This document shows, piece by piece, positions 1 to 64,000 of a stretch of 64,000 nt of DNA (position 1 is its first letter; the number at the start of each line of letters is the position of its first letter). A program made the position numbers and the translations under genes. The notes below the pieces were generated by a model. The model searched no databases. It worked only from the letters and a program-made list of their open reading frames with translations, and had not been told where the DNA came from. The stretch lies in the IMG/VR virus record IMGVR_UViG_3300034691_000069, one strand, 5' to 3'. Origin of the DNA: a virus. Lineage: Duplodnaviria; Heunggongvirae; Uroviricota; Caudoviricetes.

Positions 1-163
1 CGTTGCAGTATTCATGTTAGATCCTCTATGAGATGAGCGAATCCTTTCTGAAAAACTCCCTGTATATGTGATGATTATAGCAAATTTAAGTTTTTTGAGC
101 AACCTTTATTTTGACAATAAAAAAGGCCAGAGTTATCTGACCTTTTTCTGTTTCTGTATTGGG

Positions 164-319
164 TTAATGGTGACTTTTTCGAGAGCATTTTGTATGCAGC
201 AAGCTAAACTTTCTCACTTTGGATTGCGAAGGGCTTCTGTCATGGTGCTGATGATGATCGCCACCACCAGTAAAAATCAATGCAATGTAAATCAGTAACA
301 TTCTTTTCATTTTGAACAT
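164..319 (-). CDS. small membrane/His-rich peptide (about 51 aa; MFKMKRMLLIYIALIFTGGGDHHQHH...)
   Basis: ATG preceded by GGAGA RBS; stop followed on minus strand by hairpin+T-tract terminator (about 125-150); below ORF-track length cutoff; overlaps antisense track ORF 68..298 which contains that terminator hairpin. Confidence 0.4.
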   Translation of the reverse strand: MFKMKRMLLIYIALIFTGGGDHHQHHDRSPSQSKVRKFSLLHTKCSRKSHH

Positions 320-486
320 GTTAATTCTCCTGTCATAGAATAGATTAAGGCATTAGAGCTTTAAGGTATTGAATAGGCAGGTGTTGTTTTTATTTTAAAC
401 CAATTTTATTGTTTCATCTTGCTCACTTCAATGTGCGATTAAGATGAGTAGATTATACACAAAAAACATTTTTCACACAAGCTTTT

Positions 487-759
487 TTACATTTCAAATT
501 CGAAACCACTGTTTTTTTTGGGTTTGCGAAGTTTGCTTTTTTTCTGTCTAACTGGTCGGTCATCCGCCAAATAATCAATATCGCCCATCAGATCAACACC
601 TGTTTTTTCAAAAACCTGTGCAGAATGAGTGATGTTGGCAAAAGCATAACCGCGAGAAATACACCGACTGGTTTCTTTCATATCAGAGTGGATTTGCCAG
701 ATCATACCAATACAAAACAACAGAAACAGACCAAGGCCAATATATCCAAGAATACTCAT
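487..759 (-). CDS. small membrane protein (one TM helix)
   Basis: ORF track; hydrophobic N-terminal stretch; in minus-strand gene array. Confidence 0.5.
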   Translation of the reverse strand: MSILGYIGLGLFLLFCIGMIWQIHSDMKETSRCISRGYAFANITHSAQVFEKTGVDLMGDIDYLADDRPVRQKKSKLRKPKKNSGFEFEM

Positions 760-1229
760 GCTACCTCCATTTCCTGATTGACGGGAATAACAGCAGCCGT
801 CACCAAATTAACGAACTCATCAATTGGCATGATATACTGCGAATAGTCTTTCGAGTGACCATACCAACCAACTTGGGTATAAGCGTGCTTGTTTAGCATG
901 GATTTAACTACATCACGGGCTACCTGACGAACAACACGGCTCTTTTCTTTTGGCAATACCAACCCAACATGGAAACGGACGATAGACAGCAATATAGAGT
1001 TATCAAGACCAAAATACTCAGTATCCGAAGCCTGATAGAAAAGACTATCATCATCACTGTCATAGCTGGACGATTCAAGATAGGTCACGGAAAATAGATT
1101 CTTTTCAAGATCCATTTTCACAATGGCTTTATTAAAATCATAAATCGTAGCAAAAGGATATTGATGCTTGGCAAATTTTGCGGAAGCGGCAGTGATTGAT
1201 TTCAAGTTTTTGTTGATACGCATAATCAA
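756..1229 (-). CDS. hypothetical protein
   Basis: ORF track; 4-nt overlap with downstream gene typical of phage operons. Confidence 0.55.
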   Translation of the reverse strand: MIMRINKNLKSITAASAKFAKHQYPFATIYDFNKAIVKMDLEKNLFSVTYLESSSYDSDDDSLFYQASDTEYFGLDNSILLSIVRFHVGLVLPKEKSRVVRQVARDVVKSMLNKHAYTQVGWYGHSKDYSQYIMPIDEFVNLVTAAVIPVNQEMEVA

Positions 1230-1260
1230 TATCCTTTCAAGATTTAAGATAGGGTTAAAA

Positions 1261-1635
1261 TCAACCCTCGACTAACTCTACCGCAAAGACCTTACCAAAA
1301 ACATCGAAGTAGGAAACATCAACGTCTTCCAAGTTAGCAAAGTAATTGCCATTCGCATCCGAAGGCCATACTTGCAAGCCGGGTTCACTGTATTCACACC
1401 ATTTTGCATAACCTTTGACTTCATCAGGTGCTAGGCCATTTTTTCGAACATAGTCACCAGCTTCGTTCAAGAAGTTTACAAATTCAATCACGTCAGCTTT
1501 TTGACCAACTGAAAACACGGCTGTTTCCGTTGCAGTGATCTCATCATATGGATGAAGAAATGTAATTTCAACCACATACTGATTGGCATAAGGGCTAGGG
1601 CTTTCTTCAAGCACCTTCAGATCAACAATTGGCAT
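1261..1635 (-). CDS. hypothetical protein
   Basis: ORF track; RBS-like sequence upstream. Confidence 0.55.
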   Translation of the reverse strand: MPIVDLKVLEESPSPYANQYVVEITFLHPYDEITATETAVFSVGQKADVIEFVNFLNEAGDYVRKNGLAPDEVKGYAKWCEYSEPGLQVWPSDANGNYFANLEDVDVSYFDVFGKVFAVELVEG

Positions 1636-1685
1636 TAATAAATCCTCTTTTCAATGGCTTATTATACCAAAAAAGAAGGTCTTAA

Positions 1686-2078
1686 TCAACCACCAAAATC
1701 ATAAGCTTTCAATCGGCCTTTACTATCATAACCTACCTGACAGCAATCAATCGACATTACCCAAGTCGGCAAACCCTGCAGTTTTTCTGGCATGGTGAGT
1801 TTTTCTTGAACAACACAATTGAAATCACCCAGAATGACTTTACGACCTTTTGCATAGGCTGCATAACCATCGGAATAACCTTTAGATTCAATCGAATTAT
1901 CCCGAAGGCCATCGAAGTTAAGCGGGAATTTGATAACACAATGCTTGCTGGTGAAGGCTGCACGGTTACGCCCACAAGACGGTTGACCATATTTGGTTTC
2001 AAGACTGGTCAAGATATCCAACGCCAGTGCATTAAGGTTATCACAACCGAAATTGACAAAATTAGCAAGACTGGACAT
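1686..2078 (-). CDS. hypothetical protein
   Basis: ORF track; preceded (gene strand) by TTTTTTGGTATAAT promoter at about 2106-2119 and terminator at 2134-2160. Confidence 0.55.
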   Translation of the reverse strand: MSSLANFVNFGCDNLNALALDILTSLETKYGQPSCGRNRAAFTSKHCVIKFPLNFDGLRDNSIESKGYSDGYAAYAKGRKVILGDFNCVVQEKLTMPEKLQGLPTWVMSIDCCQVGYDSKGRLKAYDFGG

Positions 2079-2105
2079 GGCTAAAATCCTTTAAGATAGG
2101 ACATG

Positions 2106-2119
2106 ATTATACCAAAAAA
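2106..2119 (-). promoter_or_regulatory. sigma70-like extended -10 promoter (gene-strand TTTTTTGGTATAAT)
   Basis: plus strand reads attataccaaaaaa about 27 nt upstream of ATG at 2078; same architecture recurs upstream of dozens of minus-strand genes. Confidence 0.55.
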
Positions 2120-2133
2120 CTTAAAAATAGGCA

Positions 2134-2160
2134 ACAAAAAAGAGATCCGAAGATCTCTTT
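2134..2160 (-). terminator. rho-independent terminator (agagatcCGAAgatctct hairpin + T-tract on minus strand)
   Basis: perfect 7-bp stem, CGAA loop, A-run on plus = U-run on minus; nearly identical hairpin also at about 3903-3920 and 44694-44711. Confidence 0.6.
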
Positions 2161-2318
2161 CTGTAATCAAAACCGTCTTTTGATTGCCTCAAAGGGATAC
2201 TAAACAACACCCGTCAATGTTGAGTCATAGGAGAACGCCTACACCGTGGAACATGGCTCAAAGGCCGACTTAATAACTATAACAAAAGATCCTGAAAAAA
2301 TCAAGACCTTTTCTCATT

Positions 2319-2531
2319 TTAAGTCAAATTCAAAGCAAACTCATACGCCAGTTTAAAAGAAGTGAATTCACCTTGTTCACAGCTTTCGCCGCCATACTGT
2401 GGAATTTCAAATACTTTGAACTGTCCGTCTTGGTGCGTTTCAATATACCAGCCATCCTCAATGTAAGGTGCCCGCTGAGTGGTCAGAACACCTGTTGATT
2501 CATCGAAGAAGGAAAACAGTTGAGTGGTCAT
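2319..2531 (-). CDS. hypothetical protein (70 aa)
   Basis: ORF track. Confidence 0.45.
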   Translation of the reverse strand: MTTQLFSFFDESTGVLTTQRAPYIEDGWYIETHQDGQFKVFEIPQYGGESCEQGEFTSFKLAYEFALNLT

Positions 2532-2555
2532 TTATTCACCTATTGATTATTGACG

Positions 2556-2999
2556 TTATGATTGCAAATCAATCACAACAGAGCCAAAGTGAATTACTTT
2601 TGCTGGTGTGTGAACATAGGCTTCAAGTGTTTGATTACAACCTGTTTCAGCACGGCCTGATTGCTCAAGGTCTGAAAGAACCGAAAGTTGACGGATAAAT
2701 TCAAGAAACCGCTCCAGCTTATATTCTTTACCTTTCAACGGCGTGAAAGTAAGGTTGTTTATGGCGTTAAGGTAAACTTGACCAACAAAATTATTACCAA
2801 GAGGAAAAGCACCGCTGTAAGAATACTCACCATTGACAAAAAAATCCTCATCGGTATTGATTTCGATGAAAAGCTGTTTTACACCAAGATTTCCCTTTGC
2901 ATTCGTGATTTCCTGAATAAGCGGAAAAACCTCACGAATTACAGAGGGATCAGCATTATTGAGAACATTCAAAAGAACAGAAGCAGGTATTTTATTCAT
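2556..2999 (-). CDS. hypothetical protein
   Basis: ORF track. Confidence 0.5.
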   Translation of the reverse strand: MNKIPASVLLNVLNNADPSVIREVFPLIQEITNAKGNLGVKQLFIEINTDEDFFVNGEYSYSGAFPLGNNFVGQVYLNAINNLTFTPLKGKEYKLERFLEFIRQLSVLSDLEQSGRAETGCNQTLEAYVHTPAKVIHFGSVVIDLQS

Positions 3000-3146
3000 G
3001 AGATTATCTCGCTTGGTTTGAAGGTTGATTATAACACATCGGTGATTGAAAAGCTATATTTTGACAATAAAAAACCTGCATCGCTGCAGGTTTGGGGTTG
3101 TATTGCATGAATGAAACCATGCAATCACAAACAGTTGACTAAACAA

Positions 3147-3488
3147 CTAGTCAGTAATTATTTTAGTGATTTCGCTCCTAGATACATAGGTGCGGATGTA
3201 ATGTGGAGGGTTATCATCATCAACAGATATACCATAAACGGTATAAAGCAAAGATCCACTATGGATATCAGTCACACGAAGTATTTTGCAAATTTGACCA
3301 ATAACAAGGCAAGATGAATTTTTGCCTATTGCCACTTTGTCATTTACTGAGATCATTTTTTTTGCCTCAACCGTTGTGTGTTGATTAGGGGTTAATGCGG
3401 TATTCGAGGCTATTACGGAATTCCAGATCAGAACCAGAAACAGTAATCCAACCCACAACGGTTTCAGTATTGACTTGAACTTCACCAC
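3147..3488 (-). CDS. hypothetical protein (track ORF uses GTG start; true gene may begin at an internal ATG with GAGG RBS)
   Basis: ORF track; no RBS at annotated start; followed on minus strand by terminator at about 3075-3100. Confidence 0.35.
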   Translation of the reverse strand: MVKFKSILKPLWVGLLFLVLIWNSVIASNTALTPNQHTTVEAKKMISVNDKVAIGKNSSCLVIGQICKILRVTDIHSGSLLYTVYGISVDDDNPPHYIRTYVSRSEITKIITD

Positions 3489-3552
3489 CAGCCGCCATTG
3501 CCGCCATGAATTCTGGTGACATTACGCCATCTTCTTTGCATACTTCTTTCAT
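3385..3552 (-). CDS. small ORF (about 55 aa, MKEVCKEDGVMSPEF...) in a different frame overlapping the 5' part of track ORF 3147..3488
   Basis: ATG with AAGG RBS, placed about 30 nt downstream of a TTTTTTGATATAAT promoter (plus 3587-3600); suggests the track ORF start is over-extended. Confidence 0.35.
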   Translation of the reverse strand: MKEVCKEDGVMSPEFMAAMAAGGEVQVNTETVVGWITVSGSDLEFRNSLEYRINP

Positions 3553-3627
3553 TTTATGTTACCTTATTCTGTTCGGGAAGGTGTCCATTATATCAAAAAA
3601 TGAACACATTATCAATGTTTTTTAAAT

Positions 3628-3834
3628 TTAAGCACTCATATTACGATAACATTTGAGTCGTGCCTTGGTTTCAACCCGCTTTTTCAAGCGAGCGGCTTTC
3701 TTTTCTTCTGGTGTGCCATTCGCCATGATTTCTTTGTAATTCTTGATACGCTCCAAAGCTTCGTAAGCGATGTTGTAGGTGGAAACACGATTAAGTGCAA
3801 TGAAGAAACTTTTGATTGCCTGAAGAATTTTCAT
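3628..3834 (-). CDS. hypothetical protein (68 aa, basic C-terminus)
   Basis: ORF track. Confidence 0.45.
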   Translation of the reverse strand: MKILQAIKSFFIALNRVSTYNIAYEALERIKNYKEIMANGTPEEKKAARLKKRVETKARLKCYRNMSA

Positions 3835-3895
3835 AAATCACCGAATAGGTCATTAAGATAGATACACAGTATAACAAAATTAAGAATTTTAGACA

Positions 3896-3925
3896 ACAAA
3901 AAAGAGATCCGAAGATCTCTTTTTG
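3896..3925. terminator. bidirectional rho-independent terminator (agagatcCGAAgatctct flanked by A-run and T-run)
   Basis: second copy of the conserved hairpin; flanked by runs on both sides. Confidence 0.55.
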
Positions 3926-4063
3926 TTATTGCTTCCCTTTGGGTGTATACAGCGTTTCGATTCCACTGTATGCCCGCTGGAATTGTTGCGAGGTCAACAT
4001 CACCTACTAAAGCCCGAGGAGGACGCTAATAATATAACAAGAAGCTTGAGATGTCAACAAATT

Positions 4064-4321
4064 TTAGATGTTTTGAGGAACTGGCTTACGCTCAACAAAA
4101 CCAATAATCAAGCCATCTTCGTTGGTCATGTGGACATGAATAGAAGAATACACCCAGAAGGCTTTTACTCGGAAGGCAGTAGACCACTTATTCGATTCGA
4201 TAAAATCCAAAAGGGCACCCATTTGATCAACACATTTAACAGCATTTCGTTCAAGCAATTTGATCAACTCTTCTTTGCTGGATACAGTTGATTCAAAAGC
4301 TGGTTGCTGAACGTTATTCAT
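4064..4321 (-). CDS. hypothetical protein
   Basis: ORF track. Confidence 0.45.
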   Translation of the reverse strand: MNNVQQPAFESTVSSKEELIKLLERNAVKCVDQMGALLDFIESNKWSTAFRVKAFWVYSSIHVHMTNEDGLIIGFVERKPVPQNI

Positions 4322-4403
4322 GATTTTTACTCGTTTTGGTTAAGTGACTGCAGTATAGCAAAATACTGAGCCACTTACAATGGATTTAACAAAAAACAGT
4401 TTT

Positions 4404-4757
4404 TTAAATGTGCTTTAAATAAATTCGATACAAGTCAACAAACTTAATAGTAAAGTTGTACTCTGGATAGTGAGTGTCATAGTAGTCTTGAACTTCATCT
4501 ATACAAGCCTGACCTTTGTTATAAATTTCTTCAGCAATTTCCAAAAACTTCGCCAACGAACTATCAGGAAACAAAACCAGCGTGATTTCATAATGTGGCG
4601 GTTTCGCAACAGCTTCATCAGCAATGGAAGAACTGGTAACTTTCATGTAAAAATATTTCTTATCCTTGCTCATTCGGTAGTTAAACTGCTTCACAAAGGC
4701 AATAAAATCTGGTGATTTTTCATCGACTTCGATTTCTTTTACTTTTTTCTTAGTCAT
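4404..4757 (-). CDS. hypothetical protein
   Basis: ORF track. Confidence 0.5.
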   Translation of the reverse strand: MTKKKVKEIEVDEKSPDFIAFVKQFNYRMSKDKKYFYMKVTSSSIADEAVAKPPHYEITLVLFPDSSLAKFLEIAEEIYNKGQACIDEVQDYYDTHYPEYNFTIKFVDLYRIYLKHI

Positions 4758-4782
4758 ATTCAGTCCTCCTGTTTTAATGAAA

Positions 4783-5166
4783 CTAATCTGACACTACGTT
4801 ATACAAGATGATTTGGCGACCTTCAATTTTGAATGTGTGGTCGCAGGCACACGTTTTTTTATACGACCAAAAAACTTCTAAATCTGAATGGTCACACGCC
4901 ATATACCCGCGATTACATTTAGGGCAAAACACATCAGCTTCTGACTTGTCAACAACCACACCAGCATGTTTTTCTTTGATGTACATTTCTGCGTCTGCAA
5001 CGGTATCAAAGAACGTAAATAAGTGAGGATATTGATTTGTGGTGGCTACCGAAAATCCCTTCCCTTCCTCGGTAAGAGAATCATAGAACGACTGTTTACT
5101 GTCTAATTGATAAACTCGATGGATGTCATTTCCAAAACTCTCTTTAAAGACAATAACATTTTTCAT
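4783..5166 (-). CDS. hypothetical protein with Cys-rich (CPKC...C..C) zinc-ribbon-like segment
   Basis: ORF track; CxxC/CxC motifs. Confidence 0.5.
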   Translation of the reverse strand: MKNVIVFKESFGNDIHRVYQLDSKQSFYDSLTEEGKGFSVATTNQYPHLFTFFDTVADAEMYIKEKHAGVVVDKSEADVFCPKCNRGYMACDHSDLEVFWSYKKTCACDHTFKIEGRQIILYNVVSD

Positions 5167-5279
5167 ATGTCACCTTTTTTAATTGATGTGACAGTATAAC
5201 AAAAAACAGATTTCAAAGCAATCTATTTTTATAATGGAAACAAAAAAGGCACCCTCTCGGATGCCTTTTTTACAGGATT

Positions 5280-5414
5280 TTACTCTGCGTCTTGATGACG
5301 ATTCCGGCGACGTTTCCGAAACTCGCTATCTTTTTTGTGATACTTAGCTTGTTCATTGTCTTTTTTCTTGCCACCGCGAAAACGTTCTTGTGCGTCACCG
5401 AAAGAGCCTTGCAT
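5280..5414 (-). CDS. small basic protein, 44 aa (MQGSFGDAQERFRGGKKKDNEQAKYHKKDSEFRKRRRNRHQDAE), copy 1 of 3
   Basis: ATG with AGGAGA RBS; promoter-like TTCTTGATATACT upstream (plus about 5468-5482); about 88-90% nt identity to copy at 12759-12893; below track cutoff. Confidence 0.55.
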   Translation of the reverse strand: MQGSFGDAQERFRGGKKKDNEQAKYHKKDSEFRKRRRNRHQDAE

Positions 5415-5663
5415 TTTGTATCTCCTAACCTATTAGTTTGTTTGTGTTGTTTCGTTTTGATGGGATAAGTATATCAAGAAGCGGTTTATCGGTCAATCAT
5501 TTTTTTTCAAAAAACTTCAAAACAACTTAACCCGCCACTCGTTCATATTTAACATGATATTCAATCATCGAAGCCGCCATGAAAAGAATCATACACAAGC
5601 CGAAAGAGCCAACAAGCCATAATGGAAAAGCTTCAACTGAGAACCACTCAAAAGGCTTGCACA

Positions 5664-5852
5664 TTAGAGGTCACCATCCGTGCAAAGAGAAGGCTCATCT
5701 TTATTCATCCACGATTCGATTTCTGCTTTGGATTCCCACTTTGAATGACCTTCACAGTCCACCAGCCGAACTTTTTCATCAGTTTGGTCAATAATGCGAA
5801 ACCATGCACCAAGACCATTGACATAAATTTGAGAATTTGGTGTGAACTTCAT
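5664..5852 (-). CDS. hypothetical protein (62 aa)
   Basis: ORF track. Confidence 0.4.
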   Translation of the reverse strand: MKFTPNSQIYVNGLGAWFRIIDQTDEKVRLVDCEGHSKWESKAEIESWMNKDEPSLCTDGDL

Positions 5853-5903
5853 GATAGATCTCCATTAGTAGAGTTTAATTATACCATAAAAGACATTTTT
5901 AAA

Positions 5904-6248
5904 TCAAGCTATCTCACGTTTACTCTTGAAATCGGCCAAGATGTTGTTAAATCGCTCAGATGCTTCTTTAATACCCAGAATATAAACACTGTTCAAGATA
6001 TTATATTCCTCAATAACATCAGACATAGAACTATGCAAAATACGATCACGCAAGAGTTTATAAACAGCAAACTGGTTGGTTCCCAGTTTTACATGGATTT
6101 CATAAGCAACTTGAAAGCAAGCTACTTTAAAATCACCGGGTTTATCTTCCACCAATCGACCAGACAGATCAGAAAAAGTAGCTTCCAACTCATTGGCTGC
6201 ATCATTAACAAAAACCATGTCAGACGGAGATACTGTAATTTCGACCAT
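5904..6248 (-). CDS. hypothetical protein
   Basis: ORF track. Confidence 0.5.
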   Translation of the reverse strand: MVEITVSPSDMVFVNDAANELEATFSDLSGRLVEDKPGDFKVACFQVAYEIHVKLGTNQFAVYKLLRDRILHSSMSDVIEEYNILNSVYILGIKEASERFNNILADFKSKREIA

Positions 6249-6327
6249 GATAACCTCAAATGTAATAGATGGATTTTCTAAGGGTGTATTTTATCACTTT
6301 TTTATTGTTTTTTCAATGAATATAAGA

Positions 6328-6936
6328 TTATATTGAATACATTTTCAAGAGTTCAACATGAGCAATGTCACTCTTTAAAAAATGTTTAAACTGAGAAAAG
6401 TAATCTTCTTCTGGCAAAATCTCTTTCAAATGAGTGTGCGTCATTAAATGATTGAAAACATAAAAAGCAGCACTATTGCTATCATTTAAATTAAATTGAC
6501 AATGCAATGCATCAGAATATAACAAGTAAATCACATCCTCTGAACCATCTGGTGTAATAGATTGATTGAGTATTACCTTATTTAAATCATTGCCAGTAAA
6601 TTCAAACCACAAATTATTACGGTAAAGGTTTCTATGATTCAGTTTTATTGAACTATTGATGGTGTTCAAATCAATAGCATAAGGAATTCTTTTTTTTCCT
6701 TCTTTTATAGAAATTGGCACTCTATTTCGAACAACTTTATTAAGTGCCGGATAACTATCAAAAAATCGCTCATCACCATTAGGCATAGTAATGACACAAT
6801 AACAGCCAACATCATCATAAGCCATTCTCATCGGCTTAAATACAGCACTCACACGATCCTGAAAGAAAAAGGCTTCTTTTTCTAAAAAAGATTCGGCTGA
6901 CGCCAATACATGGTCAGGAATAATGAGATCGCTCAT
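6328..6936 (-). CDS. hypothetical protein (AT-rich, N/K/I-rich composition)
   Basis: ORF track; compositional outlier versus neighbours. Confidence 0.5.
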   Translation of the reverse strand: MSDLIIPDHVLASAESFLEKEAFFFQDRVSAVFKPMRMAYDDVGCYCVITMPNGDERFFDSYPALNKVVRNRVPISIKEGKKRIPYAIDLNTINSSIKLNHRNLYRNNLWFEFTGNDLNKVILNQSITPDGSEDVIYLLYSDALHCQFNLNDSNSAAFYVFNHLMTHTHLKEILPEEDYFSQFKHFLKSDIAHVELLKMYSI

Positions 6937-7038
6937 GATAACACCTCTAAAATTATTCTTAGATTATAGCACACTTATTAAAAACAAAGCAAAAAATCCG
7001 ACAACTAGGCCGGATTATTGTTTGCTGTTTTTTACAGG

Positions 7039-7512
7039 TTATTGTTCTATCTTGTAAACATTATAGGGTTCAGTCGCTCTGAAAGAGCCTTGCTGTTTAA
7101 AGAACTTGAAATATTTTACGGCAATTTTATTGCTGGCCTTATTACTTTCATGAACAATGTAAATAAGGTTTTTGTGAATTTTAAGGAAATGTTCAACCAC
7201 CTGACTGGCATAGCCATTACCACGTTCTTTTTTCGCAATATAAATCATGCCAAGATTGAAATATTCATGCTCTAAACCCAATCTTTTTCTAAGCGAAAAG
7301 TGAACTTCATTGACATTAACAACCCCAACAATTCTATCACCGTCTTTGATGACAGTAACAGGGTGAGTGGTGATAATCGACCGAACTTCTTTAAAGGTCA
7401 ATCCAGCAGGGTCTGAATCTGCAGTGTATTTATTCCGCATGCATTGAAACACCAGTTTTACAATTTCTGGGTTTTCGGCTGGATTAGGATAAAGTTCGAT
7501 AGAAATCATGAT
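7039..7512 (-). CDS. GNAT-family N-acetyltransferase (start moved to internal Met MISIELYP...)
   Basis: acetyl-CoA-binding motif A (KKERGNGYASQVV) and motif B-like region; promoter attatatcaaaaaa at plus about 7538-7551. Confidence 0.55.
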   Translation of the reverse strand: MMISIELYPNPAENPEIVKLVFQCMRNKYTADSDPAGLTFKEVRSIITTHPVTVIKDGDRIVGVVNVNEVHFSLRKRLGLEHEYFNLGMIYIAKKERGNGYASQVVEHFLKIHKNLIYIVHESNKASNKIAVKYFKFFKQQGSFRATEPYNVYKIEQ

Positions 7513-7610
7513 AAACCTGTCATTTGGTTGATGACCTATTATATCAAAAAACAAAAGGATGGGCAATAAAAAACCGTCAAAATGGCGGCTTAATAACAAC
7601 AAAAAACAGA

Positions 7611-7826
7611 TTAATCATTGGCGTCTTGAGCGTCTTCAAAGGATTCGTAATAACCATCAGCCTCAAAAAAATAACAGGCTTGAAGGAAACGATCCTGATC
7701 GGGATAGCTGTAACTACTGATTTCAGCATAACCCATACTGCCATCAGCACGCTTACGGTAATAAGTCTTACGGATTTCTTCATGCATGGAATATAGCCTC
7801 TTTAAATGGTTGACTAGACTTAGCAA
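7611..7826 (-). CDS. hypothetical acidic protein (71 aa)
   Basis: ORF track. Confidence 0.4.
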   Translation of the reverse strand: MLSLVNHLKRLYSMHEEIRKTYYRKRADGSMGYAEISSYSYPDQDRFLQACYFFEADGYYESFEDAQDAND

Positions 7827-8149
7827 TAAGCAAACAAATTTTTGTCGTTTTTAAGTTCGTGCAAGATAAAAAACCGATACTGACTGTCAATACAATTGAA
7901 GAATTCAAGCAAGTTTCGACGGCACTCAATCACAAATTTTTCAGCTAAATGCTCTCCAAGTTGTTTACCAAACAAATAAACCAACAAGTTTCCATTCATT
8001 TTATTAGACAGTTGAAGAAGTTCAACTACTTGGTCAGAATATTGAAAAGAACCATCACCTTTCAGATTTTTCTCATAATCTGGAAAATTGCCTACTGCAC
8101 GGTCTACAAATGTTTGATACCGAGACGACAATTCAACATTATTAGTCAT
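7820..8149 (-). CDS. hypothetical protein
   Basis: ORF track. Confidence 0.5.
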   Translation of the reverse strand: MTNNVELSSRYQTFVDRAVGNFPDYEKNLKGDGSFQYSDQVVELLQLSNKMNGNLLVYLFGKQLGEHLAEKFVIECRRNLLEFFNCIDSQYRFFILHELKNDKNLFAYC

Positions 8150-8365
8150 AGAAAGATTCCTTTTTTGAATGGTATTATGATAACAAAAAAAGTAATTAAT
8201 GTAAAGCTGTATATTTTATAAACAAAAAACCCCGTATCAACGGGGTTTTCATATCATCTTAATTAAATTTTCTGATTTAGTTTAAGGTCATAGCTGCATC
8301 GGTAGTTCACCTCGGGCACTCGATTAGATTATCTAGTGGTTAATGTTATTTTCAATCTTTCAATC

Positions 8366-8442
8366 TGGTGGGACTTACAGGACTTGAACCTGTGACCTGC
8401 CGATTATGAGTCGGTTGCTCTAACCAACTGAGCTAAAGTCCC
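8366..8442 (-). tRNA. tRNA-Met (or lysidine-Ile) anticodon CAU, CCA encoded
   Basis: minus-strand read GGGACUUUAGCUCAGUUGGUUAGAGC...CUCAUAA...GGUUCAAGUCC...AAGUCCCACCA folds as canonical cloverleaf (7-bp acceptor, D-arm, CAU anticodon loop, T-loop UUCAAGU). Confidence 0.8.
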
Positions 8443-8708
8443 GTGGTTGGTGGCTTAGAAACACATCTAAACCACCCAGTATCCTCAATTATATATTCTC
8501 TATTTTAAAATATAAATACCTAGCAATCTATTCCAAGCGACTTCTAATCTCTTTGTCGAAGCCCCTACTTTGGATTTATTTGTCTACCAAAGGTCTTAGG
8601 TTCTGCCTGAATCCGAAGGATGCTAACCTACGAAAATCTCTGTTTATCTCCATCTGATTAAAGTTAGGCTATTTTAAGCCATTCAAGAGCATTGTGCAAC
8701 GTTTAATT

Positions 8709-8792
8709 TGGTGCCCGAGGCCGGACTCGAACCGGCACTCCGTAAGGAAGGGGATTTTAAGTCCCCCGCGTCTACCATTCCACCACTCGGGC
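8709..8792 (-). tRNA. tRNA-Leu anticodon UAA (long variable arm), CCA encoded
   Basis: minus-strand read GCCCGAGUGGUGGAAUGGUAGAC...CUUAAAA...long variable arm...GGUUCGAGUCCGGCCUCGGGCACCA; class II tRNA. Confidence 0.8.
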
Positions 8793-9085
8793 TTAATATG
8801 ATATGGACTACTCTATTTATATCTGCACCGAGTAGTGTTCCATACTTACAAGCTATATTGGTAACCGAAGTTATTATTCCAAAACAAGCTACTTGTAAGA
8901 AGTGCTGGTTTATTCTGGCAAGATGTTTGTTTCTCCGTTTCGTCTTGATGGGGTAATTATAGAGAAAATCGCTGTGAAGGTCAAGCATTTTTTTAGCTTA
9001 TTTTTCAAATACTTACATCAAAAATATATTGACAAAACAAAAAAAAGACCTACTGATATAGGTCTTGATGACATAAAAGAAGGTT

Positions 9086-9997
9086 TCAGTGATAGACCAA
9101 CTCACCGATGGATTTTTTGGTCACTCGGGCATTTACAGGGTTGCCAAAAATATGGATACCACCAATACCTGTCGCAGAGCCAACAATAGATTTTAATGCA
9201 GTCACTTTTACCTTACCGATACCGGACGAAATGAGTGTAACGTTATCCGCTTTCAATCCTTTTGCGTCAACAGATCCTGTGCCAGAAGTAGTCAAATCAA
9301 GGTTTTCGCAAGTTCCATCAAAAGTCGATGAACCCACTGAATCTTGTTTAATTTTGATAGATTGGGAAGCTTCGCCATTGTATTCAAAAGATCCGGTTCC
9401 GCTGATGTTAAAGACCGAGTTCAGAACACGACCAGAAATAAAACAATCCCCAGTGCTTTCTTTATTGACAGTGGCTTCATAGGCATTGATTTTTGCGTTA
9501 AAGGAGCCTGTCCCACGAATATCAAGCAAGATAGTGTCAAAGTCACCCGTCAAAAAACCTTTACCTGTGCCCAATTTCTTGATGTTTATTTTTTCTTGTT
9601 TAAAGTCTTGGATGTCAACTTTACTTGAGCCATTGTGAGCAATGGATTCTAATAGGGGTGCAGTAATGAAAAGCTTCATAACAGGGTTAATAAGAACATC
9701 CTTTTCAACCTTGATTTTAAAACAACCATTAACAGTTTCCACTTTTAAAAATGGAATGAGTTTTTCATTGATTTCAAGTTGAATGGTAAGATTTTCACCT
9801 TTTTGGATGACAGTTTCAAAAGGGCCAACAATACTTACCGAAGAGAAATCTTTAAATTGAACCGGATGGTTGACAACAGGGCCGTAGTCTTCTTTGGGGA
9901 TTTTACCGCCAACAATGGAACCATTGATGATGGTCACATTATTGAAGCTATTTTTTTTCCCGAAAAGCGACTCCATGACATCTTTGAATACGGACAT
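9086..9997 (-). CDS. DUF2807/GIN-domain-like beta-repeat protein (putative adhesin-head-like fold)
   Basis: repeated G(S/T)GS(F/V) / SGIG strands (DIRGTGSFNAK, ISGTGSFEYNG, TSGTGSVDAKG, SSGIGKVKVT) typical of DUF2807. Confidence 0.5.
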   Translation of the reverse strand: MSVFKDVMESLFGKKNSFNNVTIINGSIVGGKIPKEDYGPVVNHPVQFKDFSSVSIVGPFETVIQKGENLTIQLEINEKLIPFLKVETVNGCFKIKVEKDVLINPVMKLFITAPLLESIAHNGSSKVDIQDFKQEKINIKKLGTGKGFLTGDFDTILLDIRGTGSFNAKINAYEATVNKESTGDCFISGRVLNSVFNISGTGSFEYNGEASQSIKIKQDSVGSSTFDGTCENLDLTTSGTGSVDAKGLKADNVTLISSGIGKVKVTALKSIVGSATGIGGIHIFGNPVNARVTKKSIGELVYH

Positions 9998-10123
9998 AAT
10001 CTGTCTCCAAGTAATTGATAAACCATTGTATCAAATTTATATTTTTAAAACAACATTTTTCATTGTTTTTTTTTTGAAAATTGAATACAAAAGATCTATT
10101 GAGCATTCAAATTAAATAGTTTT

Positions 10124-10152
10124 TTGTGGCGAAAATCTTCTATTTTTATAAT
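10124..10152 (+). promoter_or_regulatory. sigma70 promoter TTGTGG-17-TATAAT for plus-strand moron gene 10188..11054
   Basis: -35/-10 with 17-nt spacer about 35 nt upstream of ATG. Confidence 0.5.
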
Positions 10153-10187
10153 GTTGTGATAGAATGTAAAAAAATAATAAAATTTTT

Positions 10188-11054
10188 ATGAAAAAAACAT
10201 TACTATCATTAACGATGGCATTAGCTGGCGGCATAACACAAGCTGAATATGTTGTTAAATTTAACTTAGATGAACCTGTAAGATTTGCCAGTTGGGCTGC
10301 AAATTCTCCATTGTATGGCGATTGGGAAAACACAGGAAGTGTGCATTCATGTCTAAATTGGAGTCCTGCTGTTTCTGCAATAACCATTGGAAATACGTTC
10401 ACACAAACGGCAAACGATTGTAAGCAAGATCAAATAAGATCAGTCCAAGATCGAGAAATTGATAATGTTTCAGGCAGTATTCGTAACATTGGAAATCCTT
10501 ATAATGAATCTCAAAGTATTAACACAACTCAAACACGAAGTGCTGTAGGCACATTAGAAACGTGGGTAGCGATTGCTGCTGATGTCACAACATGGGTTAA
10601 CAGTGGGGGTGTAACAAGCTGCACGAACTGGAGTCCAGCCACATCAACGGTCACATCTGGTCAATCATTCACACAAACTGCCACAGATTGTCAGCAACCA
10701 CAAACTCGCAATAAACAAAATCGTGAGCAAGAAACAACCACACAAGCAATCAGAAACGTGGGTTCAGTTATTATCGAAAACCAATCAATTGCTGCTACTT
10801 CAACGAGAACAAGCGTTGGAACGAAACCAGCTACAGTATGTAACTTCGCATGGGGTTCTTATGAATGGGGTTATCAAGAAGATGAAGGTTACATTACAGA
10901 ATTAACTGTTTTATGGCAAGGTAATATTGTATATAGAAATTATGTCAATCCAGACTACCTAACTAACTATCCAGATGTAAGAGGAACTGATGGTAAACTA
11001 TATAGACGTGGGCCGTATCAGTCAGGCGGATATCAAGTTTGCCAAGTTAACTAA
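10188..11054 (+). CDS. secreted protein with three Cys-containing repeat modules (C.NWSPA.S..T.G..FTQTA.DC.Q.Q.R..Q.RE...IRN.G)
   Basis: signal peptide; internal triplication; own promoter and terminator; member of a 4-gene family in this window. Confidence 0.6.
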   Translation: MKKTLLSLTMALAGGITQAEYVVKFNLDEPVRFASWAANSPLYGDWENTGSVHSCLNWSPAVSAITIGNTFTQTANDCKQDQIRSVQDREIDNVSGSIRNIGNPYNESQSINTTQTRSAVGTLETWVAIAADVTTWVNSGGVTSCTNWSPATSTVTSGQSFTQTATDCQQPQTRNKQNREQETTTQAIRNVGSVIIENQSIAATSTRTSVGTKPATVCNFAWGSYEWGYQEDEGYITELTVLWQGNIVYRNYVNPDYLTNYPDVRGTDGKLYRRGPYQSGGYQVCQVN

Positions 11055-11071
11055 ACTATAATATACAAACA

Positions 11072-11097
11072 AAAACCCCAAGGGCGGGGTTTTTTGT
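11072..11097 (+). terminator. rho-independent terminator (aaaaaccccaagggcggggtttttt)
   Basis: GC stem + T-run directly after stop of 10188..11054. Confidence 0.6.
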
Positions 11098-11129
11098 TAT
11101 TCCTAATATAATCAAAGTTAGCTGAAATA

Positions 11130-11300
11130 TTATTCAATAATAGGAATAGGCTCGCATTCAACGTAGTTGTAATGACCTGATGACTCAAGTTCCTTTTTCA
11201 AGGCTTCTGCCTTTACTTCGTCAAGAAAAACACCCTTCACCTGTTTATCAGCGGTTCTTGGATAATACTGATCCCAAGCATAAACCATATAACCTTGCAT
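11130..11300 (-). CDS. small ORF about 56 aa (MQGYMVYAWDQYYPRTADKQVKGVFLDEVKAEALKKELESSGHYNYVECEPIPIIE)
   Basis: ATG with GGAG RBS; fills otherwise empty 270-nt gap; below track cutoff. Confidence 0.4.
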   Translation of the reverse strand: MQGYMVYAWDQYYPRTADKQVKGVFLDEVKAEALKKELESSGHYNYVECEPIPIIE

Positions 11301-11331
11301 AATCACATCTCCAAAGAAAGGGATTTCGATT

Positions 11332-11616
11332 TTAAACTTCCGAGAAAGTCAGTTTGAATACTGAGTAAGGCACTACCAGTGTTTCGCCGTTTTTCACGAC
11401 AACAAAATCACCAACTTCAATACGTTGCCAGCCAGCATTGGTTTTTACGCCAAAAAACGCATTTTTAGGAGTGCCCATCATATCACCGGGAACCTTGACA
11501 ACTTTGTTTTCATAGCCCATATAACATTTATGAACATGTTCTGCTGCTTCTGTGTCAGTGCCATATTGAGCAGCTTGGCAGGTGATGTTGTCATTACCGA
11601 TATACGTTTTCATCAA
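11332..11616 (-). CDS. hypothetical protein
   Basis: ORF track. Confidence 0.5.
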   Translation of the reverse strand: MMKTYIGNDNITCQAAQYGTDTEAAEHVHKCYMGYENKVVKVPGDMMGTPKNAFFGVKTNAGWQRIEVGDFVVVKNGETLVVPYSVFKLTFSEV

Positions 11617-11631
11617 GTTTAATTCCTATTG

Positions 11632-12021
11632 TTAACCAATGGTGAAAATACAAGCCAATTTTTTATCTGGTTCGATTTCGTTATCCCAAATGTTTTCATT
11701 GTCAAAATGTTTGACGTTTTTCTTTTTCAACAAAGCATGGAGTTCTGTGAAATTGAACTGGTATGGCTTATCCAGTTCGGGTTCAACACAAAACCGTTCA
11801 CCATCCAAATGATAGATGAAGAAATAACCGGGCAAAACAGCCACAAAGGTGATCGTCCAAACCCGCTCATCACCCATAGGTTCATCACAATGAGGGTCAA
11901 CCTCAGACATGTAGGCATATTCGACGCCATTCACAGTCAAGCGTTCTGTATAGGCAGAAGCCTTACGCTCTTTACAGCGTTCTACAATGGCATTAAGTAT
12001 TGTCTGATTGTTGGTCTTCAT
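11632..12021 (-). CDS. hypothetical protein
   Basis: ORF track. Confidence 0.5.
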   Translation of the reverse strand: MKTNNQTILNAIVERCKERKASAYTERLTVNGVEYAYMSEVDPHCDEPMGDERVWTITFVAVLPGYFFIYHLDGERFCVEPELDKPYQFNFTELHALLKKKNVKHFDNENIWDNEIEPDKKLACIFTIG

Positions 12022-12104
12022 GATGAGATACCAAGGCTAACTGATTTGTGTGTATTATATCAAGATAGCCTTGTTGAGTAAAGTAAAAACTCATTTTTGA
12101 TGAG

Positions 12105-12416
12105 TCAAATAATCTGCATAAGAATGTTTTCCATATAGTCACAAAACCCAACTGGACAATCAGAAAACCGTCCTTCCTTCGTGAGAAGAATTTCCTTATC
12201 ATTAAAACGAATGATAATGTCGTTTGGTAACAACTCTGTCTTGAAGACAGCCAATCGGAAATAATCAATAACCAGCGAACTGGATGTATAAATCAAGTGT
12301 TCATCGTTACTATCAACAATATCGGCCACAAATTCAGCGGCTAGTCCATCAGATGTTGGAACACCATGAATAGGATCATAGACCAGAAGAATGCGTGTTC
12401 CGGGTGGAATGTTCAA
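12105..12416 (-). CDS. hypothetical protein, paralog of 32303..32656 (shared YDP..GV.T.DGL ... AFRLA ... GFCD motifs)
   Basis: ORF track; alignable to second copy 20 kb away. Confidence 0.55.
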   Translation of the reverse strand: MNIPPGTRILLVYDPIHGVPTSDGLAAEFVADIVDSNDEHLIYTSSSLVIDYFRLAVFKTELLPNDIIIRFNDKEILLTKEGRFSDCPVGFCDYMENILMQII

Positions 12417-12440
12417 GGTAAATTTCCTTAAATAATTGGC

Positions 12441-12704
12441 TTAATCGCTGATAAGGTCGTCAACATTATCCAGCGTTTTAAACAGTTGAACAATGGCATT
12501 ACAGTAGCATACGACGAAAGCTTCAGCCACCACAACAACACTCAAAGCAACGGCCATAAGGTGAGTGCCCAACCAAATTTGATAAACAACACCAGCCGAA
12601 GTAGACAGAATCAAGATGCTTGCCAAAACAGTCAAGGCAAGTTTAAGATATTTCTGATTGCCGAGAACGCTTTCCGATTGATTTTTCATGATGAAAATCC
12701 TCAT
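12441..12704 (-). CDS. small membrane protein (two TM helices)
   Basis: ORF track; hydrophobic segments. Confidence 0.5.
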   Translation of the reverse strand: MRIFIMKNQSESVLGNQKYLKLALTVLASILILSTSAGVVYQIWLGTHLMAVALSVVVVAEAFVVCYCNAIVQLFKTLDNVDDLISD

Positions 12705-12758
12705 TAAAGAAAGACTTAAGCAAGAAAGCAGTAGACTGGCTACTGCTTAGCTGGTTGA

Positions 12759-12893
12759 TTACTCTGCGTCTTGGTGACGGTTACGACGACGATTTCGAAA
12801 TTCGTTATCTTTTTTGTGAAATTTTGCTTGTTCATTGTCTTTTTTCTTGCCGCCACGAAAACGTTCTTGTGCGTCACCGAAAGAGCCTTGCAT
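12759..12893 (-). CDS. small basic protein, 44 aa (MQGSFGDAQERFRGGKKKDNEQAKFHKKDNEFRNRRRNRHQDAE), copy 2 of 3
   Basis: near-identical to 5280..5414; preceded by conserved 5'-UTR hairpin element (12927-12977) and promoter CTTTGATATACT (about 12988-13000). Confidence 0.55.
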   Translation of the reverse strand: MQGSFGDAQERFRGGKKKDNEQAKFHKKDNEFRNRRRNRHQDAE

Positions 12894-12926
12894 TTTTTGT
12901 ATCCTTTTTGACTGATTTAATTAAGT

Positions 12927-12977
12927 GAGCAATTGCAAGGGTAAAGGCTTACTGGTTTGCTCGACCCTTGCTGCTTC
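12927..12977 (-). promoter_or_regulatory. conserved 5'-UTR stem-loop element copy A (stem GCAAGGGU/ACCCUUGC, 21-nt loop) between promoter and small basic protein gene
   Basis: about 50-nt block about 85% identical to 43332-43383; stem differs by a compensatory pair (U-A versus G-C). Confidence 0.55.
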
Positions 12978-13031
12978 AACGTGGTTAGTATATCAAAGGT
13001 AATGAACCAAGACAAGCTTTTTTAAGAGGTC

Positions 13032-13370
13032 TTAAGAAAAAGAAGATGGTTGCAGTGGCTCAAATGGAACCGACACCACCTTTTTATAAAATAGCACAGT
13101 CAAAAAAACGGCGAAAGCTGCAAATAGGCTAACAAAAACTGCCGAGGCATAATCGACTTTCCAGACAAAAGAACCGCAGACCAACACCAAAAAGGAAGTG
13201 ATCATAATCAAGACTGAAAAAAAGATAAAGTCAATAATTTTTTCTTCACGAAAGCTTTTAAATCTTGCTTTATCAGCTAAATAAATATTTTTTTTATCTT
13301 GTTCTTTCTGCAAAATAATCCAAGACTGAATTGCATTGATTTCTGATTGTGTTTTCATAATTTTATCCAT
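13032..13370 (-). CDS. membrane protein
   Basis: ORF track; two hydrophobic helices. Confidence 0.5.
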   Translation of the reverse strand: MDKIMKTQSEINAIQSWIILQKEQDKKNIYLADKARFKSFREEKIIDFIFFSVLIMITSFLVLVCGSFVWKVDYASAVFVSLFAAFAVFLTVLFYKKVVSVPFEPLQPSSFS

Positions 13371-13379
13371 AGGATTAAT

Positions 13380-13988
13380 TTAAATTTCAGCCAAACCGTG
13401 TTTAAAGTAATTCGAAATAAGCAAAATACGATACAAATCTTTGACTTTACTGTCAGGATCTTTTTGAAGTTCTTCCGTGATCGGTGAATAATCAAATTCA
13501 TAAAATCCCATAGGTTCCTTGGACATAATAACTTTAATCCAACGATAAGCCTTTGGAGCTTTCCGATCAGAAAGGAACAACATAAGTTCATTATCTATGT
13601 TAACAATCGCATCTTTCACTTCATATTTATAAAGATTTGAGATATCCGCAAGCGAATTTTCAGCCGCCGCATACAAACCATCAAGACCGATCATGCCGCG
13701 AAGTTCTTCAAGATGACAAGCATTTTCCAGAAAAGTCTTGTCATGATCCGTAAATTCAGTGTGATGTGAAATAATCGTGGTTAATGCCGCAACTTTATTG
13801 AGCATTCCGCCCATAATAAGGATGCTAAGTTCACCTTTTACCGATTCAATACAATTGCTGAAAAAACTGTTTTTGAGTGGTCGGGTAAAGAATCCATTTT
13901 TTTCAAGGATTTCCCGTGCATCACCAATATCCATGCCAAGTTTGATACCGTAAGAAGAGTATTGGGTCATAATATAAAAAGCTCTCAT
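13380..13988 (-). CDS. hypothetical protein
   Basis: ORF track. Confidence 0.55.
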   Translation of the reverse strand: MRAFYIMTQYSSYGIKLGMDIGDAREILEKNGFFTRPLKNSFFSNCIESVKGELSILIMGGMLNKVAALTTIISHHTEFTDHDKTFLENACHLEELRGMIGLDGLYAAAENSLADISNLYKYEVKDAIVNIDNELMLFLSDRKAPKAYRWIKVIMSKEPMGFYEFDYSPITEELQKDPDSKVKDLYRILLISNYFKHGLAEI

Positions 13989-14051
13989 TGAAAAATATGC
14001 TTGATTATAACATTATTTTTGATAAAAGAAAAGCCCATAAATGGGCTTGAT

Positions 14052-14618
14052 TTAATTACGGTATCGATCAATTACTGGCTTATATTCTGCTTTAATTTCA
14101 ACAAAAACATACCTGTTGTTCATGAGTGCGTTTACTTCAACAATCACATCACCTTTTTTGTATTTTGCCCCTGATGGTTTTGTTAAGTCTTCATACCCTG
14201 CAGCAAGAAGTTCACTTTTCGCTTTATCGTAGACTGAAAGAGCATTTTTATACAGTTCAGCTTTATCAGCTAAATACAGGTCATCTGAACGGTACACATT
14301 ACTAAACGTGTAAGTGATTTTACCACTTCTTACAATTCCATTAATATACTCATATTCGACTACTGGATTAATACGGTCACCTTTCTCTACGACAAGTGTT
14401 TTCGACAGAATACTGTCAGTATCAGTAGAGATATCAGTAACCGTAATTTGCTTACCGTCTTCTGAAGATCTGTAGACTTTGAATGATGGATATTCGCCTA
14501 TCTGTGAAGCCATCTGTGAACCACTGACAGGATAGTTAACAGACAACGGGGTTTCGGCATACACTTGCGAACAAAGTGCCAATGAGAGGCCAATGAAAGC
14601 CAATAAACGATTAATCAT
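14052..14618 (-). CDS. secreted protein (signal peptide)
   Basis: ORF track; N-terminal signal sequence ...ALCSQVYA|E. Confidence 0.55.
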   Translation of the reverse strand: MINRLLAFIGLSLALCSQVYAETPLSVNYPVSGSQMASQIGEYPSFKVYRSSEDGKQITVTDISTDTDSILSKTLVVEKGDRINPVVEYEYINGIVRSGKITYTFSNVYRSDDLYLADKAELYKNALSVYDKAKSELLAAGYEDLTKPSGAKYKKGDVIVEVNALMNNRYVFVEIKAEYKPVIDRYRN

Positions 14619-14683
14619 AAAAAAACACTCCTATAAGAAAATAAAATTTAGAAACAAAAAAGCCCCATCGCTGGGGCTTTATA

Positions 14684-14950
14684 TTACGAACTTTTTACAG
14701 TAAAAGAGTCCGATGTCACTTCTGAACCATCAAGAGAAAGTGCGATTCGATAACCAGAGTAATCGTAATCATAGTAATCTGAGCAACTAAGCTCAAACGA
14801 CACATCTTCTTTGACAATGGACACAACAGCAGCCCTCAACTCAACATCAGCTTCCATCATGCCAACAATGGAGTCTTTCAACAGTTCGGTAACAGCCGAA
14901 CGCACATCAACATCAGTTTGCAGCAAGTGAATCAGTTCTGTTTTGGTCAT
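14684..14950 (-). CDS. hypothetical acidic protein
   Basis: ORF track. Confidence 0.5.
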   Translation of the reverse strand: MTKTELIHLLQTDVDVRSAVTELLKDSIVGMMEADVELRAAVVSIVKEDVSFELSCSDYYDYDYSGYRIALSLDGSEVTSDSFTVKSS

Positions 14951-15081
14951 AATAGTATCCTCAGTAGACTATCTAAACGAAAGCTTGAGGTATTCGACTA
15001 CAGAACGTTAACGGGGATAATGTTAGCAAAGAAAAGAAAGAACGTCAAGATCTTTCGATTCATTGCTATGACAATTGCCTA

Positions 15082-15273
15082 TTATTCGGATTTTTGTTTG
15101 TCGAGAGCTTCTTTTGCATCCATTTCTTCGGCCATACGATCATAGACATCAGCATCTTGATCACCACAACGGCAAATGCAATGAATCACTTCATGAGCCT
15201 CGATCTGAGTGTTACATCCGGGGCAGATACCAAATACTTCTTTAACTGGATTAGGGTTCGGGGCGAGTGGCAT
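15082..15273 (-). CDS. small zinc-ribbon protein (CPGC...HCICRC)
   Basis: ORF track; Cys/His cluster. Confidence 0.5.
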   Translation of the reverse strand: MPLAPNPNPVKEVFGICPGCNTQIEAHEVIHCICRCGDQDADVYDRMAEEMDAKEALDKQKSE

Positions 15274-15422
15274 AATGATAATTCTCCGTTGTTTGAAGTG
15301 TCTATTATAGCACTTTCGGCCAAGATAGACAATGAAAACTTTCCAAAATCAGCCACTTGCAATCAAAAATAACAGGAGTATACTTATAAATTAGATAGCA
15401 AGCTAACAATATAAAAGGTGAT

Positions 15423-15584
15423 ATGATGAAGAAAGAAAACGTGAAAAAAGAAATGACTGGATTGGTTTTAAGCGTGTTTATGGGGTTATTTGGCACTGGT
15501 GTTATGGCCGAAGACAACTCGAAAACAAGTGATATAAAAAGCGAAGCGACCACTCAGATAGATTCTAAAAAGCTTCAAAAGTAA
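15423..15584 (+). CDS. small secreted peptide about 53 aa (signal peptide then EDNSKTSDIKSEATTQIDSKKLQK)
   Basis: ATG with AAGGTG RBS; signal-peptide-like hydrophobic core; plus-strand island; below track cutoff. Confidence 0.45.
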   Translation: MMKKENVKKEMTGLVLSVFMGLFGTGVMAEDNSKTSDIKSEATTQIDSKKLQK

Positions 15585-15594
15585 TAGAAAAATC

Positions 15595-15623
15595 TTGTTT
15601 TTGATTTAAATATTAGGTATAAT
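15595..15623 (+). promoter_or_regulatory. plus-strand promoter ending in GGTATAATAGCCTCAC (14-mer shared with promoter at 40485-40500)
   Basis: TATAAT with upstream TTGTTT; transcript 5' end predicted inside a short hairpin agcctcacaaaccaaagaggct. Confidence 0.5.
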
Positions 15624-15653
15624 AGCCTCACAAACCAAAGAGGCTTTAATATC

Positions 15654-15863
15654 ATGGCAAAGAATCAACTGAACGAACATCCGGTAACAGAACAGATGTT
15701 GGCAGGTTTTGAAGTAGGCCAACCGATTGCCCGCTATTGCTTTTTCGTTAACCTGACCTTTAAAGGCATTGTAGACGGTGAAGTAATTATTGCCGATTGC
15801 AATGGTGATACCAAGAAACATCCGAAATGGCTCTTTTTGAAGCACGCCCGAGTTGCTAAGTAG
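15654..15863 (+). CDS. hypothetical protein (69 aa)
   Basis: ORF track; own promoter; terminator aaaaggcccgcagaagcgggcttttt at 15880-15908. Confidence 0.55.
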   Translation: MAKNQLNEHPVTEQMLAGFEVGQPIARYCFFVNLTFKGIVDGEVIIADCNGDTKKHPKWLFLKHARVAK

Positions 15864-15879
15864 TTTTTCCAACAGTAAT

Positions 15880-15908
15880 ATAAAAGGCCCGCAGAAGCGG
15901 GCTTTTTA
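15880..15908 (+). terminator. rho-independent terminator
   Basis: GC hairpin gcccgc-agaa-gcgggc + T-run. Confidence 0.6.
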
Positions 15909-15945
15909 TTGTCTTAAAAATTATGAATATTTTTGCAGAAAAAGC

Positions 15946-15974
15946 TTGTGCTCATCAGTAGTGTTTGGTATTAT
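15946..15974 (+). promoter_or_regulatory. sigma70 promoter TTGTGC-17-(TG)TATTAT driving non-coding unit
   Basis: good -35/-10 with extended TG; no ORF of significance downstream before terminator at 16133-16160. Confidence 0.5.
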
Positions 15975-15980
15975 AGCTGT

Positions 15981-16160
15981 GGAGATGCGGGATGAGAAAA
16001 AACTCATCTTTCAGGGTTGATGTTTAGCATCCGATGACCATTCAGAGGCTCTGCCGACATGGTAGCTCGTCATACGCTGGTGATGTATGATGGAAAACCG
16101 CACCGCATAAAAGGAGTCCAATCTTCTTTTTGGGAGAGGCTAAATGCCTCTTTTTTTTCG
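15981..16160 (+). ncRNA. candidate sRNA (about 180 nt, promoter- and terminator-bounded, multiple internal hairpins)
   Basis: unit between strong promoter and hairpin(gagaggc-taaat-gcctctt)+T8 terminator; only 11-38 codon ORFs inside, longest runs through the terminator. Confidence 0.4.
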
Positions 16161-16211
16161 TCTATGAAAAGCTAATAAGCATAAAAAAAGCCACACATAT
16201 GGCCTTTTGTT

Positions 16212-16985
16212 TTATGGTAATTGTGAATAATATCTATCAGGATTAATTGACTCAATCAGGTAAATAAACTCTTTTTTACTAGCAATATCACTGGCTTTAA
16301 ATTCAATCAGAAGATTGTCATAAAAATGTTTGTAGTCAGAAACTGATATGAAACGTGTATTATCACTAGTCATTGCCTTGAAAGCTTCCACTGATTTAGG
16401 TAATGGTAATAGATTGATAACTTCACCTATCTTACTATTCCACTTAAAATCCATTTTTTTAATACTATCCATATCATTAGTTATCTTTTTCAATGAGGCA
16501 TAATCATGAGTAGTTAAAGCCTTTGAAAATTGTAATCCAATATCTGATTTTGAAAAAGTTGGATTAGCCAACACTAATTTTTCATAAAGTTCACTAATCG
16601 GCTGATACATGTATTCATCTGTATTCTGATAATTATAAACAAAGAAAACTGCTGGTATCAAGGAAATTGTAGTCATGAATAGTGATTTTTTTAAATTATC
16701 ACGTTTAATCCAAGATAAAACAGTTGCGAGTGTGAATGCAAAATAAGTAAAGAAAAACATTAATGCCATGATGTTGAATGAATAGTCCCCCGGTTGAAAC
16801 AAATTAGCATACGTGTAACCATCACTAATAGCTATTTTATGATTAATCATGTTCATTACAGTCAGTGTTATATAATAGAGTGCCAATGGCACTAAAACAA
16901 TTGACACTAGCACTGCAATTAATTTTTGAACAAGTGTAAATTCAACATTTCTTTGCCCCGTAAGGTCAGATTTATGCTCAGACAT
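16212..16985 (-). CDS. multi-pass inner-membrane protein (4-6 TM helices)
   Basis: ORF track; several hydrophobic helices. Confidence 0.55.
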   Translation of the reverse strand: MSEHKSDLTGQRNVEFTLVQKLIAVLVSIVLVPLALYYITLTVMNMINHKIAISDGYTYANLFQPGDYSFNIMALMFFFTYFAFTLATVLSWIKRDNLKKSLFMTTISLIPAVFFVYNYQNTDEYMYQPISELYEKLVLANPTFSKSDIGLQFSKALTTHDYASLKKITNDMDSIKKMDFKWNSKIGEVINLLPLPKSVEAFKAMTSDNTRFISVSDYKHFYDNLLIEFKASDIASKKEFIYLIESINPDRYYSQLP

Positions 16986-17090
16986 ATAAGACTCCTAAAT
17001 AAATTTCATATATCGTCGCATAAAAGCATAATAAGTCAAACAATAAACAACAAAAAACCCGCCGAAGCAGGTTCTATTTTGTTCTACTAA

Positions 17091-17432
17091 TTAGCAACGA
17101 CGCCCATTACGATGGTCTTTGCCATAAGGCTGTGTAAACTTGTGGTAGTGACGTGCTGCTGGATTTGGTTTTACACGTAGGTCGAAAGCATGACGTTGAT
17201 AAGCTTCCAGTTCAAGGCTTTCATGAATAATAATGTTATTGATTTCATTAATACTCATTGGCCTGCAAAGTTCAGCAAAAAAATCACCAACAGGGCAAGC
17301 ATGCTCATCAACCAACAGGACTTGCTTGCGAGCTTCACGCTCGGTCACAGCAACAATTTTATGATCGGGAAGACGATCCTGCAGAACACGAATGACATCA
17401 ATATCACCACCAACAACAAGAATTTTACGCAT
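17091..17432 (-). CDS. hypothetical protein (start moved to MRKILVVGGD..., GGAG RBS); possible Rossmann-like N-terminus
   Basis: ORF track with internal-start correction. Confidence 0.5.
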   Translation of the reverse strand: MRKILVVGGDIDVIRVLQDRLPDHKIVAVTEREARKQVLLVDEHACPVGDFFAELCRPMSINEINNIIIHESLELEAYQRHAFDLRVKPNPAARHYHKFTQPYGKDHRNGRRC

Positions 17433-17529
17433 TTTTAAAGCTCCGTTCGATGATTTGTTGAAGTAATTATAACACAAATGAAAGGCAAAAAAAAGCCTAT
17501 CAGGCGATAGGCTCTAAAAAATGTTCATT

Positions 17530-17754
17530 TTAAACCGAAGCGTAAAGCTCAGCAATATGCAAATCAAGAGCTTTCTTGGCCTTGTTGAAGTCGTCCCACA
17601 AGCTCGCCAACTTTTGAGCTTCTGGTGTGTCAACCAACAGGTCTTTGGTTGGGAAAGCTGGTTCAACATGTAACAGACCACCAGCTTCATGAAGACGCAA
17701 AACTTTCGCAATGCTCATTTTGTCAGGAATGTTAGTGTGAACAGGCTGGCTCAT
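17530..17754 (-). CDS. hypothetical protein (74 aa)
   Basis: ORF track. Confidence 0.5.
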   Translation of the reverse strand: MSQPVHTNIPDKMSIAKVLRLHEAGGLLHVEPAFPTKDLLVDTPEAQKLASLWDDFNKAKKALDLHIAELYASV

Positions 17755-17819
17755 GGTGTAAACTCCTACAAGGTGTGAAGGTCTTCATTATACAACAAAG
17801 ACCTTGATATTGAAAGCTT

Positions 17820-18422
17820 TTATTGTGCTGGCACCAAACCTTTTGCAATTGCCAGTGAAACCCCGATGATAGCACTGCAAGTGCGAATTTCGCCACTTTC
17901 AATCATCTTCATGGTGTCTTCACGACTGATTTTGATGATTTGAATGTCTTCATCATCAATACCATGCGAACGGTTCAGGTCGAAGCTCGAAGAGTCAACG
18001 TAGGCAAAGTAGGTATGGTGCATTTCGTTCGAGATACCAGCACTGGTGTATCCTTTGCACAGGTAACGAATATCTTCCAACTTAATCAGCATATTGGTTT
18101 CTTCTTCACCTTCACGCTGAGCGGCCAACAGTGGGTCTTCTTTCGGGTCGATATGTCCGGCAACAGGCTCGATAACCCAAGCGTCAGTTTCGTCAGGATG
18201 TTTGAAGGCACCCATGCGGAATTGCTTCACGAAAACGAATTCATCAGTCGCTTTGTCATACAAGGTCAGGCAGATAGCTGAGGGTTTAGTGAGCACATAA
18301 TGATCGATTTCTTTGGTGCCACCAAAAATACTCTCATAGGAGCCTTGCACCTGTTCCACTTGCATAAAGGAACGGTGAACATGAGAAATGATTTTTTTAA
18401 TATTGAATACTGGGATGGTCAT
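17820..18422 (-). CDS. Nudix hydrolase (ADP-ribose/NudE-like pyrophosphatase)
   Basis: Nudix box GHIDPKEDPLLAAQREGEEETN (GX5EX7REUXEEXGU). Confidence 0.75.
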   Translation of the reverse strand: MTIPVFNIKKIISHVHRSFMQVEQVQGSYESIFGGTKEIDHYVLTKPSAICLTLYDKATDEFVFVKQFRMGAFKHPDETDAWVIEPVAGHIDPKEDPLLAAQREGEEETNMLIKLEDIRYLCKGYTSAGISNEMHHTYFAYVDSSSFDLNRSHGIDDEDIQIIKISREDTMKMIESGEIRTCSAIIGVSLAIAKGLVPAQ

Positions 18423-18481
18423 AAAGGTGAAACTCCTGAATAATTATAGTGTCTTGCTAATAGCTATATTCTACACAATTG

Positions 18482-18685
18482 TTACCAATATAGAAAGCCT
18501 TTTCGTTCTTCTTTTGACTCTCGCATGACAGGCAATTTCATGGGTTCGTTATCAACATGCCCACCAAAACCACCACGGGGAAAATCAACATGAAGATCAC
18601 TAGAAACAGCAAACTTAACACTGGAAATTTTACCATTTACTGTAAGATGGACAACACCTTCGCGTTTAACTGTTTTATTGGTCAT
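18482..18685 (-). CDS. hypothetical protein (67 aa)
   Basis: ORF track. Confidence 0.45.
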   Translation of the reverse strand: MTNKTVKREGVVHLTVNGKISSVKFAVSSDLHVDFPRGGFGGHVDNEPMKLPVMRESKEERKGFLYW

Positions 18686-18755
18686 GTAGATGTAACTCCT
18701 GATTGATAAGCTATTATAACCAAAAAACCATGTTTTGGCAACAACTTCCTATGAC

Positions 18756-19562
18756 TTAGATTTCAATCATGTCTAAAAGAAGCTTATCACGCTGAGTTGG
18801 AATGGTAGCGGGTTTAACGCCAGTCATAAAACCAATCAAATCGACAGTCAGATTTTTAAAAAGGTCATCCCGAGTGACGACTTTAAATTTAGTCATCAAT
18901 TCATCAGTTTTCATAGGTGTGACGGTAAAAACAGATCCAGATTCACTGGGATGGTAATTGTAATACAGATTTTCATTGTCATAACCTACAAAAACACTAA
19001 CTTTTTCATTTTCGTAAATCGAACCAACTTCAAAACGGCAAATGAAAATATCATCGTGGCCTTTTCGTTTTAAAATTTGTGTGCAATGATCAAAAGCACT
19101 ATTTTTGTAGTAAGTGCTACGTTGAAATTCATAAACATGATGCAACGTGCCTTTTTTACTTTGAATAAGCCCGATTGAATTATCCATCATGACTGATTCA
19201 TTTTTACTGGCTGGATAGTAATAAGCCGCCATATAAGCCACTTGGAGCACTTGATTGCTCAAATCCAAGAACTTATCAGGATAGGTAATGTTAAGGGATT
19301 CAACATAATTATTATTGAATAGCATGACAGCATCACGCTTATCAGACAAAATGCCAATGTCCTCACCCGCATGACGAAGAAGGTCAAAGTCACTATCAAC
19401 AAAAAAACGATTCCACGTTTTACGGTTAGGCGTGGCCTTCATCATATCCCGCATACACCAAGCCAAACGATTATTGACAGGACAGAGTGCATTGATATAG
19501 AAACTATCAATCTTGTCTGAAAAATATTTTCGCGTTGCGGTAATGGGATTGCTGATAGCCAT
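18756..19562 (-). CDS. hypothetical protein (start moved to MAISNPITA..., strong AGGAGGA RBS)
   Basis: ORF track with start correction. Confidence 0.55.
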   Translation of the reverse strand: MAISNPITATRKYFSDKIDSFYINALCPVNNRLAWCMRDMMKATPNRKTWNRFFVDSDFDLLRHAGEDIGILSDKRDAVMLFNNNYVESLNITYPDKFLDLSNQVLQVAYMAAYYYPASKNESVMMDNSIGLIQSKKGTLHHVYEFQRSTYYKNSAFDHCTQILKRKGHDDIFICRFEVGSIYENEKVSVFVGYDNENLYYNYHPSESGSVFTVTPMKTDELMTKFKVVTRDDLFKNLTVDLIGFMTGVKPATIPTQRDKLLLDMIEI

Positions 19563-19649
19563 AAATCCTCCTAATTTGGCGTAATTATAGCACAAAATTA
19601 AGTTTAATGAAACAAAAAACCGCCAAGAAGGCGGCTTTTGATAGTTTTT

Positions 19650-20144
19650 TTAAGCTGCTGTGGCAACCATTTCGTGTTTTTGCTTCCGTTCTTCTCTTTT
19701 CCTTGCAATAACAACAGGATCTCGACGTTCACGTTTTTTTTGCTTTTTAGCCTCCATTCTTGCCTCAAAATCGAGCATTTGGACGGCCAGTTCATCCAGC
19801 GTGATAACCTGATGACCCTTCGTAGTATTACAGTGGCAGCACATAGGCTGAAGGTTTTCAAGTTCATTGCTACCGCCATTTTTCTTGGCAGTAATATGGT
19901 CAATGGTCATCAAAACCATATCGTCAGTAAACAAGTCCCAATGTCCACCACCTTGGCTATCACGGGAAAAAATCAACCGATTACCCACATTTTGGCAATT
20001 GGGAGTTACACAAGATAAACCTTTATGAAAAAAGACACGAAGGCGACGGTGCTTTTCGAAAGCATGAATACCATCAACACCACGTTCACGCACAAAGAAA
20101 TAACCACAGCCGGGAATTTTTTCGTCTTTTTTGAATGATTTCAT
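19650..20144 (-). CDS. HNH endonuclease (free-standing, homing-endonuclease-like)
   Basis: HNH motif DHITAKKNGGSNELENLQPMCCHCN; basic C-terminal tail. Confidence 0.7.
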   Translation of the reverse strand: MKSFKKDEKIPGCGYFFVRERGVDGIHAFEKHRRLRVFFHKGLSCVTPNCQNVGNRLIFSRDSQGGGHWDLFTDDMVLMTIDHITAKKNGGSNELENLQPMCCHCNTTKGHQVITLDELAVQMLDFEARMEAKKQKKRERRDPVVIARKREERKQKHEMVATAA

Positions 20145-20199
20145 GATGGCGTTGCCTTGTTCTATTGATGTTAAATCTATTGTAACAGAAACCGAAGTC

Positions 20200-20625
20200 T
20201 CATGCTACACATAAATCAGTTTTTTGAGTGAAAAGATAAGGCTCTGCTGTAATTTTAATGATGGTTGAATTCACCAAAAATTTTGCCGTCACTAATGAAT
20301 GACGATGAACAACCACCCCAGAAATGAGGGTGCCACGGTAATTGAAGTCAACCTTTGAGCCTTTTTTCAATGTCGAAAACTCTTGTGCATAACAGGCTTT
20401 AAAATCATCTGGCATGTTATTCAATTGGAGTTTTTTAAACTGCTGTTCGTCAATACGATGGGCATGAATGGATTCTGCTAATGGAGCACAATATTTTAAG
20501 TAATATTTACTATATGCCGTTGCCGGTTTAAAAAGAACAATACGTTCATCTTTAGCGACAAAAGCAAAGTATGAATCACTAAATTGGTGATACTCGAAAA
20601 TATCACCCACCTGCAAAACAGTCAT
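20200..20625 (-). CDS. hypothetical protein
   Basis: ORF track. Confidence 0.5.
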   Translation of the reverse strand: MTVLQVGDIFEYHQFSDSYFAFVAKDERIVLFKPATAYSKYYLKYCAPLAESIHAHRIDEQQFKKLQLNNMPDDFKACYAQEFSTLKKGSKVDFNYRGTLISGVVVHRHSLVTAKFLVNSTIIKITAEPYLFTQKTDLCVA

Positions 20626-21065
20626 TCGGACACCAGAACAGGCCGTTCAAATATTTTGCCCAACCAAAGAGCATTTTTCATGCCGGTATCAACCGATTTC
20701 ATACGGCCACAAGGGCGATACATTTCACGGTTATTGAAAGTTGGACGTTTCTCATGCCAGCTCCAAAAACCATCAAGGCTACCTGTCAAGAAATTAGCCC
20801 ATTCCGGGGCCGATTCCCAACTTGGACGTTGAGTGACCATAAAGAACAATTCTGGATCAAGGTCGAAATACATGTTGGGGTTGTTGAGGATTTCGGAGGT
20901 GAACACTAAATCATTGTCGAGACAATCACGCTTAGAACTATGAAGCAATTTATTGGTGATAGCCTGATGAGGGTAATCTGCAGCCGAAACACGTTCACGC
21001 ACCAGTTTGGCAATTTTGCTAATGTTGCATTCAACTTCGGAAGCGGAAAGGGTCGGCTTGCACAT
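20622..21065 (-). CDS. hypothetical protein (start moved to MCKPTLSASE..., GAGGT RBS)
   Basis: ORF track with start correction. Confidence 0.5.
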   Translation of the reverse strand: MCKPTLSASEVECNISKIAKLVRERVSAADYPHQAITNKLLHSSKRDCLDNDLVFTSEILNNPNMYFDLDPELFFMVTQRPSWESAPEWANFLTGSLDGFWSWHEKRPTFNNREMYRPCGRMKSVDTGMKNALWLGKIFERPVLVSE

Positions 21066-21144
21066 GAGATTAACCTCTGTAAGTAATGACCTAATTATAA
21101 CAGAATAACTGTATTTTTTCAAGATTTACTCGTTTTTTTAAAGA

Positions 21145-21173
21145 TTGTTTTTTATGATCAATTGTATTATAAT
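21145..21173 (+). promoter_or_regulatory. plus-strand promoter TTGTTT-17-TATAAT
   Basis: upstream of 21207 ATG. Confidence 0.45.
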
Positions 21174-21206
21174 AGGTATCCAAAACTACTTAATGGAACC
21201 TTAACA

Positions 21207-21464
21207 ATGAGCACACTTGAAAAAGAAATTCCGTGGCATGAAGCTCCTGCTGGCACCACACACTACGCTCCTGAAAGTGAAGACTTTCAATATGCGGAAA
21301 GCTGGTATCGTTTTGAAAACGGCGAGTGGTATTGTGTCAACACGTATAACGCTTGGCGTGTAGTGAATCGCGGCCTTGAAGCATGGTGTCACCGTGGCAA
21401 GACACTGAAACGTCCAATGACTGATTTGGTTGAACGTGTTACGTCTGTTGAAGCTAAAAGCTAA
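21207..21464 (+). CDS. hypothetical Trp-rich protein (85 aa; track ORF begins at non-ATG codon upstream)
   Basis: plus-strand moron with own promoter and terminator (21478-21506). Confidence 0.5.
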   Translation: MSTLEKEIPWHEAPAGTTHYAPESEDFQYAESWYRFENGEWYCVNTYNAWRVVNRGLEAWCHRGKTLKRPMTDLVERVTSVEAKS

Positions 21465-21477
21465 ATACATCAGAAAT

Positions 21478-21506
21478 GAAAAGCCGGTTAATTCCGGTTT
21501 TTTTGT
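21478..21506 (+). terminator. rho-independent terminator (aaaagccggttaattccggttttttt)
   Basis: hairpin + T7. Confidence 0.6.
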
Positions 21507-21601
21507 GCCTGAAAATAGTTGATTGAAACCTGACTTTTTTAAGACACGAATAAAAAAGGCACTCCATCACTGGAATGCCTTCTAATTAACCAAGTAACTT
21601 A

Positions 21602-22258
21602 TTACTCTTGGCGAGCTTCCATCACATGAATAAGACCACTACCACAAGTTGGGTTAGTGTTGACAACACTGTTCTGAATAAAATTCAGGAATGTCGGATA
21701 TTTTTTACGCAAGTCTTTCGAAAGCGTATTAAAGATCTCATCTTTCAGCGTATTGAAGTGCCATTTATCAGGGTTGTAATAAACGGTGTCACGCTGAGCC
21801 TTGATACTGTAATTCGTGAAGCCAAGCTCACGGTAGACAGCCACCAGTTTGTCATAATCTTCTGGATCGATGATTTTCTTGTTGATGAGCAAAGCGGCTC
21901 CCAAATCGCTCTCAGGGACGCGGATAGCTGCCAAGAAATCTTTGTTCAGTTTTTCAATTTGGCTATAAATCCGAGCGTTGTGATCCGACACTTCGGAAAT
22001 TTTTTCATTAATGATATTGCCAAAACATTCAAGATCAGCAATGAGTTTTTCATGCATAGCAAACGCTTCTGGTGGCATGGAGTCAGTGCTCAACCCACGA
22101 ACAATATCAGCAAGTGAACGACTGTCTTCATGCTCTTCATACCAAATCTCTGGAGAATCAGGAGCACGCTGGATTTTAGCTTGCAGTGCAGCTTTGTCTA
22201 CTTTAAAAGTAGCCGTCAGTTTTTTAATGTCTTCAACAGTTAATGTCATTGTTATCAC
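21602..22258 (-). CDS. paralog family A member 1 (218 aa; conserved LGFT.Y......D.VY(F/Y)NPD block)
   Basis: alignable to 22373..23029, 45720..46352, 48262..48927. Confidence 0.6.
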   Translation of the reverse strand: MITMTLTVEDIKKLTATFKVDKAALQAKIQRAPDSPEIWYEEHEDSRSLADIVRGLSTDSMPPEAFAMHEKLIADLECFGNIINEKISEVSDHNARIYSQIEKLNKDFLAAIRVPESDLGAALLINKKIIDPEDYDKLVAVYRELGFTNYSIKAQRDTVYYNPDKWHFNTLKDEIFNTLSKDLRKKYPTFLNFIQNSVVNTNPTCGSGLIHVMEARQE

Positions 22259-22372
22259 CCTAGGTAGGTTGGATTACTAAAATAATGAGAAATTATAGCA
22301 TTGAAAATCTACAAAATCAACATTCTTAAAAAGAAAAAGGCACTCCACCCGTAATGCCCATGTTTTGTAAAA

Positions 22373-23029
22373 TTAAGATTTTCGAGCGTGAATTACCATC
22401 GACATGCAACCTGTCAATGGGTTGGCGTCTACGGGTTCTTCTTTTATCCAATCCCCAAAATCAGGATAGTTGTGTTGAAACAGTGAGGGTGCATTCAGGA
22501 TTAACATATTTTTCAGGCCATTTAAATCATGCTGGTCTGGGTTAAAATACACAATGTCACGCTGAGTGCCGTTCGTGTAATGAGTTAATCCCAAGGTTTT
22601 GTAAATTTCTATAAGCACGGGATGGTATTCGACAGCAATATTCTTTTTATTAATCAACATCACGGATTTAAGTTTACGCTCAGGAATATCCGTAGCCGCA
22701 AGATAAGCAGCATTCAATTGCCGAATTTCTGCATTAACATTCAAGTTGTTAACTTGTGCGATATAAATTTTTTCATTCATAAGGTTTTGAAATTTAAGCG
22801 TAGCATTGATAGCTTCTTGATGAGCTTCCTTTACATCTTCGGGCATATAAGTGTCATTCATGGCATGAAGAAACTCAACAAGTGTAACCTTCTTTTTAGT
22901 GAGGGCGTCATGAAATTCGGGTCGTAATGGGATGACAACAAACTTTTCTTCCAACTTAGCTTTATCCGCTTTATAGGTGTCGGTTAAAGTTTGAAGTTCT
23001 TCATAGGTCAGATTCATCAAGGTCACCAT
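22373..23029 (-). CDS. paralog family A member 2 (218 aa), tandem to member 1
   Basis: same length and motif order as 21602..22258. Confidence 0.6.
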   Translation of the reverse strand: MVTLMNLTYEELQTLTDTYKADKAKLEEKFVVIPLRPEFHDALTKKKVTLVEFLHAMNDTYMPEDVKEAHQEAINATLKFQNLMNEKIYIAQVNNLNVNAEIRQLNAAYLAATDIPERKLKSVMLINKKNIAVEYHPVLIEIYKTLGLTHYTNGTQRDIVYFNPDQHDLNGLKNMLILNAPSLFQHNYPDFGDWIKEEPVDANPLTGCMSMVIHARKS

Positions 23030-23155
23030 AAGTTGAAAGTTGTTTAAATAGTGCCAACATTATAGCATTTATCGAATTTAAAAACAAGATTTATTGAAAG
23101 CAAAAAAGGCACCCCATCACTGGAATACCTTTTTTATGATACTTGTCGCTGAGTG

Positions 23156-23560
23156 TTAGCGACGAACCCAGCTATTGGCTTCAAACACGGCCATGTGCAG
23201 GGCTTGGATTTTGTTCTGGAAGGAACGAACAACCATTTCGGATTCGCCCATCTGGCAGAAGTAAGCCATCGACTTATCCAGTTCAGCAATCTGATCCAGA
23301 ACCGCACGGTTGACGCTGTGCAGTTGCATTGGGTCAAGTTGAACCGAACGCTCGCCTGACAGTTGAGCAGCCCGCATGGTGCAAACCAGACCATCCAAAC
23401 GGCTAACCACTTCTTTATGCTTGCTGACAAGGCGGTCGTTGGCGTCTTGATCCATCGAAGTGAAATCAGTCACGCTGTCCAGAACATGCATGTTTTTTTC
23501 GAGGGCATTCACTGCTACAACAACAGCACCGATGAGCAGAGTAAGGGTCGAAGTTTTCAT
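23156..23560 (-). CDS. secreted protein (signal peptide)
   Basis: ORF track; N-terminal signal sequence. Confidence 0.55.
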   Translation of the reverse strand: MKTSTLTLLIGAVVVAVNALEKNMHVLDSVTDFTSMDQDANDRLVSKHKEVVSRLDGLVCTMRAAQLSGERSVQLDPMQLHSVNRAVLDQIAELDKSMAYFCQMGESEMVVRSFQNKIQALHMAVFEANSWVRR

Positions 23561-23736
23561 GTTTTTGTTTCCTTGATTGGGTTAAGTGGGATTATTATAA
23601 CAACGAATAGCTTATGAAACAAGCATTTTTTCGAATAAAACTGAGATTTATTGTATTTTTAATGCTTGACAGAGAAGGTTTATTTGAAGTAATAAAAAAC
23701 CCGGAACCAAGTCCGGGTCTTTCGTGAGCCGTTTGG

Positions 23737-24096
23737 TTATGCGGCCATTTTTTTCAGTTGCTCAACAAAGGCTTCCGATTCGAAGCGGTCGATGTCAGCG
23801 AAGTTGTTCTGACCACCAGAATAATCTTTCATGCCTTTGCAAGTGCGGAACAGAACCTGCAGACCACGGCCCGAAGAAGAGTCGGAAATTTGAACATAAA
23901 GGCTTTCGCTGTGCAGGGTAACTTCACCAGAAACAGCAATACCGCCCTTGTTACTGCGAACTTCAAAACCACCGGCTGGCAGATTCAATTTCACAGCCAG
24001 TTCTTTCAGTGCTTTTTTACCGGCACGGTGAAACTGCTCTTTGTTGGTTTCGTTATAGGACATTTCTTTGTTCTTCAACTGTTGAAGAGTAGCCAT
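23737..24096 (-). CDS. hypothetical protein
   Basis: ORF track. Confidence 0.5.
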   Translation of the reverse strand: MATLQQLKNKEMSYNETNKEQFHRAGKKALKELAVKLNLPAGGFEVRSNKGGIAVSGEVTLHSESLYVQISDSSSGRGLQVLFRTCKGMKDYSGGQNNFADIDRFESEAFVEQLKKMAA

Positions 24097-24168
24097 GTTG
24101 ATAACCTCTTATGTATCTGTTTGTGTGTGATGATTATATCAATCAAAAATCACATTTACAAGGAATAT

Positions 24169-24444
24169 TTAAACTTTAAGAGCCAATTTTTGATTAATGA
24201 CTCGAATTGTTTCGCGGGCACGATCTGCATCACGATCACCTTCATCGTTATCAGAATAGCGAAGCCGTTGCAAAAGATCGCGGTGTTCTTTCGCAATAAT
24301 TTCAAAAAAACCAAGTTTTTCACGCAGAGCCAAAACGTCACTGGCGAGAATGACAATCGTCGCATCAGCGGGCATGGTTTTCTGATCAGTGATCAGTTCC
24401 AATGCAGATTTTTTAACAATATGTCGATCAACCATGACGTTCAC
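24169..24444 (-). CDS. hypothetical protein (91 aa)
   Basis: ORF track. Confidence 0.45.
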   Translation of the reverse strand: MNVMVDRHIVKKSALELITDQKTMPADATIVILASDVLALREKLGFFEIIAKEHRDLLQRLRYSDNDEGDRDADRARETIRVINQKLALKV

Positions 24445-24517
24445 CTATTTTCGATTAGGTGACAAGTATATCATCTTTTGAAATACCTGTCACACCATTT
24501 TTAAAGAAAACTAACTT

Positions 24518-24991
24518 TTATGCGTCTTCAAAAGCTGTCTTAAACTTGCTGAAATAAGGCATAGGGAACATGTCTTCTGGAATGCCGATATACGCATAAG
24601 CATCATCAACATAAAAGAAGTAGTCATGTCGTTTAGCCCAAGCTTCAATCAGTTCAGTGGTTGCTGGATCAAAGCTATGGGGATTTTTCTCGTCATACAG
24701 GTAATTCGGGAAGTAGGCGAAACGATAGCCTTTTTTCGGAAGGTTGTTGTAGCCTGTTTCTTGTGGGTCGATTTGAAAGGTTTCAATGTTCCTGATTTCA
24801 CGAATGACTTCTTGCACATTGAACAAATCGTTATGACTAAAAAACTCTTGCAGATTGAGTGAACCAAAGTGTTCCAAAAAAGCCCACGCCATTTCATCTG
24901 GTGTTGGTTCTTGTTTTACAACAACTGGCACTGTCTTTTTTACGGACATTGGTCGTTTTGCTGGTGCGGCGTTCGATTCTTCAAGATACAT
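24518..24991 (-). CDS. hypothetical protein
   Basis: ORF track. Confidence 0.5.
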   Translation of the reverse strand: MYLEESNAAPAKRPMSVKKTVPVVVKQEPTPDEMAWAFLEHFGSLNLQEFFSHNDLFNVQEVIREIRNIETFQIDPQETGYNNLPKKGYRFAYFPNYLYDEKNPHSFDPATTELIEAWAKRHDYFFYVDDAYAYIGIPEDMFPMPYFSKFKTAFEDA

Positions 24992-25055
24992 GATGATTCC
25001 TCAACTGTAATGAATTAATAAGATAATGAAGTATACATCAAAAACTAGATTTTAA

Positions 25056-25838
25056 TCAAGCGGCCTTTGACCGATTCGCAAAAAAATTTAAAATCGACAT
25101 TTTTTTCATAAAATCTTTGACTTTCAGAGCAAGTCGATTCGCTTCTGATTCAAGTTGTCCTTCGGAAATATCCAGCATATTATAGGTAGCTTCGTAGCTA
25201 CTGGTCAATGGGGACTGCTCCAGAATGCCGACAAATTGTCGAATACGTTTTGCTACGTCAATAGGGCCGAAATGAACATATTTTTCATTTTTTACTTCTA
25301 AATTCAAAGTCGTCCAATACACTTCTGGAATTTCAAGAGACTTCAACCAGTGAATGATAGTGTATTTAAAAATACCAAAGTCATACTCATAATTAAGAGC
25401 CGACAACAGATATTTGTAAACCGCTGGATGCAAGCCAAAGAAAACAGACATTGGGAAAAATTTAGTATGAAAAGTGTCTGCTTCTTTTTGTGTAGTGGCT
25501 TCTGGTGCATAGGTCAGCTTATAGAAAGTTTTGAAGTGTGGATAAGGTGTCGGAACAAAATCACGGTCATGAGTACTTTCTTTCGAAGTCATCCAAAGGC
25601 CAATATCATTAAAAGCCTTAGTCTGTGCAGCACATTCAACAATACTACATTCCGTAAGGCTGTCCTTACGACCAGTTGTATCATCACTGATCATATGGGA
25701 TTTAGTGGATATCCGTTTTTCAACCTGATTTTCAATAAAACTAGCCAACATGTTCAATCGAGCAATAGTTTCACTCAAAGGAATGTAAGATTCTTTGTAA
25801 TAAATATCATACACAGCTTTGGCGTTGATAGCAGACAT
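25056..25838 (-). CDS. hypothetical protein
   Basis: ORF track. Confidence 0.55.
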   Translation of the reverse strand: MSAINAKAVYDIYYKESYIPLSETIARLNMLASFIENQVEKRISTKSHMISDDTTGRKDSLTECSIVECAAQTKAFNDIGLWMTSKESTHDRDFVPTPYPHFKTFYKLTYAPEATTQKEADTFHTKFFPMSVFFGLHPAVYKYLLSALNYEYDFGIFKYTIIHWLKSLEIPEVYWTTLNLEVKNEKYVHFGPIDVAKRIRQFVGILEQSPLTSSYEATYNMLDISEGQLESEANRLALKVKDFMKKMSILNFFANRSKAA

Positions 25839-25891
25839 GTTATGGCACCTTAAGACGTTATTGTATAAAATGAATTATACCAAAAAAATGA

Positions 25892-26353
25892 CTAAATGTC
25901 GATAAAAGATTTCAAATTTTTAGTCTTAGTAATCTTAAATGGAAGAAGACGTAATTTTATTTTTTTCAAAAATGACTGCATCAATTTCTCAAAATGACTG
26001 TATTCATACACTGTCGCAGTAACAGAAATACAATGATATTCTTTTTGAAACAAATCAAGCCGAAGTTTATAGATAGTCACTTTTTCTAAAAGAATTCTAC
26101 TTGGAATCCCTTTTCTGAATGTAAATGATTCATCTGATAAATAACCCATACCCTGTTCAGACCGAATACTAATTCTATCTGAAAACTGTCCATCTTCAAA
26201 AGTGATTTCGTCAGGTGTGTAATAAACAACATTATCAGTAACGTCAAGAATCGTTAATGGAGTCGCCTCATCTGAACATTCTGGCTCATCGACGTAGAGC
26301 CACAATTGACCGCTTTCAGGCATTGGCACAGAAGGAATCTGTATGGTTTTCAT
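25892..26353 (-). CDS. hypothetical protein
   Basis: ORF track. Confidence 0.5.
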   Translation of the reverse strand: MKTIQIPSVPMPESGQLWLYVDEPECSDEATPLTILDVTDNVVYYTPDEITFEDGQFSDRISIRSEQGMGYLSDESFTFRKGIPSRILLEKVTIYKLRLDLFQKEYHCISVTATVYEYSHFEKLMQSFLKKIKLRLLPFKITKTKNLKSFIDI

Positions 26354-26507
26354 TAAATGGACTCACAGTGATTTGTCGTAATTTTAGCAAAAAATATAGG
26401 TTTTGTCTATTGAATAAAAGAAAATATGATAATAAATTTCTCAAAATGGCTAATTTTTAAAATAAAAAAAAGACCTATCTCTAGGTCTTTTTTAATGTGA
26501 TGACTGA

Positions 26508-27380
26508 TTAAACAGTCGTAACCATTGACATTTCAGCCACTACCTTTTTGTATTCATCCGAACCATATTTCAAGAAGTAAGCTTTACGAGTGCTACCTTT
26601 GATTTTACTGGTAACAGTTTCAACCAGAACCGCACCCGTCAAGCTGCCTTGAACTTTGTAAAGGCCGTCTTCGAAGCTATCGACATCATGAGTGAAGACA
26701 TTTCGATCAGCACGGTCAACATTGGCCGAAAACATTGTTTGGTCTTTTGGTGCCTTGTGTGGCAGAAAAGCAAACAGTTTATGCTCATTGACATTGACGG
26801 CTTTGAAAGCGGGCAACTTGGCCTTCACTTCAAAGTATTCATCACCCACACGAATGACATCCACAGTAGACAGAGCCGATTTATCGCCTTTGACGTAATA
26901 CAGGGCTTCTGTTTGACTTTGGAAGTAATGCACGCCATCAATGTCTTCGGTCGTGAAAACGCTAAACACCGGGCCTTGGCTGATACGTTTTTCTGGCACG
27001 ATGAAATCAGGATTCATGCTTGCTTCAAAGTTGGTATTTTTTTGCTTTGGCATTTCCAGCAACATTTCTTTCGGAATGATATAGACATTCAACAGGGCTT
27101 CATTTTTGGAAGCTGTTTTCGTGATGTTGAACAACGTGTAGTTGCCTTCACTTTTGTAAGTGTCTTCAACAGACTTCCATTCCACACGGTTGACAGTATT
27201 CAATTTAGAAAGTGCCTGTGCGAAAACTTTTTTATCCAACACCATCGAAGCACGACTATTGTTAACATCACGGAAATAGGTGTTTACGAAATAAACCACA
27301 TCATTGAAGGTCTTACCATGATGAATGATCGCAATCGAAGCAACAGCATTAGGGCGACGGTTTCCGTTGGTATGGAACAT
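26508..27380 (-). CDS. hypothetical protein (290 aa)
   Basis: ORF track; promoter attatatcaaaaa at plus about 27413-27425 and GAGG RBS. Confidence 0.55.
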   Translation of the reverse strand: MFHTNGNRRPNAVASIAIIHHGKTFNDVVYFVNTYFRDVNNSRASMVLDKKVFAQALSKLNTVNRVEWKSVEDTYKSEGNYTLFNITKTASKNEALLNVYIIPKEMLLEMPKQKNTNFEASMNPDFIVPEKRISQGPVFSVFTTEDIDGVHYFQSQTEALYYVKGDKSALSTVDVIRVGDEYFEVKAKLPAFKAVNVNEHKLFAFLPHKAPKDQTMFSANVDRADRNVFTHDVDSFEDGLYKVQGSLTGAVLVETVTSKIKGSTRKAYFLKYGSDEYKKVVAEMSMVTTV

Positions 27381-27508
27381 TGTAAAATCCTCATTCGTTT
27401 TAAGATGTGATAATTATATCAAAAATGGCCTTGGAAGACAACAAAAAACTTATTTTTGAATGAAAAAAGCCCCTGAACTAGTCAAGGGCTTTGGGTTACT
27501 TCGAAAGG

Positions 27509-28129
27509 TTAAACCGCTGCTACCGAACCTTCCAGAGCGGTGGTCATGTCGGCTTCGAAGGCTTCCATTTCGCGTGGGGCAAAAGCGTCAGCAACCACTT
27601 TCACTTCGGCGTTGATGAAGGCACGAACTGCTTTGATGTTGTCGGCTACCAGCACTTTGTTGTCAAGGGTGGCAACATAGAGCTGAGTGTGGTTGATGTA
27701 GTTACGAACAGCGACCAGTTCCAGCGAGCTACCCAGCAGGAAGTCAACAGGCACGTTACCACCGTTGCTCAGCGAGAAACCTACAAACGAGTCGCCGTTT
27801 TCGACAGTGCGTTCTTCGAGGTCAACCACCACAACTTTGCTGGCTTTCAGCGAAGTGATTGGGGTCGATTTGTTCAGGAAAATCGTGCTGGCCTTGGCAC
27901 CCTTCGGTTTGGCGTAGCTGATAACTGCAAAACGGTTGTCGATGATGGTAACCGATTGAGCTTCACCGTTTTTCATGGTGAGCGTCATGACGTTTGGAAC
28001 GTCGGTTTTCGACAGGGTGAATTCTTGGGTCAGCATTTTCGAAACAGCCTTCATGTCTTTGTTGGCGGTGAAGATGCTACGCAGTTTAGCGGACATTGCG
28101 GAGTGGTTGAGAACAGTAGTCTTAGTCAT
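27509..28129 (-). CDS. hypothetical protein (206 aa)
   Basis: ORF track; promoter TTTTTCGGTATACT and GAAGGA RBS upstream; antisense track ORF 27491..28135 looks like a shadow (F/H/G-rich). Confidence 0.55.
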   Translation of the reverse strand: MTKTTVLNHSAMSAKLRSIFTANKDMKAVSKMLTQEFTLSKTDVPNVMTLTMKNGEAQSVTIIDNRFAVISYAKPKGAKASTIFLNKSTPITSLKASKVVVVDLEERTVENGDSFVGFSLSNGGNVPVDFLLGSSLELVAVRNYINHTQLYVATLDNKVLVADNIKAVRAFINAEVKVVADAFAPREMEAFEADMTTALEGSVAAV

Positions 28130-28201
28130 TTTTGATTTCCTTCACTTCGTTGATTTGATGGGTGTAGTATACCGAAAAACTCTTATTTGGACAAGCTTTT
28201 T

Positions 28202-28777
28202 TTACAGTTTTATCAAAAGATTTTCATCTTTATCTACTGCGAAAAGGCTCGAATGTTCGATAACGTCTTTCAAGTGTGCCAATTCGGCTTGAACACGCAC
28301 TTCTGGATTTTCTGGAAGGCGAGTGACGACAATCGAGACAACATCAGTCAAATTCGACCATGCGTTCAGGTGTTCTTGGCCGGGTTGTGCTGGCTTGATG
28401 ATGTGTTTTGCACGAAAACGAACATCACTGCCTTTAATGGTCAACACATCCGATTTCATGCTGTTCAGTCGGTCTGCCAAAGAAACAGATTCCAGCTCAA
28501 CCAGCAGATTGACCTTTTGGAAGTCAGCCAGTTCCAGTTTTTTAAGCTGTTGGCCCAAGTCGAATGTGCCTTTAGAAAGTTCTTCCGTGTTAGGAACAAC
28601 GGTGAAAATCTTGTGACCCATGCGGAAAGTGAACAGGTATTCTTGTGGAACAACCACTGCAGTCTTTTCCAACTGACTCACGGCCATTTTGATGCCAGAC
28701 TTGATTTGTTCAAGCTTGCGTTTCAATACGACACTGGATTTGATTTCAGAGAGATTACCAACATTGATAGTAGACAT
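28202..28777 (-). CDS. paralog family C member (191 aa; ...IKGSDVRF...W..LTD.V.IVVT(K/R)L...), related to 41455..42009
   Basis: ORF track; alignment to second copy. Confidence 0.55.
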   Translation of the reverse strand: MSTINVGNLSEIKSSVVLKRKLEQIKSGIKMAVSQLEKTAVVVPQEYLFTFRMGHKIFTVVPNTEELSKGTFDLGQQLKKLELADFQKVNLLVELESVSLADRLNSMKSDVLTIKGSDVRFRAKHIIKPAQPGQEHLNAWSNLTDVVSIVVTRLPENPEVRVQAELAHLKDVIEHSSLFAVDKDENLLIKL

Positions 28778-28860
28778 TTTTCATTTACCTGTTCAAGTTA
28801 AGATGAGGCTATTATAAAACAAAAAAGATATTTTAGCAACAAAAAGCCGCTAGAAAGAAG

Positions 28861-29511
28861 TTATTTTACTGATTCACCTAGACTGGAATACAAGTCATAT
28901 AATGAAATCGTTGGCTGAGGTGCGAGAGTTTTTCGAATATCCTGAAATTGCATGAAGGTATCAAACCAACGTGGAGAACTCCAACCATCAACTGTGAAAG
29001 CATTATCAGGATCAATTTTATGCTTCATGCTTAATGCAATAATTGTTGATTCAACCAATTCCAGAGCAGCCTTTTTCCAGCTACTTTCAATATAGTCTGG
29101 AATATTCAGAATCAGTGCATTGCTCGATAGTGTATCAAGATGAAAAAGATTCATTTTATCCTGAAATTTGAAATTGTTTTGTGCGAATTCATCAATATTT
29201 TCTTCAATGAATGCTAATTGCATCAATTCCATTTTTCGCTCAATTTTTGGAACATCATAAAAATCAGGGGCCAATTTAAGCAAATCATCATTCATATGAA
29301 GAGGTGCTTCGAGATGCGGAACTTTTGCCATTTTGACTTCTGGATTATTAACAGAATCAATTCCACTAACAACAACAAAACCATCTGCCGTCCAACAAGC
29401 GTCTGGATCTCGAAAGAGAACCTGAATAAGTACATCCAAACGACTTTTGAAAAGTGTAGGATAATTTAACAAATGGTTTTTTACAATAATATCGGCATGT
29501 TCTAGCGACAT
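28861..29511 (-). CDS. paralog family B member 1 (216 aa)
   Basis: tandem duplicate of 29614..30291 (shared ...NIP(D)..E(S/A)SWKKAALE(L/V)VE... block). Confidence 0.55.
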   Translation of the reverse strand: MSLEHADIIVKNHLLNYPTLFKSRLDVLIQVLFRDPDACWTADGFVVVSGIDSVNNPEVKMAKVPHLEAPLHMNDDLLKLAPDFYDVPKIERKMELMQLAFIEENIDEFAQNNFKFQDKMNLFHLDTLSSNALILNIPDYIESSWKKAALELVESTIIALSMKHKIDPDNAFTVDGWSSPRWFDTFMQFQDIRKTLAPQPTISLYDLYSSLGESVK

Positions 29512-29613
29512 AAAATAGCCTCACAAATGGATTCTGGCGTTATTATATAGATTTTTTAAAAAAAGACAACAAAAAAACGCTCGAAAGCGGCATTTTAATG
29601 ATTTTAACTGTTT

Positions 29614-30291
29614 TTATTTGGGATTGACAACCGAATCCCACATGGCCGATATATCGAGAACTGCTCGATTAGACACAGGTGGTGAAAGCTGTTCACGAAC
29701 ATTATGAAACTTTTCATACATGCTGGCCCAATAACCCATCCGCCAGTTTTCAGCTTTCAACGGGTCGTTTTTTTCACCGTTAAGACTTTTCGAAATAAAT
29801 TTTTCATTCTTCAATGCCAAGATAACAGCCTCAACCACTTCCAGAGCCGCTTTTTTCCAACTGGCTTCAACATTGTCAGGGATATTGAAAATGAGTGGAT
29901 TACTGGCATTGGCAGTCAATACTTCTGCTTTCAATCCGGGTTGATGAGACAGGTTCTTTTTGGCATAGATATCAATGTTCTTTTCCATGAAGGCATATTG
30001 CATAATTTCAAGTTCACGCTCTACCAATCTAGCCTCATAGTAATCAGGCATCATTTCCTGAATTTCTTTGTCAATGGCAAGCGGTTTAACCAAATGATCC
30101 GGCATCGACATGACTGCTTTTCGAGGATTGGTGTCTTTTACTTTGTGAATATGAACACAACCATCTTCGCCCCACTGTGCGAAAGGCTCACGCAAAAGAA
30201 TATGAGACAATACGGACAAACGACTTTTTGACGTAAGCGGGCTAGTCAACATGATACGTTTAACAATGATTTCAGCGTGAGTCAATTTCAT
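29614..30291 (-). CDS. paralog family B member 2 (225 aa)
   Basis: tandem duplicate of 28861..29511. Confidence 0.55.
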   Translation of the reverse strand: MKLTHAEIIVKRIMLTSPLTSKSRLSVLSHILLREPFAQWGEDGCVHIHKVKDTNPRKAVMSMPDHLVKPLAIDKEIQEMMPDYYEARLVERELEIMQYAFMEKNIDIYAKKNLSHQPGLKAEVLTANASNPLIFNIPDNVEASWKKAALEVVEAVILALKNEKFISKSLNGEKNDPLKAENWRMGYWASMYEKFHNVREQLSPPVSNRAVLDISAMWDSVVNPK

Positions 30292-30387
30292 TTGCGTAGC
30301 CTCATGGATTTATCTATACGCCATTATACAGATTTATCAAGAATTAGACAACAAAAAACAGCTCGAAAGCGGCTTTTTTTTAATATG

Positions 30388-30702
30388 TTATGCTTTGTGA
30401 GGTCGGATATTACAGTCACCAGAAACAATGAGTTTTTCTTGAGTATCCTGCTCGTAAACATCAATTCTTAGAGTTTGATAGTCAATGCCACGATACAATA
30501 TAATATTTTCATGCTTATAAGTGACAATGCCACCTGAGCTACAAATAATATCTTGCGGGCCGTTATCTCGATAAGTATCAATTTCTTTTTGATATTTAAT
30601 CATATTAGCAGTGCTTGATTGTTCAGCTTTTGATGCTTTCAACTCATCCAAACAACCAGTGAGCAAGAAAGGTATAATCAAAAAACACAGTAATTTTTTC
30701 AT
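30388..30702 (-). CDS. small lipoprotein (lipobox LLTGC)
   Basis: signal peptide + Cys lipobox. Confidence 0.55.
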   Translation of the reverse strand: MKKLLCFLIIPFLLTGCLDELKASKAEQSSTANMIKYQKEIDTYRDNGPQDIICSSGGIVTYKHENIILYRGIDYQTLRIDVYEQDTQEKLIVSGDCNIRPHKA

Positions 30703-30715
30703 GATGACTCCAATA

Positions 30716-31003
30716 TTATTTAAGTTTATGAATAGGTGCTGGCGGTCTTGCGGTTTTCGGTGTAATCAAATCAAATTGAACACGCCCTTTAACAAACCCA
30801 AACACGTCAAGGTCATACTGAGATACACGCGGGTCATCAACAGTCAAATGTTCCAAATGATCAACAAAATCATTGAACTCTTTTACGGTTTGAAAAGCCA
30901 CTTCTGCTGTTTTTGGACCACCCATGTAGTAATGGCCGTGGCTGGATTTGCAGAAAGCATGGGCGTAACCATGACGGTTAACAATGCTTGCAGTAAAGGG
31001 CAT
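30716..31003 (-). CDS. hypothetical protein (95 aa)
   Basis: ORF track. Confidence 0.5.
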   Translation of the reverse strand: MPFTASIVNRHGYAHAFCKSSHGHYYMGGPKTAEVAFQTVKEFNDFVDHLEHLTVDDPRVSQYDLDVFGFVKGRVQFDLITPKTARPPAPIHKLK

Positions 31004-31124
31004 GTAAGTCTCCTGAATAGTTTCAATAGGTGAAGTATAGCAAAAAATACAATATTCGTAAAGCTATTTTTGACTGTAAACAAAAAAGCCCTAGAAAACT
31101 AGGGCCGTTTTATTAAACCGTCAC

Positions 31125-32246
31125 TTACTCGGGGATAGGCACTTGTTTACGAGCAAACACCATGATAGCGGCTTGTTTGTAATCAATTTCATCACCCGAA
31201 AACTTGCTCATCAACACCGACAGAAGCAATGGAGCCACTTCTTTGGCTTTACGAGCGTAATCGCCACGTTCCAAACCTTTATGCTCATCGTAGAAGCTGT
31301 CAACCGTGCGAACAAGGTAATGGTAGCTTTTACGGGCGTAGTCTTCGACTTCATCCAAGCGAGCCAGAATTTCAGCCAGTGGGAAATTATCGCTGTGTGT
31401 CCGGTAGTGATACAACGAACGGATTTCATCCAGAATTTCATGAAGGGTTGCTTCATAAATAACCTGACGTTCCTTCGAACGATCCTGAATGTTGACCACT
31501 GCCGACATTTTCAGGTAAGGAATGGTCTTGACCTTATACATGTCAGGGCCGATTTCAATCACATAACCTTCGATATCGGGGTCATTCACGTTGATTTCAT
31601 TAACGGGAATACGCTTCACCAGATGGGCAGCAATGACCGGATATTCTGCGGCAAATTCTGCCGAACGAATGTCCACATAAGCCCCTGTGTTCATGTCGCG
31701 GGCTTTCAACACATGAACTTCGTAGGTAGTGTATTCGATGAAAACACGGTTTTTCGGCGTGGTCAGTTCCAAGTCAACCGAAACACCTGTGCGGGTCAGC
31801 CGTTCAACGTCTGCGTGCAATTCTGGACTGATAGACTGTTCAACAAGGCCGTAATCAGCAAACGTAGGCTTCTTTTTACTCTTGTAGTAAAGAGTATCAT
31901 TGATCGGAGAAATATAGCTGGTGAGCAACGAGCCATCGGGTTTCAGATAAGCATGGTCGGCTTCTTCTGGCTTCACCTTTTGCGTTTCAGGGGTTTCGCC
32001 CAAGGAAAAGAATTTCTGCATTGGCAATGCCACCAGCATTGGCTCAGAACCGCCCATATAGAACATGACACCACGGCAATCCTTAGCACCCGGAAGTTTG
32101 AATTCGGAATGCTTTGGAATGTCATAGTTGAAGACACGGTAAGTCCCGCCGTCTACCGCCGAGATTTCATCACGGTATTTGAAAGACCCCGGATTAGTCA
32201 CCAGCAGGTGCATCAGTTGGGCATACAGTTCTTGTTGATAAGTCAT
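31125..32246 (-). CDS. rnlA: RNA ligase 1 (T4 gp63/Rnl1 homolog); start taken at second Met (GGAG RBS)
   Basis: similarity to T4 Rnl1 including YR(V/I)F.Y...LP...CRG(V/I)MF, nucleotidyltransferase motif I KPDGSL and motif IV EGYVI; antisense 373-aa track ORF is a shadow. Confidence 0.8.
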   Translation of the reverse strand: MTYQQELYAQLMHLLVTNPGSFKYRDEISAVDGGTYRVFNYDIPKHSEFKLPGAKDCRGVMFYMGGSEPMLVALPMQKFFSLGETPETQKVKPEEADHAYLKPDGSLLTSYISPINDTLYYKSKKKPTFADYGLVEQSISPELHADVERLTRTGVSVDLELTTPKNRVFIEYTTYEVHVLKARDMNTGAYVDIRSAEFAAEYPVIAAHLVKRIPVNEINVNDPDIEGYVIEIGPDMYKVKTIPYLKMSAVVNIQDRSKERQVIYEATLHEILDEIRSLYHYRTHSDNFPLAEILARLDEVEDYARKSYHYLVRTVDSFYDEHKGLERGDYARKAKEVAPLLLSVLMSKFSGDEIDYKQAAIMVFARKQVPIPE

Positions 32247-32302
32247 GTGAATCTCCATGATTAAATTGTCTGAATCTATTATATCAAAAACTGATTTTTA
32301 AT

Positions 32303-32623
32303 TCAAACTTTTCTTCGTGCTTGCATAATTTTATTGAGCATGTCGCCTTGAACATCACAAAAACCTTTCGGCCAAGCAGACAGTTCAAATTTGCTATCCA
32401 TTGTGATATCGGCATCATCAAAGACAAATACAACATCGTCAACACTGATTTTCTTTTCAGCAGCAGCCAAGCGGAATGCTGTGATGACACTGGCCGTCGA
32501 AGTCGTGTAGCTCACATCGCCAAGATGACGCAAAGAAATCAGTTCATCCACCAGACCGAGACACAATCCATCTGGGGTTGCAACACCATTCGTTGGGTCA
32601 TAGGTAATTCGAAATTTAGTCAT
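32303..32623 (-). CDS. hypothetical protein, paralog of 12105..12416 (start moved to MTKFRITYDP..., AGAGG RBS; first ATG of track ORF overlaps the promoter -10)
   Basis: ORF track with start correction; paralogy. Confidence 0.55.
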   Translation of the reverse strand: MTKFRITYDPTNGVATPDGLCLGLVDELISLRHLGDVSYTTSTASVITAFRLAAAEKKISVDDVVFVFDDADITMDSKFELSAWPKGFCDVQGDMLNKIMQARRKV

Positions 32624-32714
32624 AGAAACCTCTGTGGTAATCAGTGGATTATACATGAAATATTGTTTTTAAACAATGAAAAAGACAGTCAAAGACTGCC
32701 TTTTATTTTGATCT

Positions 32715-33098
32715 TTACGCTTTTGCGTCCATCGCTTCTTTCTGTTCAAGATAGAAGACATAAAGGCGAGTGTATTCAATGGTGGCAGAAAAACGCGAAT
32801 AGTTCCGTGGCGGCTCTGAATACGCTTCGGGTTCTTCGGTTATCCACCAAGAGTTGAAAAATCTACGCAGTTTTTGAGCCAGTTCCATCATAACCACCGC
32901 CGAAACGTCTGGAAACATCATGGCAACCAGTTGAAAGTTGGGTGGGCAAGCAATAGTTTCCTCGATACCAGAAGAACCATCTTCAACCAAAGACCAACAA
33001 ACAACAGACGTGTCACCTTTACGGAACCGTGCTATGAAATTCAAAAAATCTGTGTTTGTAATATCTACATCGGCTGCTTTTTCACGAATAGTTTTCAT
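32715..33098 (-). CDS. hypothetical protein
   Basis: ORF track. Confidence 0.5.
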   Translation of the reverse strand: MKTIREKAADVDITNTDFLNFIARFRKGDTSVVCWSLVEDGSSGIEETIACPPNFQLVAMMFPDVSAVVMMELAQKLRRFFNSWWITEEPEAYSEPPRNYSRFSATIEYTRLYVFYLEQKEAMDAKA

Positions 33099-33216
33099 CG
33101 AATAAACCTCTGTTTTGAATAAATTGATTATACATCAAAAACTAAAAATTAACAACCAAAAAATAGATTTTTATAAAAAAGCCCTGCAAATGCAGGGCTT
33201 CTTTCTTCATGCTGAG

Positions 33217-34338
33217 TTAAACGGGAGCGGACAAGTCGCCAAGCTCAATTTGTTCCAACGACCAATCAACCAGATGGTTTTTAGAGTAGTGATACAGGTA
33301 GTCGTTTTTGTGACCACGAATTGCCCCCATAACAAAACCAAAGTGTTTGTGGCCTTTGAGTTGGATTGCTGCAGTTTTCACGTCAACACCTTGGAATGCA
33401 GCAGCAATATCATCAACCTCTTTCGACAACGCTTCAATCGAAGCTTTGATAGCGTCATTGATACGATAAATTTCACTCAAATCAGCCGTTGGCGAGTTTA
33501 GCGACAAATAAGCAATGTAATCATCAAGTTTTTCTTCGACCACCAAACGAGCAATATCACGTTCACGAACAAAGCTAACCGCATGATGGAGATTCATATA
33601 CCATTTGGTTTTGATTTTGATCATGTTACCGTTAACGAATTGAATAACATAGCCTTCAATCCCTTCAACCGTGTTCAGCGACTTCAAAAGGGAAGCCAAA
33701 TCAAATTCTTCACCAAACAGTGGCTTGTTAACAGGAATATCAAACAACAACGCCAGTTGGTCTTTTTCAGCAGGCATTAAGTAATCGCCTGTGATGTTGT
33801 GACGAACATGAAGCAATGTCATGTTGTCTTCGTCATAACGCAAAACGATACGATGCTTTGGCGAAGTGAATTCAAAAATTGGCGTCAGTTGGGCCTGAGA
33901 GCAATATTTGGTGAACTCGTAGTATTTCTGGTTACGAGAGACAAAGCCTTCTGCCGAAACAGCCACATCCGATTTGAAAGACTTCTTGGACTTAGCAAAG
34001 AATTCGCCTTTGAACAGACCTGTGGTAATCATGGAGCCATCCATTTTATCAAACCCGGCAACCATAGTGTTCCAATCCAAAACGGCTGGCTGGACTTCTG
34101 CACGCTCTGCCAAGTTGAAGAATTTGTGCAATGGACGCGACAGTATTTTACCGTTGTCGTCAAAGGTAATACCGCGAGCTTCCTTTTCAACCGGAGTGTT
34201 GAAAGAGTCACCGTTGCTGATGTTGTAGCAAACGATGTCGGCACCGTTATCCTGTTTGTTAACAGAAATATAGGCACGGTCTTTGATATGAGGAATCATA
34301 TCATCAAGGGTTTCAATACGGGGGAAGATGCTGGACAT
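33217..34338 (-). CDS. second Rnl1-family RNA ligase (paralog of rnlA, diverged)
   Basis: EARGITFDDNGKILSRPLHKFFNL (cf. T4 Rnl1 ECRGIMFEMDG...RPMEKFFNL), motif I KMDGSM, motif IV GIEGYVIQF...IKIKTKWY. Confidence 0.7.
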   Translation of the reverse strand: MSSIFPRIETLDDMIPHIKDRAYISVNKQDNGADIVCYNISNGDSFNTPVEKEARGITFDDNGKILSRPLHKFFNLAERAEVQPAVLDWNTMVAGFDKMDGSMITTGLFKGEFFAKSKKSFKSDVAVSAEGFVSRNQKYYEFTKYCSQAQLTPIFEFTSPKHRIVLRYDEDNMTLLHVRHNITGDYLMPAEKDQLALLFDIPVNKPLFGEEFDLASLLKSLNTVEGIEGYVIQFVNGNMIKIKTKWYMNLHHAVSFVRERDIARLVVEEKLDDYIAYLSLNSPTADLSEIYRINDAIKASIEALSKEVDDIAAAFQGVDVKTAAIQLKGHKHFGFVMGAIRGHKNDYLYHYSKNHLVDWSLEQIELGDLSAPV

Positions 34339-34465
34339 GATTCAAATCTCTACTGGTTTGAGTTGGACTATTATATCGAAATACAGCAGTGAAGGCAAGT
34401 CAAAAATGATATTTTTAAAATAAAAAGCAGCCCCGAAGGACTGCTAATTAATAACCTTGTTGAGA

Positions 34466-34807
34466 TTATGCCGTAATCGTCAAACCTGAGTATTCAACTT
34501 CGCGGCAATCAACACTGACCGAAAGGCGGGAACCATCGAAAAGGGTTGGCAGTTTGCTTTCGTCTACTGCACTGTGCAAATAGAGTTCAGCCACACAAAT
34601 TTTACGTTCTTTGTCAAAGCTCAGCACCTGAAACTCATAAACATTCTTATGATAGATTTCAGCATCCAAGTGAAAAAAGTCGTAGGTGTCGTCACGAAGA
34701 ACAGTATCCAATTTGAAAGTGATGGTTACGGTAGTGATGGACATGATGGTAAACCCCTTTGGTTTTAATGGAGCCATTATAACAACGAGTGAAAACAAAA
34801 ACAACAT
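34466..34807 (-). CDS. hypothetical protein
   Basis: ORF track. Confidence 0.5.
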   Translation of the reverse strand: MLFLFSLVVIMAPLKPKGFTIMSITTVTITFKLDTVLRDDTYDFFHLDAEIYHKNVYEFQVLSFDKERKICVAELYLHSAVDESKLPTLFDGSRLSVSVDCREVEYSGLTITA

Positions 34808-34871
34808 TTATCTTAGTTTAAGTCAAAAAAAAGCAGACCCGAAAGCCTGCTTTTCTGACCATCGCTACGGC

Positions 34872-35126
34872 TTAAATCTGGCGGCGAAGGTTCTTCACTT
34901 CTTTATCACGGCTACCCAAAGTCAATTGATTGTCGATAGCATCCAGCAAAACAGCTTTGGCAACAACTTTACCAAGGGCAATATGTGTCGAGGTGTCTTC
35001 GGTGATGTTCAGGGCACCACATTCAACAGCTTTCAGCAATTTAGCCCGAGCGTCGGCCAGAACACGGTCGATCATGTCAGTAGCTTCTTCAATCACGCTT
35101 TCTTTTGGAGTTTGAACGGTAGTCAT
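34872..35126 (-). CDS. hypothetical protein (84 aa)
   Basis: ORF track. Confidence 0.45.
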   Translation of the reverse strand: MTTVQTPKESVIEEATDMIDRVLADARAKLLKAVECGALNITEDTSTHIALGKVVAKAVLLDAIDNQLTLGSRDKEVKNLRRQI

Positions 35127-35203
35127 GGCGAATCCTCTTCGTAAATGTAGGCTGATTATACAATAAAATGTGATTTATAGCAAACACAATTAGGATGATT
35201 TTT

Positions 35204-35231
35204 TTGACTTTATAATAAATAAAAGTATTAT
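35204..35231 (+). promoter_or_regulatory. plus-strand promoter TTGACT-16-TATTAT
   Basis: upstream of 35265 moron gene. Confidence 0.45.
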
Positions 35232-35264
35232 GATATAAGAGAATAAATACAAAAAATACTAAAA

Positions 35265-35684
35265 ATGAAAAAAATAATCATAAGTCTGTCAATTTTGATG
35301 ATTACATCAATATCACTTGCAAGTTATGAAGTGGTAATAAAGCCAGAATCACATCTTAATAAAGGTGATATAGTTTTTATTAATGACACACAAGTTCCAC
35401 CAATTCCACCAATTGTAACGGAACCAACCAAGCCAGATGGTTATGAATGTGATACATATAGTGAGTCAAAAACATGGACAAAAGTATTTAGAAATCATAT
35501 AACTTATGGAAACTCAATTCGATATTTAAGATGGCAAAACAGAATCTATGTAGATTCAGGATATACAAAAAAATTAAAATTCCCACTTACAGCCGAAGGA
35601 TATGTTTATATAACTGGTGAATTAGCTAGAACTGATAGTGCATATGATTACTATCAAGTCTGCAGGTATCCAACTATTAAATAA
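35265..35684 (+). CDS. small secreted protein (signal peptide; AT-rich moron)
   Basis: ORF track; own promoter; terminator aaaaaaggccaactagtggccttttt right after stop. Confidence 0.55.
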   Translation: MKKIIISLSILMITSISLASYEVVIKPESHLNKGDIVFINDTQVPPIPPIVTEPTKPDGYECDTYSESKTWTKVFRNHITYGNSIRYLRWQNRIYVDSGYTKKLKFPLTAEGYVYITGELARTDSAYDYYQVCRYPTIK

Positions 35685-35696
35685 TAATTAAAACAA

Positions 35697-35725
35697 CAAA
35701 AAAGGCCAACTAGTGGCCTTTTTCT
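35697..35725. terminator. bidirectional terminator (ggccaCTAGtggcc hairpin flanked by A-run and T-run)
   Basis: palindromic stem between convergent genes. Confidence 0.55.
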
Positions 35726-35735
35726 TTGTGTTGCT

Positions 35736-36590
35736 TTACTGCTTTGGTTGAACGATGGGCTGTGGAACTGTTACCCCTTGTGGAAGGGAGCCACCACCAC
35801 CCAAGACAATCAACATGTTGACGTTATCTTTCTTTTTGACCGTTTCAACAATCTCACGCTGGTTGTCAATTTCACGACCTCGCAAGTATTGCTCAGGTGT
35901 CATTTTCATTTTGCTCATGTATTCATTGTCAGCAGCAGCTTTGTTGGTTTCAGCTTCTTTTCGCTGAGTTTCAGCAGACGCTCGTTCAATTTCAGTTAAT
36001 GCACGTTGAATTTGAGCTTCTGTCCGAGCAGTTTCTGCAAGAACTTCATCTGGCGGCATAATTGCACCGATAGTTACAGCCAAAATTCGAACCGGAATGC
36101 CTTTTGCTACAACAATGTCAACCATTTTCTTGTAAACATCGTCTTCACCTGAGTCAGTCACTGTCTGTTCTGTAGTGAGTTGCTTCACAGTGTGTTTTCG
36201 AGCAAAGTCACGAAGCATGTTTTGAAAGTCTTTTTTCAAGTTGTTATCATACATTGCATTACCAAAGCTTTCATGGTAGATGTAAGCTTTTTCAGGAATG
36301 ATTTCATAACGAACCACCGCTTTAAAGTCTACAGGAGTCGAGTTAATGGTTGCCAAGTCATTAAACGCCTCTTCTTTCTGAATAGGTTTAATGTCATAGC
36401 GGTGCATGATGGAAGTTGGCGAGATATAATAGCGATCACCACCTTTATAAACTTCTTTCTCTACACCACCAGTGCCGAAGTAGGGGTGTTTTTCAACCAC
36501 ACCGACAAAACCCGCATCTAAGGTTTCAGAACACCCACTGAGGGCAACTGAGGCCAGAAGAACAAGAGAAGCAAAAATCTTTTTAAGCAT
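35736..36590 (-). CDS. SPFH/band-7 (prohibitin/HflKC-like) lipoprotein
   Basis: lipobox LSGC; central SPFH-like region followed by Ala/Glu-rich coiled-coil (ETARTEAQIQRALTEIERASAETQRKEAE). Confidence 0.55.
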   Translation of the reverse strand: MLKKIFASLVLLASVALSGCSETLDAGFVGVVEKHPYFGTGGVEKEVYKGGDRYYISPTSIMHRYDIKPIQKEEAFNDLATINSTPVDFKAVVRYEIIPEKAYIYHESFGNAMYDNNLKKDFQNMLRDFARKHTVKQLTTEQTVTDSGEDDVYKKMVDIVVAKGIPVRILAVTIGAIMPPDEVLAETARTEAQIQRALTEIERASAETQRKEAETNKAAADNEYMSKMKMTPEQYLRGREIDNQREIVETVKKKDNVNMLIVLGGGGSLPQGVTVPQPIVQPKQ

Positions 36591-36668
36591 TGATGTGTAT
36601 CCTTATGTGTTTTAGGTTAGTGAGAAACGAGTGTAACAAATATTACCTTTTAAAACAAGCTTTATTAA

Positions 36669-36902
36669 TCAATAAAGCGGGGTTTGTTCAAATTCATCCA
36701 GCGTCTGGTTAGCCAGATCGAGATCAGCTTTCAGTTGTTCACTGATTTCTTTGCCTGCAGTGTCAGCAGTCACACTTTCAACAAGGCAACCCAACAGCGA
36801 AATAAGACGTTCATTACGGGCCATCAGCATGGCAACCGCCTTGGCTTCGACAGTGTTGTTCGATTGCGATTCTGCTTGGTCTTCTTGAAGTTGGCTTTTC
36901 AT
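36669..36902 (-). CDS. hypothetical protein (77 aa)
   Basis: ORF track. Confidence 0.45.
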   Translation of the reverse strand: MKSQLQEDQAESQSNNTVEAKAVAMLMARNERLISLLGCLVESVTADTAGKEISEQLKADLDLANQTLDEFEQTPLY

Positions 36903-36966
36903 GGTGACACCTCTTAAATTGAAAATTGATTATATCATTGTTTGCAAAACATAACAAACATTTTTG

Positions 36967-37539
36967 TTATTTAAAAGCTTTTTGAAGCTGAACGAAATCA
37001 GTCAAGAATTTATCGTAAAATTCTTCCAAGAAAACACTGTGTTCAGCAATGTTTTTGGCGACTTCTTTGAAAAACTCTTTGAATTCTTTTTGATAAATCT
37101 CGTTACCTTCGGCACCAGTACCCATTTTGAAAGTTTGATCCAATTGGTGTTTGGCTGTGTTGGCGGCTTCGTAGATATTGATGACAGTTACCATTTTCGC
37201 ATGGTTAAAGGCGAAAAGCTTGTCATTTTCAACCTTTGTAGCAACAATCATCGCCATATCGAGAATGGTAGGCACATTGTAATGATCCCACAAATCAAGA
37301 ACACGATCATAGATTCCACGTTGGTTGTCACCATACGAATCATTGAGGTAATCATTCTCACTGTAACCAGCCCGATCAAGTTCAGTATAACCGGAATAGC
37401 CATACGAATCGTAACCCTGATTATCAAATTGCGATTCTGGCATGTGACCATTACCAAAACCACCACCGTTTTTCTCAAACCAGTCTTTATCTTGACTGTA
37501 AGAGCGGCTAACAGTTGGGGAATATTTTCCAACGCCCAT
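36967..37539 (-). CDS. paralog family D member 1 (shared N-terminus MGVGKYSPTVS.SYSQD..W.EKNGGGFGNG..PES..D..G.DSYGY)
   Basis: tandem with 37649..38143; N-terminal 60 aa conserved, C-termini unrelated. Confidence 0.55.
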   Translation of the reverse strand: MGVGKYSPTVSRSYSQDKDWFEKNGGGFGNGHMPESQFDNQGYDSYGYSGYTELDRAGYSENDYLNDSYGDNQRGIYDRVLDLWDHYNVPTILDMAMIVATKVENDKLFAFNHAKMVTVINIYEAANTAKHQLDQTFKMGTGAEGNEIYQKEFKEFFKEVAKNIAEHSVFLEEFYDKFLTDFVQLQKAFK

Positions 37540-37648
37540 GTGTGTATCCTCTTTAATTAGAAGACTATACTATCAAAAAACTGAAAAATAAGCAACCATT
37601 AAAACAAAAAACCTAGCCGAAGCTAGGTCTTTAATTGTATTAACAAAA

Positions 37649-38143
37649 TCAATCGAGCAGCAGGTCAGGATAAGCCTTAGTAATATTGGCTTTCAAACCA
37701 CGCTCAATCTCAGCAGCTTTTCGGAGAATATCTTTAACTTCGGCAAGCTGACGGAAGGCTTCTTGCATTTCTGGATTAGCAGCCGCTTCTTCACGGGACT
37801 TACGCATTGCAAGGATATTGCGGCCACTCCATTCCGATTGAACAGCTTCATGCAATGGATAATACTCGGAATCGTTGTCCCACTGAAAACTGGCAGGATA
37901 TTCATTCTCATGATGACCAGCACGATCACGACCATCGGCGTCATAGCCATACGAATCGAAGCCATCATCATCGTAATCAGATTCAGGGTCTTTGCCATTA
38001 CCAAAACCACCACCATTCTTTTCATACCATGCTTGGTCTTGGCTGTAAGAAGTGCTGACAGTTGGAGAATATTTGCCTACGCCCATTTGTGTATCCTCTA
38101 TAATGTAGAGAGCAATGATATCAAAAAACTGAAAAATAGGCAA
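37649..38143 (-). CDS. paralog family D member 2
   Basis: as above. Confidence 0.55.
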   Translation of the reverse strand: MPIFQFFDIIALYIIEDTQMGVGKYSPTVSTSYSQDQAWYEKNGGGFGNGKDPESDYDDDGFDSYGYDADGRDRAGHHENEYPASFQWDNDSEYYPLHEAVQSEWSGRNILAMRKSREEAAANPEMQEAFRQLAEVKDILRKAAEIERGLKANITKAYPDLLLD

Positions 38144-38181
38144 ACATTAAAAGAAAGACCTAGCAGGAGCTAGATCTTTTT

Positions 38182-38760
38182 TCAATCTTCGATGTAAAGA
38201 CGTTTTAAGTAAGGCCGCACGTTTTTGAAAATAACGTCAGCTTCTTCTACTGAAAAGCCTTTTTCACGAACAATACTTTCGAGTTTTTCAATGCCCTTGT
38301 TATAGACATAAAGCGGCGTGTGCAAATGATTGAAAGCAACCTTCCAGTCAAGTTCTGCAGCTTCTGGATGTTCTTTTGTGAAATTGTGTGCGAATTCAAT
38401 TTCAAGGATTTCGTAAAAACGATGAAAATACTGTTTGGATTGCTCCACGATATCGTCAACAGTAAAAACAGCAACCGGCAACGATTCCGGTGAATTACTG
38501 ACCAAAATGTTCCATTCAGTGAGTGCTGCCGTGGCTGTGATGGCTTGCAAAGCGGCATAGTTCACTGGATTAGCACGAAAGTAGATAAATAGCTTACCTG
38601 ACGCCATTTCGGCCACGACAGTGCCATGTGTCTGCCAAGAGAACAAAAAGGACTGATATTTAGTATTTTGGTGGTCTTTGAACATACTGCGAGCCACCGC
38701 AATACCGACTTCTTGAGCCAATTGTTCATCTTTCGTATTAAAAACTGAATGCTCATTCAT
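38182..38760 (-). CDS. hypothetical protein
   Basis: ORF track. Confidence 0.5.
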   Translation of the reverse strand: MNEHSVFNTKDEQLAQEVGIAVARSMFKDHQNTKYQSFLFSWQTHGTVVAEMASGKLFIYFRANPVNYAALQAITATAALTEWNILVSNSPESLPVAVFTVDDIVEQSKQYFHRFYEILEIEFAHNFTKEHPEAAELDWKVAFNHLHTPLYVYNKGIEKLESIVREKGFSVEEADVIFKNVRPYLKRLYIED

Positions 38761-38874
38761 GATGGATATCCTTTAAATTTTCTCGATTATAACATAACAG
38801 AGCTTTTTTAGGAATCTATTTTTTACAAAAAAAAAGCAACCTATCGCTAGATTACCTTCTTTAAAACGTTCTGA

Positions 38875-39273
38875 TTAATCTTCTGAGTAATTCCACTTTC
38901 CATGATAACGACTCAGTTTTGAGGCCAGATCTTTGAGAATGAAACCTTCCCCTTCACCCTTGTAGTTAACGAGCCAAACATAGGTCGAAACCTTTGCCAT
39001 TGCTTCGGCTTGTTCACGGGTCATGCCTTCATGGATGATTTCCAAGTCCGGGCTGTCAGGCGAGTCAAAAAACTCATCATCATCCAAAAACAACGGGTCA
39101 GCCGGTTGATGCTTATAAATCGGTTCCATGTGGTAAGAAACCAGTTCATCAAGCATTTCTGGGTATTGGTCAAGCGTGAATTCTTCAGCCTTATAGCTGG
39201 ACGCATACACCTGTTCGGCGTAATCCATTGCAGCTTGTCCCATTGGGCTATTTACAAATTCGTTAGTAAACAT
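38875..39273 (-). CDS. hypothetical acidic protein
   Basis: ORF track. Confidence 0.5.
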   Translation of the reverse strand: MFTNEFVNSPMGQAAMDYAEQVYASSYKAEEFTLDQYPEMLDELVSYHMEPIYKHQPADPLFLDDDEFFDSPDSPDLEIIHEGMTREQAEAMAKVSTYVWLVNYKGEGEGFILKDLASKLSRYHGKWNYSED

Positions 39274-39394
39274 TGTCGGTAATTCCTAATTTCGTTTGTT
39301 TATTTTAACAAAGAATGAGGCAAATTACAACAAAAAACTTAATTTTGAATGAAAAAAGCTTCGTAATCACTCACATCTTCTGAAAATTTTACAG

Positions 39395-39586
39395 TTAGTC
39401 ATCCGGTTCATCAACCTTTGAACCCCATGCTTGAATATCGTAATAAGATGAGATTGGTTTGCGACTACCGACTTCAAGAACAAGCATTTCTTTGGATAGG
39501 TAAACAATGTCTTTACTACCAGTCACCGCACGTTTAATCCAGTAATAACCGGGTTCTGTTGGGTGTTCATCTTTCCATACTGTCAT
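39395..39586 (-). CDS. hypothetical protein (63 aa)
   Basis: ORF track. Confidence 0.45.
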   Translation of the reverse strand: MTVWKDEHPTEPGYYWIKRAVTGSKDIVYLSKEMLVLEVGSRKPISSYYDIQAWGSKVDEPDD

Positions 39587-39630
39587 AGCGAGTTCTCCTG
39601 TGCAATGATCAAAAAACCGCCGAAGCGGTC

Positions 39631-40137
39631 TTATTCATCGGTTTTGACAGTGGCGATAGCGTCAAAGAAACCATTGGCAGTCAGCTTTTGAAGAATGACA
39701 TCCCGCGAATCGCGTTGTTCTTTCTGATCCTCACGCACAGCTTGCGGGGTAGAATGACGATAAACCAGACTGGTGATTTCAGCCGGTGTCAGCTTCATGA
39801 TGGCTTCAAAACGAGTATCGTTATATTCCATCACAGCACCAAACGGCATGACTTCTTCGCCAGACACATAGTCTTTGATGACAAGATGGGGCCGGTTAGC
39901 CTTAGAAATGCCTTGAACAAAAAGACCCATGCCAATAACTGGATTAGACCAGTCATTGCCGACTGCAATAACAGGTTTACCTACCAAGACTTCATAAGCC
40001 ACATGGTCAATAGCGTTTTCACGTTCACGCCGTTCTTGCTCAGCCGCGTTCACTGCAGCTTGTGACATCTGATACATCTCAGCCGGAAATAAGGTTTGAA
40101 AGGTCAGGAATACTTTTTCTTTGATGGTAGTCAGCAT
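39631..40137 (-). CDS. hypothetical protein
   Basis: ORF track. Confidence 0.5.
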   Translation of the reverse strand: MLTTIKEKVFLTFQTLFPAEMYQMSQAAVNAAEQERRERENAIDHVAYEVLVGKPVIAVGNDWSNPVIGMGLFVQGISKANRPHLVIKDYVSGEEVMPFGAVMEYNDTRFEAIMKLTPAEITSLVYRHSTPQAVREDQKEQRDSRDVILQKLTANGFFDAIATVKTDE

Positions 40138-40201
40138 GGTAGAACTCCAAAATTTGAATGGATATTTTAACTAAAAATAAGGTTTAAGTCAATCTAAATG
40201 G

Positions 40202-40387
40202 TTAATTAAAAAGACCAAACATGCCGCAAGAAGCAATCAAAAGAGCAATGACAAACAACCAGACCCCAAATTTTTCCTGAATGTACACAGCACCTTTCAG
40301 TGCGGACATGGTGTTCACACACACAGCCTTCTTGTCAGTGCCACCACATTTAACACATTTGCAACTAGCCATGATAACGACCTTCAC
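40202..40387 (-). CDS. small Cys-rich membrane peptide (61 aa)
   Basis: ORF track; CKCVKCGG + TM. Confidence 0.45.
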   Translation of the reverse strand: MKVVIMASCKCVKCGGTDKKAVCVNTMSALKGAVYIQEKFGVWLFVIALLIASCGMFGLFN

Positions 40388-40464
40388 TTGATGATTTCAG
40401 CTATTATAGCAAAGAAAGGCCAAGATAAAAAGGAGTTTTTTTGCAAAAATAAATCAAAAAACGC

Positions 40465-40500
40465 TTTTCAAAGTATTAAAATACTGGTATAATAGCCTCA
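40465..40500 (+). promoter_or_regulatory. plus-strand promoter TTTTCA-17-TATAAT ending in the shared GGTATAATAGCCTCAC 14-mer
   Basis: identical 14-mer to 15615-15628. Confidence 0.5.
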
Positions 40501-40539
40501 CTTAAACAAGATAACCAAACTTATTATTGAGGTGACACC

Positions 40540-40662
40540 ATGAAAGTTCAAAACTTCGTAGCAAAACACATGAACACCGTCAATAAAGCGGCTACTCATG
40601 TTGACAAGAAACGCAAAGACAAAAACAAACGCGATAAGCGTGCTTACCTCAAGGAGATGTAA
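40540..40662 (+). CDS. small highly basic protein, 40 aa (MKVQNFVAKHMNTVNKAATHVDKKRKDKNKRDKRAYLKEM)
   Basis: strong GAGGTG RBS; own promoter; terminator aaaaggtgtcttaggacaccttttttt at about 40686-40712; below track cutoff. Confidence 0.5.
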   Translation: MKVQNFVAKHMNTVNKAATHVDKKRKDKNKRDKRAYLKEM

Positions 40663-40685
40663 TTCTCCGGTAAGTTGAAAAAGAA

Positions 40686-40712
40686 AAGGTGTCTTAGGAC
40701 ACCTTTTTTTGT
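40686..40712 (+). terminator. rho-independent terminator
   Basis: ggtgtcc-uuag-ggacacc hairpin + T7. Confidence 0.6.
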
Positions 40713-40728
40713 GCTTGCATTTTAATCA

Positions 40729-41295
40729 TTAAAACAGGCTAAAAAGCCCTGCCACCGTCCCTGCTGTTCCAATCATGTCCCAAATATCAAGAGAACGAGA
40801 AGTTTCGCCAGCAGATGTTGGGCTGTATCGTGTTCTATCTGGCACACGGTATCCTAACTTGCTTGGAGACAAAACAATCGCCATCCAAAGTTCTCTATCT
40901 TCTTGTTTAGGATCTTTCGATTTACCCAAAATTACCATATCGCCAGCAGAATCCATTGCTCCATTAAGCAACTGAAAATCATCATCAACAGAAAACTTAG
41001 ATTTAAAGTGTTCTGGCATAGGCTTCAATCCTAGCTTGAAAAAGAATTCAAGGTATTTAACATAGATATCATTAATTTTTCCCGCTTCGAAGGATTCGCT
41101 ATAAACAAACATAGCCGTTTGATTAAGTTTATTAGACCCTACCAGAATACGTTCATTATCTTTTTTTAGACTAAACAAATTATAAAACAATCTATTTTGT
41201 GGAAGTTTCTCATAGGTGTAATTTTGAGCTGTTTTTGCCCGATAGATGGCTTGAACATCATCGCCAAGACCTATTTTTCGAATAATAATACACAT
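40729..41295 (-). CDS. hypothetical protein
   Basis: ORF track. Confidence 0.5.
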   Translation of the reverse strand: MCIIIRKIGLGDDVQAIYRAKTAQNYTYEKLPQNRLFYNLFSLKKDNERILVGSNKLNQTAMFVYSESFEAGKINDIYVKYLEFFFKLGLKPMPEHFKSKFSVDDDFQLLNGAMDSAGDMVILGKSKDPKQEDRELWMAIVLSPSKLGYRVPDRTRYSPTSAGETSRSLDIWDMIGTAGTVAGLFSLF

Positions 41296-41454
41296 ATTTT
41301 AAAGTCTCCAATTTTCCAAATTATACAACAAATACATGAAATAAACAACAGATTTTTTAAAATTAGCATAATTCCGTTTTTTTAGGAATATCATAGTTTC
41401 TTATGGACAAAAAAAAGACCGAACTAGTCGGCCTTTTTTCTTATCTTAGAGTGT

Positions 41455-42009
41455 TTAGACTACGGTCAGAACACCTTCTTCGTCAATTGTGTAACCCAAT
41501 TTTGCCACGGCATCAAAAGCTTCTTTCAGTTGACGTTGACGAAATTCCTGATGATCTTCATTAGTCAATTCCAGCTTAGTCACAATGATTTTAACATCAT
41601 CAGTCAAAGTGGCCCAACGTTGGTTTTTGACAGGTTCTTTTGGGTAATAACGAATATCAGAACCTTTAATAACCAGCGTATTGTTTTTCATGTGTTCATC
41701 AATCATGTAATCAAGCGTTGCCGTAGAAATTTCAGCGTAAGGTTTCTCATGCTTGAGTTCCAAAACACCAGCATCCGCCAAACGATTTCCCAAATGACAA
41801 CCTTCCTCTGTCAACTCGGTTGAACTAACAGAGATAGCCATACCAACTGGACCAACAATGTAATTGATCAAGTATTTATAGTGAGGTGCCGCATTAGTGT
41901 GTTGCAAAGCAGCTACGATCTTTTCCAGCTTCAACTGAACCGACAATACCGCATTGACTGCAGACTGAGCATCTTTTGCATTGTTCAAATTGATTTTAAC
42001 TTGAGTCAT
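41455..42009 (-). CDS. paralog family C member (184 aa), related to 28202..28777
   Basis: shared VIKGSDIRYYPKEP...W.TLTDDVKIIVTKL block. Confidence 0.55.
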   Translation of the reverse strand: MTQVKINLNNAKDAQSAVNAVLSVQLKLEKIVAALQHTNAAPHYKYLINYIVGPVGMAISVSSTELTEEGCHLGNRLADAGVLELKHEKPYAEISTATLDYMIDEHMKNNTLVIKGSDIRYYPKEPVKNQRWATLTDDVKIIVTKLELTNEDHQEFRQRQLKEAFDAVAKLGYTIDEEGVLTVV

Positions 42010-42073
42010 GATGGTGTATCCTTTATGTCGTTATGATGGGGTTATTTTACCAAAAAACTGGATTATAGTCTAG

Positions 42074-42484
42074 TCATTTCTTCATTCCATCCAAAACCCA
42101 TTGTTCCCATTTATGGACACGGGGAAGGCATGAAAACAAAGCTTCTCGATAATCTTTATGAGTCAATTCCTGATCGAATCGGACATGAGCCAAATGATTT
42201 AAGTCAATCACGTCTTTTTGAACAATATTGAGATCGATGATGTCACAACCACTGACAGTGAAAACATGCTCTTGATTGCCCACTAAACGGCCACCAAACA
42301 GGTTACGAGCGAGCAAAGCAGCAAACTTACAGCTACCAGAGCGATCACCCGTATAAGTAATACCACGCTCAGCACAGCGTTCTTCCCACATAAAATCCAA
42401 TGCAATATTAGCACGAATCATGTTATGTTCGGTGTAGGCTATTTTAGCTGGATAAACACTGCGAATGTCTTTAACTGTGAGCAT
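42074..42484 (-). CDS. hypothetical protein (possible Cys/His catalytic pair GSCKFAAL...QEHVF; unassigned)
   Basis: ORF track. Confidence 0.45.
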   Translation of the reverse strand: MLTVKDIRSVYPAKIAYTEHNMIRANIALDFMWEERCAERGITYTGDRSGSCKFAALLARNLFGGRLVGNQEHVFTVSGCDIIDLNIVQKDVIDLNHLAHVRFDQELTHKDYREALFSCLPRVHKWEQWVLDGMKK

Positions 42485-42563
42485 TTTAAGCGGCCTTCAA
42501 ATCAATTAATGACTGAATTATACACGTTAGCCCATTAAAAGACAATAAAAAACTTAAAAATGA

Positions 42564-42863
42564 TTACGAATGAACATCCAAAATGGTTTCGCAATCTTTA
42601 ACCATTAACGCCATGTCAGCCTTAATGCTTTCAATTTTGGCGAGATCCTTTTCTTTCACTTTATCGATCCAGATTTCAAAGCTATTGCGATAACTTTTCT
42701 TCAAGCTTTCAAAACCATTCACCAGTTGAGCCAGCGAAAGACCTTTGCGATAAAGGAACAGGCGACCACTCCACTCATAAGCGGTATAACCATTAGCTTC
42801 AAAAACCAGTTTATAGGATTCGTGAATAACGGCTTTGGTGGGTGCTGCAGTATGATAAGGCAT
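42564..42863 (-). CDS. hypothetical protein
   Basis: ORF track. Confidence 0.5.
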   Translation of the reverse strand: MPYHTAAPTKAVIHESYKLVFEANGYTAYEWSGRLFLYRKGLSLAQLVNGFESLKKSYRNSFEIWIDKVKEKDLAKIESIKADMALMVKDCETILDVHS

Positions 42864-42958
42864 GATTGACCTCCAAAATTTGTTAAATTATACCATAAAA
42901 TTTAAAAAAGATAAACAAAAAACCCGCACGAAGCGGGCTTTTTTTAAGCTGTCTACTG

Positions 42959-43297
42959 TTAATAGTAGCTACGGTTATACAGGCGGTTAGTCGTGCGACG
43001 AAGCTGTTCTTCAAACACCCGACGTTGACCACTGGACAAGCAACGGTCTTTGCTGGTTTCGATGCTGGCAATACGCTTTTGGAACATTTGATTGGCTCGC
43101 TGGGCTTCTTTTTGAGAGTCAGCAAACCGAACATCAGTTGCACGGCGAATATAGGCATTTTGAGCTTGTTTGTCCGCATTCACGATGCACTTGCGTTCAA
43201 TTTGACGTTCTTTATAGGAGCCATACTGGCCCGAAGACACACAGCCAGTCATCATTACAAGGGCAAGAGCAGCAAAAACAATTTTCATTACTTTCAT
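42959..43297 (-). CDS. lipoprotein (lipobox MMTGC), basic coiled-coil-like
   Basis: ORF track; preceded by conserved 5'-UTR hairpin element copy B. Confidence 0.55.
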   Translation of the reverse strand: MKVMKIVFAALALVMMTGCVSSGQYGSYKERQIERKCIVNADKQAQNAYIRRATDVRFADSQKEAQRANQMFQKRIASIETSKDRCLSSGQRRVFEEQLRRTTNRLYNRSYY

Positions 43298-43331
43298 GGT
43301 CGTATCCTTCTCGTATCAATTAAGGTCGAAT

Positions 43332-43383
43332 GAGCAACTGCAAGGGGAAAGGCTTATTGGCTTGCTCGCCCCTTGCTGCTTCG
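43332..43383 (-). promoter_or_regulatory. conserved 5'-UTR stem-loop element copy B (stem GCAAGGGG/CCCCUUGC)
   Basis: about 85% identical to 12927-12977; sits between promoter ATTGATATAAT (plus about 43392-43405) and lipoprotein gene. Confidence 0.55.
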
Positions 43384-43408
43384 ATGGAGTAATTATATCA
43401 ATATCGAC

Positions 43409-43783
43409 CTAGATAATCAAGGTTTTTGGTGAACTTCTTTCAATGAGTTCGCAAAAAAAGAAGGTCATAAATTTGAGTTTTTTCCAAAAACCTTTTGGAG
43501 AAAATTGAGAACTGTGATAGGTATACAAAGTATTTCCTTTCCAATGGTCAATCACCATACCACCACGAAAAATCATCAGAGTGACTGAGTTATAATCATA
43601 CTTGTAGTAAGTGACTTTACCAGAAACCGGATGAATGACGGGCTGACTGGTTGATTTGCTAAACTTAATTCTGGCTCCAACTCTATTACATTTATTCTTG
43701 CTGAAATATTCAACAGGCAAAGAATAACCAAGATTCATGCCAACCAGAAATCGCATCAACAAAATTTGAAAGAAGATTAACAT
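43409..43783 (-). CDS. membrane-anchored hypothetical protein
   Basis: ORF track; N-terminal TM. Confidence 0.5.
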   Translation of the reverse strand: MLIFFQILLMRFLVGMNLGYSLPVEYFSKNKCNRVGARIKFSKSTSQPVIHPVSGKVTYYKYDYNSVTLMIFRGGMVIDHWKGNTLYTYHSSQFSPKGFWKKLKFMTFFFCELIERSSPKTLII

Positions 43784-43786
43784 ATT

Positions 43787-44191
43787 TTATTCCTTAATGT
43801 AGCAACGTTTAACGATTTTAAGGGCTTTTTTAACTTCTTTTTCCCATTCTTTATCACTGACCTCAACGAGCGTTCTGACAAAGGCCAGAGCTTTTGTTTC
43901 GTCCAAACCTAACACAAGGTCTTCATCACTTTCATCAAGTGCTACGATAGGTGGATAGGCTCCATCAATGTCGATTTGACAACCATCCAGAGACAACCAT
44001 GCATGTTCGATATTTTTTATCGACAAATCATCTTCTGTGAGAATTTGAATTTCACCGCCAAATGTTCGCCACAAAGCGACCGCCAGAAAAATAGATTTTG
44101 CAGACAGGTATTCTTCTGAGAGTTCATTAGGAACGCTGTCTTTAATTTGTTTAATCATGGGAACACTCCAAGTAGGCTTTGAGTATAGCAA
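43787..44191 (-). CDS. hypothetical protein
   Basis: ORF track. Confidence 0.5.
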   Translation of the reverse strand: MLYSKPTWSVPMIKQIKDSVPNELSEEYLSAKSIFLAVALWRTFGGEIQILTEDDLSIKNIEHAWLSLDGCQIDIDGAYPPIVALDESDEDLVLGLDETKALAFVRTLVEVSDKEWEKEVKKALKIVKRCYIKE

Positions 44192-44206
44192 AACCTTAGA
44201 AATAAA

Positions 44207-44671
44207 TCAATCTTGAACGTAGTTTTTGAAGGGTTTTAGCCTGTCTTTTTGATAATGCTTAAACTTCCCAATAGTAATATGTCCTTGGTCTGTCCCCAAC
44301 ACGTTATAGTATTCACGAATTTTAAAAAACTCGGCTGAATAACAGTTTATCCACACATGGGAATCATTCCAGAACAATTCATGGGTGTAATGCAGTTCAA
44401 CAGGTTGCTGGTCAAGCCAACCCCACGGCTTAGACGTGTCGGTATTGGTATATCCTTTCAGCACTGAGCAATGAACATCCCAGTTAGGCTTATCCAACTC
44501 TATGCCATACCGTTGATAAAACTGATGGCGATAGTAAGCCGCGATATCTGGTTCTATCGTGATAACAGCCCAATGTTCAATGTTTTTCTTCATGGTGCCA
44601 CGGTCGGGGTCGTAAACAATAGTCCCTTCCGTGTTAAATTGAAGACAACGGTGTCTAAGTTGTAAGTTCAT
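44207..44671 (-). CDS. hypothetical protein
   Basis: ORF track. Confidence 0.5.
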   Translation of the reverse strand: MNLQLRHRCLQFNTEGTIVYDPDRGTMKKNIEHWAVITIEPDIAAYYRHQFYQRYGIELDKPNWDVHCSVLKGYTNTDTSKPWGWLDQQPVELHYTHELFWNDSHVWINCYSAEFFKIREYYNVLGTDQGHITIGKFKHYQKDRLKPFKNYVQD

Positions 44672-44686
44672 AATTTCAATCTCAAA

Positions 44687-44712
44687 AAAAAGGAGATCCG
44701 AAGATCTCCCTT
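44687..44712 (-). terminator. rho-independent terminator (ggagatcCGAAgatctcc), third copy of the conserved hairpin
   Basis: stem/loop as at 2141-2158 and 3903-3920. Confidence 0.55.
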
Positions 44713-44744
44713 ATTATATAGATTTTTTACAAAAGCGTCAACTG

Positions 44745-45278
44745 TTAATCTGGCTGGCCGAAGAAGACAGCACTAACATCAAGGGTCAAACCTTTACGTT
44801 CTTTGTTGAGGTTAATGTCAACAAAATTTTCAAGCCATGCTTTGTTGCAACGAGATTTTTGTTCTTGATTAGTATCAACCAAGCGAGTAACAACCAATCG
44901 CATACCCAAGAAATGGGTGCAGATATAGACGCTATCAGCCGTTGCCAGTTCTCGACAGAAAATATCGTAGGCTTCTGCATAGACGGCTGCGTCAATCTTG
45001 TTACCAACATTAGCCGCCAGCTTCACCAATTTAGGTAGCGATTTAGGCAGATCGATTTCATCAATTTCAATAGCCGATGATTTTTCATCTTTAATCGCTG
45101 TCAACAGATATTTACTGAGATTGTTAGCTTTATAAGCTTGCTCGTTAATCAAAAAGCTCAAGCCTTTGATTTTGTTCGTGGCACCTGCAAACAGGTCATT
45201 GAGTTCATCAACAGTGATGTTCTTGTCTTCAATGAGCAATGTTGCTTTGATTGTTTTATTAGCCATGTAAAACTCCAA
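44745..45278 (-). CDS. hypothetical protein
   Basis: ORF track. Confidence 0.5.
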   Translation of the reverse strand: MEFYMANKTIKATLLIEDKNITVDELNDLFAGATNKIKGLSFLINEQAYKANNLSKYLLTAIKDEKSSAIEIDEIDLPKSLPKLVKLAANVGNKIDAAVYAEAYDIFCRELATADSVYICTHFLGMRLVVTRLVDTNQEQKSRCNKAWLENFVDINLNKERKGLTLDVSAVFFGQPD

Positions 45279-45400
45279 AAAATGTGATTATAAGAAAGAA
45301 ACCTGATTATACACCAACCATACAAAACTATCAACAAAAACTGTCTTATATTACGGAAAAATGAAAAAAGGAGCCTAATCCCCTTTAGGTTTACATCCAC

Positions 45401-45712
45401 TCAATCTTCTAATAAATCCACTGCCAATTTAAATTGATTGAGGACTTCTTGTTCAATGAAAACTAGATCAGTAATACTCAGACTGGCGACCAAAGTAGGA
45501 ATACCCATTCCATCGCAATCGTATGAAGTGTCAGATGCCTTGACTTCAATTTTATCGGAATTCAATTTTTTGACAGAAATAGAAAAATCAAAATCAATGT
45601 CTTTACGCAAAGATTTAGGGAACAAATATTCCACTTTTTCTTTAAAGTCAACAGTATTTAAACATGACTTAATTTGATCTAATTGCATAATCTCATCCTC
45701 AAAAATTGCCAT
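45401..45712 (-). CDS. hypothetical protein
   Basis: ORF track. Confidence 0.5.
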   Translation of the reverse strand: MAIFEDEIMQLDQIKSCLNTVDFKEKVEYLFPKSLRKDIDFDFSISVKKLNSDKIEVKASDTSYDCDGMGIPTLVASLSITDLVFIEQEVLNQFKLAVDLLED

Positions 45713-45719
45713 GAATGTA

Positions 45720-46352
45720 TTAACTATTCAAACCAACAACATGCAACAACACATCCATGTTTTCAATACGAGAATTGTCATATTGCACATACTGACTGAG
45801 GGATGGATATTTGTTATCAGTCAAACGATGAAATTCTCTCAGAAACGGTTGACGGATTTCATCAGCTTCTGGATCAAAGTAGATATAGTCACTGATTGGT
45901 TCAATGGAGATATGTTTGAAGCCAAGGTTTCGATAAGCTTCTTTCAAAAGTGGTCGATCTGCTTCTGAAATGATTTTTTTACCAACCCGAAGTTTTCGAG
46001 TCAATCGGCTTTCAGGTACATCACGGATGTTATCCAACAGAGTGGCAGTCAAACTACCTACTTCCAGATCAATCTTTTGGTTATGCAAGGTGACTTTGAC
46101 CTGTTCTTCCTCAACAAGAGCATTCATCTCATTCATGAATGCAATAATCGACTTTTTCAGTTCTTCAACCCGTTTCGGAAGGTTCTGAGTATTGAACTGG
46201 GTAAATGCACGCAGGATTTCTGCAGGCCCAATCACAAAACCATCTTCGGCGTAAATATCCAACACTTCAACAACAGGGAGCCGACTCTCTTGAAGTTTCT
46301 CAATTTTTACTGCTGTGTCTTTGGCAAGTTTTTGAGCTTTTTGGGCGTTCAT
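45720..46352 (-). CDS. paralog family A member 3 (210 aa)
   Basis: NLGFKHISIEPISDYIYFDPEAD block matches family A. Confidence 0.55.
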   Translation of the reverse strand: MNAQKAQKLAKDTAVKIEKLQESRLPVVEVLDIYAEDGFVIGPAEILRAFTQFNTQNLPKRVEELKKSIIAFMNEMNALVEEEQVKVTLHNQKIDLEVGSLTATLLDNIRDVPESRLTRKLRVGKKIISEADRPLLKEAYRNLGFKHISIEPISDYIYFDPEADEIRQPFLREFHRLTDNKYPSLSQYVQYDNSRIENMDVLLHVVGLNS

Positions 46353-46464
46353 TTGGAAAATCCTGTTTATATTTAAGTGAAGCTATTATACCACAAAAAA
46401 ATGGTTTTGTAATCTTAAAAAATATTTAATGAAATGTTGATTTTTTACTGACTTTGTAGTATTA

Positions 46465-47352
46465 TTGAAACTATTTGAGAGGTTGTATATGGACAATAAA
46501 CGAATAGAAAATTACAAAAAGGCGGTAGAATCATATGCTGCTATAATCTACGAAGAAAAAATAAAACTTTTTGAATATGAAGAATTATTAATAGAAAAAA
46601 AACAAGAATATCAAAGAATGTTTTTTCTTAAACGTTTATTGAATAAAAATAAAAAAAATGATATTCAAACTGTAAATGAATACATCAATATATCAACTAA
46701 TCTCATACAAAAAACAAAAAAGTCTTTAGAAAATGATAAAGATATGTTAATCAAAACTTGTATTGATGATTATATTAATGCTGATGAAGAAAGATCTGCT
46801 GAATATCATCGGTTAAAGAATAATTTTAACACTCAAAAATCAATATTTGAAATTATGAGCACTGCTGAGAAACATGGAAGAAAGGCAGTAGAATCGCTCT
46901 ATTCAACCATTGGTGAGATCAATAATATATTAGCCTGTGAAGCATTAACGACGAGTTACGATGACATATTCATACCAGAAATAAATAGACAGATTGTTAA
47001 TACTATTGGTTTTATAGAGTGTTTTAAAAAGAGTGTAACTTATGGAGCAATTCAAGTTAAAGGTGTGAACTCTCTTGAAGATGTATCTATTTGGGAAAAT
47101 ACTTCAAATGTCCTGAAAGACGATAAAAGCCAATATATAACAATAAGAAATTCCAGAAGACAGTTGAAAGCTAACATGGCTGATATTAATACTTCATTAG
47201 CCGTCATGAAAGTCGCACACAATATAATGAATAATGAAAGGAATAGGCTAGTTGAACCCTATAACCTTGCGAACAGGACATTTAATGGTTTCTGGAATGA
47301 AATGACTGCTGCTGTCAAAGATAATTTAGAAAAATATGATGTAAAAGTATAA
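46465..47352 (+). CDS. AT-rich coiled-coil-like hypothetical protein (295 aa); stop codon lies inside (GTATAA)7 repeat
   Basis: ORF track; strong GAGAGG RBS; compositional outlier. Confidence 0.5.
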   Translation: MKLFERLYMDNKRIENYKKAVESYAAIIYEEKIKLFEYEELLIEKKQEYQRMFFLKRLLNKNKKNDIQTVNEYINISTNLIQKTKKSLENDKDMLIKTCIDDYINADEERSAEYHRLKNNFNTQKSIFEIMSTAEKHGRKAVESLYSTIGEINNILACEALTTSYDDIFIPEINRQIVNTIGFIECFKKSVTYGAIQVKGVNSLEDVSIWENTSNVLKDDKSQYITIRNSRRQLKANMADINTSLAVMKVAHNIMNNERNRLVEPYNLANRTFNGFWNEMTAAVKDNLEKYDVKV

Positions 47353-47388
47353 GTATAAGTATAAGTATAAGTATAAGTATAAGTATAA
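47347..47388. repeat. hexanucleotide microsatellite (GTATAA)x7
   Basis: seven perfect tandem units; first unit contains TAA stop of 46465..47352; followed by hairpin ggagccAGTCggctcc. Confidence 0.85.
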
Positions 47389-47413
47389 GGAGCCAGTCGG
47401 CTCCTTAGTTGTT

Positions 47414-47902
47414 TTAAAGGATGACTTGATATAAAGCGGCTTTAAGTTCTGGCGAGTCTTGAATAGCCTCATGAAATTCATTCCTCTCATCATCCAAGAT
47501 TGATTTATTAACACAAAAACTATTGATAAAGCTTAGCTCATCAAGAATAGAATATGCAGAACGGAGAGTAGATTGTCCAGCAGCAACCGTTTCAGCCCAA
47601 ATAATAAGCGATTGCTCGCCTAACTGATATAACCCAACAAAAATCAGATCCCGAGAACCTTCTAAAGCGTTCAAATAAGTATTCGTGGTAAATAGCTTAA
47701 ACACATCTACTGCAATTTTCGAATCAAAGAGTCCCAACATCAAATCATGCGAATTATCTTCATCAAACAGCATCGAAAGGTCTTCAACTGTTTCAATGTC
47801 ATATTCGTTATCTGACAAGTCTCCAATCGCCAAAGACATGTCAGGCTTTTTCAACATGCCCGCGTAACTGGCATTTAAAGGGTTTTGAATAACTGTTAAC
47901 AT
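47414..47902 (-). CDS. hypothetical acidic protein
   Basis: ORF track. Confidence 0.5.
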   Translation of the reverse strand: MLTVIQNPLNASYAGMLKKPDMSLAIGDLSDNEYDIETVEDLSMLFDEDNSHDLMLGLFDSKIAVDVFKLFTTNTYLNALEGSRDLIFVGLYQLGEQSLIIWAETVAAGQSTLRSAYSILDELSFINSFCVNKSILDDERNEFHEAIQDSPELKAALYQVIL

Positions 47903-47929
47903 CGTAAAAACTCCTAATTAAATGTATCG

Positions 47930-48175
47930 TTACAGTGTCGGAAGTTCCAAATCAACTTTTTTAAACAAACCATAACCACCGTTGTCATCAGGAAAAAAGA
48001 ACTGACCTGCAATCACATGCATGATTCCATTTGAAATTTTATGGATGTGTAAAATTGAAAGTTCTGCTTTAAAGTTTGGATCATCTTTTTTAAACGAAAT
48101 ATCGCCATAGAAGTAATATGAACCGACTTCTTGTGGAACAACTTCTGTCCAACCATTATCTGTGTTATCTGACAT
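47930..48175 (-). CDS. hypothetical protein (81 aa)
   Basis: ORF track. Confidence 0.45.
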   Translation of the reverse strand: MSDNTDNGWTEVVPQEVGSYYFYGDISFKKDDPNFKAELSILHIHKISNGIMHVIAGQFFFPDDNGGYGLFKKVDLELPTL

Positions 48176-48261
48176 ACATATCTCCCATTAAGACGTGTAA
48201 TATAACATAAATAAACAATAAAAAAAAGGGCCGAAGCCCTTTAATGGATAAGTGTCTTCTT

Positions 48262-48927
48262 TTATTTAACAGCGGCTTTCTGAATACGTTCAAGGTGGTT
48301 AATAAAGTCAACGGAAGTCACATTCATATAACCTTTTGGATTTACATAGTCAGGAAACCGCACCAAGAAGCGTTCTGCAATAAGATCTCGCAGATAAGGG
48401 CTTACTTTTGGGTCAAAGTAGATCACATCACGGAGTTCTTCCTTCAAGAAGTGAGTAACACCGAGTTCCAAATAAATTTCGAGGAACGCCTTCATGTGTT
48501 CATCTGTAAATTTGAGGGTGTTGATTTGCACTTTCATGGTCAATGCTTTCTCAGGTGCAGTTTCTACAATTTTTTCCATCTTCAGTACTTCAAGACGTTC
48601 TTTGCCATGAATACCGGCATTGTAAGTGCTATTTTCTTTAACACATTCTTCCACTTCATCATTATAAGCTTTCAACAAAGCGACAATTTCATCACGCATG
48701 TCAACAGCTTTGTCAGACAAACCCGAATCATCCGAACAACTCACGGCTTCTGCAATTTCCAGCAAAGAGATGGTGGTGTCTTGATCATCAAAGAACACCG
48801 ACTGAGCATCAGATACTGGCAACAACTGGGATCGGATTTCTTGTTGAGTTTTCTGAGATGCCTGAACAGCTTCAATGATTTGAGTAAGCGACATGAATGT
48901 TTTCCTTAATAAGTTTTGATAACGCAA
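48262..48927 (-). CDS. paralog family A member 4 (221 aa)
   Basis: ELGVTHFLKEELRDVIYFDPKVS block matches family A. Confidence 0.55.
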   Translation of the reverse strand: MRYQNLLRKTFMSLTQIIEAVQASQKTQQEIRSQLLPVSDAQSVFFDDQDTTISLLEIAEAVSCSDDSGLSDKAVDMRDEIVALLKAYNDEVEECVKENSTYNAGIHGKERLEVLKMEKIVETAPEKALTMKVQINTLKFTDEHMKAFLEIYLELGVTHFLKEELRDVIYFDPKVSPYLRDLIAERFLVRFPDYVNPKGYMNVTSVDFINHLERIQKAAVK

Positions 48928-48990
48928 GTATATCAGTATTAGAGACGAAAAAAAAGCCCATTTCTGAGCTTTTTGATTTTATTTCTTAAA

Positions 48991-49218
48991 TCAGTCTTCT
49001 TCGCAGCCGTAAATCAAGTCCATGCCATCATTGGCCCACATGCGATCTTCACACTCACGGCGTTCGATTTCAAGATATTCGTCTTCGTCAAACCATTTAA
49101 TATCGTGAGATTCAACCACTGCAATACTAACGGTTTCATCTTCTTCAATAACACGATAAGCACCGACTGGCAGTTCGTTACGTGCTTTGTAGAATTCGAA
49201 TGAAGTCAATTCTTTCAT
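48991..49218 (-). CDS. hypothetical acidic protein (75 aa)
   Basis: ORF track. Confidence 0.45.
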   Translation of the reverse strand: MKELTSFEFYKARNELPVGAYRVIEEDETVSIAVVESHDIKWFDEDEYLEIERRECEDRMWANDGMDLIYGCEED

Positions 49219-49364
49219 GGTCTTGTATCCTTTGTAGATTTCGTTTAAGTGAGATAATTATAACACTGTCCCACATCATAAACAAGGTTTTTAAAAACAA
49301 AAATCAATCATTTCGCCAAACAGTTTCAACAACTTTAAACAAGCTGGTGATAGTTTTATTTCAT

Positions 49365-49880
49365 TTATTTTTCAATCAAATCGTCAAGTTTGATAACACG
49401 TTCATTGGATTCAATAATCATATTGAGCAATGTGATAACCATATCACTTCCCACAAAAGAAAAGTCTTCAATTTTATTAATAACTGATTTCAAATCACCA
49501 CTTTTACTTGCATAGTGAGACGATTCAATGGCCCGCTCAAAAGAACTCGTACAACGGCCAGCACGAGTAAAAGCAGAAATAACAACGGTAGCCAGAGCCT
49601 GTTGTTGCTCATGCTCGACACAGATCATCACTTTCAAGAGATCTCGTTCAATTTTATCAAACATTTGCATAATGTCTGGTTTTGCTTCAAATCGTTCAAG
49701 GCACGCTTTCAATTCAACAATGTAATCATAAACTGCTTTGAATTCTTCTGCGGCAATGAATGCACGCCATTTAGCAGTTTCCAGAAAGAAACCTTTGAGG
49801 CTAACGCCCTGAATGAGTTCAACAACATTGATGAGTGTCAGAATTTGATCGACATGTTGTTGAGTTTCTTTATTAATCAT
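49365..49880 (-). CDS. hypothetical protein
   Basis: ORF track. Confidence 0.5.
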   Translation of the reverse strand: MINKETQQHVDQILTLINVVELIQGVSLKGFFLETAKWRAFIAAEEFKAVYDYIVELKACLERFEAKPDIMQMFDKIERDLLKVMICVEHEQQQALATVVISAFTRAGRCTSSFERAIESSHYASKSGDLKSVINKIEDFSFVGSDMVITLLNMIIESNERVIKLDDLIEK

Positions 49881-49974
49881 GAGAACACCTCTAAGGATTT
49901 TATTGGCGAAAACTAAACAAGTGAGACAATTATAACATTATCTCACTTTATGAACAACTATTTAAAAGTCTTTG

Positions 49975-50259
49975 TTACATATATTCGCTGTTATCTGCCA
50001 AGTCTTCGTCTTTGAGCATGTATTGACGCATATCAACAAAGTGAAGACGAATTTTGTTAGCAGCGGCTTCAAGGTCTTCAATGACCAGTTTGTCAGCATA
50101 ATCAGGAACAGTTTTGTCAACAGTGTTCAATACCAACTGGCGAATGTCTACCATGATTTGCTGAGTATCAGACATTTCATGGAATTGGTCGCTGGAAACC
50201 TTGATGGATTTCAGTTTGGTTTGGTCAGCGTTTTCTTTGAACTTGATAGTGGTTTGCAT
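49975..50259 (-). CDS. hypothetical protein
   Basis: ORF track. Confidence 0.45.
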   Translation of the reverse strand: MQTTIKFKENADQTKLKSIKVSSDQFHEMSDTQQIMVDIRQLVLNTVDKTVPDYADKLVIEDLEAAANKIRLHFVDMRQYMLKDEDLADNSEYM

Positions 50260-50387
50260 AGTCTTTATTCCGTTTTAGTTAATATCTGAATTATACCGAC
50301 AAACAATCGGATGAACAACACTTATTTTAAATATTTTTATGATTTAGAGGAAAAAACGCCTCGAAAGGCGTCTTATAACAATTTAAA

Positions 50388-50792
50388 TTACAGTCCAAAG
50401 TGTTCAGGAAACTTGTCAACCAGTTCTTCCGCCCACTGGTAGTCTTTGTTCGACGGCCAAGGCGTTTCTGGGCGAGCGTCGATAACTGTGAAGCCGTCTG
50501 TCAAATCGGCGTCATAACGTGTAGGAGCCTGTTCTGTAGGACGAACGCCGTAAATATCAACAGCTTTCCCTTCTGGGTTAATCACATAGCAGTGAACAAC
50601 GTCACCATCAACCATTTTTGCCTTAATAGGCCACTGGGTTTTGTAGTGGAGTGCCAAAGCAAGCATGAAGCAATTACCGCACGTAAATTCGGTTTTAACG
50701 AAGTCATCAACCCCGTTACTGGAAACCCAAGTCTCATAGTCATCGGAAACATTGCCGTGGTCTTGAATGAGTTGGGCGTCTACTGGATGCAT
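50388..50792 (-). CDS. hypothetical protein
   Basis: ORF track. Confidence 0.5.
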   Translation of the reverse strand: MHPVDAQLIQDHGNVSDDYETWVSSNGVDDFVKTEFTCGNCFMLALALHYKTQWPIKAKMVDGDVVHCYVINPEGKAVDIYGVRPTEQAPTRYDADLTDGFTVIDARPETPWPSNKDYQWAEELVDKFPEHFGL

Positions 50793-50859
50793 TGTTGTAA
50801 CTCCTTGATTTTGATAAAGCTATTCTAGCAAAAAAAGCATTCTAAAACAAGCTTTTTTA

Positions 50860-51396
50860 CTAAAATTCTGGTCGAGTGACTTGGTAGATGGCGTTATAGA
50901 CAGTCTTCACCACCTTCCCATTGTTCAGGGTGATAAAAACAGCCCGGTCACTTTTACGACCCAACAATTTTTCCCATAAGTTTTTAGGCAGGTCTTTGAC
51001 TTCGACAGCAGAAACCACACCAACGTCAACAAAACTCTTGCTGTTAACTTCATCAAAGCGTTCATTCAATTTAGAAAAGAATTCACCAGAGTGACCACAA
51101 TGATTACCAACTTTCAGATTTTGAGTGAACTGGTTGCGGACAACAACGGTAGATGGCATCAGCGAGGTCGAATTAAACAAACGTTGACTACCACCATATT
51201 GCTCATTTTCGGTAACTAATCCTTCTGCAATCAAATCTTTAAGGACTTGAATGGTAACAGGATACGCCCGAACACTGGGTTGAGTGTAGTAACCTTTCCG
51301 GCGAAGATGGCTGAGCACATCGCTACGGATTTTCTGATATTCGGCTGTGGTTTCTGTCATGTTAATATTCCGTTTTAAAAGTATGCCTTTCGGCAA
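50860..51396 (-). CDS. hypothetical protein
   Basis: ORF track. Confidence 0.5.
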   Translation of the reverse strand: MPKGILLKRNINMTETTAEYQKIRSDVLSHLRRKGYYTQPSVRAYPVTIQVLKDLIAEGLVTENEQYGGSQRLFNSTSLMPSTVVVRNQFTQNLKVGNHCGHSGEFFSKLNERFDEVNSKSFVDVGVVSAVEVKDLPKNLWEKLLGRKSDRAVFITLNNGKVVKTVYNAIYQVTRPEF

Positions 51397-51487
51397 TATT
51401 TATAGTGGATTTCAATGAGATTATTATACCTAAAAACCATATTTTAAGCAAGAAAAAAGAAGCCGAAGCCTCTTTTTATTTTTTCAA

Positions 51488-52153
51488 TTATGGTGAAACA
51501 GGCTCTCTACATATTTGATTATAGTAGTAATCCAAGCGATTTTGTTCACTAAATGTGTAATTCATCATAAACGTTCCGCGTGTATAAACATAGCCAGCAC
51601 TTACAAAAGTTGCTGTTTTAGGAGATGTTGTTGTTGTTGTTATATTACTCTTGATAGTAGTTCCCTTCCACATGATTAGCGAACCATAAGTAGTAGTGTA
51701 AGCAGGCCAATTAGTTTGAGCAGCGTCAGCCCAAAATGTATTGCCAACGGTATAACCACATTCTTTAACTATTTTAGACCCAACAGCATTAACAGTATAA
51801 GAAGCATCAGTTAATAATTTAGTTTCTTTGGTATCCACAGAATTACGAATAACCCCAGAAACAGTATTTTTTTCTGATGTTGTCATTATTCGCTCTTGGG
51901 CCTGATGACAGCCAGAAAATGTTTTCACATAAGTAATGCCAAGGGGTTGCGTGTTTTCAAGTGGATTTTCACTTCCACAATCATATGGACTGCCAATATT
52001 TAACCAATTAGTGTAGGTAGGTTCATTCTGAATCCACTGACCAAGATTTTTAAAACTAATAGGGACATTTGGATATTGAACAATATAAGTTGCATAAGAA
52101 GATGTACATAATACTGAGAAAATTGATATAGCAAGATTTTTTTTGAAGTTCAT
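51488..52153 (-). CDS. secreted Cys-repeat family protein (one W...SP.DC...P.EN...G..Y.KTFSGC.Q.QER..TTSEK.TV.G.IRN module + C-terminal domain)
   Basis: signal peptide; module matches 52252..53289 and 10188..11054. Confidence 0.6.
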   Translation of the reverse strand: MNFKKNLAISIFSVLCTSSYATYIVQYPNVPISFKNLGQWIQNEPTYTNWLNIGSPYDCGSENPLENTQPLGITYVKTFSGCHQAQERIMTTSEKNTVSGVIRNSVDTKETKLLTDASYTVNAVGSKIVKECGYTVGNTFWADAAQTNWPAYTTTYGSLIMWKGTTIKSNITTTTTSPKTATFVSAGYVYTRGTFMMNYTFSEQNRLDYYYNQICREPVSP

Positions 52154-52251
52154 AGTCTTTTTTTATTTTTGTTGTTATTATTATAATACAAAAAAATTTA
52201 TATTCTGTCAAAGATAAAAACAAAAAGAAGCCTAAGCTTCTTTTCTTTTTG

Positions 52252-53289
52252 TTATGGTGTAACAGGTTCTCTACAGACTTCATAATAGTAGTAAAAAGTG
52301 CGTATATTATCATTATGACCAGATTTCTCTTTAAACGCACCGCGTGTGTAAACATAGCCAGATTTGACATAATTAGCAGATTTTGGATAAGTTGTGCTGC
52401 TGTTTGCAGTGTTAACAAGTGTGGCACCAGCCCATTGTAAGCCCATACCATAAGTAGTTGTATAACCATCATAAGTTGCAATATCATACCATCTAGCAAA
52501 AGCTCCACTTGCTGCTGAATATCCACATTCTTTAACTATTTTAGTGCCTGTCGCATTTGTAGTATAAGTGGCATCAGTAATAAGCTGAGTTTCCTTCGTT
52601 GTTTTCACGTTACGAACATTGCCTGTAACAGTATTCTTTTCAGATGTCGTAACATCACGCTCTTGTGATTGTTTACAACCAGAAAATGTTTTTACATAAG
52701 TTGAACCAAGTGTTTGTGTGTTTTCAAGTGGTGCAGCACTTGTGCAATCATGTGGAGATTCAAGGTTTCTCCAACCTGTATAAACTGGAGCAGTTTCTAA
52801 CCATTGACCAAAATCGGTAGTGCCAATAGCATTTACTTTGTAACTAGCGTCAGTTAACACCTGTGTTTCTTTGGTGCTGACTTGATTACGAATAGCTCCA
52901 GTAACAGTTTGTTTTTCAGAAGTGGTTACAGTTCTTTCTTGGGATTGCTTACAACCCGAGAATGTTTTTTCATAAGACACACCAAGTTGTTGTGTATTCT
53001 CAAGTGGTGCAGCACTTGTACAATCATGTGGAGTTCCCACATTAACCCAAATAGAGATGACAGGATTCGTTGGAACCCATTGACCAAGATCTTTAAAGAT
53101 TACAGGAACATTTGGATATTGTATTTGATATTCTGCGAAAGAATTCATTCCTAACAATGAAAGTACAGGAACTAAGAGTATTTTTTTAATGGACATGATT
53201 TTTATTATTATTATTAATACTATAATACAAGTGGTTTTATATTGTGTCAATTTATTGTTATATAAAATTACTTTTTTTTTACCATACAA
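52252..53289 (-). CDS. secreted Cys-repeat family protein (two tandem modules + C-terminal domain); true start probably internal Met MSIKKILL
   Basis: signal peptide; duplicated 90-aa module; tandem to 51488..52153. Confidence 0.6.
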   Translation of the reverse strand: MYGKKKVILYNNKLTQYKTTCIIVLIIIIKIMSIKKILLVPVLSLLGMNSFAEYQIQYPNVPVIFKDLGQWVPTNPVISIWVNVGTPHDCTSAAPLENTQQLGVSYEKTFSGCKQSQERTVTTSEKQTVTGAIRNQVSTKETQVLTDASYKVNAIGTTDFGQWLETAPVYTGWRNLESPHDCTSAAPLENTQTLGSTYVKTFSGCKQSQERDVTTSEKNTVTGNVRNVKTTKETQLITDATYTTNATGTKIVKECGYSAASGAFARWYDIATYDGYTTTYGMGLQWAGATLVNTANSSTTYPKSANYVKSGYVYTRGAFKEKSGHNDNIRTFYYYYEVCREPVTP

Positions 53290-53312
53290 AAAAAAGAAGC
53301 CGAAGCTTCTCT
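53286..53312 (-). terminator. rho-independent terminator (aaaaaagaagcCGAAgcttctcttttt)
   Basis: hairpin with CGAA loop and flanking runs. Confidence 0.55.
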
Positions 53313-53334
53313 TTTTTTCACAACAAATGTCAAA

Positions 53335-53811
53335 TTAACGGCGGTTGAGCCATTCCTTGATTCCTTTAATGGTCTTACTCACTTTAACACCTTGATTACG
53401 AATGTCGATGCACTTGTTCACAAACGTCAATTCATCACGGCTCATTGGGCGACCAAAGAGCATCTTAGCGTTGTGAGCACTTTGAGCATCAAAAGTGGCT
53501 TTATCGCCATAGTTGGTATTGAACGAGTTCAAACCTTGGACGGTCAGCGAAGCAATGCCATCAACCATGATAGTCACCATGCCTTTGCGTTTCAAGTTGA
53601 GCAGGACGGCATTCACTTGGGCTTTTTTGATGATGTCAGAAATAGTGTGAATTTCCGAGGTTTTAACAGAACGATAACCCAGTTTGGCAATACTGGAGAT
53701 AACTTCGCGTTCTAGCTGAGTAACTTGGGTCATTGTGATCCTTAAAAGAGATGTGGGAGTTAAAAACTCCCAAAGAAGTAGTAGTTTACGCTGTTTCGAG
53801 ATGAGCCTCAA
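53335..53811 (-). CDS. winged-helix DNA-binding protein (likely starts at internal Met MTQVTQLERE)
   Basis: MarR/wHTH-like segment ISSIAKLGYRSVKTSEIHTISDIIKKAQVNAVLLNLKRKGMV. Confidence 0.45.
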   Translation of the reverse strand: MRLISKQRKLLLLWEFLTPTSLLRITMTQVTQLEREVISSIAKLGYRSVKTSEIHTISDIIKKAQVNAVLLNLKRKGMVTIMVDGIASLTVQGLNSFNTNYGDKATFDAQSAHNAKMLFGRPMSRDELTFVNKCIDIRNQGVKVSKTIKGIKEWLNRR

Positions 53812-54178
53812 GCTGCATTTTTTCGAGCAGTGGTGTGCTAGGTGTTGAGTAATATTCTTGCCAAAACTTCATGTTCACAGTGCCTTTATCTTTAAAGACA
53901 TGATTGTAAACTTTTTCAGTAACGTTAGAAGCTGTCGCCTCATCCAGCAGTTGACTGGTATGGCGGAAAATAAAACCACCCCGAACAAGGATAGTGCAAA
54001 AGAAGCGGACAGCAACTTCTTGCTCACCATTTTTTCCATCAACCACGAACTTAGCTGAGTCGTAGTCAACATTGATGACATCGGCAGTGACGATTGATTG
54101 AGGGAACATGATGTATATCCTTGCTCTTGCTGATTGTGTAGATGTATTATAACAGAGTTTTATGAGCGTGGCTATCAT
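53786..54178 (-). CDS. hypothetical protein
   Basis: ORF track. Confidence 0.5.
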   Translation of the reverse strand: MIATLIKLCYNTSTQSARARIYIMFPQSIVTADVINVDYDSAKFVVDGKNGEQEVAVRFFCTILVRGGFIFRHTSQLLDEATASNVTEKVYNHVFKDKGTVNMKFWQEYYSTPSTPLLEKMQLEAHLETA

Positions 54179-54208
54179 TTTCAGGCGAAAACCACACTAA
54201 AAAACAGT

Positions 54209-54451
54209 TTACACCTCGTAAACGTCGATGTAGTCACCATAATGTTTTTCCAAGATAGCAACCAGATGTTCATAGTCACTCGACATCATTTCTTTTGTAA
54301 TCGCTTCGCGTTCTTCTCGCGGAACTTGAAGTTGCTTACCAATGTTTTCAGCAATTGCCATCAAAGAAAAAGCATTCCCTTCTTGACCACGAAGATCAAT
54401 TTGAACTTTTTTAGCCATCTCGGAGCGAGATCGAATAGTCATAATAGTCAC
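54209..54451 (-). CDS. hypothetical protein (80 aa)
   Basis: ORF track. Confidence 0.45.
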   Translation of the reverse strand: MTIMTIRSRSEMAKKVQIDLRGQEGNAFSLMAIAENIGKQLQVPREEREAITKEMMSSDYEHLVAILEKHYGDYIDVYEV

Positions 54452-54524
54452 CTTTTAGGTTTTGATGCCACTATTCTAGCAAGAATATGGTTTTGGGGCA
54501 AGCAATATCGTATTTTTTTTATCA

Positions 54525-54809
54525 TTAAGAAACAAAATATGAAACAATACTTGTCATGATTTTAAAGAAAAGAATAGGCAATATTAAAATCATATAGAAA
54601 CACTGAAAAATGCCTAGACCTATTGAAATAGAAGGATCTTTTTTCTCTAATTTTTTGTATAAATTAACAAAGATTTTATCTTTCATAATTAATATCATCA
54701 TGATAAGATTAACAGAAACCAAATAAAATGCAGCATAATAGTCATAATAAACGATACTTAATGTTAAACTTACTATCAAATAAGATATTAAAAATAAAGA
54801 AAAAAACAT
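54525..54809 (-). CDS. small membrane protein
   Basis: ORF track; hydrophobic. Confidence 0.45.
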   Translation of the reverse strand: MFFSLFLISYLIVSLTLSIVYYDYYAAFYLVSVNLIMMILIMKDKIFVNLYKKLEKKDPSISIGLGIFQCFYMILILPILFFKIMTSIVSYFVS

Positions 54810-54865
54810 AATACTCCAAAATGTTATTACTATAGTTTATGACAATCGTTTAAAAAGTCAATATA

Positions 54866-55321
54866 TTAACGTTTTTCCTTTATTGTAAATCCGAAGTGTT
54901 GGTTAATCCAAGAAACGTCAAGTTTCCACTGAAACTTTGATCGGTCATTAAATAAATTGAAAGCTTTTTCAATATAGCGTTCTGTTTGTCTCATGGGGAC
55001 TTTATTGATAGCTGAGAAGTGAGATTTAGCATGATTATAACGACCAGTCACCATTGCCATGCCGATATGTTTCACTTGATGGCAGGGAGGACAAAGAGCA
55101 ACAGTTCTCACCAGACGTTGTACCTTATTGATATCGTCATATTCCCAAACCTCATGACATTCAACCGGCCACTTGTCACCAACACCATTACAGATTTCAC
55201 AACGATTATCTGCAGCCTTAAATGTGCTGAGTTTGACTTCTTTCCATTGAGCTTCTGTGAGGTGATCCCTCAAATTGGAAAACCAGCAAGATTTAGGTAC
55301 AAGTTCGATAGTTAAAATCAT
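54866..55321 (-). CDS. HNH endonuclease (zinc-finger type, CEICNG...ECHEVW...LCPPCHQVKH)
   Basis: CxxC...H..W + CxxCH..KH HNH/zinc-ribbon arrangement. Confidence 0.65.
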   Translation of the reverse strand: MILTIELVPKSCWFSNLRDHLTEAQWKEVKLSTFKAADNRCEICNGVGDKWPVECHEVWEYDDINKVQRLVRTVALCPPCHQVKHIGMAMVTGRYNHAKSHFSAINKVPMRQTERYIEKAFNLFNDRSKFQWKLDVSWINQHFGFTIKEKR

Positions 55322-55499
55322 TAGACAGCCCCATGTTAATTTAAAAATATTTTAGCCCAAAAGGTTCAATAACGCAACTTTAGACAAAAAATAAGACATT
55401 TGGTTAAAATGCCTTATTCAAAATGGTTGATAATTGAAGATCTCAATCATTTTGGTTGTTGTTTTAGACAACACTTTTTCAAAGTTGTCAAGCTTTTTC

Positions 55500-56372
55500 T
55501 TACCACTGCGGTGTGAACTGATATCCATTGCTTGATTTTGGTGGTGTGTACCATGAAGGCCATTTTGTAGTCGAATCATACAAGATATTAGTGAAATCAA
55601 CATTGGTAAAACTACTCGTACTGAGATCAGCTCCAATCAAATTTGCGTTAGTTAGGTTCGTATTAATAAATGCAGTATTAGTTAATATAGCTCCTGTAAA
55701 ATTTGCATTAGTAAAGTTCGTGTCAGTGACATAGGAAGTATCAAAATTAGCATTCGTTAAGTTAGCATTGGTCAAGTTTGCACCAACAAAAGCAGCATTA
55801 GTTAATACAGCACTTGTTAAATTAGAGTCAGTAAAATTAGTTTTTTCTAAATATGATTTATCCATATAAGCATTTGTTAAGTTAGCATTACTAACATCTG
55901 CATTCGTTAATGCAGTGCTTTCTCCATTTACGGTAAACTGAGTGCCTATTAGGGATGCTCCTGATAGATTACTGTTAGTTAAGTTAGAATTACCTAATAT
56001 AGCTCCATCTAATATTGAATTTGCAAAATTAGTAAAAAGCATACCGGTTTTATCAAGCGTGTAACCAGAAAGATTTCTATTTGAATAATCACCACAACTA
56101 ATGTCATAGTCTCGTATAGGATCAGTCAAAGGGTTTATTTTATTAGGAAACGAACCACATTTAGCTTCATATGCAGCCAATATAGTAGGGTCAGTAAAAA
56201 CTAATCCTCCATCACCATCACCATTACCACCACTACCGCCTGAGCCACCACTGGAAGTGTTATCATTGAAAGAAATTGCATGTTGAATTGGAATATGAAT
56301 TTGATAATCAGCTTGCGATAAAGTGCCTAAACTGGATAGAGCAATTAATGCTAAAATATATTTTTTTGTCAT
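55500..56372 (-). CDS. secreted pentapeptide-repeat protein
   Basis: signal peptide, Gly/Ser/Asp linker (SGGSGGSGGNGDGDGG), then about 30 A(N/D)(L/F)(T/S)N pentapeptide repeats. Confidence 0.7.
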   Translation of the reverse strand: MTKKYILALIALSSLGTLSQADYQIHIPIQHAISFNDNTSSGGSGGSGGNGDGDGGLVFTDPTILAAYEAKCGSFPNKINPLTDPIRDYDISCGDYSNRNLSGYTLDKTGMLFTNFANSILDGAILGNSNLTNSNLSGASLIGTQFTVNGESTALTNADVSNANLTNAYMDKSYLEKTNFTDSNLTSAVLTNAAFVGANLTNANLTNANFDTSYVTDTNFTNANFTGAILTNTAFINTNLTNANLIGADLSTSSFTNVDFTNILYDSTTKWPSWYTPPKSSNGYQFTPQW

Positions 56373-56558
56373 TTTTACCTCAAAATTAATGAACTATTTA
56401 TTTCTTATTAAATAGTATTAAAGTAAAAAGGCAAGCGTAATTGTTAAATATATAATTAATCTAAAAAAAGATATTTTTATGAAAAGTAATTATATAAAAG
56501 TAAAATAAAAAGAAACCATCGCAGGTTTCTTTTTTAAGTTTAGTCTATCAATGAAATT

Positions 56559-56870
56559 TTAAAAGCCAACTTTATCACCCATAGATTCTTTTTTCTCAGC
56601 CATAATAATTTCAAATGTATCTTTTTGGTCATCATTTAAAACTTCTTTAATTTCAGTCGTCAGTCCTTCATCGGTTGTTCTGATTTTTTTTACAATGGTG
56701 GTGTATTGTTCAGGCGTCAAGTTCAAACGAGACACATCAGAGTAAAATGATTCTTTAACCAATGTGGCTAATTGATCATTTCTAGATTTAATGACATCAG
56801 TGGTGTCAGCAATGACAGCAATAGCTGTTAATGGGACTGCAAGTAAACATGCAAACATGATCTTTTTCAT
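56559..56870 (-). CDS. periplasmic CpxP/Spy-like LTxxQ-motif protein
   Basis: signal peptide; LTPEQ motif; small helical periplasmic protein. Confidence 0.45.
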   Translation of the reverse strand: MKKIMFACLLAVPLTAIAVIADTTDVIKSRNDQLATLVKESFYSDVSRLNLTPEQYTTIVKKIRTTDEGLTTEIKEVLNDDQKDTFEIIMAEKKESMGDKVGF

Positions 56871-57063
56871 TATCGTATTCTCCTAATATTTAGTTGTTAA
56901 CAACACAATCTAGATTGCATTAGTTGCTTTAATTATAATGATATAAAGTATTAATAATTTACCACAGTGATGTAAAAAGTCAATAAATAATGAAAATGAT
57001 TATCATTACACAATGTAAAAAAGTAATAAAAAAACCACTCGAAAGTGGTCTTAGTGTATAAAG

Positions 57064-57133
57064 GCTGTATGATGGGATTCGAACCCACGACTACCGTTTT
57101 TCGACGGAGTTCTGCCGACTGAACTACAAACAG
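57064..57133 (-). tRNA. tRNA-like element with canonical acceptor/D/T arms but aberrant anticodon arm (3-4 bp stem, 6-8 nt loop UCGAAAAA); no encoded CCA
   Basis: minus-strand read CUGUUUG-UA-GUUC-AGUCGGCA-GAAC-...-GUGGG-UUCGAAU-CCCAU-CAUACAG; T-loop GGUUCGAAUCC perfect. Confidence 0.45.
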
Positions 57134-57151
57134 CCAAAACTGTAAAATTCG

Positions 57152-57283
57152 TTATTCGTTAACGTGACGATCACGACGCTTCTTTCGCCAGTTCTTGTCT
57201 TGCTCATGAGTTTTTGCTTTTTCTGTGTCACGTTTTTTGCCACCACGGAAACGTTCTGTTGCGTCACCAAATGAACCTTGCAT
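57152..57283 (-). CDS. small basic protein, 43 aa (MQGSFGDATERFRGGKKRDTEKAKTHEQDKNWRKKRRDRHVNE), copy 3 of 3 (diverged); track ORF over-extended upstream
   Basis: homologous to 5280..5414 and 12759..12893; internal ATG with AAGG RBS. Confidence 0.5.
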   Translation of the reverse strand: MQGSFGDATERFRGGKKRDTEKAKTHEQDKNWRKKRRDRHVNE

Positions 57284-57393
57284 AATATAAATACCTTTGT
57301 TTATTAGACTTCTATTATACAACAAAAAACACATTAAGTAAATAGCAAAAATGATATTTTTTTAAAACTTTTTAATGATGCGAAAATATTCCA

Positions 57394-57684
57394 CTATTTC
57401 ATGTATTTTTCAAGCTCATGGCACATTGCCACACCTTTATCAGTCAAGTCAATTGACGGCGTAAACTCGGTGCCATCTGGCATCGGATCTTCGATGGTTT
57501 CATAGCACAGATCTTTCTTAATCAGCTTGTTAAAAATACTATGACCCGGAATGATAGTATTCATGCAATCCACATACGATTTGTCCTCAATCTTGTCGAT
57601 AGATATGGACTGTTTTTGACGCAGGATGCACATTGCGTTGTATTCAGATTCTGTCAACAGTGGAAATTCGTATACTTGGCTCAT
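57394..57684 (-). CDS. hypothetical protein
   Basis: ORF track. Confidence 0.5.
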   Translation of the reverse strand: MSQVYEFPLLTESEYNAMCILRQKQSISIDKIEDKSYVDCMNTIIPGHSIFNKLIKKDLCYETIEDPMPDGTEFTPSIDLTDKGVAMCHELEKYMK

Positions 57685-57798
57685 AAGTCACCTATCTGAT
57701 TGATAAACTATTATACCAAAAGTCATCATTAAAAACAACATTTTTAAGAAATAAAAAAGGCCACTGAAGTGACCTTTATAGAAAGTTTTGTTACTTTA

Positions 57799-58251
57799 TT
57801 ACATGAACTTTTCACGAAGTGACTTTTCAAAAGCAGCAGTAGCGGCTTTAATTGCAGCTTCATTGCCCTTCATTTGTTGGTTAACCCGAGAAGTGCTCAG
57901 TTCAGTTTCTCGGGGATAGTCATCATCCAGAAAAGTATCTGCGGCATACTGAGCCAGTTTGTTGAGTTCAGTGGTTTCAAGAGCCACTTTGTCAAAAATG
58001 ATTACATGATCAATTTCCATGATGAATTCCATCAGGTTTTGCAAATGTTCTTTGCAAGGATCAGAGATATAAGCTTCCGCCACTTCTTCCAGATCGGCTT
58101 TAATCAAGTCTTCACCAGTATCTGGCAGCAATGAAGTCAGTCGTTCAATAAAACCTTCGGGGCTTTCTTCTAGTGCCCGTTTCAGTTTATTGACGTTTAC
58201 AATGCAAGCATAGATGTTAGTAGCAGTAATAAGGTTTTGATGTTCTTTCAT
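57799..58251 (-). CDS. hypothetical acidic protein
   Basis: ORF track. Confidence 0.5.
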   Translation of the reverse strand: MKEHQNLITATNIYACIVNVNKLKRALEESPEGFIERLTSLLPDTGEDLIKADLEEVAEAYISDPCKEHLQNLMEFIMEIDHVIIFDKVALETTELNKLAQYAADTFLDDDYPRETELSTSRVNQQMKGNEAAIKAATAAFEKSLREKFM

Positions 58252-58376
58252 GGGTAAAGCCTCTTTAAATTATGAAATGAGTATAGCACAAAGTGGTTTC
58301 AAAAAAAAAGGATTTAATTCATCTGAATAGAAAAAACCTCCGAAGAGGTTTCTAAAGATAGCGTCTTAATGTAGTT

Positions 58377-58964
58377 TTACTTAACAAAAAAGAACTCTTC
58401 ATAGATTTTGTATTCGGCAATAGACTCTTTAATATCTTCAAGTCCACGGTGTTTTTCTTGCTTCTTAACCATCATGCCTACTTCTGGTTTTACACGCCAA
58501 ACGATTTCTTTGAGAGTGCTTACATCAATGATGCGGTAATGCAAGATGCTGGCAAAGGTTGGCATTTGGGCCATGATAAAGTTGCGATCCAGCGAAACAC
58601 TGTTACCACAAATAGGGCTAGAACCGGGGGCAATATTGAACTGAGCGATATACGCCAAGATCATTTTCTCGGCTTCGGCCAATGAAACAGGAGAGGCATC
58701 CACACGCTCCCATAACCCACTGGTGATGTGCATGTTACGGACGTAATCATTAGCCAGTGCTTTGGCTTCTTCAACGTCATGATGAATAACCACTTCAAAG
58801 CCTTCATCAATGATATTGAATTTCGAATCGGTAATATGAATACCGACTTCAAGGATTTTGTGATACTGAGCACCCGACAACTTGTCAGCAATATCTAAGC
58901 CAGTCGTTTCAAGATCCACCCAAATAAGTAGGTCTTTGCGAAGTTCAATAGCCGTCATAGTCAT
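58377..58964 (-). CDS. orn: oligoribonuclease (DEDDh 3'-5' exonuclease, Orn family)
   Basis: LIWVDLETTGLD exo motif I, full-length collinear similarity to bacterial Orn (…SPICGNS…DR.F…HYR..DVSTLKE…). Confidence 0.8.
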   Translation of the reverse strand: MTMTAIELRKDLLIWVDLETTGLDIADKLSGAQYHKILEVGIHITDSKFNIIDEGFEVVIHHDVEEAKALANDYVRNMHITSGLWERVDASPVSLAEAEKMILAYIAQFNIAPGSSPICGNSVSLDRNFIMAQMPTFASILHYRIIDVSTLKEIVWRVKPEVGMMVKKQEKHRGLEDIKESIAEYKIYEEFFFVK

Positions 58965-59022
58965 TACCTGTCACTCCTGATTTGATTTAAGAAACCCCAA
59001 TAAAGGGGTTATTTTTCCGTTA

Positions 59023-59784
59023 TCACTCTACCAAACTAAGGTTGCACAATGGTTTGATATGATTGATGAACTCTGCAATACCGTTTTCAGTGCCTGCATT
59101 GAATTCAAACACAAAGTCATTCAAGCCAGCTTCTTTGGCCGCGTCAAAGTATTCATACATTTGTGGCACGTTGGTGCCCGTGGTGTAGACATGAACAATC
59201 GAACCGCCATTTTCTTTGAATTCAGTGAATACCTTGATCAAATCGTCTTTACTGAACTTGTGAAGGTTCAAGATATAAGAGTAATTCGGATCTCGTTCAC
59301 CCAAATACTGGCGTGTGCGTTCTTCCAGTTCTGGATCATTTTCCAGATTGATATATTGAGTGTTTTCATTGACGGTGTAAGTCAACTGAAAGCCTGTTTC
59401 AAAGGCTTCTTCCGACAGAATGGAAATATCGTCTGTCATGTAGCAATAGCCACCCAACGGGTTAACCAGAAGCTTTTTGCCTTGGGAAATATTATTAGCC
59501 ATGTTCAAAAACTTTTGCTGAATGATTCCGTCCATTTCAATCAATGGGCTTTTGCCGTGGGCTTGGCAATAGATGATGGAAGCGGCCAAGATACTGCCTT
59601 CTGGTGTGCGAGTGATCATATGATCCCACCGCTCAGGTCCAACCTTGCTTCTCAAGAGGCGAGTAATTTGCTGAACAACACGGCCCGAAGTGAACTCCAT
59701 GTATTCAGTCAACTCATTGAATGTTTCCAAAAGCAGCCAAGTACCTTCAATGTATCGGCCCTGAATGGTTACGTTACGAAGCAT
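59023..59784 (-). CDS. hypothetical protein (253 aa)
   Basis: ORF track; antisense 252-aa track ORF is a shadow. Confidence 0.5.
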   Translation of the reverse strand: MLRNVTIQGRYIEGTWLLLETFNELTEYMEFTSGRVVQQITRLLRSKVGPERWDHMITRTPEGSILAASIIYCQAHGKSPLIEMDGIIQQKFLNMANNISQGKKLLVNPLGGYCYMTDDISILSEEAFETGFQLTYTVNENTQYINLENDPELEERTRQYLGERDPNYSYILNLHKFSKDDLIKVFTEFKENGGSIVHVYTTGTNVPQMYEYFDAAKEAGLNDFVFEFNAGTENGIAEFINHIKPLCNLSLVE

Positions 59785-59813
59785 GATAAGTCTCCTAAGA
59801 AAATGATTGCTGA

Positions 59814-60080
59814 TTAGCTCGGATTATGATTGCTCAACCAGCTATTGATGTTGACGATGGCGGATTCGACGCTATCAAACTCTTTGATAATGTCGCTGTT
59901 ACCATTGCTACCGATAACCAAAACATGGTTCTGCTGAATCGGCTTATTATACCCGATAGTCGAGAACGAAATCAAGTGCCCACGGTAAATGAAGCTAGCA
60001 TTAGCCTCAACAAAACCGGTATTGTCACAAATGCTGTAGTGTTGACTGTTTTGAAAAGCGTCTTCTGATGTGCGGGGCAT
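59814..60080 (-). CDS. hypothetical protein (88 aa)
   Basis: ORF track. Confidence 0.45.
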   Translation of the reverse strand: MPRTSEDAFQNSQHYSICDNTGFVEANASFIYRGHLISFSTIGYNKPIQQNHVLVIGSNGNSDIIKEFDSVESAIVNINSWLSNHNPS

Positions 60081-60233
60081 TTTATTGTATCCTGTGTATT
60101 TTTAGTAGGTGTATCATATCAAAAAACAGATTTTATGTAAAGGTGTTTTTTATTTTTTCCTCGATATTAAAGAAAATAAATAAATATATATACTATAATA
60201 CTTGAAATATATTGTTAAAAATATTAAGATATG

Positions 60234-60241
60234 TATAAATA
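60234..60241 (+). promoter_or_regulatory. T4-type late promoter TATAAATA
   Basis: exact octamer 19 nt upstream of ATG of plus-strand gene 60261..61289 in a very AT-rich spacer. Confidence 0.5.
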
Positions 60242-60260
60242 ATAAAAACAAAAGATTAAC

Positions 60261-61289
60261 ATGAATATGACAAACAAGAAGGTAAAAGTATTATCAATGG
60301 CTTCACTTGCTCTTTTTTGCGGAATATCTTACGCAAAATACGAAGTAATAATGGGCACTGTCGAAATAAAATTCAAACAAGTTGAGTGGTTAGAAATTGC
60401 ACCTAAATCATTAGGTTTAGTTGATTTGCCAAAAGACGATCCATTATATAGATACGGTTGTACAAATTGGGCACCATTACCAGCAGATGAGTTGATCAAT
60501 ACAACCTACACTCAGACCGCAACAAACTGTAAGGGTATGAAATATGAAAGTTATATCAAGCAAGAAAAAAATGCTGTAACGGGTGAAATTCGTGATAAAG
60601 GTGTTGCTTATAACGATGAAGCATCGGGTAAAGAAATGAGCAACTTGACGAATACCAAAGAGGCAGTGGGAACGGCTACAAGTTATCTAATGATCATGAA
60701 TCCAATTGCAGGACAAAGTGGTATCTATGACATTACTGATGGTTTAGGTAATAAAGCTAAGGCTTATGTTGATATGAACACTGCAGGAGGTAATTGGATA
60801 TTGGTAGGTCGTTGGACACAATTACCGGCTGGCTCTACTAAACGTAACTTCCAAGATATCGCAATGAAAACGGGTAAAATACTTAGTTATTCAGATAATA
60901 CAACAGCGTATCCAGTAATACCAAGTGGTTCGGTAAATATAAGTTCTGCTATGATGGTAAAGAATGCTAACGCAACATGGACTAGTATGTTTGGTGCTTG
61001 GCAAACATTCAGCACCTTCAACAAAGGTCAAAACATTGGAGGTGGGTTCACAGTAAATACACCTATTGGGTCTAAAACACTTTACCCAGAAGCTGCTGGT
61101 TGGATAGGTTTAAGACCTACTGATATGACAGACACCTTTGGATTATGGCCTGTCGCGGGTGCTGGTGGGCCTTGTGGTGGTCAGGGTATAGCGGGTGGTA
61201 ACAGAATCTGTCCAAGCTTCTCTTATGCAACGGCTCCACATTTCGATGTGAGCAGCTTGAAAGAAATTTATGTGAAGTCAAAAAACTAA
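60261..61289 (+). CDS. secreted Cys-repeat family protein (N-terminal C.NWAP...YTQTATNC...EKNAVTGEIRD module) fused to a Gly-rich C-terminal domain
   Basis: signal peptide; module shared with 10188/51488/52252 genes; plus-strand moron with terminator at 61304-61330. Confidence 0.6.
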   Translation: MNMTNKKVKVLSMASLALFCGISYAKYEVIMGTVEIKFKQVEWLEIAPKSLGLVDLPKDDPLYRYGCTNWAPLPADELINTTYTQTATNCKGMKYESYIKQEKNAVTGEIRDKGVAYNDEASGKEMSNLTNTKEAVGTATSYLMIMNPIAGQSGIYDITDGLGNKAKAYVDMNTAGGNWILVGRWTQLPAGSTKRNFQDIAMKTGKILSYSDNTTAYPVIPSGSVNISSAMMVKNANATWTSMFGAWQTFSTFNKGQNIGGGFTVNTPIGSKTLYPEAAGWIGLRPTDMTDTFGLWPVAGAGGPCGGQGIAGGNRICPSFSYATAPHFDVSSLKEIYVKSKN

Positions 61290-61303
61290 AAGATGAAAAC
61301 AAC

Positions 61304-61330
61304 AAAAAACCAGCCGAAGCTGGTTTTTTT
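61304..61330 (+). terminator. rho-independent terminator (aaaaaaccagcCGAAgctggttttttt), bidirectional-capable
   Basis: hairpin with CGAA loop, runs on both sides. Confidence 0.6.
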
Positions 61331-61342
61331 ACAACTGTTCTA

Positions 61343-61717
61343 TCATTCACCATCCGTAAACATAAATTCATATTTAGGGTGAATTTTGCTCAATTTAAAA
61401 CGAGTTTCATTGCGTTTACTGCAAACCCGAGGCGTCATTTCTTTGCCTTTATTGCGGAGTTTGTGACTAAAATTCAACCAACGATCTTTCTTTTCAGAAG
61501 CTGCAGTAATCATGGAGAGTTCATTGAGAAACGATTCCATTTCATCGGAAGTAATGCTACCAGACCGATCAATATCAATGACAACACCGGGTTGCGACAA
61601 CAATGAAGACAATGCCGACTTGTCTTCTAATTTTACAATTTCGATCAACTGCGTCATGTTGAATACTCCACTTTTTTGAATGTAAGTTAGTATGACACAA
61701 TCATTATCCAATGACAA
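61343..61717 (-). CDS. EF-hand calcium-binding-motif protein (likely starts at internal Met MTQLIEIV)
   Basis: canonical 12-residue EF loop DIDRSGSITSDE. Confidence 0.5.
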   Translation of the reverse strand: MSLDNDCVILTYIQKSGVFNMTQLIEIVKLEDKSALSSLLSQPGVVIDIDRSGSITSDEMESFLNELSMITAASEKKDRWLNFSHKLRNKGKEMTPRVCSKRNETRFKLSKIHPKYEFMFTDGE

Positions 61718-61957
61718 CGATTGTTAAAAATTTTTACCCCTCGACCTGATTCCGCAGGTGCGTTTAACTGGCGGGTCGCCAGAGCCATTTGTCTCAACAG
61801 AGTTACACAAGGCTTATTGTCCTTGTGACATATCATTGGGATTCGACACCCAACTCCCTTCACAATAGTCCTCGGCCAACGAGGTGGAATTCCGCCACCA
61901 CTGCGAAAAATTACTTCTCAATAATTTTTCGCAGAAGTGCTAAAATTCGTAGGTAGT

Positions 61958-62008
61958 ATAGCGTAAAAAACAACGTATGTAAAATAGCGTAAAAAACAAC
62001 GTATGTAA
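61958..62008. repeat. two direct repeats of about 24 bp (atagcgtaaaaaacaacgtatgtaaa) followed by inverted partner tacatacgt
   Basis: read directly from sequence; on the minus strand forms ACGUAUGUAGG...ACAUACGU hairpin + U-run (terminator of 62044..62409). Confidence 0.7.
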
Positions 62009-62043
62009 ACAAAAATTTGCCTACATACGTCACATATGAACGA

Positions 62044-62409
62044 TTAAACGACCAGAAAAGAATCCTGATCAACACGTTCAACCATTAATTCATCACGGGC
62101 CGACATTTCAACAATACGGCCATTTTTAAATTTAATAGCAATAGGTCGATCACTATCAAGACAACCTTGAAGTGATTGTGGCGTTGACAAAAAAGCCGTC
62201 ATACCTTCACTGTATTTGATGAAAGCCTCATTTTCACCATCATCTTCTTTATTGAAACAAAGGTAGGCTTCTTCAACGATGTCACCAAAAACAGATTTCG
62301 CACGCTGAGTGAGTTCTTCATTTGCAAACAAGTGACGAATAATTGCAGCCATTTCTGTAATCCTCTTAAATTGAGCCATAATTATAGCATCAATGAAAAC
62401 CAACCACAA
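62044..62409 (-). CDS. hypothetical protein
   Basis: ORF track. Confidence 0.5.
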   Translation of the reverse strand: MWLVFIDAIIMAQFKRITEMAAIIRHLFANEELTQRAKSVFGDIVEEAYLCFNKEDDGENEAFIKYSEGMTAFLSTPQSLQGCLDSDRPIAIKFKNGRIVEMSARDELMVERVDQDSFLVV

Positions 62410-62447
62410 TCAAAAAATACAATTGTGATTGGTTATTTTGTTAACAT

Positions 62448-63695
62448 TTAAACAGTTGCCATTTTAAAAACTTCAAGCTGTCTTGATGTGATAACATCTT
62501 CTGTGTTAGAGATCGTTTTATTAATTAATTTTTTAATCTCCATCAAAAGAACATTATAGATATAATCAATATCATTGGTGAAATATTTAATAAATTTATC
62601 ACCCGGCTTAGGGTCTTTATGTTCGATATCAATTAAAAAATTATAAAGATAACCATTTTCATTTTCTTGATCAATGATGTTCTCATAAATATCATTGTAT
62701 TCATCATTAGGCTTCAATTGATGACCCAAAGTAATATTTAGAATATCTGAAAAATTCAAATAGCAATAATCAAAATCAAGAGTTGCAGAAGGAACCAAAC
62801 TAGTTTTTGAAAATTCTTTAAATGTAATAGAGCATTCACTCTTAGTGGATGTTAAATAATGATAAAAAGAAACCAAATTAATGAGTTGATTAATTTTTTT
62901 ATCACTTCCGGGTGATTCTATTAATTTATTAATGGCTTTGGATAAAACAGATATCATGTTAGTAGGTATTTTCATATGTTGAGTAATATTCTTATTATCT
63001 TTATTGTAATTAAGCAAATCATCTAAGTTTAAATTCAAATCAGAGCAGGCACTCAAAAGTAATGCGTTTTTATTAATGTAGTTAAAATTTGATCCAGAAA
63101 AATGTTCAATTAATAGTTCATCCGTTGACTTGTTCATAAAATCAATAACTTCTTCTGAATCTTCTGTGCAATTAAAAAAGCCTAATGCATTCAACATATT
63201 AGGGATTATTAAATCGAATGCTGCATTTAATTTATCTTCAAGCTTGTCAGCACCAGAATAAGCCACAGTTGAATCATGTTTTTGCATCATAACTGAAACA
63301 ACGATTTCATGATCTTTTAACTCAATGACAAAAGGTGGTAAGCCAGCACCAATGATTGAAAACTCAATCCCTTTATCCTTAATGAGTTTAATTTTTAAAC
63401 GTTTATGACTACCCACATGATGACTACTACCATAAAAACCAAAGCAAAATGTCCTGATTTTGTTTATCTTATTAATGGTTTCATCCTTTAGATTTAAGAA
63501 TCTTTCAACAATGTTTAAATCTTCATGTGCAATTAAATACACATCCATCGTATTCATTTCGGCCAAAACACACTGGTTTTGATCATCCAGTGAGGTTACC
63601 TTTGTATGTTTGGTATTAAATATTGGAATGTTCTTTTCCAAGGTAAATGATGTAATGATTGATTTTAATTCATTGATACGTTCACTTATAATCAT
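62448..63695 (-). CDS. large AT-rich hypothetical protein (415 aa; N/K/I/L-rich)
   Basis: ORF track; strongest compositional outlier in window. Confidence 0.55.
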   Translation of the reverse strand: MIISERINELKSIITSFTLEKNIPIFNTKHTKVTSLDDQNQCVLAEMNTMDVYLIAHEDLNIVERFLNLKDETINKINKIRTFCFGFYGSSHHVGSHKRLKIKLIKDKGIEFSIIGAGLPPFVIELKDHEIVVSVMMQKHDSTVAYSGADKLEDKLNAAFDLIIPNMLNALGFFNCTEDSEEVIDFMNKSTDELLIEHFSGSNFNYINKNALLLSACSDLNLNLDDLLNYNKDNKNITQHMKIPTNMISVLSKAINKLIESPGSDKKINQLINLVSFYHYLTSTKSECSITFKEFSKTSLVPSATLDFDYCYLNFSDILNITLGHQLKPNDEYNDIYENIIDQENENGYLYNFLIDIEHKDPKPGDKFIKYFTNDIDYIYNVLLMEIKKLINKTISNTEDVITSRQLEVFKMATV

Positions 63696-64000
63696 AATAA
63701 CCTCGAAATGTTTGGACTATAATATCATAAATTGCTCAACAATGATAGATATAATGAAAAAGAAGATAGCAAAAAAGGGCCGAAGCCCTTTCTTTATTTT
63801 GAGAACATTCTTGTTATTGAATGCCAGTCCACTGAACCGTTTTTCCTTCAAGATTGAAGATGTTTCCACGGCACTTGTTGACTGCTGGTGCTTTCCAACC
63901 GGCTGACATCAACAGCGTGCCAAATGGGAACTTCTTGTGGTTTTTGGTGTTTACGATAAAGCCAAGGCACATACGTTGGCAACTGGTTTTGTAGTAGAGG

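Follow-up and report, generated by a model that had tools for sequence, protein, structure and literature searches.

The minus strand of positions 61718–62043 of the window (the whole 64,000-nt stretch of viral DNA analysed here, IMG/VR record IMGVR_UViG_3300034691_000069) very probably contains a self-contained gene encoding a structured RNA that is stable, acts in trans, and belongs to a family absent from Rfam. A structured non-coding RNA was one of several possibilities raised for this region in the initial annotation, and it is now supported by 40 distinct homologues, by covariation across 44 base pairs, and by the lack of a conserved reading frame. The RNA, of ~170–225 nt, constitutes a new family of presumably stable phage RNA.

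Layout of the block and its putative transcription signals

Three features lie on the minus strand of the block: a terminator-like hairpin, a putative tandem promoter, and the structured-RNA gene. Their positions are as follows:

61991–62033, minus strand: terminator-like hairpin of 17 pairs (G–T allowed) followed by a T-run, detected by a terminator scan and as an inverted repeat
61981–62009, minus strand: putative promoter copy 1, TTTACA–17 nt–TATTTT, 9 of 12 consensus matches, within the first 26-nt repeat unit
61955–61983, minus strand: putative promoter copy 2, TTTACA–17 nt–TATACT, 10 of 12 consensus matches
61948–61973 and 61974–61999, no strand assigned: tandem 26-nt direct repeats, 88% identical, apparently a duplicated promoter unit
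61733–61902, minus strand: conserved RNA core, 181 bits with the family covariance model

As had been stated earlier, no ORF of 60 aa or more is present in the block, the longest being 58, 56, and 55 aa. The description of the whole block as GC-rich is true of the RNA core (52%, compared to 37.9% for the whole window) but not of the AT-rich segment 61900–62099 (33.5%). According to the family covariance model, the core is present in a single copy within the window; the minus-strand fold has a z-score of −5.35 relative to shuffled sequences. The block had also been placed inside a minus-strand operon. The flanking ORFs are indeed on the minus strand, but the block has terminator-like and promoter-like signals of its own.

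The terminator-like hairpin begins 11 nt past the stop codon of the upstream ORF (62044–62409), and includes the inverted partner of the direct repeats (61999–62030). The view that terminator-like hairpins follow the RNA had to be abandoned: in the sense of transcription the hairpin is upstream of the RNA, and it fits the end of the preceding ORF. In a relative, L038, an unrelated hairpin with a T-run is found at the same position. The direct repeats themselves are real, and include a 25-nt exact stretch. Each repeat unit corresponds to one copy of the σ70-type promoter on the RNA strand, while L038 carries the same hexamers with the same spacing, in a single copy and at an equal distance from the 5′ hairpin of the RNA (H1). 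Because L038 has one copy and each unit equals one promoter copy, the repeats are, judging from these consensus matches, a promoter duplication located outside the conserved element, rather than the iteron-like replication or packaging repeats proposed earlier. The region-wide count of promoter-like sites was 5, which is no excess over shuffled sequences (3.5 ± 2.0), and the promoter call is therefore based on position and conservation.

According to the proposed arrangement, the upstream ORF would end and be followed by the hairpin and T-run on the minus strand, and the two tandem promoter copies would then drive a ~225-nt transcript (roughly 61948 to 61725) that consists of the variable hairpin H1 and the 170-nt conserved core. 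From consensus features we infer the promoters, the expression of the RNA, its exact ends, and its stability. Transcription is predicted to start near 61948, and the 3′ end is probably at the A/U run of the 3′ tail; A/U-rich tails of the YAAA-n-UUU type are also found before the downstream tRNA in L008, L013, and phage OBP.

An element that acts as DNA (an origin of replication, a packaging site, or an array of iterons) would agree with the intergenic location of the block and with the presence of direct and inverted repeats. We consider such a function extremely improbable, since even the closest relative has not kept the repeats but carries a single copy, and each of them coincides with a promoter consensus. 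The conserved part, moreover, has strand-specific covariation of the RNA type, including G·U pairs, is located between tRNA genes in other phages, and is carried by replicons with unrelated replication and packaging systems.

Fold of the RNA and its T-arms

Comparison of the homologues revealed a fold of seven helices with two tRNA-type T-arms; the P7 loop and the 3′ tail together form a pseudoknot. Its parts, listed from 5′ to 3′ along the RNA, are:

61901–61934, minus strand: H1, 12-bp 5′ hairpin; variable, from absent to a 15-bp stem around ~95 nt
61883–61899, minus strand: H2, first tRNA-type T-arm, GGUGG-CGGAAUU-CCACC; 5/5 pairs with compensatory changes
61870–61882, minus strand: UCGUUGGCCGAGG, which contains the 5′ strand of the long-range helix P3 (GGCC, 61877–61874)
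61862–61869, minus strand: P4, 2-bp mini-hairpin with a U-N-G-U loop; 2/2 pairs covary
61855–61861, minus strand: joining strand GAAGGGA; near-invariant
61835–61854, minus strand: P5, second tRNA-type T-arm, GUUGGG-UGUCGAAU-CCCAAU; 5/6 pairs covary, basal G·U invariant (40/40)
61828–61834, minus strand: joining strand GAUAUGU; UGAU and GU conserved
61806–61827, minus strand: P6 hairpin with loop CAAUAA; 8/8 pairs covary
61787–61805, minus strand: joining strand UAACUCU-GUU-GAGACAAAU; conservation is highest here, with invariant columns
61783–61786, minus strand: 3′ strand of P3, GGCU, paired with GGCC at 61877–61874
61768–61782, minus strand: P7, 5-bp hairpin; stem 100% paired, 3 pairs covary
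61773–61777, minus strand: P7 loop GACCC; forms the pseudoknot with the 3′ tail
61762–61767, minus strand: joining strand UUAAAC; GUUAAA invariant or nearly so
61743–61761, minus strand: P8 hairpin with loop CGGAAU (ACCUG-AUUCCG-CAGGU in the initial annotation); 6/6 pairs covary
61726–61742, minus strand: 3′ tail GAGGGGUAAAAAUUUUU; GGGU at 61739–61736 pairs with the P7 loop

The 44 base pairs of the fold are canonical in 96.1% of cases, compared to 34–46% when the partners are slid, and 40 of the pairs carry compensatory changes; none of 500 shuffles reached the observed values. The pseudoknot (4/4 pairs with compensatory changes) and the two T-loop pairs were absent from the model used to align the sequences. 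While the stems drift (median identity among members is 69%), conservation reaches 95% or more at 54 positions, most of which belong to joining strands. With a pseudoknot and two intramolecular mimics of the tRNA elbow in addition to the 44 covarying pairs, the fold is unusually well determined.

The RNA is encoded by the minus strand, because the conserved G·U pairs, namely the one at the base of P5 and another that is U·G in 37 of 40 members, would be C·A on the plus strand. In genomes with adjacent tRNA genes, these lie on the strand that encodes the RNA. At most 11 of 34 members are open in any one reading frame, and length differences are not multiples of 3, which marks the RNA as non-coding. 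A small protein-coding gene, or a degenerate pair of tRNA pseudogenes, is thus very hard to credit as an explanation of the element. The former could be suggested by the “hypothetical protein” CDS that overlaps the element in the record of Salmonella phage SA002 (locus L124, 3029–3148), and the latter by the two T-arms, which could descend from tRNAs. Neither ARAGORN nor the Rfam tRNA model detects a tRNA here, and 54 invariant positions together with 40 compensated pairs point to selection on a fold and not to decay. The idea of a mobile-element or intron relic fares no better, as the element is intact, is under strong purifying and compensatory selection, and lacks an exon or transposase context.

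All of the hairpins named in the initial annotation can be drawn. Covariation supports ACCUG/CAGGU (P8), GGUGG/CCACC (H2), and TTGGG/CCCAA (P5), but not CCUCG-GCCAA-CGAGG as drawn. The “loop” GGCC of the latter pairs instead with the distant GGCU to form P3, in which 4/4 pairs covary, 97% are paired, and a C:G to G:C swap is seen in 3 members. The 12-bp stem H1 is also present; it lies beyond the covariation model, and a single compensatory change distinguishes the window (CUGCG/CGCAG) from its close relative L038 (CUUCG/CGAAG). H1 is missing in L034 and enlarged in phage Ebordelon, and other members have a hairpin of variable size at its position. In P6, the loop is an AAUA tetraloop closed by C·A, which is replaced by U·G in 6 members, and the closing C:G pair becomes G:C or U:A in newly found members. 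The UC...GG bases that flank the 5′ strand of P3 probably form a 2-bp clamp with pseudoknot topology, and the 61787–61805 joining strand probably holds a 3-bp CUC/GAG mini-hairpin, whose UGGU-type loop would cap the P5 T-loop. CUC/GAG is present in 40/40 members without any variation, and, like GGAG/CUCU and the UC/GG clamp, is a proposed pairing of invariant bases, beyond the reach of covariation.

Several other pairings were considered and discarded. Both the local CCUCG/CGAGG hairpin and the distal pairing of CCUCG with CGAGG of the tail, which is predicted by energy minimization, conflict with covarying pairs. A GUC/GAC pairing is incompatible with the C75–G96 pair, for which replacements by G:C or U:A occur. 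The minimum-energy fold of the single sequence disagrees with the covariation fold.

A resemblance to a tRNA T-arm without a cloverleaf had been noticed at P5. The alignment contains two canonical T-arms, H2 and P5, both of which fit the tRNA consensus of a 5–6-bp stem with a G-UUCRAnY-C loop (the family consensus of the H2 loop is GUUCRAUUC), and each takes part in a covarying loop–loop pair. The C of the H2 loop and the G of the P4 loop (pair 11–38) are canonical in 40/40 members (CG 32, AU 3, GU 3, GC 2). The C of the P5 loop varies together with the G of CUCU-GG-UGAG (pair 57–105; CG 33, AU 3, GU 1), this second pair being ambiguous in the window itself because its P5 T-loop has a 1-nt insertion. 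Thus, a loop C covaries with a G from a small GG-containing loop twice, as G19:C56 does in the tRNA elbow, and the P4 loop takes the role of the tRNA D-loop for the H2 T-loop. The capped T-loops are a likeness of modules to tRNA and not a sign of membership. T-loops serve as purely architectural modules in RNase P RNA and in riboswitches. Since both T-loops of the phage RNA are capped intramolecularly, they may, by analogy, be purely architectural as well.

Homologues, genomic neighborhood, and comparison with known RNAs

Homologues of the core score 131–192 bits with the family covariance model, and are found in N4-like and jumbo phages of Pseudomonas, Klebsiella, and Salmonella, in metagenomic viral contigs, and on ~0.9-Mb Vibrio plasmids. 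Positions 61727–61890 of the window are 74–83% identical to unannotated intergenic DNA of Pseudomonas phages Ebordelon and Holyagarpour (both N4-like), OBP, and D6, and of Klebsiella jumbo phages; further matches are in phage SA002 and in Vibrio megaplasmids. Comparison with other phages, a check named in the initial annotation, thus revealed a 170-nt core that is kept at this level of identity in unrelated phages, while its flanks do not align between them and the window. The GC content of the RNA itself ranges from 44 to 65% across members. In the phage records examined the element is unannotated, save for SA002, where a phage RNA gene was miscalled as a protein, an annotation that is hereby corrected. 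We found no description of this RNA in full-text literature searches.

The family is larger than sampled, because a loose motif scan still yielded new members: among the matches listed, most were due to chance, and at least six were distinct additional members (nine loci, four with identical scores). On bacterial chromosomes, a strict motif occurred at 12 places in 185,579 genomes, none of which was confirmed by the family model, and blastn gave no match in 5,426 E. coli genomes. A megablast search of phages and plasmids with 12–14 kb of the window produced no match, which implies that the replicon is not a sequenced isolate.

In at least eight lineages, the RNA is located 1–36 nt from tRNA genes of the same strand. 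In L034, tRNAs are present on both sides, with gaps of 3 nt and 1 nt; in L008 and in phage D6, the RNA is between tRNA-Leu and tRNA-Ser; in OBP, L013, L107, L064, and L188, it is 3–36 nt from a tRNA. Many members have no tRNA beside them, among them those in the window, in N4-like phages, and on the Vibrio plasmid. The position of the array copies suggests that their ends, in the absence of a promoter of their own, would be made by tRNA-processing nucleases; the 3′ end of the RNA would result from RNase P cutting the downstream tRNA at its 5′ end. Downstream ORFs form no homologous cluster, and their distance from the RNA varies between 2 nt and more than 700 nt; in arrays the next gene is a tRNA. 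A riboswitch or another cis-acting leader was rejected, since the downstream genes are inconsistent and an expression platform is lacking. Within 7 kb on either side of the RNA, the lineages have no protein family in common. The sole cross-lineage match between neighbors, pentapeptide-repeat proteins, is probably a repeat artefact, and the 415-aa neighbor of the element has no plasmid match.

A search of the whole window with Rfam 15 (4227 models, including riboswitches, ribozymes, RNase P, 6S, GOLLD, ROOL, and YrlA) at the gathering threshold returned only three tRNAs, all elsewhere, and nothing at the element. At E ≤ 10, there were only chance matches in 61600–62150, the best being STnc450 (21 bits versus a threshold of 37) on the promoter/H1 part. 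In seven other members, no Rfam match overlapped the element. The Rfam check proposed earlier was thus carried out, and finds no family at the element at either threshold. ARAGORN likewise reports three tRNAs in the window, none of them in 61700–62050, and no tmRNA at the element; the tmRNA models of Rfam are negative as well. The tRNA model RF00005 had no match at E ≤ 10 in 61600–62150 or on the element in the seven other members.

The phage RNA resembles tRNA in its T-arms and elbows and in being often encoded within tRNA arrays. It differs from tRNA in lacking an acceptor stem, an anticodon arm, and a CCA end, in having a T-arm that precedes the D-like loop, and in its length of 170 nt, with a pseudoknot and five further helices. 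The species 1 and 2 RNAs of phage T4 (rnaC and rnaD), which, to our knowledge, have been unexplained for fifty years, are small stable RNAs at the end of the phage tRNA cluster and on the tRNA strand (T4 annotation). A similar position, on the tRNA strand in a tRNA cluster, is occupied by the phage RNA in at least eight lineages, though not in the window, and the two presumably share a processing route. Homology was rejected: the family model had no match at E ≤ 1 in T4 69000–75000, which includes the tRNA region, and the T4 sequences lack the invariant motifs.

GOLLD and ROOL are phage or prophage RNAs with elaborate pseudoknotted folds, “often near tRNA islands” (PMC12286853). They are 3–5 times larger (about 580 to more than 800 nt) and form homo-oligomeric cages, and neither Rfam model matches the phage RNA, whether the gathering threshold or E ≤ 10 is applied. 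YrlA (RF02553) comprises Y-RNA-like RNAs with a tRNA-like module that includes a T-arm; the phage RNA has no Ro-binding closing stem, and RF02553 does not match the element, its only weak match (E 0.47) being on the neighboring tRNAs in L008. RNase P RNA and T-box leaders contain T-loop modules inside pseudoknotted or multi-junction RNAs tied to tRNA biology. Neither has a model that matches the phage RNA, and both differ from it in size and in the order of elements; a regulated downstream gene, expected of a T-box, is also lacking. Readings of the element as RNase P, a group I intron, or a permuted tRNA are supported by no model. The enigmatic structured RNAs of phage tRNA islands (T4 species 1 and 2, GOLLD, ROOL) thereby gain a compact, experimentally tractable member of ~170 nt. 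Its carriers OBP, D6, FBKp24, LPKP23, SA002, and N4-like Ebordelon are cultivable, which makes knock-outs, Northern blots, pull-downs, and structure determination feasible.

Possible functions of the RNA

The horizontal spread of the RNA among unrelated phage families and Vibrio megaplasmids, combined with 54 near-invariant nucleotides, argues for a universal bacterial target. The mechanism that we favor, tentatively and by inference, is that of a trans-acting mimic or decoy of the tRNA elbow. The core folds compactly, with long-range helix P3 closing a multi-helix junction and the P7 loop paired with the 3′ tail, and in each T-arm a G of a small UGGU loop covers the T-loop much as the D-loop does in the tRNA elbow. 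A conserved tRNA-handling component of the bacterium would then be confronted, in the infected cell, with two elbows resembling those of tRNA and with the invariant surface of the junction. Candidate targets that the RNA could mislead in this way are RNase P, the ribosome, or an enzyme that targets tRNA. Arguing against this mechanism are the intramolecular capping of both T-loops and the many members without a neighboring tRNA.

The same pattern of conservation can be read differently. Riboswitch aptamers show invariant junctions with drifting stems, and ~54 near-invariant positions in the joining strands of a pseudoknotted junction with drifting stems are what is observed here. The RNA might be a trans-acting aptamer that sequesters a small molecule, such as an immune signaling nucleotide or another universal metabolite. 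The invariant junction nucleotides would form the ligand pocket, and high-level co-expression with tRNAs would supply stoichiometric amounts. The occurrence in phages of very different hosts and GC content fits a universal ligand better than a host-specific protein, and no conserved protein neighbor is present. An aptamer of this kind is nevertheless distinctly unlikely, as there is no expression platform, consistent downstream gene, or matching riboswitch model, and the data point to no particular ligand. We know of no natural RNA sponge for signaling nucleotides.

A ribozyme that processes itself or acts on host RNAs or on precursors of tRNA, and whose active site would be made up of the invariant joining strands, is improbable too. 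The window copy of the RNA has a putative promoter of its own and no tRNA neighbor, the ribozyme and RNase P models of Rfam give no match at E ≤ 10, the order of elements fits neither RNase P nor group I introns, and no conserved candidate cleavage site was identified. In favor of catalysis are a complexity and conservation on a par with small-to-medium ribozymes, and what we take to be a loose likeness to CR-IV/CR-V of RNase P (GAUGA..UGUC..GACAAAU-GGCU). The element also sits inside tRNA precursors, for which the theta ribozymes, outlined in PMC10879173 as small ribozymes beside phage tRNAs, are a precedent.

More broadly, the RNA could belong to a new functional class, being either an “RNA sponge” (a trans-acting aptamer) for a conserved small molecule such as a defense signaling nucleotide, or a new type of ribozyme. 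This is a rather doubtful proposition, which we retain because of the conservation resembling a ligand pocket, the lack of a protein partner nearby, and the spread across unrelated phages and megaplasmids. The double tRNA-elbow would in that case be a scaffold, and the invariant junction the active or binding site.

Finally, the RNA may scaffold a ribonucleoprotein whose protein part, from the phage or the host, is encoded elsewhere in the genome, by analogy with Y RNA and Ro or with 6S RNA and RNA polymerase. We regard this as unlikely, given that no protein family is shared across lineages in the 7 kb around the RNA and that the YrlA model fails to match the element. Tying in with a scaffold are the tRNA-like modules of the bacterial Y-RNA-like RNAs (YrlA in Rfam) and the two T4 Rnl1-type RNA ligases encoded in the window, which imply RNA-repair functions on the replicon. 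The Rnl1-like ligase of the window and its counterpart in Ralstonia jumbo phage RsoM2USA share only 41.7% identity.

A conserved RNA fold on the minus strand

The block fills the gap between minus-strand ORFs 62044-62409 and 61343-61717 (likely ATG of the latter at 61657). As the initial annotation had it, this gap lacks ORFs of at least 60 aa, and every hairpin and every direct and inverted repeat that it named was found in the sequence. Its description of the block as GC-rich applies to 61733-61902 (52% vs. 37.9% in the window) and fails for the remainder. The minus-strand fold outperformed shuffled sequences (z = -5.35; for the plus strand, z = -4.0).

A sensitive blastn search against phage genomes returned matches that were confined to window positions 61727-61890, were 74-83% identical, and were located in unannotated intergenic DNA. 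They came from two N4-like Pseudomonas putida phages with a virion RNA polymerase, Ebordelon and Holyagarpour, from Pseudomonas jumbo phages OBP and D6, and from a group of ca. 300-kb Klebsiella/'Serratia' jumbo phages that includes LPKP23 and FBKp24. Comparison with other phages, a check proposed at the outset, thus revealed the core in unrelated genomes, whose flanking genes gave no alignment with the window flanks.

Further members came from viral and metagenomic contigs scanned for motifs, with nhmmer and a covariance model as filters, and from blastn searches of phages and plasmids. At least 40 distinct sequences make up the family, with 44-65% GC and a median pairwise identity of 69%; conservation reaches 95% or more at 54 of 169 consensus positions. 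Near-invariant positions fall mostly in joining strands (GAAGGGA, UGAU..GU, UAACUCU...GAGACAAA, and GUUAAA). The window contains a single copy (61902-61733, minus strand, 181 bits with the family model).

The element is conserved and non-coding, and its strand-specific fold contains a pseudoknot and two intramolecular tRNA-elbow modules. When a conserved reading frame was sought in 34 members, no frame was open in more than 11 of them, and members differ in length by numbers not divisible by three. Seven nested helices emerged from RNAalifold and explicit pair counting. An all-against-all covariation screen found pairs absent from the alignment model, including a pseudoknot of 4 bp in which the loop of the P7 hairpin pairs with the 3' tail GGGGY; its loop/tail combinations include GGCCC/GGGGY, GACAC/AGUGU, and AGCUA/GUAGC. 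The 'C56-like' C of T-loop 1 pairs with a G of the P4 mini-hairpin loop (CG 32, AU 3, GU 3, GC 2), and the equivalent pair of T-loop 2 involves the GG of CUCU-GG-UGAGAC (CG 33, AU 3, GU 1). In the full model of 44 pairs, 96.1% of cells in a 40-sequence alignment are canonical, compared to 34-46% when partners are slid by 1-3 columns; compensatory changes occur in 40 of the 44 pairs, and none of 500 shuffles reached any observed measure. Since G.U pairs are invariant or frequent on the minus strand, and since the element is co-oriented with neighbouring tRNAs, the RNA strand is fixed as minus.

Anatomy of the RNA in the window (RNA sense, descending coordinates)
61934-61901, minus: H1, 12-bp 5' hairpin
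61899-61883, minus: H2, T-arm 1
61877-61874, minus: P3 5' strand (GGCC), long-range helix
61869-61862, minus: P4, mini-hairpin
61861-61855, minus: joining strand GAAGGGA
61854-61835, minus: P5, T-arm 2
61827-61806, minus: P6, AAUA tetraloop, closing C.A replaced by U.G in 6 members
61805-61787, minus: joining strand UAACUCUGUUGAGACAAAU
61786-61783, minus: P3 3' strand (GGCU)
61782-61768, minus: P7, pseudoknot-forming loop
61767-61762, minus: joining strand UUAAAC
61761-61743, minus: P8
61742-61726, minus: tail, with pseudoknot partner GGGU at 61739-61736

The observation as a whole was confirmed: among the readings first put forward, the structured non-coding RNA proved right and the relic of a mobile element or intron wrong. 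The TTGGG...CCCAA segment, likened to a T-arm, is indeed a T-arm, P5, with a tRNA-like loop pair that covaries across the family. The single-sequence minimum-energy fold departs from the covariation fold, and the CCUCG-GCCAA-CGAGG hairpin is not what is conserved: the GGCC within it pairs with a distant GGCU, in four pairs that all covary. A residual 2-bp UC/GG clamp may persist at this hairpin, supported by three members in which C:G is swapped to G:C.

Distribution and neighbouring tRNA genes

The RNA has spread horizontally among unrelated phages and megaplasmids, and is frequently embedded in tRNA arrays. In at least eight lineages, a few nucleotides up to a few tens separate it from same-strand tRNA genes.

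tRNA genes next to the RNA (L numbers denote phage, plasmid, or metagenomic loci)
L034: tRNAs 3 nt and 1 nt away, one on each side; RNA without H1
D6 and L008: flanked by tRNA-Leu(UAG) and tRNA-Ser(UGA)
OBP: RNA 6 nt before tRNA-Asn
L013: RNA 6 nt before tRNA-Tyr
L107: RNA 25 nt after tRNA-Asn
L064: RNA 36 nt after tRNA-Leu
L188: RNA 3 nt before a tRNA-like gene

These contexts define a minimal RNA of 168-170 nt, the core. In the Klebsiella jumbo phages and Salmonella jumbo phage SA002 (vB_SalM_SA002), another family member, the RNA shares the strand of the tRNA array and lies within ca. 0.3-1 kb of it. Small unrelated ORFs surround it in the window, the N4-like phages, a Vibrio plasmid, and many metagenomic contigs. 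No protein family recurrent across lineages was found within 7 kb of the RNA. Downstream ORFs are unrelated and variably distant, which argues against a cis-regulatory leader.

The accompanying tRNAs are repeatedly Asn(GUU), Asp(GUC), Gln(UUG), and Tyr(GUA), at times Ser(GCU), as in the arrays of L002, L005, L009, L107, and L232 and at Ebordelon 40268-40498. The tRNAs for Asn, Asp, and Tyr belong to the queuosine-modified GUN-anticodon group. The recurrent set may be a coincidence, or may hint at a tRNA pool defended by phages. In LPKP23 (PV112478.1), the 1.1-kb non-coding stretch from the tRNA array to the RNA contains an unannotated tRNA-like gene (L002 3377-3479, minus strand; Rfam tRNA 34 bits, above threshold) whose anticodon loop is interrupted by a 36-nt insertion; an intron-containing tRNA is possible.

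In SA002, a 'hypothetical protein' CDS (QKE54521.1; L124 3029-3148; MN445183.1 176197-176316) overlies the family-model match (L124 2962-3131, 168 bits) and is probably a mis-annotation.

The RNA is also carried by a 925-kb Vibrio vulnificus plasmid (FORC_036, NZ_CP015514.1; L123 3989-4176, about 158103-158290; 146 bits), where P6 is expanded by 33 nt, and by three ca. 0.9-Mb V. parahaemolyticus plasmids (NZ_CP097357.1, NZ_CP062152.1, CP099927.1). Most genes on these Vibrio plasmids are hypothetical, and a Cas1/2/3-less type I-F CRISPR module lies 12 kb from the RNA. Vibrio megaplasmids are the only non-phage home of the family among the searches run. The family was not found in the bacterial chromosomes searched: a scan with a strict motif through 185,579 bacterial and archaeal genomes picked out 12 places, none of which the covariance model confirmed, and blastn in 5,426 E. 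coli genomes gave no match to the RNA.

Predicted transcription signals

The window copy has its own promoter-like signals, with one σ70-type match per 26-nt repeat unit, on the strand of the RNA.

Signals around the RNA
62033-61996, minus: inverted repeat and T-run, terminator-like signal for the upstream ORF
62009-61981, minus: promoter copy TTTACA-17-TATTTT, 9/12 consensus matches
61983-61955, minus: promoter copy TTTACA-17-TATACT, 10/12 consensus matches
61717-61689, minus: further promoter-like site, preceding the downstream ORF

The closest relative, L038, lies on a metagenomic contig of 678 kb and matches the window at 88% identity over the RNA. There, the same predicted promoter occurs once, equally far from H1, and follows a hairpin and T-run that are unrelated to those of the window. 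Since each repeat unit carries one predicted promoter and L038 has a single copy, the repeats appear to be a duplication of the predicted promoter of the RNA, and not iterons or a packaging element as had been proposed. With a terminator-like signal upstream and a promoter-like site downstream, the block would be its own transcription unit, rather than a spacer inside a minus-strand operon. The promoter call rests on position, orientation, and conservation, since the number of sites in the region (5, vs. 3.5 +/- 2.0 in shuffles) is not above chance.

A perfect 11-bp inverted repeat (AAAAAACCAGC/GCTGGTTTTTT, 61304-61329), between convergent ORFs 60261-61289 (plus) and 61343-61657 (minus), looks like a bidirectional intrinsic terminator.

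Possible mode of action and the host replicon

The element matches no Rfam 15 family: the Rfam search advised initially, run on the window and on seven other members at the gathering threshold and at E<=10, gave nothing there. ARAGORN found neither tRNA nor tmRNA at the element, the family model had no match in the T4 tRNA region encoding rnaC and rnaD, and a full-text literature search found no description of the RNA. The closest known kind comprises structured phage RNAs found at tRNA islands: GOLLD and ROOL (PMC12286853), and T4 species 1 and 2. None is homologous to this RNA, which is far smaller than GOLLD and ROOL. The element is a new family among the structured, presumably stable phage RNAs linked to tRNA islands.

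The RNA would be made as a discrete stable species, H1 and the 3' pseudoknot shielding the ends of the primary transcript; in tRNA arrays, tRNA-processing nucleases may generate its ends and release it. It would then act in trans. Its target is likely universal in bacteria, since the invariant nucleotides persist in Pseudomonas, Klebsiella, and Salmonella phages, in a Vibrio plasmid, and in RNAs of widely differing GC content. We tentatively favour a tRNA-elbow mimic that engages tRNA-handling machinery (RNase P, the ribosome, or tRNA-targeting enzymes or defences), a possibility short of probable. The T-loops may instead be purely architectural. Such a fold could also serve as an RNP scaffold, which seems unlikely, or as a trans-acting small-molecule aptamer or sponge, which we consider improbable; a ribozyme is slightly less likely still. 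With an exceptionally well supported fold, a small size, and occurrence in cultivable phages, the RNA is of fairly high interest.

No close match to the window was found among sequenced phages or plasmids, and it is best regarded as a segment of a novel giant phage or phage-like megaplasmid. It has very few long ORFs (7 of at least 300 aa in 64 kb), three tRNA or tRNA-like genes, and an RNase T-family exonuclease. The nearest relative of the replicon is the L038 contig (Ga0308157_10000028, 677,834 bp), with which it has neighbouring genes in common. L038 and L074 (Ga0247725_1000001, 1,539,155 bp, locus 29% GC) carry the two closest copies of the RNA, at 88% identity and with the same long H1; L074 has only the RNA in common with the window. 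Each of these very large metagenomic contigs may derive from a megaphage, a megaplasmid, or a small genome.

Two paralogous T4 Rnl1-type RNA ligases (phrog_562/PF09511; 31125-32258 and 33217-34338, both minus) lie 1 kb apart, and the higher-scoring of them shares only 41.7% identity with its top phage match, from Ralstonia jumbo phage RsoM2USA; tRNA-repair functions are thus predicted to be duplicated on the replicon. A tRNA-like gene at 57063-57133 (minus) has an aberrant anticodon arm (ARAGORN 'tRNA-???', two-base anticodon '(aa)'; Rfam tRNA model 44 bits, 3-nt deletion in the anticodon stem-loop), and may be a pseudo-tRNA or a non-canonical tRNA. The spacer 60080-60260 is extremely AT-rich (18% GC over 60100-60299) and precedes the lone plus-strand ORF 60261-61289 (342 aa) of an otherwise minus-strand region; by eye, the N-terminus of its product resembles what we take to be a hydrophobic signal-peptide or lipoprotein leader.
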